Source: Macrostomum hystrix (Eukaryota; Animalia; Platyhelminthes). Taken from it: DNA of 64,000 nucleotides. Shown here in pieces: positions 1 through 64,000 of this stretch (positions within the stretch are counted from its first letter, which is position 1; the number at the start of each line of letters is the position of its first letter). Location: the NCBI GenBank assembly GCA_950097015.1, contig CATNEN010000012.1:1674001-1738000 (forward strand), written 5' to 3'. Position numbers and translations under genes: made by a program. The notes below the pieces were generated by a model. The model made no database searches and was not told the origin of the DNA. It was given only the letters and a program-made list of their open reading frames with translations.

Positions 1-65
1 CTTCAGGTCACTTGATGTATCCCAATCCTTCAGGTCACATGTGATATCCAATGCATTTTCCGCAG

Positions 66-2023
66 AGACGCCCAGGCGCTAGACGAAGTGCACATCGGCA
101 TTGTCGGCAAGTACGTGCAGTTCCAGGATGCGTACACCAGCATCATCAAGGCTCTGCAGCACGCCTCCCTGGATGCTAACCTGACGCTGCGCATCGAGTT
201 TATCAACTCTGAAGACCTAGAGCAGGACGCAGGTGCAGAACGCCGGGTAGCTTATCACCAGGCCTGGCAGCGGCTCTGCTCTGCCCAGGGCATCATTGTG
301 CCCGGCGGCTTTGGCGAGCGCGGAGTAGAAGGCAAAATTAATGCCATCGAATGGTGTCGCAAGATGCGTAGGCCATTTCTGGGTGAGATTACTTTAATTG
401 GCCTCAGTATCTAGATACCATTGATCTGATGAATAGTTTCGGTATCGATAATTTAATTAGTGATTTTTTTATTTTACATCATCAATTAATCAGTTAGCAA
501 TTGACAATTCGGGTATTGATATTTTCATTTTCAGCGATTTAATCTTCCATAATTCAGTTTTCAACAATGTGGGTATGCATAATTCAGTTTTCAACAATAT
601 CCGTAATTCAGTTTTCAACAATGTGGGTATCCATAATTCAGTTTTCAACAATGTGGGTATCCATAGTTCAGTTTTCAACAATGTGGGTATCCATAATTCA
701 GTTTTCAACAATGTGGGTATCTGTAATTCAGTTTTCAACAATGTGGGTATCCATAATTCAGTTTTCAACAATGTGGGTATCCATTATTCAGTTTTCAACA
801 ATGTGGGTATCCGTAATTCAGTTTTCAACAATGTGGGTATCCATAATTCAGTTTTCAACAATGTGGGTATCTGTAATTCAGTTTTCAACAATGTGGGTAT
901 CCATAATTCAGTTTTCAACAATGTGGGTATCCATTATTCAGTTTTCAACAATGTGGGTATCCGTAATTCAGTTTTCAACAATGTGGGTATCCGTAATTCA
1001 GTTTTCAACAATGTGGGTATCCATAGTTCAGTTTTCAACAATGTGGGTATCCATAATTCAGTTTTCAACAATGTGGGTATCCATTATTCAGTTTTCAACA
1101 ATGTGGGTATCCGTAATTCAGTTTTCAACAATGTGGGTATCCGTAATTCAGTTTTCAACAATGTGGGTATCCGTAATTCAGTTTTCAACAATGTGGGTAT
1201 CCGTAATTCAGTTTTCAACAATGTGGGTATCCATAATTCAGTTTTCAACAATGTGGGTATCCATAGTTCAGTTTTCAACAATGTGGGTATCCGTAATTCA
1301 TTTTTTAATAATAACTATTTAGGTTTTAATAGTTCAGTTATTGATAACTTAGATTTCGACCATAAGTGCTGCATATTTTATTTTAAATGAACTGTCCAAT
1401 CCCATTCGACTAATCTACCAGGCATCTGTCTGGGCATGCAGTGCGCCGTTATTGAATTCGCTCGCAATGTACTCGGCTGGCGAGACGCCAATAGTACAGA
1501 ATTTGCCAAGGACACCCAGCACCCCGTGGTGATTGACATGCCCGAATTCAATCCGGGGGACATGGGCGGCACAATGCGCTTAGGCAAGCGTCGGACCACC
1601 TTCACAGTGGACCAGTCGGTCAGCACGGTGCGCCGCCTGTACAGAAATGCGCCCTACATCGAAGAGCGGCATCGGCATCGTTTCGAAGTGAATCCGCGCA
1701 TGATTGACGAACTCGAACAGCAGGGCCTGCGATTCACCGGTCGCGACGGCGACCGCATGGAAGTGCTGGAACTGGCCGACCATCCTTACTTTGTTGGCGT
1801 CCAGTTTCATCCCGAGTACCTCAGCAGGCCGATGCGCCCCAGCCCTGTCTTCACTGGCCTAGTCCTAGCTGTCAGCGGCGGCCTCAAGAAGGCCCACAGG
1901 GTGCGGCTACTGTCGCAGCAGCGATCCGCCTCCATCGACGAGTCGGTCGATCAGATCAAAGCCTTGAGCTTCAACCACACGCCTGGCATTGTTGGCAGTG
2001 GCGACTCTCTAGCCGAGAACTGA
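66..2023 (+). CDS. CTPS: CTP synthase, 3' part (glutamine amidotransferase domain); last two exons
   Basis: Exons ~66-382 and 1422-2023 join in phase 1 (G|GC) to restore FLGICLGMQ (catalytic Cys). Also [21 protein letters not shown] and QFHPE motifs. Upstream exons lie outside the window. Confidence 0.96.
549..1299. repeat. 30-bp minisatellite (ATAATTCAGTTTTCAACAATGTGGGTATCC), ~25 copies, in CTPS intron
   Basis: Direct reading; the variant unit CTGTAATTCA recurs at 721 and 871 (150-bp period). Confidence 0.97.
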
Positions 2024-2476
2024 TTTAGTTGCTGGCCTATCCGTGTATTACCTCCGCCACGGAGCTGGTCCTTTAGTGTGCCACCCGCTGACCCACTGCC
2101 TCCAAATCCATTTTAATAATTTCACCTGGTATGCTTTAGCAATACTATTTTAGAATGCTCTCACCGAACAAGTTTTTTTGCATTTGTTAAGTTCTAATTA
2201 GTTTCAGTTTAGTTCCTCGACCTATTTAGTTCTATGCGAGCGAGCAGTGTAGTGTCCCCAATGGAACGACTGTCGCTTGAAAATTTACAAAAGCAAACTA
2301 ACACACTATATTTATGTTTAGTCTGTCTTTTTGTCATTTTATTTTCGCTTTCTTAGCACTATTTGGTTTTCTACACTTTATATTAGTAATATAGTGATTG
2401 TAATACATTTATGCCTTGATCGCACTGAACTCTCCCTGAATATGTCTCGCACTGAATTGATACATTAAACTTTCCC

Positions 2477-2697
2477 TCATTCCCTCAGTTAGCAGCCGCT
2501 ACCTCCTGCCCCCATTACCTCAGTTGGCAGCCGCTACCTCCTGCCCCCATTCCCTCAGTTGGCAGCCGCTACCTCCTGCCCCCATTCCCTCAGTTGGCAG
2601 CCGCTACCTCCTGCCCCCATTCCCTCAGTTGCAGCCGCTACCCCCTGCCCCCATTCCCTCAGTTGGCAGCCGCTGCCCCCTGCCCCCATTCCCTCAT
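2477..2697. repeat. 35-bp tandem repeat (CATTCCCTCAGTTGGCAGCCGCTACCTCCTGCCCC), ~6 copies
   Basis: Direct reading, downstream of the CTPS stop. Confidence 0.93.
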
Positions 2698-3763
2698 TCA
2701 GTGGACAGTCAAGTGGCAAGTTTTATCAGGTTTATTTTTCGTAGACCTTTCCATAAAAGCAAGCAGACTTTGGTGTCTAATTTTAGTTTTTAGCAATGCA
2801 AAGCAGTGAGCGAGGCTTTCTTGTATTTGAAGCGTACCCGAGTGTGTTTTTCTTTGATAAATTTATTTTTCGTCTCTTTTTCGGCATTTTAATTAGTCAA
2901 ACACAAGAAGAACCTTTTCAGCTTGATTGTCCGTTGTTTCTAAGTTGCGATTTAACGCATTCAAATTTTCTTTTTAAGCTTATCTTTCTCAATCTACAAT
3001 ATTTAACCTGCTGCCCTCAATTGCTACTGTTAGTAGCCTAATGGTTATATTTTGCAAAGGATTTTGAAAGAGAAAAAAACATGTGCAACTTAGAATTCTC
3101 GCATTTTGCAATCTATTAGCGACTACTATAGAATAAATGGATATTAGACTTTTAGTACGATCCGATATAGTGATTTGGTAAGTAAATTGGTAAGGATAGT
3201 CTGCATATTGGGAGGAAATCTGACTGCGGAAATTCATAAAAATTACCAACTATTTTTAAATACCCGTACTTTGCAATCATGTTTCATGTAGGCAGGCCTT
3301 CTGTGCCCATTCTCCGACAATTCACGAGGACCGCATCTGAAACAGTTTTTCATTTATTTTAGTATAATCATGCTGTTGCTCTTGTGCTTTTTCATTTTGC
3401 ATGTTCAATGTATGAGCATAGTTTATGCCGCGATTTTAAATCAGCTGGAGAGTGTAAGTTGTTTGCTAAGCATTGGATTAGTGTCCGCGTAAGCATTAGT
3501 TTTGTTAGCTAATTGTGCTAAGAACTTATAATATAATACCCATTATAAGCTGTAATTCTGTGCCATCAGATACAGTTGGATTCTAAATCGAAGTTTGTGA
3601 AGAAAGTTGGGCTTCAGTGAACATTCTTGAAATGCTTTCATCATTTTTATGTCAGTAGTTACTCAGCACATTAGGTAACTCAGTACAATAGGTAACTCAG
3701 TACATTAGGAACTCAGTACATTAGGTATTCAGCACATTAGGTACTCAGTGCATTAGGTAACTC

Positions 3764-4355
3764 GGGGCGACTGGGTCAGCGGCTAGCGTCAGCGACTAAC
3801 TCCAATGGACGCTAGTTCGATTCTCCCTTCAAGTCACGATTAATTTCGAGACTTGTTGGAGGGTTTGGACAGTAGCGACCGGCGGAGGTGCACCATATTT
3901 CGTGCAATCAAAGCTTGAAATAATAGCTTCGCTCCTACCTTCTGTGTGCCTGTTCTGCGTTGTGTGAGTTCTGTGCGTTGGCGCTGGGGCGTGAGGCCTT
4001 GCGGTGGGGTTGCTAGGGGCGGGTGTACACCGCCGCGCGCTTTCTGGACTTCCGTCAGCGCGATTGGATAAGTGTGTGTACACTCATCACCCGCCCCCCC
4101 CTGAGGACTTATTTCATACCCCGGCTTGGTCTGCTCTGTGCGTGTGGGGCTGGGGTGGGGGGCACTGCTGCCTATTCTGGGTGCCTCCTGCCCTCCCCGG
4201 CTGGTCCGTGCTGCTGTGTGTGGTGCCTGCTCAAGAAGTCAAGGGAGGCGGCTCGATGGGCGCTAAGCGCCTAGTTCGCCGGTCTGGGGGCGTGCCGCTC
4301 CGTCGCTTGTGCGACAAGTGCCCCGGGCCCCCCTGCAAATAGATAGAGATAGAGA
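3764..4355 (+). mobile_element. tRNA-derived SINE (~590 bp) with 13-bp target-site duplication
   Basis: 5' GGGGCG start, A-box-like TGGGTCAGCGG (3772-3782), B-box-like GTTCGATTC (3815-3823), 3' (AGATAG)-type tail. CATTAGGTAACTC flanks both sides (3751-3763, 4356-4368). Confidence 0.75.
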
Positions 4356-5395
4356 CATTAGGTAACTCAGCACATTAGGTATTCAGCACATTAGGTAACT
4401 CAGCACATTAGGTAACTCAGCACATTATGTAACTCAGCACATTAGGTATTCAGCACATTAGGTAACTCAGCACATTAGGTAACTCAGCACATTAGGTATT
4501 CAGCACATTAGGTAACTCAGCACATTAGGTATTCAGCACATTAGGTAACTCAGCACATTAGGTATTCAGCACATTAGGTGACTCAGCACATTAGGTATTC
4601 AGCACATTAGGTAACTCAGCACATTAGGTAACTCAGCACATTAGGTAACTCAGCACATTAGGTATTCAGCACATTAGGTAACTCAGCACATTAGGTATTC
4701 AGCACATTAGGTACTCAGTACACTAGGTACTCAGTACACTAGGTACTCAGTACACTAGGTAACTCAGTACACTAGGTACTCAGTACACTAGGTAACTCAG
4801 TACACTAGGTAACTCAGCACATTAGGTATTCAGCACATTAGGTAACTCAGCACACTAGGTAACTCAGTACACTAGGTACTCAGTACACTAGGTAACTCAG
4901 TACACTAGGTAACTCAGCACATTAGGTATTCAGTACACTAGGTACTCAGTACACTTAACTCAGTACACTAGGTACTCAGTACACTAGGTAACTCAGTACA
5001 CTAGGTAACTCAGCACATTAGGTAACTCAGCACATTAGGTATTCAGCACATTAGGTATTCAGCACACTAGGTACTCAGTACACTCGGTAACTCAGTACAC
5101 TAGGTAACTCAGTACACTAGGTACTCAGTACACTAGGTACTCAGTACACTTAACTCAGTACACTAGGTACTCAGTACACTCGGTAACTCAGTACACTAGG
5201 TAACTCAGTACACTAGGTACTCAGTACACTAGGTACTCAGTACACTAGGTACTCAGTACACTAGGTACCTCAGTACACTAGGTACTCAGTACACTAGGTA
5301 CCTCAGTACACTAGGTACCTCAGTACACTAGGTACTCAGTACACTTGGTTCTCAGTACACTTGGTTCTCAGTACACTTGGTACTCAGTACACTAG

Positions 5396-5678
5396 TGTGA
5401 AGTCGTGGGTCTATTGAAGAACAGAAGCAAACGCGTTGAGCAGATTGCAGGACAGTCACACGCGCAAACTCTAGCCGTTCACCTTAGATGCATATATATT
5501 GTGCCCGACCGGCATGATTCGGCAATTACACGAGATAGCAATAGGGTGGAGGATGGGTGGTTGTGTACGACTTATCGAAGTAAATAACAGCGGCGGGGGT
5601 GGCGCGCGCGCACTTAAATAGACTCACCTAACAACGACAGTGACTGCACTAACAATTTTCAATTGTCATAGCCCGACA
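5396..5678. mobile_element. Probable solo LTR (283 bp)
   Basis: Unique insert in the minisatellite that begins TG and ends CA, flanked by 5-bp direct repeat ACTAG (5391-5395, 5679-5683). Confidence 0.55.
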
Positions 5679-6939
5679 ACTAGGTACTCAGTACACTAGG
5701 TACTCAGTACATTAGGTATTCAGCACATTAGGTACTTAGTACTTAGATCATAATTTTCCGGGATGCTGTTCTACCCGGGATTGAGGATCCCGGGAATAGT
5801 CCCGACTTTCTCTATGAAAATTGGACATAAATCACATTAAGAAATTCGTTGTACAAACGTATACAACATAACGGCAGTCGTTATTTTCGTAATGAATCTA
5901 AGATTTAATCTGTCTAAGATTTAATCTCACACAGATTCCACCAACACCAAAGTTGTACTAGGGGTTACTTCAATCCTAGCTGACACCAAAGTTGTTACAG
6001 GCCTCTCTTCTACCTTCTATGCGGTAGCGTGAATCAAACTTCCAGTCCTAGGCGTTCCGATGGATCGGAGGGTCCTAATTCCCCGCCTAAATATCCCTAA
6101 TTACCCCTAAATACCCACAATTCTGTGTAATTAATCTAGGTATTTCGTCTGAGCAATCAGTCTCCATAATTAGTCTTAGTAATTCGACTCTGTAATTGAT
6201 CTCTGTCATTATTCTGACTTCTGAGTAGGGGTGTTCGGGATGGAAATTTTTTCGGGGTTCTGGATCGGGGAAAACCCCTTTCGGGACCATCTTTCCATCT
6301 TTCCATAAGACCATCATTCGGGGATCCCGGACCTCATCCCAAGCATTTTTTCGGGAACCCCGAACACTGAAATAGCAAAAGTACTCTAAACGTAAATACG
6401 AGTATTTATGGGTGACGGAGGGTAAAAAGTTGTTTCTGGAAGGACAGACAAAGTGGCCTCGCTCGTATTTAAGAGATAAAAGCACAATTCGCAATTCAAA
6501 GAACCAGGTCGAAGTCACCAAGATAAATAACTAACAACAAACTGAGCCAATTTTTCATGCATTGATTTTTATGACCTTGCTTAATTAATTTTACTCATTA
6601 GAATATAAGTATATAACTTGTTAATAAATCAAATTTTCAATTTGCGCGATGCCTGCCACTGCCAGTAAGCGACAATATTTTTTTTCTCTACATATTTGTT
6701 TATTTTTTATTAGTGTTTTAGATGGCACAGAATCTTTGTATAATTCCCAAGAAAATTCCCGGGATTGGGTGAAATTTGGCGGGATCCCGGGATTGGGATT
6801 TCCCGGGATTGATAGGGGGTCGGGAAATTGCAATCCCTACTCTGGAGGGACATTGGTGCGAGAGGCAGTTAAATGCTCTGCCAGTCACCCCGCATCAAAT
6901 TGGAGCTAGAAGTACTTTAAATCAGATCTGACAACAGGC

Positions 6940-8437
6940 TTAAAGATGAAAGAATCCAGTACTGTGCCGAAGTGCCGCCTTCCAAACTCGCCGATGCAGA
7001 CTGGGCAATGGCGCACCATCTGGGCTGGCCAGCACGATGGAGCTGGACACCGGCGGCCCGGCGTGTCTCGGATGCAGCCAGTCCGAGTCCCAGCCGCTGA
7101 GCCAGTGCATCCGCCGGGCCCCGAGTGCCCCACCGAGCACTCCGGTCACGAAGATGTCTTCCAGGCGAAGGTGATTCCTCCAGGCGGCGCACTTTAATAA
7201 CCGCGGAGGGAGGTCGCCCGACATAAGGTAGGCAAGGCCCTTGCAGTGCAGCGGAAACTTCGCCTCTGGCCACTCCGCCTCGCTCACGTACCACTGATAG
7301 CTGGAAAGCGAGATTCGATCCTCATTGGCTGCTGTTCTGCAGTAGAATGTGTTGTTCAATCCTGCCATGCGCTCAGTTACCAAGACGACCAGTTGGAACA
7401 CATTCACAAATACAAAGTCGTCAACCTTCAGCAGGTACTGGGCACCGGAACAGTGCTGATGAGCCCAGCGCAGGCCATAAAGTGCTTTGCAGGTTGACGC
7501 GCGCGGTTGGCCATCCGGTGAGCAAGGCACCTGTACGAGGTCGGCCGTCTCTTCGCTTTCAGCCTGCAACTCGGCCTGCTGCGTGTCTGTCACTGTGGCC
7601 CCAATAACAAACGCGACAACGAGGCGATGCCCGTTGATGTTGTTCAAGGAGGCCCACGTGCTGCGAATCAGATCGCGCCGCTTCCGCTGGCCGAACTCGC
7701 TGTGCACCAGAACCAGTAGGAGCGGCCTGCCGCTGCACAGGCGGCTCTCGCTGAGAACGAAGTCGCCGGGAGTGTGATCAATCTGCTTGCCCGAGGCCGG
7801 ACTGAAGCCGGGCGACCAACAGCGCTCTCGAATGCTCAGTTGCCACTTAGAGCTAGTTAAGTTGTTGAAGGATTCATTTCCAGCAGGTTCATGCTCTGGG
7901 ACACTGGCTATGGTCGCCGGTTGTGTTGTCCGGGCCGCTTGACGCAATCGAGTCTGCAAATGGAGTCGTTTTACCTTTTTAGGAAGTAAGCCTCAATCAA
8001 TACGAGCACACAACGGTACTTTTATCCGATTGCTAGCCTCGTCAGTCCATACAATACCATCCCAACAACCACAATCCTGGCAGTTCAACTGTATCATAAG
8101 ACTTTTTCTCAAATCACTTTTCCCTTTTTAACATGAGCTTTGAATTAACCTACAGCTTACAACTACGAGCGTAGATGTCAACAGACCAACATTTTGCTTG
8201 AGACATCCAAGTGAGTTTTTGTTTTCCTTATACCCTGGTAATCTTCCGATGTGCTGAATGATGCTGCGGCTGCGGCGGACGTGGCGTCGACATCAGCAGC
8301 TGCGGAATCATCGATTGCTGATTGTCAATGACATCCGCTGGCTTGATGTCGCCCTGCTGCGATACCACTAACAGCAGGCATGTGACACTGCAGCTCAGAG
8401 CAATGAGAGTCCATAGCCAGCGACTAATCTGCCGCAT
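6940..8437 (-). CDS. GT31-family beta-1,3-galactosyltransferase/GlcNAc-transferase-like type II membrane protein
   Basis: Exons 8234-8437 (ATG, hydrophobic anchor WLWTLIALSCSVTCLLLVV) and 6940-7953, joined in phase 0. Motifs RDLIRSTW, YLLKVDDFVFVN (DxD), CKGLAYLMS, EDIFVTG. Confidence 0.92.
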
Positions 8438-8959
8438 ACCTGCGTCACTGGAATGCTTTCACTGGGATTGCAGAAAAATCTTGACGATTTTATCTTCCTT
8501 CCTGATGATGGACGCTGTGTAAGTTCACATCTATACTGGCTGCAATGATACAGAGAAGTGAGAGATGTGCAGTTGGAAAATATGCAGAACTCCCTTCTGG
8601 ATGTAGAAATAGAACGTGCTTTTATGGGTTAATAGCAGGCTAACTCGATTGAGCAAACACACATTTGTACAGGGCAGCAGTATTTACATACGTCTTTCTG
8701 CTGAGTAATTGTTTTCGTCACTGCAGGTGTACATTTTTGTGCAGTTCTGTTGTAGAGGTGAGGAAAGTCTTGCTAAATTGTGAGCGCGTGCTCAAATAGC
8801 GTATTGTTATTGAGTTTCCCAGTAAGCGGAAAATGATAGGTGTTTTTATCTAATTAGTAAAATGTTTTAAAGCAACAATGCCACGTAAGAAAAAAAGAAA
8901 AATGACCAGGAAATAGAGAAACCAATGATTTCGGCATCACACGACACAAGCTTCCCGAC

Positions 8960-9545
8960 ACCCATCTACAGACCTGACACCCATCTACCACCCTGACACC
9001 CATCTACAGACCTGACACCCATCTACCACCCTGACACCCATCTACCTACCTGACAATCATATGCCTACCTGACACCCTTCTACCTACCTGACAATCATAT
9101 GCCTACCTGACACCCATCTACCTACCTGACACCATCTACCTACTTGACACCTAGCTACCAACCTGATATCCATCTACCAACCTGACACCCATTTACCTAC
9201 CTGACAACCATCTACAGACCTGACACCTATCTATCTACCTAACACCCATCTACAGACCTTACAGACCTGACACCCATCTACCTACCTGACACCCATCTAC
9301 CGACCTGAGAACCATCTACCTACCTGACACCTATCTACCGACCTGACACCATCTACCTACCTGACACCCATCTTACCAACCTGACACCCATCTACCGACC
9401 TGAAAATCATATACCTACCTGACACCCATCTACCGACCTGAGAACCATCTACCTACCTGACACCTATCTACAGACCTGACACCCATCACCTACCTGACAC
9501 CTATCTACCTCCCTGACAATCAAATACCTGTCTGATAATCATTTA
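8960..9545. repeat. Degenerate ~19-bp repeat (CTACCTACCTGACACCCAT)
   Basis: Direct reading. Confidence 0.85.
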
Positions 9546-9677
9546 CCTACCCGATGGAGCACGGAACCTCATGAGTCCATGACTCTGTAATAAGCACATC
9601 ACTCGGTATTCTACAACAACTTCGTAGCTCGTACGTCCCTTCTTATTCTGACTCCTGCGGCGTTCCTTCGGGTCTAT

Positions 9678-10448
9678 GAGAATTTCCCGCACGAGATTTT
9701 CCCCGCAGCGAGTTTTTCCCGCAGCGAGTTTTTCCCGTCGAGTTTTTCCCGCAGCGAGTTTTTCCCGCAGCGAGTTTTTCCCGTCGAGTTTTTCCCGCAG
9801 CGAGTTTTTCCCGCAGCGAGTTTTTCCCGTCGAGTTTTTCCCGCAGCGAGTTTTTCCCGTCGAGTTTTTCCCGCAGCGAGTTTTTCCCGCAGCGAGTTTT
9901 TCCCGTCGAGTTTTTCCCGCAGCGAGTTTTTCCCGTCGAGTTTTTTCCGCACGAGATTTTCCCGCAGCGAGTTTTTATCGCAGACTTTTTCCCGCAGAAA
10001 GATTTTCCCGCAAGAAATTTCTCGTGATTGCCTGTTTACCTTCCTACCTGTCCGTCCGTCTGTCTGTCTGTCTGTCTGCCTGCCTGCCTGGCTACCTGTG
10101 TCGACAGACAGACAGGTAGGAAGGTAAACAGGCAATCACGGGAAATTTCTTGCGGGAAAATCTTTCTGCCGGAAAAGTCTGTGCGGGTAAAATTCGTGCG
10201 GGAAAATCTCAGCAGTAAAAGCTCGGCAGGAAAATCTCGGCGGGAAAATTTCCTTCGGGAAACTCTCGCTGTGGTAAAAAACTCGCTGCGGGAGAATCTC
10301 GTGCGGGAAAAACTCGTGCGGGAAAACTCGACGGGAAAAACTCGACGGGAAAAACTCGCTGCGGGAAAAACTCGCTGCGGGAGAATCTCGTGCGAGAAAA
10401 ACTCGTGCGGGGAAAGCTCGGCGGGAAAAATTCCTGTGGGAAATTCTC
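9678..10448. mobile_element. Foldback-like element: long inverted arms built of 14-16-bp subrepeats around a ~58-bp spacer
   Basis: Starts GAGAATTTCCC and ends GGGAAATTCTC. Inner arm TTCCCGCAAGAAATTTCTCGTGATTGCCTGTTTACCTTCCTACCTGTC (ends 10052) is the reverse complement, with one mismatch, of the sequence from 10111. No TSD seen. Confidence 0.65.
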
Positions 10449-12223
10449 GTGCTCCCGTTACTTCACTGCTTGATTAACTCTCGATTCCACGGGCGTATAG
10501 ACTGCCACTGATAAACGGGAAGGCAGGGGCTGTGGTTCTGTTATCTTATCTCCCTCCATCCTCTAACTATGACAGTCTAATAAACTGATATTTATTGTCG
10601 GACAAGAGGATGGGCAGTCAAAGCAATTAATTTGTAGTAAAGTATAAAACATCATAGGATGGCTTATATTAACTTTTAATCGCACCATATAAAACATCGG
10701 CTCTTTATGTGTGTCAACAATGCGTTTGCGACTCCTTTTCCACAATCCACACTCGTCTCCACTCCTCAACCTCAACAAACTTCACACCTCGCGGTCTGTG
10801 TTCAGGAGATGTTTAGAGTTGCGAGCGGCCCGAGGCTGGTGCTGTCTATTTTTCCTTCCGCTTCTGATCCAGTTCTGTTAGTTATAAGTCGATGCTCTGT
10901 TTACTGTTGTTATTCTGGGCATCCTTGCCCAGAATAAAGACTCAATCCCTGAACTAAAGTGCATTAAGTTAAGTCAGCCTGAACCCAAATATAATGTACA
11001 GACTACACTACCGAGTGCAGATTAAAATAAAAATATAAATATTTCTTCAAAATTAAAAACTTATTACTGAAGCATTTAGAGCGGGAGAGAATTCTATCAT
11101 AACAACAACTAAGCACAACTAAGCTTACCACGCAGTGGCCTGGAAAGGGGCGAGAAGTCAGAGGGCGCGCTTCTGGGCCATTATAAAAAGTCACAACCCT
11201 CTGCTTTGTCAAGGGCTGGTACGTATAGTACGTACCTAAGGTCATTTAAATACACAAAATAATTATCCTGCAGGCTGCTCTTGCAGTTTATATATTTGAA
11301 TTGATTTGTAATTTTGTACCTTTAATCATTGTTTTTTTGTTGGACTTGATTGAAAGTGTCAGGGTGCAGAGTCAACAGGCGTTTAGATCTAGATGCTTCA
11401 CCCTTTAATTTGTTAATTTGCACATCCCAAAAATCTGAGCTATAGAAAACGTTTGGTGCATATTTACTAATTGGATTCTATTGTAAACTGGACTGCATAA
11501 TGTTCGCACGTGTTATTTCACTCCTAATATTACAGCTAGTGTCTAAAACTTTTCACTCCTAATATTACAGCTAGTGTCTAAAACTTGATTGGCTGTGGGG
11601 CAGAGGGAAAGGCAGAAATAAACCTGCGAAGATCTACCCATTCCTTACCCTCAACTTACATCAACCCCGTTAAAGGGTTTAGAGGGTAAGAGGTTGAATT
11701 TTAGCGAGCTCGCAAGTTAATAGGAGTAATGGGGTGGGGGGCCTGTCTGGTGGGGGTGTGTGAATTGGGGTGGGTTCAGACTAAGGAAAGCCTAAATGAT
11801 TTGATAAATAGTGGCTCGATGGGCCCCAAGACCCCCCTTAGACTGGCTGCGCTTCAAATTAAGCCTTAAGTTAAGGAGCCCTAGGCTTTTTTATACACGA
11901 AAGAAAGCCACCACACTAAAGATTCAAGACCATAGCCTAATATTGTTTGTAAAGACCACAGGCCTGCCTTCACCGAGCCAGTTTCTGAGAACTTAATATA
12001 CCCCAGCCTAATCTCTGTTCTTGATTTGACATCTATCATTTTCTGTGTCGACATTTTCGAGATTTTGCAGGTAAGCCAATATATAATTTTTTAGTTTATA
12101 GTTGCTTTTTATTTGAACTTGTCTAAATGACAGTTGTTGATAAAAGTCTTCTGCTGGGAGTTTTTCAAAACTAATCAAATAAACTGGCCTGTATTTCTTT
12201 ACCTTGCCCTGTGAGACAGTCAG

Positions 12224-14940
12224 ATGGCTTCTACCGCTACTCAAGTGCAATTCGACCAGGCTGCTAAGGATGACTTGCATCAGCAGCAGCAGCAGTCTTC
12301 ACCACTGCCGCCGCCGCATCCGAAGGTGACTGCAAACAATGAAAATGACTCTGAGACTGGTGGGCCGGCCGCTGCCGATCAGCCCGCTCGCTTCGCCAAC
12401 GGACCCAGTGGTGGGACGGTGATTCACAATCGAGTCTTTGTAGGCGGCATCCCGCCAAACACAGTCGAGGCCGAGCTAACCGAATTCTTCTCAGCGTTTG
12501 GCGAGGTGCGCGACGCTAAAATCATAGCTGACAAGAACGGCGTGTCTAAAGGCTACGGCTTTGTCACTTTTGAGTCTGCTCAGGTGGCCGAGACCATCAT
12601 TAGAGGCGAATCTCGCGACGGCCTGATGTTCCGGCAGAAGAGGCTCAACATTGGGCCAGCCATCAAGAAGCATGTGAGTCTTTTCTGCTTCCTACCTGGG
12701 CTGCACGGCTGGAAATCTTACCAATCCAAAAATTAGCCCACCGGATCCCCATGTCCCCATGTCAAAGGCAGCTAGAATCCCCATGTCAAAGGCAGCTAGA
12801 ATCCCCATGTCCCAATGTCAAAGGCAGCTAGAATCCCTATGTCCCAATGTCAGAGGCAGCTAGAATCTCCATGTCCCAATGTCAAAGGCAGCTAGAATCC
12901 CCATGTCCCAATGTCAGAGGCAGCTAGAATCCCCATGTCAAAGGCAGCTAGAATCCCTATGTCCCAATGTCAGAGGCAGCTAGAATCCCCATGTCAAAGG
13001 CAGCTAGAATCCCTATGTCCCAATGTCAGAGGCAGCTAGAATCCCCATGTCAAAGGCAGCTAGAATCCCTATGTCCCAATGTCAGAGGCAGCTAGAATCC
13101 CCATGTCAAAGGCAGCTAGAATCCCCATGTCAAAGGCAGCTAGAATCCCCATGTCAAAGGCAGCTAGAATCCCCATGTCAAAGGCAGCTAGAATCCCCAT
13201 GTCAAAGGCAGCTAGAATCCCCATCTCAAAGGCAGCTAGAATCCCCATCTCGAAGGCAGCTAAACTCACCATGTCAAAGACAGCTAGAATCCCCATGTCA
13301 AAGGCAGCTAGAATCCCATCTCAAAGGCAGTTTGAATCCCCATCTCAAAGGCAGCTAGAATCCCCATCTCAAAGGCAGCTAGAATCCCCATGTCAAAGGC
13401 AGCTAGGTAACTCCCGACGCTTATCTTGATTCCCTTCTGAAAAATGTGAAATCCTGACAATTAAAAGCAAGCTAAAATCCCAATTCGCAATGGTATAGTC
13501 CCACCTATTGCAGTCCGCGTACCCGAGGCCCGAGTCTAGCAGCAATGGCGTCTTCTTCACAGCCGGCTCCGTGCCGTACACTTATCAGAACGGCATGGCG
13601 GTGTTCCACATTCCCGGCAGCCTGTACCAGCACTACCAGCAGCAGCAGTCGCAGCCACAGCAGCTGGCTGCCATCGCAGGTGCCGGAGGTGAACTGCAGT
13701 ACTCGCCCGGCTATGGCCAGCCCTACACAATGACTACTGCAGCTGCTGCCGCCGCTGCTGCCGCCTCTGCTGCCGCCGCCGCTTCCACGCCGACTGGGGT
13801 GTCCGCCGCAGCTGCCGCCGCCGCCCAGCTGATGTGCCTGCCGGCGCCCTTCGCCGCCGCAGTGTGGCCAACATCCATTACTCACCAATCGCCCAGTCCA
13901 GCTCAAGTGAGTCTACCTTTGTCTATGAGTCTCTATCTCTGAGTACCTGTGAGCCCATCTCGTGCTTATCCTTACCCTACTGTTGCTAGTAGCCAGTTGG
14001 AATTGTTTGTGTATTGGAATTCAGCGAATTGTAGCCATTATCCAGATTCTCAACCCATTTAAATTTGTTTTCGCAGAGCAACACGCCGTCCAATGCGGCA
14101 TACTATACGGCTGCCGCCTTTGGCAGCGGCAGCGGCAACCTCGGAGGGGGCCTGCCCTGCTACAGCAGTCCGCTGGCAGCCGCCGTCAACTGCAACAGCA
14201 GCAACAACAGGACCCCGGTTGTGGCCTACCCGGACTGTCCCGGGGCTTTCATGAGCGCCACCAGCGACTACGGCACTGATCCCAGCTACACGGACCAGTC
14301 CTACGCCAATGAGGTGAGCTACCTCAAATCCAAGTCACACCCACCCCATTCACAATCTCTGTAGTCCCAGTTCCTCCTACTACATTCCCGATCTCTGTAG
14401 TCCCAGTTCTTCACACCCCATTCCCGATCTCTATAATCCCAGTTCTTCACACCCCATTCACAATCTCTATAATCCCATTTTTTCACACCCCAATCCTGAT
14501 CTCTATAATCCCAGTTCTTCACACCCCATTCCCGAACTCTATATAGGGATCGGGAATATGGTCCCCATCCCACTATTTCTAATCGTGCAACGATCTAATA
14601 GTTTTTTTCACCCTCCCAGTCTGCTGAGTACGAATGTGTACCAGTGTACAACCAGCAGCAGCAGCAGCAGTACCACCTGCAGCAGCAGCAGCATATGGCC
14701 TACTCTCCAGCCCCCGGCTATTGCTATGGCAGCCCACCAGTGCTGTGCCAGATGCGAGCCTTTCCTGTCCTGCTGAATCCTCACCAGCAGTACCAGCAGC
14801 AGCAGCAGCACCAGCAGCTCGTTACACCACCTCCGCCAGCCCCTATAGCTCGCATTGTGGCCTTGGACTCCTCGGCTGCAGCCGCCGTTTCCGTTGACGA
14901 CTCTGTAGCTGCCCAAGCCGCTGCTACGCCAGCCTTGTGA
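12224..14940 (+). CDS. boule: Boule (DAZ-family RRM germline RNA-binding protein), 466 aa
   Basis: Exons 12224-12673, 13514-13906, 14077-14313, 14620-14940, all phase 0. RRM with NRVFVGGI (RNP2), KGYGFVTF (RNP1), RLNIGPAIKK. Boule-type PYTYQNGMAVFH motif. Q/A/Y-rich tail. Confidence 0.93.
12750..13406. repeat. 24-bp minisatellite (ATGTCAAAGGCAGCTAGAATCCCC) in boule intron 1
   Basis: Direct reading; some units carry an extra ATGTCCCA-type insert. Confidence 0.95.
14353..14545. repeat. ~33-35-bp tandem repeat (CTCTATAATCCCAGTTCTTCACACCCCATTCCCGA) in boule intron 3
   Basis: Direct reading. Confidence 0.88.
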
Positions 14941-15924
14941 ATGCCGGCCTCGAAGCCCTCGATGGCCGAGGTCGGCCGCACAGTTTAAGAGGCCCGGGTC
15001 TTCCAGCTTGTGGCGCTAACTCTCATATTATTTATTTACACTAATTTCGGTACCCTTCTTTGTGTACCTATGCAACTTTAATAGCAAAAATATTTTCGCA
15101 TATTTATATCTATACCTACACAAACTGTTCGGTCGCCAAACCCGCTTTGCGCCCCAAAATATTCATTGCCGTCTCCCCTGTACCACACTCACCACCGCTG
15201 GCCTGTCGTCTAGATATCCATCGACCTCGTATCTCGACTGGCGCTAAAAGTGTTCCATTTTTCTGCTCATTTTTTAGCACGGGGCAGCGGCCGTGCTTGT
15301 CGTTTTATCGCTTTGTGCGTACTGAATATGAAAAAACAGGTCGGCAGAACTTTGCTGCCCGCTGTTTCATAGAAAATCTGATTTGCATTCGTGTTGGAAA
15401 AGTAGAGTGTTAGTTAACGTCAAAACTCTCTTCTAGATATTGTTTCGGAACCTTGTCGTTTGTTAAGTCTCTTTTTTCGTGTCTGTTTTTAAAGTTCCCA
15501 GTGAAACTCAACCATCCCTTAGCTTGATTTCCTAGGATCCTAGGCCTCCAACTCGCTTCCTTCACCAATTCTCATCGTGTGCTCATATATATCTACTAAC
15601 AAAATTCGCGCCTCCAATAAAAAGCTATTTTATTTGTTTAACCTTTTTATTAGCTTACTTACTAAACTGTATTAATTAGTTCGATTCGTTGATTTGTGTC
15701 AATTAGTGAAGTAAATGCGTTGCATGCTGCTATTGCCAAAATAATAAACTGGAACTTGTAGGCGCCTCCGAATCATGATTTCTCATCAAACTCCGCTTTA
15801 ATGGCCTGTAGCAGAAGGCTCATAACTGTGTTTTATTGTCCTTCATTTTTAGTCTGCTTTTCGCAATTTTAGTCTCCTTTAAATAGAGAACTCAGAATAA
15901 ACATTTAAATTTTCTTAGAATTTT

Positions 15925-15962
15925 GCCAATGCATTTCGACCACAATCGGTCATCTTCAGGGC
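15925..15962 (-). ncRNA. Minimal type I hammerhead ribozyme motif (Penelope-like/retrozyme type), minus-strand copy
   Basis: Minus strand reads GCC-CUGAAGA-U-GACC(gauugu)GGUC-GAAA-UGCA-UU-GGC: conserved core, 4-bp stem II, palindromic AUGCAU stem III, 3-bp stem I. Confidence 0.7.
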
Positions 15963-16222
15963 GGACACATCAATTAAACTCACAGAACCAAGTTATATAT
16001 ATTTTTTAAGAAATGAAAACTGTACATTGCAAAGTGCGAATCAATTTCGGTCCAGTCCGGTTAACAAGAGAAAGAAAACAACAACCAAATAAAGTACAAC
16101 GACGCTTCTAACATAGCTAAAACATAGCTTGAGTTGGCGGCTTGCACCCCCCATGGCTAACTGACTGTTCAAATATGGTTTCTGAGCCTTAATGTACATT
16201 TTTTTTCTCCTTTTTTCTCTTG

Positions 16223-16266
16223 TTTACCCTGAAGATGACCGATTGTGGTCGAAATGCATTGGCAAA
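16223..16266 (+). ncRNA. Minimal type I hammerhead ribozyme motif (Penelope-like/retrozyme type), plus-strand copy
   Basis: UUUACC-CUGAAGA-U-GACC(gauugu)GGUC-GAAA-UGCA-UU-GGCAAA. Stem I pairs 5 of 6 bp; predicted cleavage after 16260. Confidence 0.7.
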
Positions 16267-16387
16267 ATTCTAAGAAAATTTAAATGTTCATTCTGAGTTT
16301 TCACTATTTAATTGTTGTCAAGCGAGCTACTCTACCTGAATTATTCTCCTTTACTTAAAGTCCCAGAATCCCTCTTACATTCCTAGT

Positions 16388-17260
16388 CTACTTCCCCTTC
16401 CATTCCCAGTCGCCTTCTCCTTCCCCTTATTTCCAGTCTCCTTCTCCTTCTCCTTCCATTCCCAGTATCCTTCTCCTTCCCCTTATTTCCAGTCTCCTTC
16501 TCCTTCTCCTTCCATTCCCAGTCGCCTTCTCCTTCCCCTTATTTCCAGTCTCCTTCTCCTTCTCCTTCCATTCCCAGTATCCTTCACCTTCCCCTTCCAT
16601 TCCCAGTCGCCTTCTCCTTCCCCTTCCGTTCCCAGTCTCCTTCTCCTTCCATTCCCAGTCTCCTTCTCCTTCCCCTTCCATTCCCAGTCGCCTTCTCCTT
16701 CCCCTTCCGTTCCCAGTCTCCTTCTCCTTCCATTCCCAGTCTCCTTCTCCTTCCCCTTCCATTCCCAGTCTCCTTCTCCTTCCATTCCCAGTCTCCTTCT
16801 CCTTCCATTCCCAGTCTCCTTCTCCTTCCCCTTCCATTCCCAGTCTCCTTCTCCTTCCATTCCCAGTCTCCTCCTTTCCCTTCCATTCCCAGTCTCCCTC
16901 TCCTTCCCCTTCCATTTCCAGTGTCCTTCCCCTTCCATTTCCAGTCTCCTTCCCCTTCCATTCCCAGTCTCCTCCTTCCCCTTCCGTTTCCAGTCTCCTT
17001 CCCCTTCCCCTTCCATTCCCAGTCTCCTTCTCCTTCCCCTTCCATTCCCAGTCGCCTTCTCCTTCCATTCCCAGTCTCCTTCCCCTTCCTCTTCCATTCC
17101 CAGTCTCCTTCTCCTTCCCCTTCCGTTTCCAGTCTCCTTCTCCTTCCATTCCCAGTCTCCTTCTCCTTCCTTTCCCAGTCTCCTTCTCCTTCCATTCCCA
17201 GTATCCTTCTCCTTCCTTTCCCAGTCTCCATATACTTCTATTCCCAGTCTCCATCTTCTT
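16388..17260. repeat. Pyrimidine-rich degenerate repeat (CCTTCCATTCCCAGTCTCCTTCTCCTTCC-type)
   Basis: Direct reading; it generates the spurious G/E/K/R-rich minus-strand ORFs. Confidence 0.93.
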
Positions 17261-17855
17261 CTATTCCAAGTCTTAATCCCCATTCCATTTGCATTCTCTT
17301 TCCCCTCCCATTCCCTATCTGTCTACATTCCATTTACAGTCTCCATCTTTATCCATTCCACTTTAACTAATTCGTAAATGTGATTTTTATCCTTCGACTT
17401 AGTTGACAGAAAGAAATCCCGTTTTCCCCCACCAATCTATTCGCCTGTGGGCGGAGCCGCAGTTGAATGTAAAGCAGATCGTTTCACCTGCTTTGCTTGC
17501 CACGGATGGGATCTGGGTGTGGCCTGGTCCGCCCAGACTCAGCCGCGGATTGAAGGATGCGAAGCGAGGGACGCCTGAGCGGGCAGCTCGAATCCCTGGC
17601 GCTGCCGCCATGTCCGCCTTCCTCACAGCCTCTCGGCTTTCCTTCTCCCGTATAGTCTCTTCTCAATTCCTCAATTTCGGCGAGCAAACTGAAAACACAC
17701 TGTGCCCCACCCCCTTGCGAATTCCCTTCCCCTGCTCTGGGAAGTGCCGGGTCACATCTATATCTGAGCTGAGATCCCTGCTCAGCGAGAGCGGCGGTGA
17801 GAGCTGTTTGTTTGACATTCGACATCAAGTAAAAAAATTCGACAACCCGGGAGGC

Positions 17856-20800
17856 ATGCCGACGGAGAACTCTTCTAACTCGAAGCCGGCGCCGTTCAAG
17901 GAGCTGCGAATCCAGCTGGACGGCGGCGAGACCGTCTTCTACAGCGGCGGCTGCGTCGGCGGCCGGCTGATTGTCAACCTGCTGGAGGAGGTGCAGATTC
18001 AGAGTGAGTGTCTGGGTCCAGAGTCTGAGCACATCCTGAGTAGAGTGAGTGTCTGGGTCCAGAGTCTGAGCAAATCCTGAGTAGAGTGAGTGTCTGGGTC
18101 CAGAGTCCGAGCACATCCTGAGTAGAGTGAGTGTCTGGGTCCAGAATCCGAGCACATCCTGAGTATAGTAAATCTTTGAGTCCAGAGTCTGTGTAAATCT
18201 TGAGTAGAGGGATTTTCTGGGTCCAGAGTCGAATTGAGATAACTGCAGTACACAAATCCTACAGAGCTCTAAACTCCCCTCCTGCAGGCGTCAGGCTGAG
18301 AGCTCACGGATCTGCAGTGGTGACTGACAATGACGGTGTCGAAACAGAAGAGACCTACATCGACCATGAGACCTGTCTGTGGGGCGCCGGTGAGCTGCCT
18401 TCAGGACTGCGTTAAAGGGAGAGCTAGGGACTGACTGAGTGAGAGCTAGGGACTGAGTGAGAGCTAGGGACTGAGTGAGAGCTAGGGACTGACTGAGTGA
18501 GAGCTAGGGACTGAGTGAGAGCTAGGGACTGAGTGAGAGCTAGGGACTGAGTGAGAGCTAGGGACTGAGTGAGAGCTAGGGACTGAGTGAGAGCTAGGGA
18601 CTGAGTGAGAGCTAGGGACTGAGTGAGAGCTAGGGACTGACTGAGTGAGAGCTAGGGACTGAGTGAGAGCTAGGGACTGAGTGAGAGCTAGGGACTGAGT
18701 GAGAGCTAGGGACTGAGTGAGAGCTAGGGACTGAGTGAGAGCTAGGGACTGACTGAGTGAGAGCTAGGGACTGAGTGAGAGCTAGGGACTGAGTGAGAGC
18801 TAGGGACTGAGTGAGAGCTAGGGACTGAGTGAGAGCTAGGGACTGACTGAGTGAGAGCTAGGGACTGAGTGAGAGCTAGGGACTGAGTGAGAGCTAGGGA
18901 CTGACTGAGTGAGAGCTAGGGACTGAGTGAGAGCCAGGGACTGAGTGAGAGCTAGGGACTGAGTGAGAGCTAGGGACTGAGTGAGAGCTAGGGACTGAGT
19001 TAGAGCTACGGAAAGTCCCGGGTTTGTTTCAGAGATGCAAAGATTGACTTTCCACCAAAGCTCTTTCAGCAGCTTGATGAGAGGCTTGCATGCCTTTCAC
19101 CGATAGCTTTCGAAGCAGCTGGGAGTGAGTGCTGAGGCGTGGCTGGGTGCCGTCCCACGGCCCATACAGGCGAAGGTCAAATAGCACGCCCTGGAATTCG
19201 ATTAGCTCCATTATTCGCCTCACAAATCCCCCTTTCCATGGACCGAGAAAAAAGTATTTTTCTTCAGCCAGCAAAAAATCTAGGGAAAAGTCCTTGTTGT
19301 TGAGCTCTTGAGTTGAGCTAGGAGGGAAACTTTCTCGCCATCTATTCCCAGACGAGCCGCAGCACCGCGAGCCGCTGGAAGCGACCAGGCACCAGTTTCC
19401 GTTCCGCCTGCGACTGCCGCCCGACTGTCCGCCCAGCCTGGCCGCCAGTCGGTGCCAGATTGTCTATGGCCTCGACGCCGTTGTCGCTGTGTCCGAATTG
19501 AACTCGGCGACGGAGCCGGAGGGCCGGCGAATGCAGCTGACGGTCTATCACACCAGCTGCCGGCTGGAGCTGCGCAGGCCGGATGTCAAGGTCGATCGGC
19601 AGAATGGGACCCGATCCGGGGCGTGGAGGGAGAGGGGATATGGGAGATTCCTGATTTCTAGGGGGTGCTACAGTGGAGAGCGAATGGGGAGATTAAATTT
19701 TATATAACAGGGACCTTTCTAGCACTCAGAGAGATTGTAGCCCCGATTGGGTCAGATGTACAGCCGACAGCACAGCCGCAGCTATTGCGCGGCGCATCTG
19801 AAGCCTGTGTACGGCTGTTCAGTCCATGGACTGGGTGGGCGCCACACCCACCCGCAATTACCCCAGCTGATGCTGGTACCAATTTAACAGCTGGGTGTGG
19901 TGTCTTTGCTAAAAGACACAAATCGGAGTCAGGAATCGAACCCCCGACCTTAAGTCGTGAGTCCGACGCTCCAATATCAGTAGTCTACAAACACCCTCTG
20001 CTTATGCAACTGTCGCTGAAATCTTCTGTGACCGCCGCAGCCGCTCCCCAGGAACACCAGAGGCCAGGACCACCCCCTGGTCTCCATCACTGGCGGCAGT
20101 TGCCAGACGTCCGCGGACTCCACCCGGCAGAAGATGAAGCACCTGCTCAGAATGCGGGGCAGGCACTACTCAGCCGGTGACATTGTCCAGGTTGACGTCG
20201 GCGCTGAGAATCCCACGGAGGCCGAGTCGGAGCCTCTCGCCCTGCGCCTCACGCAGGTGCGACACTGATTGCTTTTGTCGCCAGTTCACGGTCAACTGGC
20301 TTGGATTTGTGCTTGGGGTAGAGACTGGAACAGCTGGCGACCATTCAGGTGGAAATGCTGGCTCAGGTAGTGAAGGCTTTTAGTCCTGATAGCTTCTCAC
20401 GTGAAAGCCTACACGTCCCTGGAGACCTGCTTTGGCTTTTCTCATGCTCTGAAAGGAATTCCATCTGCTGCAAATTCACGCAATGTCAACAGACATCCCC
20501 ATAGCTTTAGCTCTGCGCACCACTTTCCTATCCCTTTCCTCGTCCATCTACTCTCACCTTCTCATCTACTCTCACCTTCTCATCTACTCTTTACTTCTCA
20601 TCTACTCTCACCTTCTCATCTACTCTCACCTTCTCATCTACTCTTTCCTTCTCATCTACTCTCACCTTCTCATCCACTCTCACCTTCTCATCTACTCTCA
20701 CCTTCTCATCTACTCTCTCCTTCTCTCTACTCACTCCTTCTCTCTTCTCTCTCCTCATCTACTCTCTCCTTCTCTCTACACTCTCCTTATCTACTCTCTC

Positions 20801-21820
20801 CTTCTCTCTACTCTCTCCTTCTACATCTACTCTCTATTTCTCCATCTACTCTCAGCTTTACGTGTACTCACTACATCTCCATCTAGTCCATTTCCCTGCT
20901 CTCCTCTATCCCTTGTCTCTTCTCTACCTCGCTATTCATTGCCTATCGTTAGTGTCAGCCCCTGTGTTTCTGATTTCTGATTTGCCAATTTCCCAGGAAT
21001 TTAATTGGAAGTTGAATTGCCTATGAATCTCGCTCGTATTTTTCCTTGTCCCATTCAATTTATACTTTATATAGAGAGTTTTTAGTCCTGATTTCTAATA
21101 ACTCCTATTGACTTAAAAAGTGAAAAAATCTCACACAAAGCGACATAAAATTTCCGTTGCACCGCTGCCCAGCTGATCGTGTATCACCTGCCCGACTGTC
21201 GGTCGCCAGCTTCCGAGGCTCGAATCCTGAGCCAGCGAGAGCTCGGCGCAGTGCAGGCCCGCAGCTACGTGATCTGGAAGAATGCGTCGCTGCGGTTGCC
21301 CGACATGGCCGCACCCAGCGACCTGGGCAGCTGCAGCCTGATCAGCGTGTCCTACTTCGTGTCTCTGCATGGCGGAGGCCTCTGTCTGCCTATTCGTGTG
21401 CACTCTACAGGCCCTGCAAAGGGTGAATAAGTTCTGTTCTTGTATTAAGTAGTTAGTTGGTTAGTTAGTTTATTGTTTGTTTGTTTGTTTGATTGTTTGT
21501 TAGTTTTGTTTTGTTTTGTTTCTTTGTTTGTTTGTTTATTTATTTGTTTGTTTGTTTGTTTGTTTGTTTATTTTGTATTTTGGCTAATGTCTAATCGGAG
21601 TGCATGCGAATCCGCTCGACGCCGTTTTTCAGTTGTCCCATCAGCCGAGCACAGCACCGCTACTCAAACTGAGCCGCGCCGCAGGCTGACAGCTTCAACG
21701 GGGGGTCGCCGACAGTTCCTGGAGCGCAAGCTTGACACCGTAGACTTGCAGCAGCAGCATCAGCAGCAGCAGCATCTGGTGGCAGGCGTGGAGGCTGGCG
21801 CGGGGACCAGTACCGCTTGA
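17856..21820 (+). CDS. Arrestin-domain-containing protein (alpha-arrestin/ARRDC-like), 380 aa
   Basis: Exons 17856-18003, 18288-18389, 19352-19590, 20041-20256, 21173-21422, 21633-21820 (1143 nt, phases consistent). Arrestin_N-like IQLDGGETVFYSGGCVGGRL and HQFPFRLRLPPDCPPS..IVY. Arrestin_C-like YSAGDIVQVDVGAEN and SLISVSY. The exon 3 donor (GTCGAT) is weak. Confidence 0.82.
18001..18165. repeat. 41-bp tandem repeat starting at the exon 1 donor of the arrestin gene
   Basis: AGAGTGAGTGTCTGGGTCC units at 18001, 18042, 18083, 18124. Confidence 0.9.
18418..19010. repeat. 19-bp minisatellite (GACTGAGTGAGAGCTAGGG), ~30 copies
   Basis: Direct reading; occasional extra GACT. Confidence 0.97.
19753..19985 (-). 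mobile_element. tRNA-derived SINE, family 2 copy
   Basis: Minus-strand B-box GGTTCGATTCC (19932-19942). Body GCTGTTCAGTCCRTGGACT and terminal CAGATGTACAGC are shared with copies at ~49.4, 55.0, 57.8 and 60.7 kb. Confidence 0.65.
20545..20880. repeat. 18-bp repeat (CTCACCTTCTCATCTACT) decaying into CT-rich sequence
   Basis: Direct reading, arrestin intron 4. Confidence 0.88.
21468..21572. repeat. (GTTT)n microsatellite
   Basis: Direct reading, arrestin intron 5. Confidence 0.9.
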
Positions 21821-22674
21821 AATTCATCGATAAAACTCAATGGCTTTTCAATTTAGCGGTCAAACACAGAAAATGTTTGAGAAACATTGTGAAGCTCTTT
21901 TTTCAGAAAATGTGCGCAATAGACTACTGTGTATTAGTCGTTTGCAGTAGAATCGCTAATTAATTAAATTAATAAATTTAACAATAACTATAAAATTTAT
22001 TTTTAGACAGTTAATAAAATCTGTCAACAATATGTTGGTTTGATATCAGTCGCGAATATGAATTTACGACGTAAAAAGTGAATGAAAATTAAATTAATTT
22101 TTTGCTGTTCAACGTACAATTCTTTGGCTTGAATTAATGCTCATAATCTACTTCAGGTTTATTCAATAAATTGAGTCAAAAAAGTGGAAACGGAGGCTTC
22201 ACGTTGCTTACATCGATCTAAATAAGTCTATTTATGAGACTTTCGAGAGCACAGCTAAGGCTGAGTAATTTATTTTAAACGAAATTGACGTTCGCTTTCT
22301 TGCGCAACTGCTAAATTTATTGAAGATTGAATTGAAGCCCTCGCCAGTGCGGCCATCAAATAGTTAGTTTGACAGGTGCAGCAGCTGGCCTTCATTGCAG
22401 CCCTTTAATCGATCCATTGAGGCAGCAGCGGCAGTCTTTTGAGTTAGAGAAGCACCACTTTCAGGTGAGAAGTGTGAGCCAGCGAAAAGTAATACCCAAC
22501 AGCCAAGGTGGTATTTTTCCGTTTTATTTTTCCAGCTAATGTGAAAAGTGCAGTTTTCATTTACTGGAGCCTGTGATTGATAGGCATAGCTACAGTGACC
22601 TCAAAATGCTAAATCAATGTGATTTCAGTTAGACTAGTTTAATACTAATTCTTTGCTCAGTATTCTTTTCTATG

Positions 22675-24860
22675 ACCCAATGGTTCTGCTGTGTCTATGA
22701 CCCAATGGTTCTGCTGTGTCTATGACCCAATGGTTCTGCTGTGTCTATGACCCAATGGTTCTGCTGTGTCTATGACCCAATGGTTCTGCAGTTTCTATGA
22801 CCCAATGGTTCTGCTGTGTCTATGACCCAATGGTTCTGCTGTGTCTATGACCCAATGGTTCTGCTGTGTCTATGACCCAATGAATCTGCTGTGTCTATGA
22901 CCCAATGGTTCTGCTGTGTCTATGACCCAATGGTTCTGCTGTGTTTATGACCCAATGGTTCTGCAGTGTCTATGACCCAATGGTTCTGCTGTGTCTATGA
23001 CCCAATGGTTCTGCTGTGTTTATGACCCAATGGTTCTGCTGTGTCTATGACCCAATGGTTCTGCTGTGTCTATGACCCAATGGTTCTGCTGTGTCTATGA
23101 CCCAATGGTTCTGCAGTTTCTATGACCCAATGGTTCTGCTGTGTCTATGACCCAATGAATCTGCTGTGTCTATGACCCAATGGTTCTGCTGTGTCTATGA
23201 CCCAATGAATCTGCTGTGTCTATGACCCAATGGTTCTGCTGTGTCTATGACCCAATGGTTCTGCTGTGTTTATGACCCAATGGTTCTGCAGTGTCTATGA
23301 CCCAATGGTTCTGCTGTGTTTATGACCCAATGGTTCTGCTGTGTCTATGACCCAATGGTTCTGCTGTGTCTATGACCCAATGGTTCTGCTGTGTCTATGA
23401 CCCAATGGTTCTGCTGTGTCTATGACCCAATGGTTCTGCTGTGTCTATGACCCAATGGTTCTGCTGTGTCTATGACCCAATGGTTCTGCTGTGTCTATGA
23501 CCCAATGGTTCTGCTGTGTCTATGACCCAATGGTTCTGCTGTGTCTATGACCCAATGGTTCTGCTGTGTCTATGACCCAATGGTTCTGCTGTGTTTATGA
23601 CCCAATGGTTCTGCTGTGTCTATGACCCAATGGTTCTGCTGTGTCTATGACCCAATGGTTCTGCTGTGTCTATGACCCAATGGTTCTGCAGTTTCTATGA
23701 CCCAATGGTTCTGCTGTGTCTATGACCCAATGAATCTGCTGTGTCTATGACCCAATGGTTCTGCTGTGTCTATGACCCAATGAATCTGCTGTGTCTATGA
23801 CCCAATGGTTCTGCTGTGTCTATGACCCAATGGTTCTGCTGTGTTTATGACCCAATGGTTCTGCAGTGTCTATGACCCAATGGTTCTGCTGTGTTTATGA
23901 CCCAATGGTTCTGCTGTGTCTATGACCCAATGGTTCTGCTGTGTCTATGACCCAATGGTTCTGCTGTGTCTATGACCCAATGGTTCTGCTGTGTCTATGA
24001 CCCAATGGTTCTGCTGTGTCTATGACCCAATGGTTCTGCTGTGTCTATGACCCAATGGTTCTGCTGTGTCTATGACCCAATGGTTCTGCTGTGTCTATGA
24101 CCCAATGGTTCTGCTGTGTCTATGACCCAATGGTTCTGCTGTGTTTATGACCCAATGGTTCTGCTGTGTCTATGACCCAATGGTTCTGCTGTGTCTATGA
24201 CCCAATGGTTCTGCTGTGTCTATGACCCAATGGTTCTGCTGTGTCTATGACCCAATGGTTCTGCTGTGTCTATGACCCAATGGTTCTGCTGTGTCTATGA
24301 CCCAATGGTTCTGCTGTGTCTATGACCCAATGGTTCTGCTGTGTCTATGACCCAATGGTTCTGCTGTGTCTATGACCCAATGGTTCTGCTGTGTCTATGA
24401 ACCAATGGTTCAGCAGTGTCTATGACCCAATGGATCTGCAGTGTCTATGACCCAATGGATCTGCAGTGTCTATGACCCAATGGTTCTGCAGTGTCTATGA
24501 CCCAATGGATCTGCAGTGTCTATGACCCAATGGTTCTGCGGTGTCTATGAACCAATGGATCTGCAGTGTTTGTTCTGCAGTTCTGCACTACTTATTCTGC
24601 AGTGTCTATGACCCAATGAATCTGCAGTTTCTATGACCCAATGAATCTGCTGTGTCTATGAACCAATGGATCTGCTGTGTCTATGACCCAATCGATCTGC
24701 AGTGTCTATGACCCAATCGATCTGCAGTGTCTATGACCTAATCGATCTGCAGTGTCTATGACCCAATGGTTCTGCTGTGTCGATGACCCAATCGATCTGC
24801 AGTGTCTATGACCCAATGAATCTGCAGTGTCTATGACCCAATGGGTCTACAGTGTCTATG
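22675..24860. repeat. 25-bp minisatellite (CTATGACCCAATGGTTCTGCTGTGT), ~85 copies
   Basis: Homogeneous core, diverged right end. Variant pattern recurs at 575-bp spacing (e.g. TGAATCTG near 23156/23731 and 23206/23781). Confidence 0.98.
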
Positions 24861-26191
24861 ACCAAAGGAATCTTCAATGACAGGTCCCAGACTGAGGTTA
24901 CTTTGGCATCGTAAGTAAGTATGCTGTTTTCGCGGTGCCCCAAGTTTGGTTGCAGTACAATGATGAGTTATTCGGCTAATTTGCTGGCAATATTTTCTCA
25001 CAGAAGTCTCAGCTACACTGAGTCTGTTCATTGTTAGCAATTGATCTATCTGTCTCTTGTAATTGGCTGGGTGTTAGCGGCGGCAGTGGCGGTGAGGCAC
25101 CCCTCTAATTACACGCTCTTTGACAAGCTCGGGCCAATTATGCATACACGAGACAAACGGCTTGAATCAAGTGCGCAGCAAATACCCCGCTCCCCGGTGA
25201 CAGCACACAGCTAGCCCAGGTATTATGGTATAATTTGAAAAGATCTCAAATTAACAGACAGCCTTCTAATTTAGATTAAAGCCTTGGCTTGTCAAACCTT
25301 GTCCGCTGATGGGGCTGCATGTTGATTGCGTGTGTTTTTGACGTGCAAATCTCGGAGAGATACACTGACGTGTCCAGCGCCCACCCCAGACCAACTAATT
25401 ACAGGTCACTAAACAAACTCAACAAGGGCCAATTAACTGTAACAATGGGAGCCCAAGCAGAGGGTTGGCGGGGCACTGGTAGGGGGCGGGAGTGATGAGG
25501 GCCGATTGCAGCACAATCTCATGGCACCGCGGTGTCTGAGCACAGATTTGTCTGAGTCCTCAGATTGTCTGCTACAGCTTTTTTGCCTGCTTATTCTTCA
25601 TTCTTTGATTAATTTGCCGCTCTCAGGCCGCGGGCAAAGATCTCATCTTCATCATTAAAGTATAAATGTAGCAAAGATTTAATTTGTTTAACACTGTCAG
25701 ACACGTCAGACCCAAGTTTTGCATTTTTGGTTGATAGTAGAAATTAAGCGAAACAAAATGAATTTGAAAACGTGAACAAAGCAGTTTTATTTCTGTATCA
25801 GTGCTGTACAATTGTTATAATAATTTACACTATAATATTCTACTACTCAAATTTACAGCAATCATTGGTTAGGTTGCAAGTCCAAGGCAAACAGTATGCA
25901 AATACAACAACAAGAATGACCGAGAAACACAAAGTTCTCTAAAGCTTCGGAATTGGAATTGTACATAGCGAGAATCAGGTGAAGATTGTTTGCTTAAATT
26001 TGGCGCCAATATTATTTTTCCGGTGTTACTATACGTAGCGCATTATTTTTGTTATTTTGTAGCGATTAAATTACAATTGTGTACTTCTGGGCTGCATTCT
26101 CTGCTATTGAATTGGCTTGGAAATGGTCGGCAGTTAACAAAGTTAATTAATTAATTAATCTAGAAAAAATCGAATAAGTTAATGTAGCTGT

Positions 26192-29100
26192 TCAGCTCCA
26201 AGAGGTTGGCGTGTTATTCACTGTTGTACGGAACAGAGGATGCAGTGCTTGGGCCGCCCACAATAGCTGCTCCGGTAGGATTAGGGGCGGCTGCCTCAGC
26301 ACCTGCTGATGCTGTTGCTGCTGCTGAGGATGAAGCTGGGGATGCCACCCGGCTGCTGCTGCTGCTGCTGCTGCCGCTGCCGCTGCCGCGGTCATCGCTG
26401 CAGACGGCTGTCCGTGCCGTTGCTGCTTCTCTCTTTTGCGCCATTTGGCTCGGCGGTTCTGGAACCACACCTGCAGGGCGGGAGCGAGTAACGGAGTTGC
26501 TTAGAGCAGCGTTTGAATTGATTCAGTATACCAGTTTCTCCGCTAGCCCTATTCTGCCTTGGAATTCCGCCTCGGTTCAAAAAATTACTGAGGATTCGAT
26601 ATGGGGATAACTTTAAAAAAACTGTTGATTTACGAGTGGGAAAATGGGTAATTTCAACAAGTGGCATTCGTTTAGTTTGTGTGAATGTCGGATTTTAGAG
26701 GATCGGGATTTTAGAGAATTGGGATTTTAGAGAATTGGGATTTTAGAGAATTGGGATTTTAGAGAATTTGGATTTTACAGAATTGGAATTTTTGAGAATA
26801 GGGATTTTAGAGTATTATGATTTTTTAGAATAGGGATATTCGAGATTTTTGGGATTTTAAAGAATTGGGATTATTAGAGAAAATAAGGAATTTCAGGTAA
26901 ATATTGATTTTGGGAAACGTTGAATTTGGAGAACTGGGTTTAGAATAATAGTGATTGAAAGAATGCAAATTTCAGAAAAGAAAGATGCGAGCTATTTCTT
27001 ACAAATGAACAATCAGAAATCTGTTCAGCGGCCCAGTCATTGAGCCCGTCACAATTAATTTGACAGCCCATTTATGCCGTCAGTTAAATTTCAAATCGAA
27101 ATAAGGCCAGATCAATTACGGCATTTAAAAGAATTCATTTTTTGTGACACTAATTAGTAGAGAAAAATTTGATTCTTTAAAAAAACACACAAACATGGCT
27201 AAATCCAGTTCGCCCTAAGCCTAATTACAAAAAAATCATTTTTACTTGTTTTAACACTTCGCTTGGCTTAACGCTATTGATCGGAGCTTTGGGGAGATCC
27301 AGAATAACTTTGCCTAATTATCCATTTAACGACAGAATTGAATGTCACAGTGCGGACAATCATTAATTAAGCCTTTAGAAAATATATAGATAGAAAAAAA
27401 TATAGGACGAAACACACACACACACACACCCACCTGGTTCCAAATAGGCAGGTGGTTGGTAACTAGCCCACTAACTCAGTTTTAACTCAGCTCATTGGTG
27501 TTACACGGCTGAGTTCACATCTACCCAATTAAACTCTCGTGATGACGGTGTCTCACACACTGCTCACCACACTGCTCACAGGTCTCAGTCTGGCTGCCTT
27601 TTAATGTGCCTCCAATTTGCTCACTCACCTTGAATTAAATCAGACCTGCCTGCTCGCATACTCACAAATTTCTTATTTGAGTCGCTTACTAAAGCCATTG
27701 TTCGAAATTTGATCATTTGGAATTTATCCCTTCGAGTTGAGTTGAATTTATTAAGCTTATTGGAACAAATGCTTCGTTTGTAGAATGTTGAGAATTAGAA
27801 AATTATCAATTTGGCAGTCCTGGAGTTTCATCAACTGTAAACACAATGGAATATCAAATAATGTGGCTTACAGAATTTTTCATCGGTCTTGAATGTTGAA
27901 AAGTAATCTAATTTAGACTAAGACATTAAAAAGGGGGATGAGAGACGATAGAGAGATGAGGGATGAGGGAGAAATGGTAGAGAGATAAGAGATAGGAGAC
28001 GGGAGATGGAAAAAAGATGGGAGAGAGATAGGGAGAGATGAGAGATGAGAGAGAAATTAAAAAAGGAAAGACATAAGAGATAAGACATAAGAGATGAGAG
28101 ATAAGAGATAAGAGATAAGAGACGAGAGATGAGGGAAAGATAAGAGATAAGAGATGAGAGATGGGAGAGAGATAGGGAGAGATGAGAGATGAGATATGGG
28201 AGACAGATAGGGGATAGATAGGGAGTGATGACAGACATAGGTAGTGATAAAGCCAGCCAAAAATCATTCAGCCTAACTGCGGCCTCATCAAAGGCCCCTG
28301 GCCTCACCTGGACTCTCGCCTCGCTGAGCTGCAGCCGCTGCGCCAGGTCCTCCCTAGCGAACACGTCCGGATACTGAGTCTTCTCGAACGCTTGCTCGAG
28401 CTGGTGCAACTGGTAGGTGGTGAAAGTGGTGCGAGATCTGCGAATCTTGCGAGCCGCAGCCGCAGCCGCAGCAGTTGAATCTGACGGTGACGTTTCGACG
28501 TCTTGTACTTCAGCGTCGAAGGATGCGTCATCCGACTCTTTGATGCCGGATTCTGGGAAATGGGGGTAAAATGAAAATTGATTTTCAAATATGTATGTTA
28601 GTGTAATAAGATACAGGTAGGTGAAGATCGATCGATAAAAGAGTGGTAAATAGAGGATGGCTAGATTGTTAGTCGAGAAATAGATTGGCGTTGTAGAGAC
28701 GCAGATGAGTTAATAAGGTAAATTGACGAGAAGTAGATAGGTTACACGAGAGGTAAATGGGTAGATACTTAGACGTAAGGTAGATGTGTAGAAGAGAGCT
28801 AGACAGATTGAAGAGAGGTAGATAGATTGAAGAGAGCTAGACAGATTGAAGAGAGGTAGATAGATTAGAGAGAGGTAGATAGATTGAAGAGAAGTAGATA
28901 GATTGAAGAGAGGTAGATAGATTGAAGAGAGGTAGATAGATTAGAGAGAGGTAGATAGATTGAAGAGAAGTAGATAGATTAGAGAGAGGTAGATAGATTG
29001 AAGAGAGGTAGATAGATTAGAGAGAGGTAGATAGATTGAAGAGAGGTAGATAGATTGAAGAGAAGTAGATAGATTAGAGAGAGGTAGATAGATTGAAGAG

Positions 29101-29738
29101 AAGTAGATAGATTAGAGAGAGGTAGATAGATTGAAGAGAGGTAGATAGATTGAAGAGAGCTAGACAGATTGAAGAGAGGTAGATAGATTGAAGAGAGGTA
29201 GATAGATTGAAGAGAAGTAGATAGATTAGAGAGAGGTAGATAGATTGAAGAGAGGTAGATAGATTGAAGAGATTTAGATAGATTGAAGAGAGGTAGATAG
29301 ATTGAAGAGAGGTAGATAGATTGAAGAGAGCTAGACAGATTGAAGAGAGGTAGATAGATTGAAGAGAAGTAGATAGATTAGAGAGAGGTAGATAGATTGA
29401 AGAGAGGTAGATAGATTGAAGAGAGGTAGATAGATTGAAGAGAGGTAGATCGATTGAAGAGAGGTAGATAGATTGAAGATAAGTATATGGGTAGAATATG
29501 TGGAAGATGTATAGATAAGTTGCCAGAGGATGAGAGTTAAATTTGGTGGGTTTGTAGAAGAAATATATTTGATGGGATGGGATCGAGTCGGGTTCAAGGC
29601 AATAGGGATATCACAGACTTCCTCAAGAGGCTCACCAGAATCCTTTCGCAGCCTCCGATCAGCCGCCGAGTCGAACTCAGCTGAACTCTTCAAGATGCCC
29701 TCAATCGAGAAGTTGGTCAACTTGCCGAAGGCTGTCAT
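26192..29738 (-). CDS. hbn: Homeobrain-like PRD-class (Q50) homeobox protein, 208 aa
   Basis: Exons 29636-29738, 28308-28552, 26192-26470 (phases 1, 0). N-terminal eh1/octapeptide FSIEGIL. Homeodomain [45 protein letters not shown]|[14 protein letters not shown] matches the homeobrain signature ([24 protein letters not shown]). Confidence 0.88.
26695..26880. repeat. 16-bp repeat (AGAATTGGGATTTTAG) in hbn intron 2
   Basis: Direct reading. Confidence 0.85.
27935..28225. repeat. GA-rich simple repeat (GAGATAA/GAGATGA) in hbn intron 2
   Basis: Direct reading. Confidence 0.85.
28790..29480. repeat. 19-bp minisatellite (AGATAGATTGAAGAGAGGT) in hbn intron 1
   Basis: Direct reading. Confidence 0.95.
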
Positions 29739-30649
29739 TGTGGACAGTGACAATTGATAGCTGGGATGGCCGATGCGCACTAGAGTTCGAGTTAATATTG
29801 CGGCCAGGTAAGTGGCAAAATATGCTGTGATTAATAGAGCTATTTGTTTGAGGACCCGGGCTATAAAACGAGCTATCCATCAAAAATGCCCACCACCCCA
29901 ACCCGTGTCTGGGGCTGCTCTCTCATTGGCTGGGCTGTGTCGGCAGTCGCCTGTCCCCACCCGCCACAGCTGTGCGTCAAAGCAATCAATTCGGTGCGGA
30001 GCCATTATCTGTCAATCTGGGCTGGGTCTGGGTAGGGGCGAGGCCAATTGCAGACTTAATGAGGCGTGATTTGAGATTTCAAAGCAGACCAATTAATTTG
30101 AGCACATTCTTTAATTGACAATTGAGCTGAAAAACTGAGCCCTCGGGGGGTGGGGAGTGGGGCGGTTGTTCAGGAAGCGATTTTGATAACCCCAGTTGGC
30201 ATTGAGCTGGGCACCCTAATGCCGGCTGTTGCGCAATGCGCCACTTTGAATGTTGCCAACCGAGACATGCGCTTATCAGTTGTCATTATTTGTGTCTTCA
30301 TGTTTGCAAAAATCCTACAAACAATGGCTGGCTAGTTTTGTGAAGGAATTATCGCGCATTATTTGGGGCCTATTGAAAATGATTCCCCCATTCTTTAAAG
30401 TCTCCAGTGCATGTGTTTTGGATTATGACCAACACGCGCTCAACATGTTTGTTTATTCCCAACCGATAAGCCTTTTATATTGGCCTCAATGTAAAAACAA
30501 GATATGCAATTCTGAGTGATATCAGACCACTTTAGATAGTTGCTAAGACTTTTAATGTTGGCTTCACATTGATTATGGGATAAAAACACTTTAGAACACC
30601 CATTCCAAATATTTATCGCCCTGCTCATAATTCTCTACACCAATCCATG

Positions 30650-33600
30650 ATCTCCTCTCTCCTTCTCCTTCTCTCAACTTGTCTACTCTCTCCTTGTCTT
30701 CTCTCTCCCTGTCTTCTCTCTCCCTGTCTTCTCTCTCCCTGTCTTCTCTCTCCCTGTCTCCTCTCTCCCTGTCTTCTCTCTCCCTGTCTTCTCTCTCCTT
30801 GTCTCCTCTCACCTACTCTCCTTGTCTCCTCTCTCCTACTCTCCTTGTCTACTCTCTCCTTGTCTCCTCTCTCCTTGTCTTCTCGCTCCCTGTCTTCTCT
30901 CTCCTTGTCTCCTCTCTCCTTGTCTCCTCTCTCCTTGTCTTCTCCTTGTCTTCTCCTTGTCTTCTCCTTGTCTTCTCTCTCCTTGTCTCCTCTCTCCTTG
31001 TCTCCTCTCTCCTTGTCTCCTCTCTCCTTGTCTCCTCTCTCCTTGTCTTCTCCTTGTCTTCTCCTTGTCTTCTCCTTGTCTTCTCATTGTCTCCTCTCTC
31101 CTTGTCTCCTCTCTCCTACTCTCCTTGTCTCCTCTCTCCCTGTCTCCTCTCTCCTTGTCTCCTCTCTCCTTGTCTCCTCTCTCCTTCTCCTTGTCTTCTC
31201 CTTGTCTTCTCTCTCCTTGTCTCCTACTCTCCTTGTCTCCTCTCTCCTTCTCTCCTTGTCTCCTCTCTCCTTGTCTCCTCTCACCTACTCTCCTTGTCTC
31301 CTCTCTCCTTCTCCTTGTCTTCTCCTTGTCTCCTCTCTCCTTGTCTCCTACTCTCATTGTCTCCTCTCTCCTTCTCTCCTTGTCTCCTCTCTCCTACTCT
31401 CCTTGTCTACTCTCTCCTACTCTCCTTGTCTACTCTCTCCTTGTCTCCTCTCTCCCTGTCTCCTCACTCCTTCTCCTTGTCTTCTCCTTGTCTTCTCTCT
31501 CCTTGTCTCCTCTCTCCTACTCTCCTTGTCTCCTCTCTCCTTGTCTCCTCTCTCCTACTCTCCTTGTCTCCTCTCTCCTACTCTCCTTGTCTCCTCTCTC
31601 CTTGTCTCCTCTCTCCTTCTCTCCTTGTCTCCTCTCTCCTTGTCTTCTCGCTCCCTGTCTCCTCTCTCCTTGTCTCCTCTCTCCTTGTCTCCTCTCTCCT
31701 TCTCTCCTTGTCTCCTCTCTCCTTGTCTCCTCTCTCCTACTCTCCTTGTCTACTCTCTCCTTGTCTCCTCTCTCCTTGTCTCCTCTCACCTACTCTCCTT
31801 GTCTCCTCTCTCCTTCTCCTTGTCTTCTCCTTGTCTCCTCTCTCCTACTCTCCTTGTCTCCTCTCTCCTTGTCTCCTCTCTCCTTCTCTCCTTGTCTCCT
31901 CTCTCCTTCTCTCCTTGTCTCCTCTCTCCTTGTCTCCTCTCTCCTACTCTCCTTGTCTTCTCTCTCCTTGTCTCCTCTCTCCTTGTCTCCTCTCTCCTTG
32001 TCTTCTCCTTGTCTTCTCCTTGTCTTCTCCTTGTCTTCTCTCTCCTTGTCTCCTCTCTCCTTGTCTCCTCTCTCCTTGTCTCCTCTCTCCTTGTCTCCTC
32101 TCTCCTTGTCTTCTCCTTGTCTTCTCATTGTCTCCTCTCTCCTTGTCTCCTCTCTCCTACTCTCCTTGTCTCCTCTCTCCCTGTCTCCTCTCTCCTTGTC
32201 TCCTCTCTCCTTGTCTCCTCTCTCCTTCTCCTTGTCTTCTCCTTGTCTTCTCTCTCCTTGTCTCCTACTCTCCTTGTCTCCTCTCTCCTTCTCTCCTTGT
32301 CTCCTCTCTCCTTGTCTCCTCTCACCTACTCTCCTTGTCTCCTCTCTCCTTCTCCTTGTCTTCTCCTTGTCGCCTCTCTCCTTGTCTCCTACTCTCCTTG
32401 TCTCCTCTCTCCTTCTCTCCTTGTCTCCTCTCTCCTACTCTCCTTGTCTACTCTCTCCTACTCTCCTTGTCTACTCTCTCCTTGTCTCCTCTCTCCCTGT
32501 CTCCTCACTCCTTCTCCTTGTCTTCTCCTTGTCTTCTCTCTCCTTGTCTCCTCTCTCCTACTCTCCTTGTCTCCTCTCTCCCTGTCTCCTCTCTCCTTGT
32601 CTCCTCTCTCCTTGTCTCCTCTCTCCTTCTCCTTGTCTTCTCCTTGTCTTCTCTCTCCTTGTCTCCTACTCTCCTTGTCTCCTCTCTCCTTCTCTCCTTG
32701 TCTCCTCTCTCCTTGTCTCCTCTCACCTACTCTCCTTGTCTCCTCTCACCTACTCTCCTTGTCTCCTCTCTCCTTCTCCTTGTCTTCTCCTTGTCTCCTC
32801 TCTCCTTGTCTCCTACTCTCCTTGTCTCCTCTCTCCTTCTCTCCTTGTCTCCTCTCTCCTACTCTCCTTGTCTACTCTCTCCTACTCTCCTTGTCTACTC
32901 TCTCCTTGTCTCCTCTCTCCCTGTCTCCTCACTCCTTCTCCTTGTCTTCTCCTTGTCTTCTCTCTCCTTGTCTCCTCTCTCCTACTCTCCTTGTCTCCTC
33001 TCTCCTTGTCTCCTCTCTCCTACTCTCCTTGTCTCCTCTCTCCTTGTCTCCTCTCTCCTTGTCTTCTCGCTCCCTGTCTCCTCTCTCCTTGTCTCCTCTC
33101 TCCTTGTCTTCTCGCTCCCTGTCTCCTCTCTCCTTGTCTCCTCTCTCCTTCTCTCCTTGTCTCCTCTCTCCTTGTCTCCTCTCTCCTACTCTCCTTGTCT
33201 CCTCTCTCCTTGTCTCCTCTCTCCTTCTCTCCTTGTCTCCTCTCTCCTTGTCTCCTCTCTCCTTCTCTCCTTGTCTCCTCTCTCCTTGTCTTCTCGCTCC
33301 TTGTCTTCTCCTTGTCTTCTCCTTGTCTTCTCCTTGTCTTCTCTCTCCTTGTCTCCTCTCTCCTTGTCTCCTCTCTCCTTGTCTCCTCTCTCCTACTCTC
33401 CCTGTCTCCTCACTCCTTCTCCTTGTCTTCTCCTTGTCTTCTCTCTCCTTGTCTCCTCTGTCCTACTCTCCTTGTCTCCTCTCTCCTTGTCTCCTCTCTC
33501 CTTGTCTCCTCTCTCCTTCTCTCCTTGTCTCCTCTCTCTTTGTCTTCTCGCTCCCTGTCTCCTCTCTCCTTGTCTCCTCTCTCCTTGTCTCCTCTCTCCT

Positions 33601-36600
33601 ACTCTCCTTGTCTCCTCTCTCCTTGTCTCCTCTCTCCTTGTCTTCTCGCTCCCTGTCTCCTCTCTCCTTGTCTCCTCTCTCCTTGTCTTCTCGCTCCCTG
33701 TCTCCTCTCTCCTTGTCTCCTCTCTCCTTGTCTTCTCGCTCCCTGTCTCCTCTCTCCTTGTCTCCTCTCTCCTTGTCTCCTCTCTCCTTCTCTCCTTGTC
33801 TCCTCTCTCCTTGTCTTCTCGCTCCCTGTCTTCTCTCTCCTTCTCTCCTTGTCTCCTCTCTCCTTGTCTTCTCGCTCCCTGTCTTCTCTCTCCTTGTCTG
33901 CTCTCTCCTTGTCTCCTCTCTCCTTCTCCTTGTCTTCTCCTTGTCTTCTCTCTCCTTGTCTCCTCTCTCCTTGTCTCCTCTCTCCTTGTCTTCTCGCTCC
34001 TTGTCTTCTCCTTGTCTTCTCTCTCCTTGTCTCCTCTCTCCTTGTCTCCTCTCTCCTACTCTCCTTGTCTCCTCTCTCCTTCTCTCCTTGTCTCCTCTCT
34101 CCTTGTCTCCTCTCTCCTACTCTCCTTGTCTACTCTCTCCTTGTCTCCTCTCTCCTTGTCTCCTCTCTCCTTGTCTCCTCTCTCCTACTCTCCTTGTCTC
34201 CTCTCTCCTTGTCTCCTCTCTCCTTCTCTCCTTGTCTCCTCTCTCCTTGTCTTCTCGCTCCCTGTCTCCTCTCTCCTTGTCTCCTCTCTCCTTGTCTCCT
34301 CTCTCCTTCTCTCCTTGTCTCCTCTCTCCTTGTCTTCTCGCTCCCTGTCTCCTCTCTCCTTGTCTCCTCTCTCCTTGTCTCCTCTCTCCTACTCTCCTTG
34401 TCTCCTCTCTCCTTGTCTCCTCTCTCCTTCTCTCCTTGTCTCCTCTCTCCTTGTCTCCTCTCTCCTTCTCTCCTTGTCTCCTCTCTCCTTGTCTTCTCGC
34501 TCCCTGTCTTCTCTCTCCTTGTCTCCTCTCTCCTTGTCTCCTCTCTCCTTCTCCTTGTCTTCTCCTTGTCTTCTCTCTCCTTGTCTCCTCTCTCCTTGTC
34601 TCCTCTCTCCTTGTCTTCTCGCTCCTTGTCTTCTCCTTGTCTTCTCCTTGTCTTCTCCTTGTCTTCTCTCTCCTTGTCTCCTCTCTCCTTGTCTCCTCTC
34701 TCCTACTCTCCTTGTCTCCTCTCTCCTTCTCTCCTTCTCTCCTCTCTCCTTGTCTCCTCTCTCCTACTCTCCTTGTCTACTCTCTCCTTGTCTCCTCTCT
34801 CCTTGTCTCCTCTCTCCTTCTCTCCTTGTCTCCTCTCTATTTGTCTTCTCGCTCCCTGTCTCCTCTCTCCTTGTCTCCTCTCTCCTTGTCTCCTCTCTCC
34901 TACTCTCCTTGTCTCCTCTCTCCTTGTCTCCTCTCTCCTTGTCTTCTCGCTCCCTGTCTCCTCTCTCCTTGTCTCCTCTCTCCTTGTCTTCTCGCTCCCT
35001 GTCTTCTCTCTCCTTGTCTCCTCTCTCCTTGTCTCCTCTCTCCTTCTCCTTGTCTTCTCCTTGTCTTCTCCTTGTCTTCTCTCTCCTTGTCTCCTCTCTC
35101 CTTGTCTCCTCTCTCCTTGTCTCCTCTCTCCTACTCTCCCTGTCTCCTCACTCCTTCTCCTTGTCTTCTCCTTGTCTTCTCTCTCCTTGTCTCCTCTGTC
35201 CTACTCTCCTTGTCTCCTCTCTCCTTGTCTCCTCTCTCCTTGTCTCCTCTCTCCTTCTCTCCTTGTCTCCTCTCTCTTTGTCTTCTCGCTCCCTGTCTCC
35301 TCTCTCCTTGTCTCCTCTCTCCTTGTCTCCTCTCTCCTACTCTCCTTGTCTCCTCTCTCCTTGTCTCCTCTCTCCTTGTCTTCTCGCTCCCTGTCTCCTC
35401 TCTCCTTGTCTCCTCTCTCCTTGTCTTCTCGCTCCCTGTCTCCTCTCTCCTTGTCTCCTCTCTCCTTGTCTTCTCGCTCCCTGTCTCCTCTCTCCTTGTC
35501 TCCTCTCTCCTTGTCTCCTCTCTCCTTCTCTCCTTGTCTCCTCTCTCCTTGTCTTCTCGCTCCCTGTCTTCTCTCTCCTTCTCTCCTTGTCTCCTCTCTC
35601 CTTGTCTTCTCGCTCCCTGTCTTCTCTCTCCTTGTCTGCTCTCTCCTTGTCTCCTCTCTCCTTCTCCTTGTCTTCTCCTTGTCTTCTCTCTCCTTGTCTC
35701 CTCTCTCCTTGTCTCCTCTCTCCTTGTCTTCTCGCTCCTTGTCTTCTCCTTGTCTTCTCTCTCCTTGTCTCCTCTCTCCTTGTCTCCTCTCTCCTACTCT
35801 CCTTGTCTCCTCTCTCCTTCTCTCCTTGTCTCCTCTCTCCTTGTCTCCTCTCTCCTACTCTCCTTGTCTACTCTCTCCTTGTCTCCTCTCTCCTTGTCTC
35901 CTCTCTCCTTGTCTCCTCTCTCCTACTCTCCTTGTCTCCTCTCTCCTTGTCTCCTCTCTCCTTCTCTCCTTGTCTCCTCTCTCCTTGTCTTCTCGCTCCC
36001 TGTCTCCTCTCTCCTTGTCTCCTCTCTCCTTGTCTCCTCTCTCCTTCTCTCCTTGTCTCCTCTCTCCTTGTCTTCTCGCTCCCTGTCTCCTCTCTCCTTG
36101 TCTCCTCTCTCCTTGTCTCCTCTCTCCTACTCTCCTTGTCTCCTCTCTCCTTGTCTCCTCTCTCCTTCTCTCCTTGTCTCCTCTCTCCTTGTCTCCTCTC
36201 TCCTTCTCTCCTTGTCTCCTCTCTCCTTGTCTTCTCGCTCCCTGTCTTCTCTCTCCTTGTCTCCTCTCTCCTTGTCTCCTCTCTCCTTCTCCTTGTCTTC
36301 TCCTTGTCTTCTCTCTCCTTGTCTCCTCTCTCCTTGTCTCCTCTCTCCTTGTCTTCTCGCTCCTTGTCTTCTCCTTGTCTTCTCCTTGTCTTCTCCTTGT
36401 CTTCTCTCTCCTTGTCTCCTCTCTCCTTGTCTCCTCTCTCCTACTCTCCTTGTCTCCTCTCTCCTTCTCTCCTTGTCTCCTCTCTCCTTGTCTCCTCTCT
36501 CCTACTCTCCTTGTCTACTCTCTCCTTGTCTCCTCTCTCCTTGTCTCCTCTCTCCTTCTCTCCTTGTCTCCTCTCTATTTGTCTTCTCGCTCCCTGTCTC

Positions 36601-39185
36601 CTCTCTCCTTGTCTCCTCTCTCCTTGTCTCCTCTCTCCTACTCTCCTTGTCTCCTCTCTCCTTGTCTCCTCTCTCCTTGTCTTCTCGCTCCCTGTCTCCT
36701 CTCTCCTTGTCTCCTCTCTCCTTGTCTTCTCGCTCCCTGTCTCCTCTCTCCTTGTCTCCTCTCTCCTTGTCTCCTCTCTCCTTGTCTCCTCTCTCCTTCT
36801 CTCCTTGTCTCCTCTCTCCTTGTCTTCTCGCTCCCTGTCTTCTCTCTCCTTGTCTCCTCTCTCCTTGTCTTCTCGCTCCTTGTCTTCTCCTTGTCTTCTC
36901 TCTCCTTGTCTCCTCTCTCCTTGTCTCCTCTCTCCTACTCTCCTTGTCTCCTCTCTCCTTCTCTCCTTGTCTCCTCTCTCCTTGTCTCCTCTCTCCTACT
37001 CTCCTTGTCTACTCTCTCCTTGTCTCCTCTCTCCTTGTCTCCTCTCTCCTTGTCTCCTCTCTCCTACTCTCCTTGTCTCCTCTCTCCTTGTCTCCTCTCT
37101 CCTTCTCTCCTTGTCTCCTCTCTCCTTGTCTTCTCGCTCCCTGTCTCCTCTCTCCTTGTCTCCTCTCTCCTTGTCTCCTCTCTCCTTCTCTCGTTGTCTC
37201 CTCTCTCCTTGTCTCCTCTCTCCTTCTCTCCTTGTCTCCTCTCTCCTTGTCTTCTCGCTCCCTGTCTTCTCTCTCCTTGTCTCCTCTCTCCTTGTCTCCT
37301 CTCTCCTTCTCCTTGTCTTCTCCTTGTCTTCTCTCTCCTTGTCTCCTCTCTCCTTGTCTCCTCTCTCCTTGTCTTCTCGCTCCTTGTCTTCTCCTTGTCT
37401 TCTCTCTCCTTGTCTCCTCTCTCCTTGTCTCCTCTCTCCTTGTCTCCTCTCTCCTACTCTCCTTGTCTCCTCTCTCCCTGTCTCCTCTCTCCTTGTCTCC
37501 TCTCTCCTTGTCTCCTCTCTCCTTCTCCTTGTCTTCTCCTTGTCTTCTCTCTCCTTGTCTCCTACTCTCCTTGTCTCCTCTCTCCTTCTCTCCTTGTCTC
37601 CTCTCTCCTTGTCTCCTCTCACCTACTCTCCTTGTCTCCTCTCTCCTTCTCCTTGTCTTCTCCTTGTCTCCTCTCTCCTTGTCTCCTACTCTCATTGTCT
37701 CCTCTCTCCTTCTCTCCTTGTCTCCTCTCTCCTACTCTCCTTGTCTACTCTCTCCTACTCTCCTTGTCTACTCTCTCCTTGTCTCCTCTCTCCCTGTCTC
37801 CTCACTCCTTCTCCTTGTCTTCTCCTTGTCTTCTCTCTCCTTGTCTCCTCTCTCCTACTCTCCTTGTCTCCTCTCTCCTTGTCTCCTCTCTCCTACTCTC
37901 CTTGTCTCCTCTCTCCTACTCTCCTTGTCTCCTCTCTCCTTGTCTCCTCTCTCCTTCTCTCCTTGTCTCCTCTCTCCTTGTCTTCTCGCTCCCTGTCTCC
38001 TCTCTCCTTGTCTCCTCTCTCCTTCTCTCGTTGTCTCCTCTCTCCTTGTCTCCTCTCTCCTTCTCTCCTTGTCTCCTCTCTCCTTGTCTTCTCGCTCCCT
38101 GTCTTCTCTCTCCTTGTCTCCTCTCTCCTTGTCTCCTCTCTCCTTCTCCTTGTCTTCTCCTTGTCTTCTCTCTCCTTGTCTCCTCTCTCCTTGTCTCCTC
38201 TCTCCTTGTCTTCTCGCTCCTTGTCTTCTCCTTGTCTTCTCCTTGTCTTCTCCTTGTCTTCTCTCTCCTTGTCTCCTCTCTCCTTGTCTCCTCTCTCCTA
38301 CTCTCCTTGTCTCCTCTCTCCTTCTCTCCTTGTCTCCTCTCTCCTTGTCTCCTCTCTCCTACTCTCCTTGTCTACTCTCTCCTTGTCTCCTCTCTCCTTG
38401 TCTCCTCTCTCCTTCTCTCCTTGTCTTCTCTCTCCTACTCTCCTTGTCTCCTTTCTCCTACTCTCCTTGTCTCCTCTCTCCTACTCTCCTTGTCTACTCT
38501 CTCCTTGTCTCCTCTCTCCCTGTCTCCTCTCTCCTTGTCTCCTCTCTCCTTGTCTCCTCTCTCCTTCTCCTTGTCTTCTCCTTGTCTTCTCTCTCCTTCT
38601 CTCCTCTCTCCTTCTCTCCTTGTCTTCTCTCTCCTTGTCTCCTCTCTCCTTGTCTCCTCTCTCCTTGTCTTCTCGCTCCTTGTCTTCTCCTTGTCTTCTC
38701 CTTGTCTTCTCTCTCCTTGTCTCCTACTCTCCTTGTCTTTTCCTTGTCTCCTCTCTCCTACTCTCCTTGTCTCCTCTCTCCTTGTCTCCTCTCTCCTACT
38801 CTCCTTGTCTCCTCTCTCCTTGTCTCCCTGTCTCCTCTCTCCTTGTCTCCTCTCTCCTTCTCTCCTTGTCTCCTCTCTCCTTGTCTCCTCTCTCCTTCTC
38901 TCCTTGTCTCCTCTCTCCTTGTCTCCTCTCTCCTTCTCTCCTTGTCTCCTCTCTCCTTGTCTCCTCTCTTCTTCTCTCCTTGTCTCCTCTCTCCTTGTCT
39001 CCTCTCTCCTTCTCTCCTTGTCTCCTCTCTCTTTGTCTCCTCTCTCCTTCTCTCCTTGTCTCCTCTCTCCTTGTCTCCTCTCTCCTTCTCTCCTTGTCTC
39101 CTCTCTCCTTGTCTTCTCTCTCCTTCTCTCCTTGTCTCCTCTCTCCTTGTCTCCTCTCTCCTTCTCTACTTGTCTTCTCTCTCTT
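30650..39185. repeat. 8.5-kb pyrimidine-rich satellite (core ~15-bp CTCCTTGTCTCCTCT) with higher-order duplications
   Basis: Direct reading. Rare variants recur at an exact 1740-bp offset (CTCTGTCC ~33456/35196, TCTTTGTC ~33536/35276, GTCTGCTC ~33896/35636, CTCTATTTG ~34835/36575). Confidence 0.98.
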
Positions 39186-39798
39186 TGTTTTCGTTTCCCC
39201 GCTAGCTTCTTCTAGTGATCAGTTGCACATTCGCATATATTTCAATTCTTTTGCTCGGTTTTGAGCAAAACAATACTACTGTAACAATACTACTGTAAAC
39301 CCATTCCAAGTAGTGCAGAACGCATATTTTTTAGCAGTAAAGCACATGCCAGCTTTGGCCTAACCAACTGTGAGTTGCCTCAGGGCAAAATACGTTCGTA
39401 CTAGTACCCTGAGGACTGACTGTTGTTTATATAGCGTTGTTCAAAGCTGAACAAAGAATTAAATGCCGATGCATTTTCGTTTTTATCTGTGTACCTTTTC
39501 CTAAACATAGCAACTTATTGTTTAGTTACTTTCAAAAATGAAAATATATATTAGAATTAGCAGTTCCGCGTGCATATAAAGTGCTAAAAATGCTACTCAT
39601 GCAAAAATATCAGTAGCGCAATACGCGCATGCTTCTAAGATGTATTTACGGCCGTATATTGTAGTTTTCTCTGTATCATCTACTACATAAAATGAAAGCA
39701 ATACATATCAGCTACCTCTGGAAAATGTAGACGAATGAGCATTAAATAAAACGGATGAGATCACAAGTTCAGCGTACAAGTGAGCAGTATATAATAAC

Positions 39799-40074
39799 CT
39801 AGGCCAGTAGGCCGCGACACTTTGCTGGCATGCTATCATCCACATCCAGCGTCCCTGCCAGGAACGGCAGGCAGTCCTCCAGGATGCTCTTCCGCTTCAA
39901 CGCCAGCGCCTCGGCGGCGGCATCTTCGTCTTCGTCCAGCTTGTCACCTGTAGGCTGCTGCTCTAGCTTCTGTTCGGTGACGGAGCTCAGCTCCGAGTCG
40001 GTGGTCGGCATCGGTGACACCAAATCCAGAGCAGTCCATAGCAACAGGACAGATACGAGAATCAGGCGCAGCAT
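39799..40074 (-). CDS. Small secreted prepropeptide (neuropeptide/peptide-hormone-like), 91 aa
   Basis: Hydrophobic signal MLRLILVSVLLLWTALDLVSP, acidic pro-region, basic site KRK, then a 29-aa C-terminal peptide with two Cys. GC-rich ORF in AT-rich flanks. Confidence 0.72.
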   Translation of the reverse strand: MLRLILVSVLLLWTALDLVSPMPTTDSELSSVTEQKLEQQPTGDKLDEDEDAAAEALALKRKSILEDCLPFLAGTLDVDDSMPAKCRGLLA

Positions 40075-40992
40075 TTGAATATTGTTTAGGAAAATCTGTT
40101 GTAGAATTTTCTGACACTCATACTCTACACCTGTAACACTCTGATATATTAGATATATATACGCTAAATGGCCTGCGCGCGGTGTGAGGTGGCTGTCCGC
40201 AGAACTCGCGAGCCAAGCCTGAATCGCTCTGTCCCCCCAATATCTTTTTGCGTTAGTTTAGTTATTCTCAGCCATTGCCTGACTCATTCAATTGAAGAAT
40301 TCGCTCAATTTAGGCAGCAACTACTTGGTGGTAGGTAAACAAAACAGATGGTGCTGACAGAGTCAATAGCCTGCTGGATTGCCCAGACTGTGGGCTGGCT
40401 ATAGCGACAGTCTATCACAATAATCAAACTCGATGACAGGAATGCAGAATGGCCGGCCACAAGATGGCACGAAAATGTGAGTACACTGCCTCTTGTATGC
40501 TCATGTGGTAGTAACGGCACGTGCCAATGAATTTGAAAAGCTTCGCTAGACTCACCGTGTTAGTAACTACAGACTCCAATCTGTCAAAAGCGGTTCTGAA
40601 TAGGCAGTCCTACTGTCCTAATTAGATTATTCTTCATTGACTTCGTACTCAAACTTAAGCTCAAACTAAGTCGCCTTAGCAAACCCCAGCTATAGTTATG
40701 CACAATATTGTAAGAATCTAAATTAATGACAAATAAATTATTTCGTGTGGGAGCAATTCGCAATAAGGTAAACCAATTTCTAAAAATAGGCATGATTGCG
40801 TTTAGGTCACGCTCTCAAAAAAATCTGACTCACTCCGAATGACTGAACCAAATCTTAGTAATAGTTCCAAATATGGCCAGTGTAAGTGACCACATGAAAT
40901 ATTTCTGCATGCATTTTCCACAACAGTGTCCTGTAGTGTCTGGCTGGGTCACGACAAAGCCTACCAGAGAATTCAACTTTTTCTCCGTTTCG

Positions 40993-41865
40993 TTACACCA
41001 GACTTTGTTGCTTAGCGGTTAGAGCAGGGGTAGAGCAGATGCGGCCCTCGAAGCTACCAAATCCGGCCTGTGTCTCATCTCTCCACCGTCTCATCACTCC
41101 ACTGTCTCATCTCTCCCGTGTCTCATCTCTCCCGTGTCCCATCTCTCCTGTGTCTCATCTCTCCGGTGTCCCATCTCTCCTGTGTCTCATCTCTCCCCTG
41201 TCTCATCTCTCCTCTGTCTCATCTCTCCACTGTCTCATCTCTCCCCTGTCTCATCTCTCCACTGTCTCATCTATCCCCTGTCTCATCTCTCCACTGTCTC
41301 ATCTCTCCACTGTCTCATCTCTCCACTGTCTCATCTCTCCACTGTCTCATCTCTCCACTGTCTCATCTCTCCCCTGTCTCATCTCTCCCGTGTCTCATCT
41401 ATCCCGTGTCTTATCTCTCCCGTGTCCCATCTCTCCTGTGTCTCATCTCTCCGGTGTCCCATCTCTCCTGTGACTCATCTCTCCCCTGTCTCATCTCTCC
41501 AACATCTCATCTCTCCCCTGTCTCATCTTTCCCGTCTCATCTCTCCCGTGTCTCATCTCTCCACTGTCTCATCTCTCCACTGTCTCATCTCTCCACTGTC
41601 TCATCTCTCCACTGTCTCATCTCTCCACTGTCTCATCTCTCCACTGTCTCATCTCTCCCGTCTCATCTCTCCCGTGTCTCATCTCTCCCTTGTCTCATCT
41701 CTCCCTTACCTCATATATCTACCGTCAATGCGGCCGGCTGTCGTCTCTTAGGTTCTCTCTTTGGTCCGCTCGCTAACAAGTTTGCCGACCCCTGGGTAGG
41801 AGCTTCCAACCGCTGGCCGAAAGGTCGCTGACCGACGTTGAGAGACGTTGATGGGCGCAGAATTT
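40993..41865 (-). CDS. Possible terminal two exons of an unidentified gene
   Basis: Candidate exons 41723-41865 (after a long polypyrimidine tract and AG) and 40993-41067 join in frame across a repeat-filled GT..AG interval: ILRPSTSLNVGQRPFGQRLEAPTQGSANLLASGPKREPKRRQPAALT|AGFGSFEGRICSTPALTAKQQSLV*. No domain recognised and no start found. Confidence 0.28.
41070..41705. repeat. 16-bp minisatellite (CTGTCTCATCTCTCCA)
   Basis: Direct reading. Confidence 0.93.
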
Positions 41866-42859
41866 CTAAGAAAAGAAGAGAAGAGAGGAGAAGAGAAGAG
41901 CCAAGCTGAACTCTAATGCACGCTTAACTACGGTTTCTATGGTATATTTATTATTGTTAGCATGATATCTCTCGAAGATGGTCCCGTCTACGAGCTACGT
42001 GCCACGACATTTGACCTCGTTTCAGCCCTCTGCAGCCTATCAATACTGGTGCAGAAAAAGTGCAGAAAAAGTGCAGAAAAAACATTAATAGTGTATATCA
42101 CATTTTCAAATTGACTAGCCAACAGTGGGGCTCTGCCATAGACAGGAGCATTATTGCGCCGCGTTGATTCGACCAGCACTATTGCACTCAGACTCTTAAT
42201 TGTCTATGGTAAAATTTTCAATATTTTGAATCACTTGTTAGATAGACAAAAAGAAGAAAACACTGATTGAATACAATTAGACCATAGACAAAATTTCTCT
42301 CGAAAGTTAAACAACTTTTTCTTATTTGGAAACGGCTTATAAAATAGAAATTGCATTTGAAGAATGTTTCAATAAATTGTACACCGAATCACATGGCATG
42401 GCAACAGTTAGCGCAAGAAGTACACAAGGTCAGGCAAGCAATTTTTTATATCAACTTGATGGGACACGTGAGAGTTTTAATGTAAATAGGTTGGATAATG
42501 ATCTACATACAGTTCATGGTCAACATGGCATTAGCTTGAACAAACTCACAGTCACTGGTGCTGATGACAAATTTTCTAATTAATAAAGAAATCGATAGCC
42601 CAGGTGAACACACAAAAGTAAATGCTGCTTTATAACTAACTAAATTATACCCCTCATTTTTAAGCCATGCGAACTGCACAGTCGTTCAAGAGATCCCTGA
42701 AGCTATCTTTAGTTTACTGTGAGATTATATATTAGCGATTATATTATATTATATTATATTATATATTATATTATTATATTAGAGATTATATTAGAGATAT
42801 TAGAGATTATATGCTTGAATTAATGTTAAAAAATCGATTTTCGAAATGAACTGTACATT

Positions 42860-43030
42860 TTAAACTGTACATCATTGACTGTACCACCTCGACTGTAGAC
42901 TTTTGACTGGAATGACTGTACATTGTTTACTGTAAATTGTTGACTGTACATTGTTTGCTGTAGATTGTTTACTGTAAATTGTTGATTGTACATCGTTGAC
43001 AGTACATCGTTGACTGTACATTAATGACTG
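42860..43030. repeat. Degenerate TTGACTGTACA repeat
   Basis: Direct reading. Confidence 0.75.
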
Positions 43031-43554
43031 TACAATAGGTGACTTACATAAAATCCTATGTAGCCATAATACGATTCTCTATTCACAAATAGCAAAAAGT
43101 GTATTCCGTAGAGTTTAGCTAGTAATATTTTTTTGTTTTTTTATAAATCAAATAAAGTAATATTTTGAAGTAGAATTTAGTTTAAAAAAATCGGAGTTGA
43201 ACAATCATAGACTAGTAAAAATGTTCATTTATTTTTGCAGAACAGTAATCGTGATTGAAATTGGTCAAATATTGTAGAGAATGTTACTGAGCGCTGAGCA
43301 GTATCGGGTAGCCAGTAATTTAGACAAAGGCCCTGCCCGATGAGAACAAGAAAATAAGAGGAATATTAGAAAATAAACTTGCCAGAAAAACGTATCAGGC
43401 AATGTAAAAAGTATTTGAATTTGGTCATCATAAAATTGCTAACAATTTTTCATCAATTTTATTATAAAAATGCTACGCTGAAATCGTTCATAAAAAAGTT
43501 TTTTATCGCACAATTAGGCAGGCAGACAGGTGAAGACAGATTATAGACTCATGC

Positions 43555-43835
43555 ATACTCAAGCATAATCAAGCAGACTCAAGCATACTCAAGCATCCTC
43601 GAGCAGACCCAAGCAGACCCAAGCAGACTCAAGCAGACTCAAGCAGACCCAAGCAGACCCAAGCAGACTCAAGCAGACTCAAGCAGACTCAAGCAGACTC
43701 AAGCAGACCCAAGCAGACCCAAGCAGACTCAAGCAGACTCAAGCAGACCCAAGCAGACCCAAACAGACTCAAGCAGACGCAAGGAGACCCAAGCAGACTC
43801 AAGCAGACTCGAGCAGATGCAAGCAGACGCAAGCA
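43555..43835. repeat. 10-bp repeat (AAGCAGACTC/AAGCAGACCC) just 3' of the NMRK stop
   Basis: Direct reading. Confidence 0.93.
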
Positions 43836-43875
43836 GAATGAAGCGGTATTTGAGTGCAAGCGCTGAACTCGGCAG

Positions 43876-46018
43876 TCAGCGCACTGACTGAGCAGCCAGT
43901 GGACACCAGGCCTCAACCAGGGCGCTGAACTGCTCGAACAGAGCATCTAGTGAATCGGTGCCATTCAGGAAAGCGATGTCGCTTCTGCCAGCCAGGGCGT
44001 CGCTGTTTTTGACGTACATCGGCCACGTGACTGCGATGTCGTAGCCGTCGGGCACCGGATCCTCTTCGTAAACGCGCTCGCTGAAAATTAAAAGCAATGA
44101 AACGTTTTTTCGTTCTTTACTACTCGTAGTAGAATAAGCAGTGCGCAATACTAACCAGTATTGCAGTACTAACCCAAACACTTCCCTACTAACCCAAACA
44201 CTTCCCTACTAACCCAAACACTTCCTACTAACTCAAACACTTCCCTACTAACCTAAACACTTCCCTACTAACCCAAACACTTCCTACTAACTCAAACACT
44301 TCCCTAATAACTCAAACACTTCCCTAATAACTTAAACACTTTCCTAATAACTCAAACACTTCCCTAATAACTCAAAAACTTCTCTAACGACTCAAACGTC
44401 TCTCTAACGACTCAAACGTCTCTCTAACGACTCAAACGTCTCTCTAACGACTCAAACGTCTCTCTAACGACTCAAACGTCTCTCTAACGACTCAAACGTC
44501 TCTCTAACGACTCAAACGTCTCTCTAACGACTCAAACGTCTCTCTAACGACTCAAACGTCTCTCTAACGACTCAAACGTCTCTCTAACGACTCAAACGTC
44601 TCTCTAACGACTCAAACGTCTCTCTAACGACTCAAACGTCTCTCTAACGACTCAAACGTCTCTCTAACGACTCAAACGTCTCTCTAACGACTCAAACGTC
44701 TTCCTAACGACTCAAGCACTAGGATCACACAGCCACCGCACCTTCGCCGTCTTAGGAACTCATACTGGTCGTCCAGTCGGATGAAGATCCGGCGATGACA
44801 GAGCTGGTCAACCGCTGCCGAGTTCAGCACCATGATGCCTTCAATCAGCAGCAGCTTGGTCTCTTCAAGCGCCCCGTCGGCTTCCAGCTGGGCCGCAGCT
44901 GCTCGGGCCGCCTCGCAGAGACTGTCCCAGTTCACGCTGGCCACGTCTGACAGGATTAAAAACTGATGTTCAGGTAGCTGAGTGCACAGTAGAAAGACCA
45001 CCCTATCCCCCCTCTGTATAAACATCTACGGCAAATCCATATTGGTTCAATAATGTGAGCCCATCCGACATAGGGACCCTTTGTTCTCAATTCGTACGAC
45101 AATGTCTACTGACTGAAGACTGCATGCGCAGAAGAGCATTCTTCAATTTTGGCTTCGGAAACGCAGCCGTCTTTGAGATGCCGATCGGGTGCTTTTGTTG
45201 AATGTTCCGACGGTCGCCGCCGATGCTTCAGACAGTGATGAAGGGGACCCTGGTGGCTGGGATGCTGAGAACAAAGATCCCTACGACTGATTGAGATAGT
45301 TTGTGGAGCCGTCATGGTTCCATTATGAAATTTTATGAGCAGAAAAATTATGCCTATATTGGTACTGACTCCCTGACGAGAATCATTGAATATCTTGACG
45401 ATGCCGATGTTTTGTGACTATGGAAGCTCTTTTATCGGATATTAGCCGAAACTGTTTGCCCGTTTTCTGGATGGCGATTCGTTTAATAGTTTGGGAGATG
45501 CAGAAGAAAAGTGAGGGTATCCCCATGGTCTACTTCGTACCGTTATTGCAACCGAGAAGCCCTAAAGTATGACGTCATCTCACTCACCCTCATAGTTGGC
45601 GTAATTGTCGAACTCGGGCAGTCGGATGTGCTTGTCACTGTCGTATAACTAAAAGCAGCACAAGTGATAATAGAATTACAAATTAAATGATAAAGCCAGA
45701 GATGCTACTCACATAGTAGTGATCGTCCATGCTGACTAGGCTGCATTTGTACTTTCCGGACGCCGTCAGCCGGCTGCACATCTGGGTCTTACCCGAGCAA
45801 GTGGCCCTGCGTGAGGATGGCAGGGGGTGATTAGATATTTCGTGAAATTTATCTACTGCAAGTAGCAAGCATAGTAATAAAATTTTGCGTATATACTTGA
45901 TTACTTCATCATCAGGTTATCTTGAGTTCGAATCCGTACAAAAGTATCGTGTTCAAGGTCAGAATCACGAAAGAGCTTTTCATACGTACCCGGACACGCC
46001 AATTATGTAGACGGGCAT
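43876..46018 (-). CDS. NMRK: Nicotinamide riboside kinase, 197 aa
   Basis: Exons 45990-46018, 45713-45806, 45588-45648, 44742-44946, 43876-44080 (594 nt, phases consistent). P-loop IIGVSGATCSGKT, SMDDHY, LLIEG, RRRSERVY..PDGY..VTWPMY. Confidence 0.88.
44165..44715. repeat. Two adjoining related 20-bp arrays (ACTAACCCAAACACTTCCCT grading to CTCTAACGACTCAAACGTCT) filling NMRK intron 4
   Basis: Direct reading. Confidence 0.95.
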
Positions 46019-46394
46019 TTTCACAGCACCTCGAAGAATCAGCTGCAAAATCAATGCGTTTTAGGCTGTATTACTTTGGTCATACCTAAGACAATATTTC
46101 ATTAAAATCTAAAAAGCTCACTAAATTAGAGCATATTATAAAATGTAACAAGTTTTATTATAATAATATCAAGAATACTCGCAGATAAATAAAAAAAGCT
46201 AACTAAGTCACAAAAGAAAAGCTGTAAGTTTTCATTTATGCAAAAATCTTAGTGAAGGATTGGGTCGAATTTTTTTGTTTATTTTAGCAAATATTGATAA
46301 AGGAAACAAAGCCTCATTGAGAAATGATTATGCCAGGATACCGGAGATGCAGAAACACGAGTTAAAAAAATTGTACCTAAGTTTTAAGAGTTTG

Positions 46395-46510
46395 CGAGTA
46401 CTAGAGTACGCGAGTACTAGAGTACGCGAGTACTAGAGTACGCGAGTACTAGAGTACGCGAGTACTAGAGTACGCGAGTACTAGAGTACGCGAGTACTAG
46501 AGTACGCGAG
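46395..46510. repeat. 16-bp repeat (GAGTACTAGAGTACGC), ~7 copies
   Basis: Direct reading. Confidence 0.92.
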
Positions 46511-47084
46511 AACAACAACATGCAAATATTTGAAGAGCACGCGAAAAAATAAAGTACGTGAGCATTATAGTGCGTGAGTACTAGAGTACACAAGTTCTAG
46601 AGTACATGAGCACCAGTCCGTGTAATTTTAGAGAGGCTTATCAGAGTATATCTAATCAGAGAGCAAAAGTACTTCACTGTCAATTAATTAAATTAAAATT
46701 AAAAATGTTAATTAAAAATTAATCATTTCTAGCTAAATCGTATAAAAAAGGCACCTGAAAAAATGGTGACAAAAGTGTAAAATGATTCGCTTTAAAATAC
46801 ATGCTTGTATTCGAAGATGGTGCGCAACATGGTGTAATTTAAAAAGTTAATATAAGAAACTATTTAAAAAATTTGGTAAAATGTGAATGCTAAAATCATC
46901 GGAAAGAAGTAGAGAAGTTGTAGAAAATAGGGAAAACGTGCAACTTTGCACATAAGTAGACAGTTGTCCATAGTCAATATTCTGAAGCTGAGTGCAGCAT
47001 TTTGTAACTGCCTTAAATAAATCAACTCCACTACGATTTTTATTCTATGGCTCTTAAATATTAAATATGCAATTTCCCTACCCT

Positions 47085-47425
47085 CCCGCTGCACCCACCA
47101 CCCCAATTTCTCCACCCTCCCGCTACACCCACCACCTCAATTTCTCTACCTTCCCGCTGCCCCCATCACCCCAATTTCTCCACCCTCCCGCTGCACCCAC
47201 CACCCCAATTTCTCTACCTTCCCGCTGCACCCACCACCCCAATTTCTCCACCCTCCCGCTGCACCCACCACCCCAATTTCTCTACCTTCCCGCTGCACCC
47301 ACCACCCCAATTTCTCCACCCTCCCGCTGCACCCACCACCCCAAATTCTCTACCTTCCCGCTGCACCCACCACCCCAATTTCTCCACCCTCCCGCTGCAC
47401 CCACCACCTCAATTTCTCTACCCTA
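47085..47425. repeat. 34-bp C-rich repeat (CCTCCCGCTGCACCCACCACCCCAATTTCTCCAC), ~10 copies
   Basis: Direct reading. Confidence 0.93.
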
Positions 47426-47595
47426 ACGCTAATTATACGAGTACTTTAGATGTTCTCGATTTGACAATAAGCTTTGTCGCGAATTTAAGTGCGGTATGAA
47501 AGCACCGAATCAGAAGGGAAAAAACCAGAAATTAATCATAAAATGATTATTAAAACCTTTTCTTCAATCAGTAGACGGACAATTTTTGAGTCAGC

Positions 47596-50500
47596 TCAGT
47601 CAGAGACGCCGTAGCACATCCGAGTCCTGGTGCCGGGCTGGGCCCTGAGACCGCGGTAGATCATCCGGCAGCGATGCCCGGAGAGGCGCGGCTCCGCCTC
47701 GGTCGGGTCCCAGCTAGTCTGGCTGCTCCAGAGTCGCTCGGCCACAGCCGAAGCTCTCGGCCAGAGCTGGGTAACCGCGTTGCTGGCGTCCACGTATTCG
47801 CCCCAGAGGCAAGCCTCGCCGCCGATGACGCGGGACTTCTGCGCCGGAGTGCCGGGAAAGTCCAACGGCTCGCAGGCGTAGAAATCTGTCCAGTCGTTCA
47901 TCTTTATGTAGTCCAGGTACCAGCAGGAGGATAGCAGGGCCGGGTAGCCGCTGCTAGTCACCTGAACCAAAGGTGTGTGGGAAAGAGTATGGGATTGGGT
48001 GTGGGATGCTGTACGCGATGGGGTATGGGGTTGTGCGTAGGATTATGTATGGGATGGAGTGTGGGATGATGAATTGGATGAAGAGTGGGATTATGTATGG
48101 GATGAAGTGTGGGGTTATGAATGGGATGAAGTGTCGGATTATGAATGGGATGAAGTGTGGGATTATGTATGGGATGTAGTGTGGGATTATGTATGGGATG
48201 AAGTGTCGGATTATGAATGGGATGAAGTGTGGGATTATGGATGGTATGAAGTGTCGGATTATGGATGGGATGAAGTGTGGGATTATGTATGGTATGAAGT
48301 GTCGGATTATGAATGGGATGAAGTGTCGGATTATGAATGGGATAAAGTGTCGGATTATGGATGGGATGTAGTGTGGGATTATGAATGGGATGAAGTGTCG
48401 GATTATGTATGGGATGGAGTGTGGGATTATGTATGGGATGAAGTGTCGGATTATGGATGGGATGTAGTGTGGGATTATGGATGGGATGTAGTGTGGGATT
48501 ATGTATGGGATGAAGTGTCGGATTATGTATGGGATGAAGTGTGGGATTATGAATGGGATGAAGTGTCGGATTATGGATGGGATGGAGTGTGGGATTATGG
48601 ATGGGATGAAGTGTCGGATTATGGATGGGATGTAGTGTGGGATTATGTATGGGATGAAGTGTCGGATTATGTATGGGATGAAGTGTGGGATTATGAATGG
48701 GATGAAGTGTCGGATTATGGATGGGATGAAGCGTGGGATTATGTATGGGATGGAGTGTGGGATTATGGATGGGATGTAGTGTGGGATTATGTATGGGATG
48801 AAGTGTCGGATTATGTATGGGATGAAGTGTGGGATTATGTATGGGATGGAGTGTGGGATTATGTAGGGAATAGTGTGGGATGGAGTGTGGGATGGAGTGG
48901 GGGATTTCGCTGCATTTGTCATTCGACACGCGGGAACTAAATGATCACCTTGGCCATCTCTTCCTGCCAGCCGCCTTTCCACACGTGAACGATGGTGCCA
49001 CTGGGTAGCGTCACCTGATTATCCAGCAGCTCCTGCCAGACAACGGCGCTGCTCTTGCCGCCGGCAGTGGCGATGCCAATGAGGCGGTTAGCGTAGTACT
49101 CCTCCAGCAGGGAGTAGTTCTGACCGAAACCCTTCTGCTTCATGAAGCTGCTGACGCTCGGATTGGATTTCCAACAGTCGAAGGATACCTCGTCACCGCC
49201 CAGGTGTCGATAGGTGTCGGGGAACACGACTGACAGCTCGGATAGCAGCGAGGCCAGGAAGGGATAATTAGCCTCGTTGGTGGGATCAATCTGTGGGATT
49301 TGGCGAGAGCCACCAGATCATTAGCTGCAGATATCAGTCAAGCAATAAAGATTCTGATCATTCAGGCTACGGAAAATGAATATGGCTATACTGAATTGAT
49401 CCAGATGTACAGCCAGCGAAATCGCATGGTGCTTCCAATGGCTTTGTACGACTGTTCAGTCCGTGGACTCTGAATTGAGTCCGCCAATATCAACTAAGTT
49501 AATCAGGATCGTGATTAAAAGATTAATCCCCCGTGGACTAGGGATTCAGTCCGTGGATTAGGGATTCAGTCCGTGGATTAGGGATTCAGTCCGTGGACTA
49601 GGGGTTCAGTCCGTGGACTAGGGATTCAGTCCGTGGACTAGGGATTCAGTCCGTGGATGAGGGATTCAGTCCATGGACCAGGAATTCAGTCCATGGACTA
49701 GGGATTCAGTCCATGGATTAGGGATTCAGTCCATGGATTAGGGACTCAGTCCATGGACTAGGGATTAAGTCTGTGGACTAGGGATTCAGTCCATGGATTA
49801 GGGATTCAGTCCATGGACTAGGGATTCAGTCCGTGGACTAGGGATTCAGTCCGTGGACTAGGGATTCAGTCCGTGGACTAGGGATTCAGTCCGTGGACTA
49901 GGGATTCATTCCGTGGATTAGGGATTCAGTCCGTGGACTAGGGGTTCAGTCCATGGACTAGGAGTTTCAGTCTGTGGATTAGGGATTCAGTCCGTGGATT
50001 AGGGACTCAGTCCATGGACTAGGGATTAAGTCCGTGGACTATGGATTCAGTCCATGGATTAGGGATTCAGTCCATGGACTAGGGATTCAGTCTGTGGATT
50101 AGGGATTCAGTCCATGGACTAGGAGATTCAGTCCGTGGATTAGGGATTCAGTCCATGGACTAGGAGATTCAGTCTGTGGATTAGGGATTCAATCCGTGGA
50201 CTAGGAGATTCAGTCCGTGGACTGTGGATTCAGTCCGTGGACTGGGGATTCATTCCGCCATAATCACCTAAATTTATACTCCAGCTGATCCTTAGGGCTG
50301 AGAATCGAACTCCCGACCTCTCGGTTAGAATCCCGAAGCCCAAACCACTAGGCTGAAGTCATCAAGCCGTGCTGCTCACCGGTCCAAAACTGCCGTCAGG
50401 CTGGCCATCGCTGTAGCAGGGCGTGAGCAAGCCAGGTTGGCCAAGGCCCCATGACTGGGTGTGGCCGGGCGTGTCAAATTCGGGCACAACGCGAATGCCC

Positions 50501-53500
50501 CGCCGCCTGGCGTATTCGATAACATCGGCGACATTCTGCTGGCTGTAGACGTGGCGACCGCTGAAGGCACCCTGGGGGGTTGAAAGGGCAAGCAGCTGGT
50601 GGCCTGATATGAAATATGTATAAAACTGATATCAGATTAACGAGACTTACACAGACTAACATTGGATTAACGGAACAAAACTTAAATGAAACTGAGGTTA
50701 AAGTTAGAAAAACGGACTGATAGAGGATTACCGGAACTGAGAAACAAAAAATTTACTTGAAAATAGATCAACGAAACTCAGAAAGAAATTATCGAACTTA
50801 TGACAGATTAATTGAACCGAGAAACTTTTAATTTAACTGAAAATATATTAGTGGGACTGAGAAACTAAGTATTTCAGAATAGATTATTGGAAATATACTA
50901 ACGAAACTTAAAATAGATTAACGGAACTAAGAATAGAATAACGGAACTGGGAATGTATTAACGGAACTTAAAATAGATTAACGGAACTAAGAATAGAATA
51001 ACGGAACTTAAAATAGATTAACCGAACTAAGAATAGAATAACGGAACTGGGTATTTATTAACGAAACTTAAAATAGATTAACGGAACTAAGAATAGAATA
51101 ACGGAACTGGGAATGTATTAACGGAACTTAAACTAGATTAACGGAACTATGAGTTTTTTAACGGAACTAGGAGTTTTATTAACGGAACTGGGTGTTTATT
51201 AACGAAACTTAAAATACATTAACGGAACTAAGAATAGAATAACGGAACTCAAAATAGATTAACGGAACTAAGAATAGAATAACGGAACTGGGAATGTATT
51301 AACGGAACTTAAAATAGATTAACGGAACTAGGAGTTTTTTTAACGGAACTGGGTGTTTATTAACGAAACTGAAAATACATTAACGGAACTAAGAATAGAA
51401 TAACGGAACTGGGAATGAATTACCGGAACTTAAAATAGATTAACCGAACTAAGAATAGAATAACGGAACTGGGTATTTATTAACGAAACTTAAAATAGAT
51501 TAACGGAACTAAGAATAGAATAACGGAACTGGGAATGTATTAACGGAACTTAAACTAGATTAACGGAACTATGAGTTTTTTAACGGAACTAGGAGTTTTA
51601 TTAACGGAACTGGGTGTTTATTAACGAAACTTAAAATACATTAACGGAACTAAGAATAGAATAACGGAACTCAAAATAGATTAACGGAACTAAGAATAGA
51701 ATAACGGAACTGGGAATGTATTAACGGAACTTAAAATAGATTAACGGAACTAGGAGTTTTTTTAACGGAACTGGGTGTTTATTAACGAAACTGAAAATAC
51801 ATTAACGGAACTAAGAATAGAATAACGGAACTGGGAATGAATTACCGGAACTTAAAATAGATTAACGGAACTAAGAATAGAATAACGGAACTTAAAATAG
51901 ATTAACGGAACTAAGAATAGAATAACGGAACTGGGAATGTATTTACGGAACTTAAAATAGATTAACGGAACTAGGAGTTTTTTTAACGGAACTGGGTGTT
52001 TATTAACGAAACTGAAAATACATTAACGGAACTAAGAATAGAATAACGGAACTGGGAATGAATTACCGGAACTTAAAATAGATTAACGGAACTAAGAATA
52101 GAATAACGGAACTTAAAATAGATTAACGGAACTAAGAATAGAATAACGGAACTGGGAATGTATTTACGGAACTTAAAATAGATTAACGGAACTATGAGTT
52201 TTTTTAACGGAACTAGGAGTTTTTTTAACGGAACTGGGTGTTTATTAACGAAACTTAAAATAGATTAACGGAACTAAGAATAGAATAACGGAACTGGGAA
52301 TGAATTACCGGAACTTAAAATAGATTAACGGAACTAAGAATAGAATAACGGAACTGGGAATGTATTAACGGAACTTAAAATAGATTAACGGAACTAGGAG
52401 TTTTTTTACAGAACTGGGTGTTTATTAACGAAACTTAAAATAGATTAACGGAACTAAGAATAGAATAACGGAACTGGGAATGAATTACCGGAACTTAAAA
52501 TAGATTAACGGAACTAAGAATAGAATAACGGAACTGGGTATTTATTAACGAAACTTTAAATAGATTAACGGAACTAAGAATAGAATAACGGAACTGGAAT
52601 AACGGAACTGGGTATTTATAAACGAAACTTTAAATAGATTAACGGAACTAAGAATAGAATAACGGAACTGGGAATGTATTAACGGAACTTAAAATAGATT
52701 AACGGAACTAGGAGTTTTTTTAACGGAACTAGGAGTTTTATTAACGGAACTGGGTGTTTATTAACGAAACTTAAAATACATTAACGGAACTAAGAATAGA
52801 ATAACGGAACTTAAAATAGATTAACGGAACTAAGAATAGAATAACGGAACTGAGAAAAGATTAACTGATCTGAAAATAGATAAAGAATTACCTTGTCGCT
52901 GAGATCAGGAAAAGTATAGCTCTGATAAGGAAACGACTCGTCGTCGACAATGTGCCAGTGAAAGACATTCATCTTATTGTAGGCCATGCCATCCTGGGTT
53001 AATTGAAGCCAGGTAATTTGGTTAGCCTAATTAACAATCGCAAAAAATAGCTGATATTTCATAGCAGCCAGTCTAACCAGGTTCTTCAGGATGCTGCCAA
53101 CTGGTAGAAAGTGGCGCGATGAGTCCAGCAGGATGCCGCGGTGAGCAAACCTGGGCCGGTCCACCACCTGAGTCTCATTTAATCGCAATGTGCCGTCAGG
53201 ATATCGCGATATGAGCTGGCTGAAGGTCTCCAGGCCGTACAGGGCACCCCAGGGCTCCCAGGAGGTGATGTTGACCTGACTGCCGATGACGCTGATGTTG
53301 TCTGGGTACAGGGTGAGGAGCGATTTGCAGGTGCTAATCTGCACCGATGGATTGCTAATCTATACTCACCGATTGCTAATCTATACCGATGGATTGCTAA
53401 TCTATACCAATGGGTTGCTAATCTATCCTGATGTATTGCTAATCTATACCGATGGATTGCTAATCTATACCGATGGATTTCTAATCTATACCAATGGGTT

Positions 53501-54087
53501 GCTAATCTATCCTGATGTATTGCTAATCTATACCGATGGATTGCTAATCTATACCAATGGGTTGCTAATCTATCCTGATGGATTGCTAATCTATACCAAA
53601 AAGTGCAAAAGATCCTCCTACAGGACTCGTCCATGCCCACGCTCGGCAGGAGCCGCCGACCACCAGTTTCGTTGCACGTCCGGCGCACGGTGACGCTGAC
53701 GAGGCTGATGGCTTCAGGCGAGTCAGCAGGCTCCATGGCAAGCATCTGCATGCTGGCTACAAAAGCTGACTGTAATGGCCGACGCACACCGTCCAAAGCC
53801 AACAGGGACTCCTGGCGAATATCTTGCACCGCTTTACTGCCGCTCGGCATCTGCCACAGAGATGACGTCAGCACGGACTTGCGGGCCCTCACGATGGCGT
53901 CCTGGACCAGCAGACAGGCCGGCTGATTCAAAGAGTATTTCGTGTCGCTAGTGTAGACAAGTTGGCGCGGTCTTGAGGCCAGCATCAACGGCTTCGGCCA
54001 GACGGTGCCAGTGCCGACGTCGGCTAGGACGGTCGGTGAAGTCAGCGCGCAGGCCAGGGCCAGCAGTAGCGGCGGAAGATTCTTCAT
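47596..54087 (-). CDS. HEXB: Beta-hexosaminidase (GH20; HEXA/HEXB-like), 563 aa
   Basis: Exons 53622-54087, 53078-53301, 52892-52993, 50380-50571, 48949-49290, 47596-47961 (1692 nt). Signal peptide, [40 protein letters not shown], catalytic [32 protein letters not shown] versus HEXB orthology cannot be resolved. Confidence 0.96.
47995..48900. repeat. 24-bp minisatellite (GGGATGAAGTGTGGGATTATGTAT) filling hexosaminidase intron 5
   Basis: Direct reading. Confidence 0.96.
49402..50356 (-). mobile_element. SINE family 2 copy carrying an internally expanded 20-bp minisatellite
   Basis: Minus-strand tRNA-like head AGCCTAGTGGTT...GGGAGTTCGATTCTC (~50297-50354); shared end CAGATGTACAGCC at 49402-49414. 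The array lies between them. Confidence 0.62.
49530..50245. repeat. 20-bp minisatellite (TCAGTCCGTGGACTAGGGAT), ~35 copies
   Basis: Direct reading; each unit contains the (near-)palindrome AGTCC(A/G)TGGACT. Confidence 0.96.
50880..52855. repeat. AT-rich ~20-bp array with TAACGGAACT core and higher-order structure, hexosaminidase intron 3
   Basis: Direct reading; variant blocks recur at ~422 bp (AAACTAGATT ~51131/51553). Confidence 0.94.
53330..53598. repeat. 21-bp repeat (GATTGCTAATCTATACCGATG) filling hexosaminidase intron 1
   Basis: Direct reading. Confidence 0.93.
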
Positions 54088-54144
54088 GCTTTGTGAAGAC
54101 TTGCAGAGGAGAGGCTGGAGAAGGAAGGCTAACCAGTCTTGTTA

Positions 54145-54527
54145 GCTAGCCAATGAGAGGCGAGTGAGATAAAAAATATTGGGGTGGGCTGATTAGTCTA
54201 CCAATCAGAGGCAAGGGCAAAATAAGAGCGAGGTTTGATGTTTTACCAGCCAATCAGAGCTGAGTGTAAAAAAAGTGGAGTGAGCTGGGCCAGATAATTC
54301 GAGGCAAGACTACTGAGGTGAAAAGATGTTTCTCTACCAGCCAATCAGAGCTGAGTGTAAAAAAAGTGGAGCGAGCTGGGCCAGATAATTCGAGGCAAGA
54401 CTACTGAGCTGAAAATAAGTTTCTCTACCAGCCAATCAGAGCTGAGTGTAAAAAAGCGGAGTGAGCTGGGCCAGATAATTCGAGGCAAGACTACTGAGGT
54501 GAAAAGATGTTTCTCTACCAGCCAATC
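54145..54527. promoter_or_regulatory. CCAAT-box cluster upstream of hexosaminidase, including a ~91-bp x3 tandem repeat
   Basis: AGCCAATG (~54148), ACCAATCA (~54200) and CCAGCCAATCA starting each repeat unit (~54246, 54337, 54428, 54518), within 450 bp of the ATG. Confidence 0.55.
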
Positions 54528-54994
54528 AAAGAGCGTATTTCACATATTTCTCTATATGAAATAAGGCTCGACTAAAAATAAAATGAATCGGTTTTGAACA
54601 TATTACTAAACTTTTAGTCTTAAGCCTGTAATAAAATAGCTAGGATTCAGTTTGATATCGAGCTATAGTGCTGCTATAATGCAGAACTGGGACAGTAGTT
54701 AAACAGAAGCTTTAATATCACCACCGAGAAACTCTAGCAGTCTGCAGATCCTAGGCAACAGCTCCTAGTAGATTGGTGTGTGGAAAGTAAAACCCAGGAA
54801 TTAGCTTGCTGATAAGGCTAAACGCAGACAGGAAACCTGCAGATCGAATAACTGATAGATAGAGAGAGGGAGGGAGAGAGTTCGACAGAGACCTATACAA
54901 GTGAAAATTTAGGCTAGTAACAAAATAAACAGTGCCAAGAAATTCACAGCAGTAGTTATTCAAATACAAGCGTAGAAAGATAGACTGCCACAGT

Positions 54995-55090
54995 TCAGCC
55001 AGTGGCACAGCCGCAGCTATTGCGCAGCGCTTTCAAAGCCTGTGTACAGCTGTTCAGTCCGTGGACTGGCAGGCCGTCACATCCACCAGC
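54995..55090 (-). mobile_element. SINE family 2 fragment
   Basis: GCACAGCCGCAGCTATTGCGC..AAGCCTGTGTACAGCTGTTCAGTCCGTGGACTGG closely matches ~19771-19832. Confidence 0.65.
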
Positions 55091-55470
55091 CAGCACTTGC
55101 TACATAAATCTAAAATGAGACTCAAATGAGCTGATAATTCGATATTGTAAATAGCAATGAGATAATATTAAACTAGTTAGCAAAAAGGAGTGTATGCAGA
55201 AGTAATGCAGAATTATATATGAATATATAGGGGCTGGGTATTGTTGCAGACAAAAAAAGTTTTGTCTAAAACAAACGAATAATTTGATAAATAAATATGT
55301 CAATATTGCACCAACGCCAATCAGAGAATGACTTTCAATACCGAGAACTATATAATAAAAAGTCAGCAGACAACATCCACTAATCAATCACCATAGCATA
55401 CTAATACGAGTATCTATAATTAACGAATTATTGTAGTGATTAAAAAAGTAACGATTATTTGATCGACGGT

Positions 55471-55935
55471 TCAAACAAAATGTCCGGCCGCCTCGTCCGC
55501 AATGCCCGCCAGCTGAATGTCGAAATTGGATAGGCCAGAGCAGTCGTGAGTTGTCAGGGTGACGTCGACCCGATTGTACACGTTGAACCACTCCGGGTGG
55601 TGGCCCATGCGCTCGGCGTTTAGGGCCACATAAGACATGAAAGAGAAGGCCTGGCGGGTGGGAGGCAGGGAGATTGGAGCGGGTGGTATTGCTGGAAATA
55701 GTACAGTCAATTATACTAAATGAAAAGCAATATTCTGTACTTCAAGTATTGTTCTAAGATGGCTAGGTAATTAAAATTAGAAATGCAGAACATTGCTTTA
55801 GGTAAATGTTACCTGTTGAAAATTTTCAAATTTGTACGACTTGCGTATTGCATCTCGACCTTCTGTGATTTCCCAGCCACGAGAGAGCACAGGTGCCAGC
55901 AGCAAAGGCCGCTGCTCCTCTAACAGCTTGGAAGC
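55471..55935 (-). CDS. PCBD: Pterin-4-alpha-carbinolamine dehydratase (DCoH); first exon unresolved
   Basis: Exons 55813-55935 (..[22 protein letters not shown]) and 55471-55650 ([41 protein letters not shown]), joined in phase 0. Candidate ATG|GT first exons near 58275-58277 or 58381-58383 are unverified. Confidence 0.93.
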
Positions 55936-57833
55936 CTGGAAGTTTGACATTTATGGTGTAAAGAAAATTGTCACTTGACTTGGTAAATATTGAAAAGCAT
56001 TAGAAATTCAGCAATATCTGTAACACGGGTGTATATAAATGTTCAAAAGGATATGTTTAGACTTTATCATATCTAAATGAATATCTGTTTTTTAACTATG
56101 AATGTTGACTAGCAATATAGTCACGAATTTTATCCTCAATACTGTTTTAAAAGATTGCTCATAAGATAAAAAACTAATTGTTAAAATATATAGCTAAACC
56201 AAATACTAATAAATGCAAATATATGTAGTTATAAGTATTGACAAGGTTTAATAGCAAACAAAAACATCAGACAGAGAATATTGACTCAGTTATTTTTACA
56301 ATCCAATTTTATATCTAAACTACATATACTTCTCACTAAAAATTGCTAATTGAAGTATAATAGCTATAGCACATATGAAAAAGTTATTAAACACTTATCC
56401 AAAAAACTAAGAGTATGCATATTTTGGTTGCTAGATGAAATAAAAATATGATTTAAACGCGTTTTCTGTTACTTACTATTGCTTACAACTAGCTTTTACA
56501 CTTTGGACTAGAATCTTCACAAAATCAAGCGTTTGTTTCTAGAAAGTGTCTTCTTTTAATCATGCGCGCAACATGTGTAAGAAAAATATTCTGAACTTGA
56601 TAAAGGCTATAAAATGTACCAAAAGAACTAATTTATGCTCCTGGAATTAGCTGTGCAAAAATAATAACTTAACCTAAGTATATCAAAAGAAAAGTAAAGC
56701 TAAATATAGTAAATACATTGTCATTAACATGACATAAAAGTCAAGAGACAAGAAATGACTAGCAACTCTAAATACGCTATGCATATGATTGCTTAAGTTT
56801 TTTATTAAATACTTTTAAAGCTTCAAGTACTATTATTGCAATAAACAAAAATGTCGTTGCTCTATTCATCAGAACTATTGAATCTGTCAAAGAAGGTTCA
56901 GCTTCATGCGCAAATAATATTTTTTGTCGATTATTCTTAGGTTCTTTGAGAATATTCGTGCATGTTCCTAGAAAATTATACTTTTAAATAAAAATGCTAA
57001 GTATATCTGCTCAGTTAAGATTAATGATGAAATTAACTTTAATTTTTTGTCTTCTTGTACTTTTGAATTGGTAAGCTGTATCTTCTAGTAAATATTTCTA
57101 TGCTGCATGGTAATCCTTTGTTTTAATTTTGCAAACCGTTAGAAAGATTTACATCGAGCCGTGAGCCCTTTCGCTTGTAATTTGTGTAAGGAATAAAGGA
57201 GAGCTCCACCAGAAAAGAATTGATAGTATTTTTCTTCAACTATAAATCCAAAAATTAGAAATACAGAAAAATATTTACTACAGTAAATGTAGTTTAAGTA
57301 GTCCCTGTATGTACGTTGGTATTTTGAATTTATGGAATGCCAAACTTAATGAGAGATGATTAAAAGTTTTGTGCATCAATTTTTTATGGTGACAGTACCG
57401 CCTAGATCGGAAAGCATCTTTAGAGAAAAGAAAACCTCGTACTTAGTCTACATCTTGTCTACATAATTTAATTTTCCGTGAATAATATTTTGTTGTCCAT
57501 TTTTCCTATGTTGCCGAGTTGCATGTACGAGTACATCACTTAGAGCGTAAATGAATATGCAATATAAAAGAAAGATTGGCATTTGATTAGTAAGTCCGAT
57601 TTGTTTTGTATTGCAAATATTAGGAATTGGGTTTCCGGTTCGGTTAGGGTTTCCGGTTCGGTTAGGGCTTATGGTTCGGGTAGGCTATAAGCATCGGTTG
57701 GGTTGCATGTGCTACCCACATGAAACCCGGAAATTCTTATACACTTACATAGATAGACTGAAATTGCACGCCTAACCCAAGGTCTACTAAAGCTAACTAC
57801 AATTAAGTGGTCCTTGGCCTAACCAAGTAGGGC

Positions 57834-58035
57834 CAGATGTACAGCTTGACGTGGCACAGTCGCAGCCTTTCAAGTCTCTGGACTAGGGGCCACTGCACCC
57901 CCTAAATTTCAACTCCAGCTTAATGTTATTTTCAATTTCACAACTGAAGCAATGAGTAATTATACAAAAATGATACTGAGTCTTTTATTTAGTCTGAGAT
58001 TCGAACTCCCGATCTCTCGGATAGAAGTTCGAATC
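57834..58035 (-). mobile_element. SINE family 2 copy (diverged)
   Basis: CAGATGTACAGC end (57834), GGACTAGGGG body, minus-strand tRNA-like GATCGGGAGTTCGAATCT near 57998-58015. Confidence 0.55.
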
Positions 58036-58619
58036 CACGGGGCAACAATCTCTCTTTTGCGTTTACTACTGGGGTCAATTATTATTCATTCAAGTGTTTT
58101 GCAGGCCCTATTAAACAGCTCTAGGATTTGAACTTCTTTAAGAAAATTATCTCGAAGACGTTCAACAGCAGGCAGGTCTGGCCGCGAAACTCTGTAGGCC
58201 CAGGTGTTTGAGTGGCGCTCAGTTAATTGGCACAGACTACTTCATCAACAAGACGTTTCGCCAGGCGCTCGCACCATGCGGAAGTAAGACTGATGACCTG
58301 ATTGACAGCCAGTAGTGCCGGGTTTGAATGAAACTTCGGCTACAGAATGATTTAATTAGTTAACCGGGCGATTGCTTAACCATGTACAGTAGTTAAGATA
58401 AATAATAAACAAATTAAACCTCCTAGATCAAGAGAATCCGGGAGATTTTTTTCGCCTAGACGATATATTTTGCTTAGAGTTTCGAGCCCCGATGCCCCTA
58501 AACGAAAGGTCAGTTAGTTCGAAGCTCTGCCCTGTGGGAGAAAATTCACAGGTCAGGGCCCCCGACCGACCACTCGAGTCCGGCTCCGCGGATCTGTCTA
58601 TTTGCTTAGCCCTGCAGAG

Positions 58620-58812
58620 ACCGCTGATTGGCTGGCTTGCAAGTCCTGTGAGGCTTAGCCCACTCCTTCTAGCTCCGCGCTGATTGGCTGGCTGGCAGCC
58701 CCTCGTCTCTCTCTCCCCTCTTTTCTCTCAGCTGTACGTGTTATGTCCGGTCGTGCCAGTCCAGCGAGGCTTAGCCCACCCCCTTGTACCTCCGCGCTGA
58801 TTGGCTGGAATA
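58620..58812. promoter_or_regulatory. Three ATTGG (CCAAT) boxes in duplicated modules between the divergent PCBD and GPCR genes
   Basis: CTGATTGGCTGG at ~58624, ~58680, ~58797; GAGGCTTAGCCCAC precedes the last two. Confidence 0.4.
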
Positions 58813-59632
58813 AGCCGTCGCCCTTGCCTAACTTTTCTGTCCCCCGCCCCACCTCCTTGAATCTAATAAGGCTTGCATCTAATCTGTTATTCCACAGCCC
58901 AAGAAGTGACTACAAACGCCAAGTGTCGCCGACTCATTTTTCAGTCATGCTCCCAACCAGAGCAGCTTCTTCCTTGTCCAGAACAAAGCGGAAAGTCTAG
59001 TCTAAACCGCTTAACTCCCTGACTCTCTCGCCGTGGAATCGAGCCCAGGGACCTTGGTGCGAGAGGCAAACGCGTTAGAACGCTCTTCCGCTCACACCCT
59101 TGTGGGATGTAAATAAGGATTAAAGAATATCTTTGCTTTGGGAGTTTGGTTCGAAGCTTTGCACAGGGACACTTGACGGGCTTCGGTGTGCGGTAGTGCG
59201 TCATTACTACAGTCAGTCCCATCCTGAATTTCTGCAGTGCCACTAAAGCCCTGATCAATTTGTTTTGTCTATACAGTTTGCGCATCTTTGCAAATTCCTT
59301 AGATCGAGCTGCTAAAGCCTTCCGTCCTTCCTTCCTTCCTTCCTTCCGAGCAAATTTCGCTAATTAAAATCTTTATCGCACCTGCGTTATCTTTGATTGG
59401 ACAATTTTAGTCAGATTTTTGTGAATTGACTCAAATAGGATAATCAAAAAATGAGACTTTTCCCATCGCTGATTCTTCCCTCCTCTTCTGCGAGTCGACC
59501 TGACATTGGACACTCGCCTCCGAACACACCTGCAACTCGGCTTTTAAGCCCTGAGCACACATATTGAGTAGGCTAAGCCTATCGCCGTAGCATTTTTTAT
59601 CGGCGGGCAAAGAAGAGCCAAGAGAAAAAAGC

Positions 59633-60646
59633 ATGAACAAAACTGATCCCCTAATTGAGCTGCGCTTAGAAAGCATCCAACTGTACGACTGGAACCTGCC
59701 AGCCAGCTATTCTCAGTTCTTCACAGCTGCGGCCTGCGCCATCTGCAACGCCCTGGTGGTGCTGAACTGTTTCGCATCCAGCTCGCTGCGCCGCCGGTCC
59801 TACTACATCGCCATGGCCAACCTGGGCCTGGCTGACGCTTGGGTTGGCGCCGCCTACATGTACGTGACCGCCAGGCGGCTGTACGACTATTACGCCGGTC
59901 AGGGAGATTTGCGCACCCAGCGGCAGTGCCTCACAGACGTTGTGCCGATGACATTCGGCCTGGTTGGCTCGATTATCTTCACTCTGATCCTCTGCTGCGA
60001 CAGGTGCGCCGCCCTGCTATGGCCTCAGCGGTACATCGGCCACTCCAGGCGCTGCATGGCCCTTGTGGTGCTGACTGGCTGGCTGTACACTGTGGCCGAC
60101 TCACTGGCGCTCAGCCTGTCTATCGACGATCCCGATGATCTGACGCCAATGTGCACAAATTCCGGTGTCTATGGTGACACCTACAACATGTGGCTGCTGG
60201 GGTCCACGGTCGCCTACAGCTGCCTGGCCCTCGTTCTCAGCCTGGCCTGTCTGTACAGGGTGCTGCGCCTCATGAAGCTCAGCTCACAGTCAGGCGCCGC
60301 CAGCTCGCGCGAGCTTCACGAGAGCGCCATCACCATCGCCATCATCGCCGGCTTGCTGGTGCTGACCCAGGTGGCCTCTCGCATCGGCTATTTCTACATC
60401 GCCCAGCTGCCCAAGGATGTCCGCTCCCGCTATGGCAACTTCATGCGGCTGCCACAGATGTTTAACTCTATGGTAAATCTCTTCATCTACCTGGCCCGCT
60501 CCAGCCTGTTCCGCAGGGAGTTCTTCGCCATGTTTGGCCTGGCCCCTCGCGACCGACAGTCCGCGGGCGATGTTGGTGGCGTTATGGCAGTTGCCGTAAT
60601 CGGCGGCTGCCAACGCGTGGCTCCATCCAGCACCCGAAGGACGTGA
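59633..60646 (+). CDS. Intronless divergent class A (rhodopsin-like) GPCR, 337 aa
   Basis: N-terminal NKT sequon, seven hydrophobic segments, TM1 CNALVV, TM2 ANLGLAD, TM3 CDRC (DRY variant), TM4 W, ECL2 Cys, TM7 NSMVNLFIY, helix 8 FRREF. Confidence 0.88.
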   Translation: MNKTDPLIELRLESIQLYDWNLPASYSQFFTAAACAICNALVVLNCFASSSLRRRSYYIAMANLGLADAWVGAAYMYVTARRLYDYYAGQGDLRTQRQCLTDVVPMTFGLVGSIIFTLILCCDRCAALLWPQRYIGHSRRCMALVVLTGWLYTVADSLALSLSIDDPDDLTPMCTNSGVYGDTYNMWLLGSTVAYSCLALVLSLACLYRVLRLMKLSSQSGAASSRELHESAITIAIIAGLLVLTQVASRIGYFYIAQLPKDVRSRYGNFMRLPQMFNSMVNLFIYLARSSLFRREFFAMFGLAPRDRQSAGDVGGVMAVAVIGGCQRVAPSSTRRT

Positions 60647-60687
60647 TCAACCGCTGACCGAGGAGCGGATGACAGGTTAATTAACGA

Positions 60688-60755
60688 AGTTGTACAGCCA
60701 GTGTCACAGTGGTAGCTATACTGTGTGGTACGGCTGTTCAGTCCGTGGACTGAAG
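60688..60755 (-). mobile_element. SINE family 2 fragment just 3' of the GPCR
   Basis: GTACAGCC...GTACGGCTGTTCAGTCCGTGGACTG matches the other copies. Confidence 0.5.
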
Positions 60756-61434
60756 GGACAAAGACCGGATGCCGTTGTTGTAAATTCGCAGTTTATTCAT
60801 TTTTGTAACTATTCATTATGATTCCATTGTCCATTGTAATTGAAAATTTATTTTGTAAGAAATTCTCACCTTAGTATTAATTTTTTTCAAAACCTTAATG
60901 TTCGCAAAAACAAATTTTTTTTTTTGTATAAAAGCAAACTATTAACTCATTTTTTCCTTTTTTACTGAACATTTAGCTTAATATGCTCACAGACGATATT
61001 GTTAATCGTTTATGTTTTATGATCTGTAGTTAAACTCAGCCGCACCGATGTGAGCATATAAAAAACAATTTACACCATACACCTGCTTGTCTTTGAATGT
61101 AACTTTGACTAAGTAAGTAAGTAAGTAAAGCTATTTTAGCATCATGTAACTTTTATGGCTTAGCCAGCTATTACAATAGTAATTAGATGTCATGCATTGC
61201 GTGCTGCAGGCTGCAGATGATTTTAATTACGAGCGTAAGTGTAGCCTCTAGCACTAAATCTCTTATTTTTCTGTTCAGACTTAATTGAAATGTATATATT
61301 TATAGTTTTTAAAGTGCTGAGACTAATCTAGGCTTGAAAATTATCCTCACACCCTGGTCTTGGAGCACTGAGGATTACAGGGGATTACATCCGGATTCCA
61401 ACTGATCACAGAAAACACTTTACGTGATCCACAG

Positions 61435-64000
61435 CACATGCTACCTGATCATAGATCACATGCTACCTGATCATGGAACACATGCTACTTGATCATGGAA
61501 CACATGCTACCTGATCATAGATCACATGCTACTTGATCATGGAACACATGCTACCTGATCATAGATCACATGCTACCTATTCATGGAACACATGCTACCT
61601 GATCATGGAACAAATGCTACCTGATCATAGATCACATTCTACCTGATTATGGAACACATGCTACCTGATCATGGAACACATGCTACCTGATCATGGAACA
61701 CATGCTACTTGATCATGGAACACATGCTACCTGATCATAGATCACATGCTACCTATTCATGGAACACATGCTACCTGATCAAGGAACACATGCTACCTGA
61801 TAATAGATCACATTCTACCTGATCATGGAACACATGCTACTTGATCATGGAACACATGCTACTTGATCATAGATCACATGCTACCTATTCATGGAACACA
61901 TGCTACCTGATCAAGGAACAAATGCTACCTGATCATAGATCACATTCTACCTGATCATGGAACACATGCTACTTGATCATAAAACACATGCTACTTGATC
62001 ATGGAACACATGCTACCTGATCATGGAACACATGCTACTTGATCATAGATCACATGCTACCTATTCATGGAACACATGCTACCTGATCAAGGAACACATG
62101 CTACCTGATAATAGATCACATTCTACCTGATCATGGAACACATGCTACTTGATCATGGAACACATGCTACTTGATCATAGATCACATGCTACCTATTCAT
62201 GGAACACATGCTACCTGATCAAGGAACAAATGCTACCTGATCATAGATCACATTCTACCTGATCATGGAACACATGCTACTTGATCATAAAACACATGCT
62301 ACTTGATCATGGAACACATGCTACCTGATCATGGAACACATGCTACTTGATCATAGATCACATGCTACCTATTCATGGAACACATGCTACCTGATCAAGG
62401 AACACATGCTACCTGATAATAGATCACATTCTACCTGATCATGGAACACATGCTACTTGATCATGGAACACATGCTACCTGATCATAGATCACATTCTAC
62501 CTGATCATGGAACACATGCTACTTGATCATGGAACACATGCTACTTGATCATGGAACACATGCTACCTGATCATGGAACACATGCTACTTGATCATGGAA
62601 CACATGCTACCTGATCATAGATCACATGCTACCTATTCATGGAACACATGCTACTTGATCAAGGAACACATGCTACCTGATAATAGATCACATTCTACCT
62701 GATCATGGAACACATGCTACTTGATCATGGAACACATGCTACTTGATCATGGAACACATGCTACCTGATCATGGAACACATGCTACTTGATCATGGAACA
62801 CATGCTACCTGATCATAGATCACATGCTACCTATTCATGGATCTTCCATGAGGGTAAGGCGCTCCTTCAGGAGAGCCTTCACCTTGGTGAGAACACGTCG
62901 GTCTTCCAAGCCGAAATCTACGCCATTAACCAATGCGCCAAACACCTCCTCAATGCCAACGTCAGCAGATTCAACATCTGCATCTATTCTGACAGTCAAG
63001 CCGCCCTCAAGGCTCTGTCTGCCGTCAAACTCTCCACTCGGACGGTCTCTGACTGCCACCGAGACCTGCAGTCACTCGCGGTCCTTAACAGGATCAGCCT
63101 AATCTGGATCCCAGGCCACAGCAACATCCTTGGCAACGAACTCGCGGACAAACTCGCCAAGGATGGCAGCAACCCGGACAACAACCACCGCCCGATCAGG
63201 GTACCGGTACCTAAATCCCTCATCAACCGCACTGTTGACAGGTGGCTAAATCAGCAACACCAGCTCCACTGGAGTAGCTGCACCGACTATAGGCAGACCC
63301 GTATGGCCATGCCGATCATTAACCGAAAAGTCTCTGACTTTTTGATTTCACTTAATAGAACTGACCTCAGGGAGATGTGCATGGTCATCACGGGCCATGG
63401 CTTCTTCCAGAGACACATTTCGCTACAAACTGGCTGCTCCCCCACCTGTCCCTTCTGTGGCATAGGTAAAGAAACCGCTGCGCATCACGTGACATTCTGC
63501 CCCTACTTCGATAAGGCGCGCAACTGGCACCTCGGCCACCCGCAAGGGATGGACGAACTGACCACTCCGGACAACATCCGAGACCTTCGCGCCTTCGTCC
63601 GTGACACCGGCCGGATGAAGGTCGCCGACGCCTCCCCGGCGAACCTGCCGACTGCTGGCGTGGGGTGGGCGCACCCCCAAGGCTGAGGCCACCTTCCTTT
63701 TACCTTGGGGTTGCGATAGGGGCCTCGCGGCCTATTCGCGGCGTCTCGCCCCCCGCCAGTAGTAAGTAAGTAAGTACCTATTCATGGAACACATGCTACC
63801 TGATCAAGGAACACATGCTACCTGATAATAGATCACATTCTACCTGATCATGGATCACATTCTACCTGATCATGGAACACATGCTACTTGATCATGGAAC
63901 ACATGCTACTTGATCATAGATCACATGCTACCTATTCATGGAACACATGCTACCTGATCAAGGAACAAATGCTACCTGATCATAGATCACATTCTACCTG
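61435..64000. repeat. 22-bp minisatellite (GATCATGGAACACATGCTACCT), interrupted by a LINE fragment and running off the window
   Basis: Segments ~61435-62841 and 63775-64000; variant AAAACAC recurs at 61981/62289 (308 bp = 14 units). Confidence 0.97.
62842..63774 (+). mobile_element. 5'-truncated non-LTR retrotransposon (RNase H + C-terminal zinc knuckle; R1/LOA/I-group-like)
   Basis: Open frame to 63686 with [39 protein letters not shown] and [15 protein letters not shown]. (TAAG)n tail. TACCTATTCATGGA duplicated at 62828-62841 and 63775-63788. Confidence 0.92.

Follow-up and report, generated by a model that had tools for sequence, protein, structure and literature searches.

Inverted minimal hammerhead motifs in Macrostomum hystrix very probably mark a dead twin insertion of a Penelope-like element

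The stretch of DNA analysed here (hereafter the window) comprises 64,000 nucleotides of the Macrostomum hystrix assembly GCA_950097015.1 (contig CATNEN010000012.1, positions 1,674,001 to 1,738,000). Its plus strand contains an exon at 12224-12736 that carries an RRM (Pfam RRM_1, 58 bits) and resembles DAZL structures (66 bits) as well as DAZ/DAZL clusters (0.89-0.91), although other RRM proteins score higher. For the exon that follows, a Pfam search at E up to 0.01 gave no match to any family, including the Daz repeat. The gene was named boule in the original prediction; this name is unproven, and only the RRM_1 domain and the DAZ-family resemblance are confirmed. AATAAA signals occur upstream of the element that is described below, one at 15616 and one at 15743, and the mRNA of the RRM gene may therefore never reach it.

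The element is recognised by its inverted repeat, for which the longest perfect match measures 62 bp (15900-15961/16227-16288) and recovers the same coordinates as first predicted. A repeat search returns arms of 76 nt (15886-15961/16227-16302) with 97% complementarity and 265 nt between them, and on allowing one 2-nt indel the inverted repeat extends to TTAAATAG at either end (15879, 16311). The sequence difference between the two arms is only ~2-5%. The ~265 bp between the arms had been described as a spacer; the length stands, whereas the region itself is no spacer but the rest of the longer left copy of a Penelope-like element (PLE). The features of the locus are as follows.

15870-15878, unstranded: candidate target-site duplication, left, TAGTCTCCT
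15879-16341: whole of the probable twin PLE insertion, two 5′-truncated copies head-to-head with 3′ ends outward
15879-16199, sense on the minus strand: left PLE copy, 5′-truncated, 321 nt, without terminal tail
15916-15971, minus strand: minimal type I hammerhead of the left copy, C3 = 15959, U17 = 15928, predicted cut 15928/15927
16131-16199, minus strand: PLE ORF remnant, last ~23 conserved codons (GIY-YIG C-terminus), frame disturbed afterwards
16200-16220, unstranded: 21-nt T-rich filler where the two copies meet head-to-head
16217-16272, plus strand: minimal type I hammerhead of the right copy, C3 = 16229, U17 = 16260, predicted cut 16260/16261
16221-16341, sense on the plus strand: right PLE copy, 5′-truncated, 121 nt, with terminal tail
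16312-16341, plus strand: PLE tail extension of 30 nt, at one insertion end only, 30/30 match to the family tail
16342-16350, unstranded: candidate target-site duplication, right, TATTCTCCT

Comparison with the rest of the genome yields 86 matching pieces at 35-45 places. Over query positions 2-322 the left copy is 88-97% identical to these 35-45 sister copies. The right copy matches them from query position 344 onward, in the inverted orientation, with the element end at 16341 fixed by comparison with 11 tailed sister copies. All copies share one end, whereas the other end falls at query positions 69, 107, 116, 126, 164, 171, 182 and 218 as well as at 231, 276, 284, 322 and beyond; one fixed end together with variable truncation is the 5′-truncation pattern of target-primed reverse transcription. 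Many sister copies are solo and have one arm only. At the window locus, the left copy contains the last codons of the ORF, the 3′ UTR and the hammerhead and has no tail, and the right copy contains the 3′ terminus with the 30-nt tail in addition to its hammerhead. Two copies of the 3′ end of one element lie head-to-head, and the inverted repeat is the stretch common to both. The 21-nt filler at the junction is without homology to the sister copies on either side and resembles the target sequence at 15864-15880.

Upstream in the sense of the element, sister copies of the left copy run on into an RT/GIY-YIG ORF. The long copies reach ~1.4 kb, and their ribozyme-sense strand encodes the C-terminal half of the RT (YVDD) followed by GIY-YIG. 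In the window's family, one such ORF (L037) scores 26.7 bits for Pfam GIY-YIG (cut-off 22.6), and the C-terminal RT half gives 23-26 bits for RVT_1, under the cut-off of 29.6. A 713-codon ORF of a second family (family B, locus L043) exceeds both cut-offs, with 37.8 bits for RVT_1 (cut-off 29.6) and 29.2 bits for GIY-YIG (cut-off 22.6), and the Atlas clusters closest to it, mostly from arthropods, contain HTH_animal, RVT_1 and GIY-YIG. No CxxC motif was noticed by eye in the RT-endonuclease linker. The ORF remnant in the window has a translation that opens with MYIKAQKPYLNSQLAMGGASRQL; this is identical to the L037 ORF's C-terminus, and the family B ORF of 713 aa ends in a closely similar way. 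The original prediction proposed a search for further copies in the genome and for linkage to RT/GIY-YIG ORFs; copies at 35-45 sites are found and the linkage is present, in that long sister copies encode both domains and the left copy keeps the last codons of the ORF. Among the best candidates scored, none is a full-length member of the window's family, the longest copies ending within the RT at ~1.4 kb, and neither the window nor the family A loci have a same-strand upstream copy (direct pseudo-LTR). Such a direct pseudo-LTR is usual in full-length elements, whereas truncated insertions need none.

Both arms present, in order, CUGAAGA, U, GACC, a 6-nt loop, GGUC, GAAA, UGCA, U, U and GGC. 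A covariance model (R1) that was built from sister-family ribozymes scores 76.7 bits (E 1.4e-21) on the left arm and 71.0 bits (E 9.6e-20) on the right arm, and finds no match besides these two in the 64-kb window; judged on sequence, the hammerhead motifs in both arms are far above chance expectation. The earlier description of a complete type I hammerhead in each arm is upheld. So is the statement that the 5′ strands of helix I are unlike between the arms: the family norm is UCUGCC, which gives 4 bp with GGCA, and the left arm departs from it by one change and the right arm by two. In the left (minus) copy helix I is 3 bp, and in silico folding predicts its dimer to be a double hammerhead. 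In the right (plus) copy the 5′ strand of helix I is degraded, helix I is absent from the predicted monomer and dimer folds, and the double-hammerhead fold is not formed in silico. For the family A motif and the minus copy of the window, the lowest-energy predicted dimer is a domain-swapped double hammerhead. The fold stability of single motifs shows no excess over shuffled sequence (z +0.6 to -0.9), a comparison that is uninformative for a motif presumed to work in dimeric form or with the aid of protein; in published minimal hammerheads, cleavage is weak and confined to dimers or to protein-assisted reactions (PMC4209133, PMC11167929). The putative cuts first placed after 16260 (plus) and 15928 (minus) follow correctly from the motif. 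The accompanying caveat that AUU is a suboptimal cleavage triplet is a fair one, and U17 is usual in the window's family, as against C17 in four sister families. No Rfam hammerhead model matches at the gathering score in the whole window or at E up to 10 in 15700-16500, and a search of five loci from sister families likewise gave none (E up to 5). As the sister-family ribozymes are missed too, this silence reflects the insensitivity of the models and not the locus.

At least four further PLE families in the genome, at 65-50% amino acid identity, have the ribozyme at the same place, ~230-330 nt downstream of the ORF. Genome-wide, R1 returns at least 148 ribozyme matches, of which more than 25 have a same-strand GIY-YIG coding hit 230-330 nt upstream. 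The identification of the motif as the minimal hammerhead of Penelope-like elements, made in the original prediction, is sustained. The core CUGANGA ... GAAA ... UH occurs in type I order in both arms and in all five families, the extra unpaired U is invariant (10/10 aligned sequences from five families), and G10.1-C11.1 is a G-C pair in nine of the ten. Helix II varies among the further families as GACC/GGUC, GUCC/GGAC, GGCU/AGCC and GCAC/GUGC; 97.5% of its cells are paired and three of its four pairs vary on both sides. Helix III consists of an A-U pair with a palindromic loop of UGCA, AGCU or CGCG. Over the whole motif, 90% of cells are paired versus 16-36% when the partners are slid, changes on both sides are seen in 5/9 pairs, and the covariation score is reached by none of 500 shuffles. 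The ribozyme core forms a conserved island within a diverged UTR; PLE families A, B and E share a conserved tail motif, and the several PLE families of this genome also show a conserved AATGTTGAT block. A conserved island with covarying helices in several families indicates that the hammerhead serves the element.

The head-to-head arrangement of the window is the rule among close pairs. By hand count, 25 pairs of ribozymes lie no more than 3 kb apart, and in all of them the minus copy comes first and the plus copy second, never the reverse, which agrees with the original expectation that inverted copies are habitual in PLE insertions; the 25 pairs here are tails-out. In published PLEs an adjacent inverted 5′-truncated copy is described, with a tail of 30-40 bp often at one end only, and simple repeats are preferred as insertion sites (PMC8557442). 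The tail is at exactly one end in 12/12 twin insertions examined, the window included, and no consistent rule links it to copy length: in family A it lies on the long copy in ~4 pairs and on the short copy in ~4, and in one pair the copies are equal. Six sister loci (L003, L006, L011, L016, L040 and L041) are bordered by perfect duplications of 9-11 bp. L043 is likewise flanked by a perfect duplication, but its target is a microsatellite; L004 has a duplication of 8-10 bp, and the sister pair L012 has no target duplication. The insertion site in the window borders a CT-rich minisatellite. Its left and right duplications match at 8/9 positions, or at 9/10 to 10/11 if the following T's are counted, and since the target context is a CT-rich simple repeat the duplication is a candidate only; with one mismatch in repetitive sequence of this kind, it could be a coincidence. 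The imperfect duplication, together with the PLE taste for simple repeats (PMC8557442) and the adjoining minisatellite at which repeated hits are conceivable, would suit two independent PLE insertions, nested or adjacent, instead of one twin integration. We nevertheless regard this as highly improbable, given the invariant minus-then-plus order, the single tail in every twin examined, the perfect 9-11 bp duplications that span whole pairs at sister loci, and the small divergence between the arms.

We conclude that 15879-16341 very probably represents one twin insertion, now dead, of a PLE of the canonical type with endonuclease (RT, then C-terminal GIY-YIG). The features of the locus are all known already, and the structure is well described (PMC4209133, PMC8557442, PMC11167929). 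In published work, both strands are cut and extended by the PLE protein, and the existence of two RT start sites explains the tail (PMC11167929). By analogy with this lizard PLE, from which the integration mechanism is borrowed, and as inferred from published biochemistry, the PLE protein would nick the two target strands ~10 bp apart, and each 3′-OH would prime reverse transcription on PLE RNA. A start at one or the other of two internal sites would give a tailed or a tailless end, and both cDNAs would halt early and then be joined. The hammerhead is a passenger of the 3′ region of the element (the pseudo-LTR in tandem copies). Its most likely role is to process PLE precursor RNA, either by pairing of two copies at the palindromic helix III into a double hammerhead or with the help of the PLE protein. 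At the window locus the hammerhead most likely does nothing, since there is one sense copy per strand, helix I of the plus copy is damaged, and a plus-strand transcript would form a long hairpin.

This hairpin raises the question of whether the insertion was put to use by its neighbour. The predicted plus-strand RNA hairpin is ~100 bp (-181 kcal/mol, z = -15), and the RRM gene and the right-arm ribozyme both lie on the plus strand. On these two grounds, read-through of its poly(A) signals by the presumably germline-expressed RRM gene might give a near-perfect ~100-bp dsRNA hairpin, composed of the PLE 3′ end together with the ribozyme, that is diced into small RNAs against the whole PLE family and silences it; were this true, the twin-insertion scar would be a hairpin-RNA trap and not an inert remnant. 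We consider this very unlikely. Exaptation in a wider sense, in which the hairpin or the sense ribozyme shapes the 3′ end of the RRM (boule-like) gene or anti-PLE small RNAs are produced, draws on the same shared strand and predicted fold and appears most improbable: both AATAAA signals precede the element, the ribozyme would be hidden by the hairpin and lacks an intact helix I on the plus strand, and the locus resembles dozens of neutral sister insertions. A read-through transcript had been proposed to carry both a long hairpin and a sense ribozyme; the hairpin is indeed predicted, whereas the ribozyme would be locked inside it in a copy with a degraded helix I.

Two further readings were rejected, on the strand arrangement in one case and on the variable inner ends, the asymmetric tail and the PLE interior in the other. 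The intact hammerhead cores of both arms, and the proposal in a preprint that animal retrozymes derive from PLE pseudo-LTRs (bioRxiv 10.64898/2026.07.22.740005), are consistent with a retrozyme-type non-autonomous unit, from which the end ribozymes would excise a ~330-nt RNA to be circularised and recopied by PLE enzymes. Expression as circular RNA of 170-400 nt is one mark of metazoan non-LTR retrozymes. Metazoan retrozymes, however, consist of 150-450 bp repeats arranged in tandem on one strand, with canonical type I ribozymes (Cervera & De la Pena 2020, PMC7229834), and no same-strand tandem of the window's family occurs among the at least 148 genome matches. Here the ribozymes lie on opposite strands, so that a transcript from either strand would include a single sense ribozyme plus an antisense copy, the interior is a fragment of PLE ORF and UTR, and the sister copies vary by 5′ truncation with no common unit length. 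This explanation is therefore extremely improbable, and the retrozyme unit first suggested for the locus is abandoned for want of same-strand tandem ribozymes and for the ORF remnant that it carries. The suggested action as a dimer falls within the locus as well, as with two ribozymes on opposite strands no transcript has two sense copies. A MITE or foldback DNA transposon with a fortuitous hammerhead-like string in its terminal inverted repeats, which the ~84-bp repeats and short flanking duplication of this locus alone would suggest, is scarcely credible, as the 'terminal repeats' are 3′ ends of an RT/GIY-YIG retroelement, the inner ends vary, many copies are solo, the interior is PLE ORF and UTR, the tail is on one side only in all 12 pairs, and the hammerhead motif covaries across families.

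As a dead twin insertion, the locus itself is of little weight, being one among dozens of dead PLE fragments whose ribozymes are passengers. The genome is of slightly more weight as data: several PLE families can be compared within it, their minimal hammerheads covarying and a tail and the AATGTTGAT block being conserved, and it offers a clean set of twin insertions with one tail in each of the 12 and, in most, target duplications of 9-11 bp. Such scars agree with in vitro work in which the PLE protein nicks and extends both strands from two RT start sites, and may be used to ask whether start sites differ systematically between the two strands. For annotation, two warnings follow: inverted repeats of this type are retroelement scars and not MITEs, and Rfam hammerhead models miss this whole class of minimal hammerheads.

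With respect to known systems, the order of RT and C-terminal GIY-YIG is that of canonical endonuclease-bearing PLEs of the Penelope/Poseidon type (Evgen'ev & Arkhipova 2005; Craig et al. 2021, PMC8557442). The heavy 5′ truncation, the inverted truncated copy abutting another, the 30-40 bp tail at one end only with simple repeats adjoining, and the hammerhead within the 3′/pseudo-LTR region are likewise shared with such elements (PMC8557442). Unlike full elements of this group, the window copy is without an upstream direct partial copy and hence has no strict pseudo-LTR. The ribozymes correspond to the minimal hammerheads of metazoan PLEs in their type I topology, CUGANGA and GAAA cores and short helix I, in the unpaired nucleotide between A9 and G10.1 and the G10.1-C11.1 pair, in the one-bp helix III with a 4-nt palindromic loop, and in the occurrence of covarying families in one genome and of dual motifs on opposite strands a few hundred bp apart (PMC4209133). 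Helix II is 4 bp here, as opposed to 6-8 bp in the motifs of Schistosoma and Drosophila PLEs (Cervera & De la Pena 2014, PMC4209133), and U17 distinguishes the window's family from its C17-bearing sister families. Both-strand nicking and extension with two RT starts, as described for the Poseidon PLE of Anolis carolinensis, would fit the scars of the window (PMC11167929). The hammerhead of the Anolis element is dispensable for in vitro insertion and is assisted by protein (Frangieh et al. 2024, PMC11167929); it overlaps the start of the ORF, whereas in the window's families the ribozyme lies ~230-330 nt downstream of the ORF stop. Metazoan non-LTR retrozymes share with the locus a type I hammerhead, low GC, a retroelement context and probable mobilisation by PLE enzymes, but are same-strand tandems with canonical ribozymes and circular RNAs, whereas the window holds an inverted pair with a coding remnant (PMC7229834).

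The longest perfect inverted match spans 62 bp (15900-15961 / 16227-16288), as originally described; a repeat search returned arms of 76 nt at 97% complementarity, 265 nt apart, and with one small indel allowed the inverted repeat extends to TTAAATAG at either end. Read in its own sense, either arm gives CUGAAGA, U, GACC, a 6-nt loop, GGUC, GAAA, UGCA, U and U, and then GGC. In standard hammerhead numbering C3 and U17 fall at 16229 and 16260 on the + strand, and at 15959 and 15928 on the - strand, so that the cut sites put forward in the original prediction are a correct reading of the motif. The 265-nt interval is not the mere spacer it was taken for but the remainder of the left copy of a Penelope-like element (PLE). 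Read on the - strand from 16199, it starts with the final ~23 conserved codons of the element's ORF, by comparison of its translation with those of L037 (a locus of the window's own family, family A) and of a sister family (family B). The parts of the insertion are as follows.

15870-15878, no strand: candidate target duplication, left copy
15879-16199, - strand: left PLE copy, 321 nt, with ORF end, 3' UTR, hammerhead and 3' terminus, and without tail
16200-16220, no strand: T-rich filler at the junction
16221-16341, + strand: right PLE copy, 121 nt, with hammerhead, 3' terminus and 30-nt tail (16312-16341)
16342-16350, no strand: candidate target duplication, right copy

The insertion is one of a dispersed repeat family: 86 pieces of the 220-Mb genome match it, spread over some 35-45 places. 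Among mapped pieces one end is common to all copies, and the other stops variably between query positions 69 and 322. As the common end is the 3' end in the ribozyme sense, the variable ends represent 5' truncation, a mark of target-primed reverse transcription. Copies attaining position 322 run on for ~1.05 kb more, in which a ribozyme-sense ORF codes for a reverse transcriptase (RT) C-terminal half with YVDD box and, after it, a GIY-YIG nuclease. The truncated ORFs of family A match Pfam RVT_1 under the cut-off, and the L037 ORF passes for GIY-YIG (26.7 vs 22.6), whereas family B (65% amino acid identity; 713 stop-free codons, four places) lies above both cut-offs (RVT_1 37.8 vs 29.6; GIY-YIG 29.2 vs 22.6). 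Atlas neighbours combine HTH_animal with RVT_1 and GIY-YIG and are for the most part arthropod. The ORF architecture is that of a canonical endonuclease-bearing PLE. The anticipated RT/GIY-YIG linkage and related genomic copies are thus borne out by the 86 pieces, the ORF in longer copies and the ORF end within the window.

A premature stop lies inside the GIY-YIG domain of family A locus L031/L036 (assembly G000, C12:251822-252829), at a point that the other copies translate without interruption. In family A the longest three copies stop at a near-identical point inside RT, and no full-length copy of this family was found among the best genome candidates scored. Four family B copies (L040-L043; C1:3859848, C1:8016377, C8:2492782 and C8:2495818) have identical scores and stop-free frames of 404-750 codons, which suggests a young family; on C8, a head-to-head pair of copies is accompanied by another same-strand ribozyme 5.8 kb downstream.

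Rfam hammerhead models gave no match at the window locus or at the corresponding motifs in four sister PLE families, so this test is without power for the minimal type I hammerhead (min-HHR) class of PLEs. The motif lies at the same place, ~230-330 nt past the ORF, in families of 65, 55, 52 and 50% amino acid identity. CUGANGA, the extra U, GAAA and A15.1-U16.1 are invariant, G10.1-C11.1 is present in 9/10 sequences, and the helix III loop is a 4-nt palindrome in every case. Helix II covaries among families (GACC/GGUC, GUCC/GGAC, GGCU/AGCC and GCAC/GUGC), as do the inner pairs of helix I; both sides change in five of nine pairs, 90% of cells are paired (16-36% with partners slid), and none of 500 shuffles attained the observed covariation score. 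The four descriptor-independent min-HHR hallmarks of Cervera & De la Pena (PMC4209133) are found in these families. Together with a AATGTTGAT block and the tail, the core forms a conserved island within a diverged UTR. This comparative test argues strongly that the hammerhead motif is real. In alignment A2 (L037, L043, L049, L052 and L054) the AATGTTGAT block, ~25 nt downstream of the core, is kept in all five PLE families, and the tail motif in families A, B and E; both may serve as signals for protein recognition or RT initiation.

On either side of the insertion, TAGTCTCCT(T) and TATTCTCCT(T) differ at one position and could be a target duplication; taken alone this is weak evidence, as the site is CT-rich and adjoins a 23/29-bp minisatellite. 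This CT-rich array starts ~45 bp right of the insertion (16387 to >17200), and family B copy L043 is located within a (TAC)n microsatellite; both agree with the preference for simple repeats that PLEs are known to have. By sequence comparison, sister loci settle that the window pair is one insertion event and not two. The tail, also present on most sister copies, is found at exactly one end in 9/9 inverted pairs of family A, with perfect duplications around the entire pair of 10-11 bp at L003, L006, L011 and L016, and of 8-10 bp at L004. Three family B pairs (L040, L041 and L042/L043) are likewise one-tailed, with 9-10 bp duplications. Thus, 12/12 tails-out twins are one-tailed, with the tail on either side and on the longer or shorter copy; target duplications are perfect (8-11 bp) in eight, short or ambiguous at L007 and L009, and not seen at L012 on flank comparison. 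Scanned with our own covariance model, the genome holds at least 148 such motifs; among the matches listed, each of the 25 pairs <3 kb apart (hand count) has its - motif first and its + motif second, the tails-out order, and in no pair is this order reversed.

In agreement with these patterns, published PLE insertions include an inverted 5'-truncated copy adjoining another, often with a 30-40 bp tail at one end only (PMC8557442), and dual min-HHRs on opposite strands, 100-700 bp apart (PMC4209133); with purified PLE protein, both target strands are cut and extended, and reverse transcription has two internal start sites, as far apart as the tail is long (PMC11167929). From the sister loci and this biochemistry we infer a dual-priming origin, in which both nicked target strands would have primed cDNA synthesis, one cDNA beginning at each RT start site, both syntheses aborting early and the ends then being joined via the short filler. 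The one-tail and duplication pattern suggests that the two priming events of a twin use different RT start sites; its regularity bears on the PLE integration mechanism, as an only modestly useful by-product. Filler 16197-16213 resembles target 15864-15880, left of the insertion, at 14/17 positions, which could stem from a template switch to the target DNA, or be a chance likeness between T-rich sequences.

For the family motif and the window's - copy, the lowest-energy dimer is predicted to be a domain-swapped double hammerhead with intermolecular helix III via AUGCAU. Folded singly, the motifs have no stability beyond that of shuffled sequence, which fits the weak, dimer-dependent or protein-assisted cleavage published for min-HHRs (PMC4209133, PMC11167929). 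U17 is usual in family A and C17 in sister families; the NUH rule allows a U at position 17, with slower cleavage. At this locus the ribozymes probably do nothing. Their motifs lie on opposite strands, so no transcript holds two sense copies. In monomer and dimer folds of the + copy, which has two changes in the helix I 5' strand, helix I is absent and no double hammerhead arises. A read-through transcript had been expected to carry a long hairpin and a sense ribozyme: + strand RNA spanning the locus is indeed predicted to form a ~100-bp hairpin (-181 kcal/mol, z = -15), in which the ribozyme would be sequestered. AATAAA signals lie upstream of the element at 15616 and 15743. The upstream + strand gene, named boule, has a clear RRM exon (12224-12736; RRM_1, 58 bits) with DAZ-family resemblance; boule identity itself is not confirmed. 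Two tandem-repeat blocks (13023-13429 and 9674-10477) contain long ORFs of repetitive sequence, in several frames and on both strands, with ~24-bp units in the block inside the span of the RRM gene and the other block lying upstream; a 339-aa ORF at 6940-7959 (-) resembles, by eye, a type II membrane glycosyltransferase (galactosyltransferase-like).

The locus does not fit the definition of a MITE. The suggested retrozyme fails as well, since same-strand tandem repeats are required (PMC7229834) and the motifs here are on opposite strands. The defining PLE and min-HHR features tested were all found save a direct pseudo-LTR, not expected because the copy is truncated, and scores above Rfam thresholds. 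As judged from sequence, the locus falls within the canonical EN+ PLEs, and its ribozyme within the PLE min-HHR class. The central idea of a PLE-type insertion with inverted hammerheads was right, and the tails-out, one-tailed twins match those published; what is seen here is a PLE scar of the textbook kind, with features already known.
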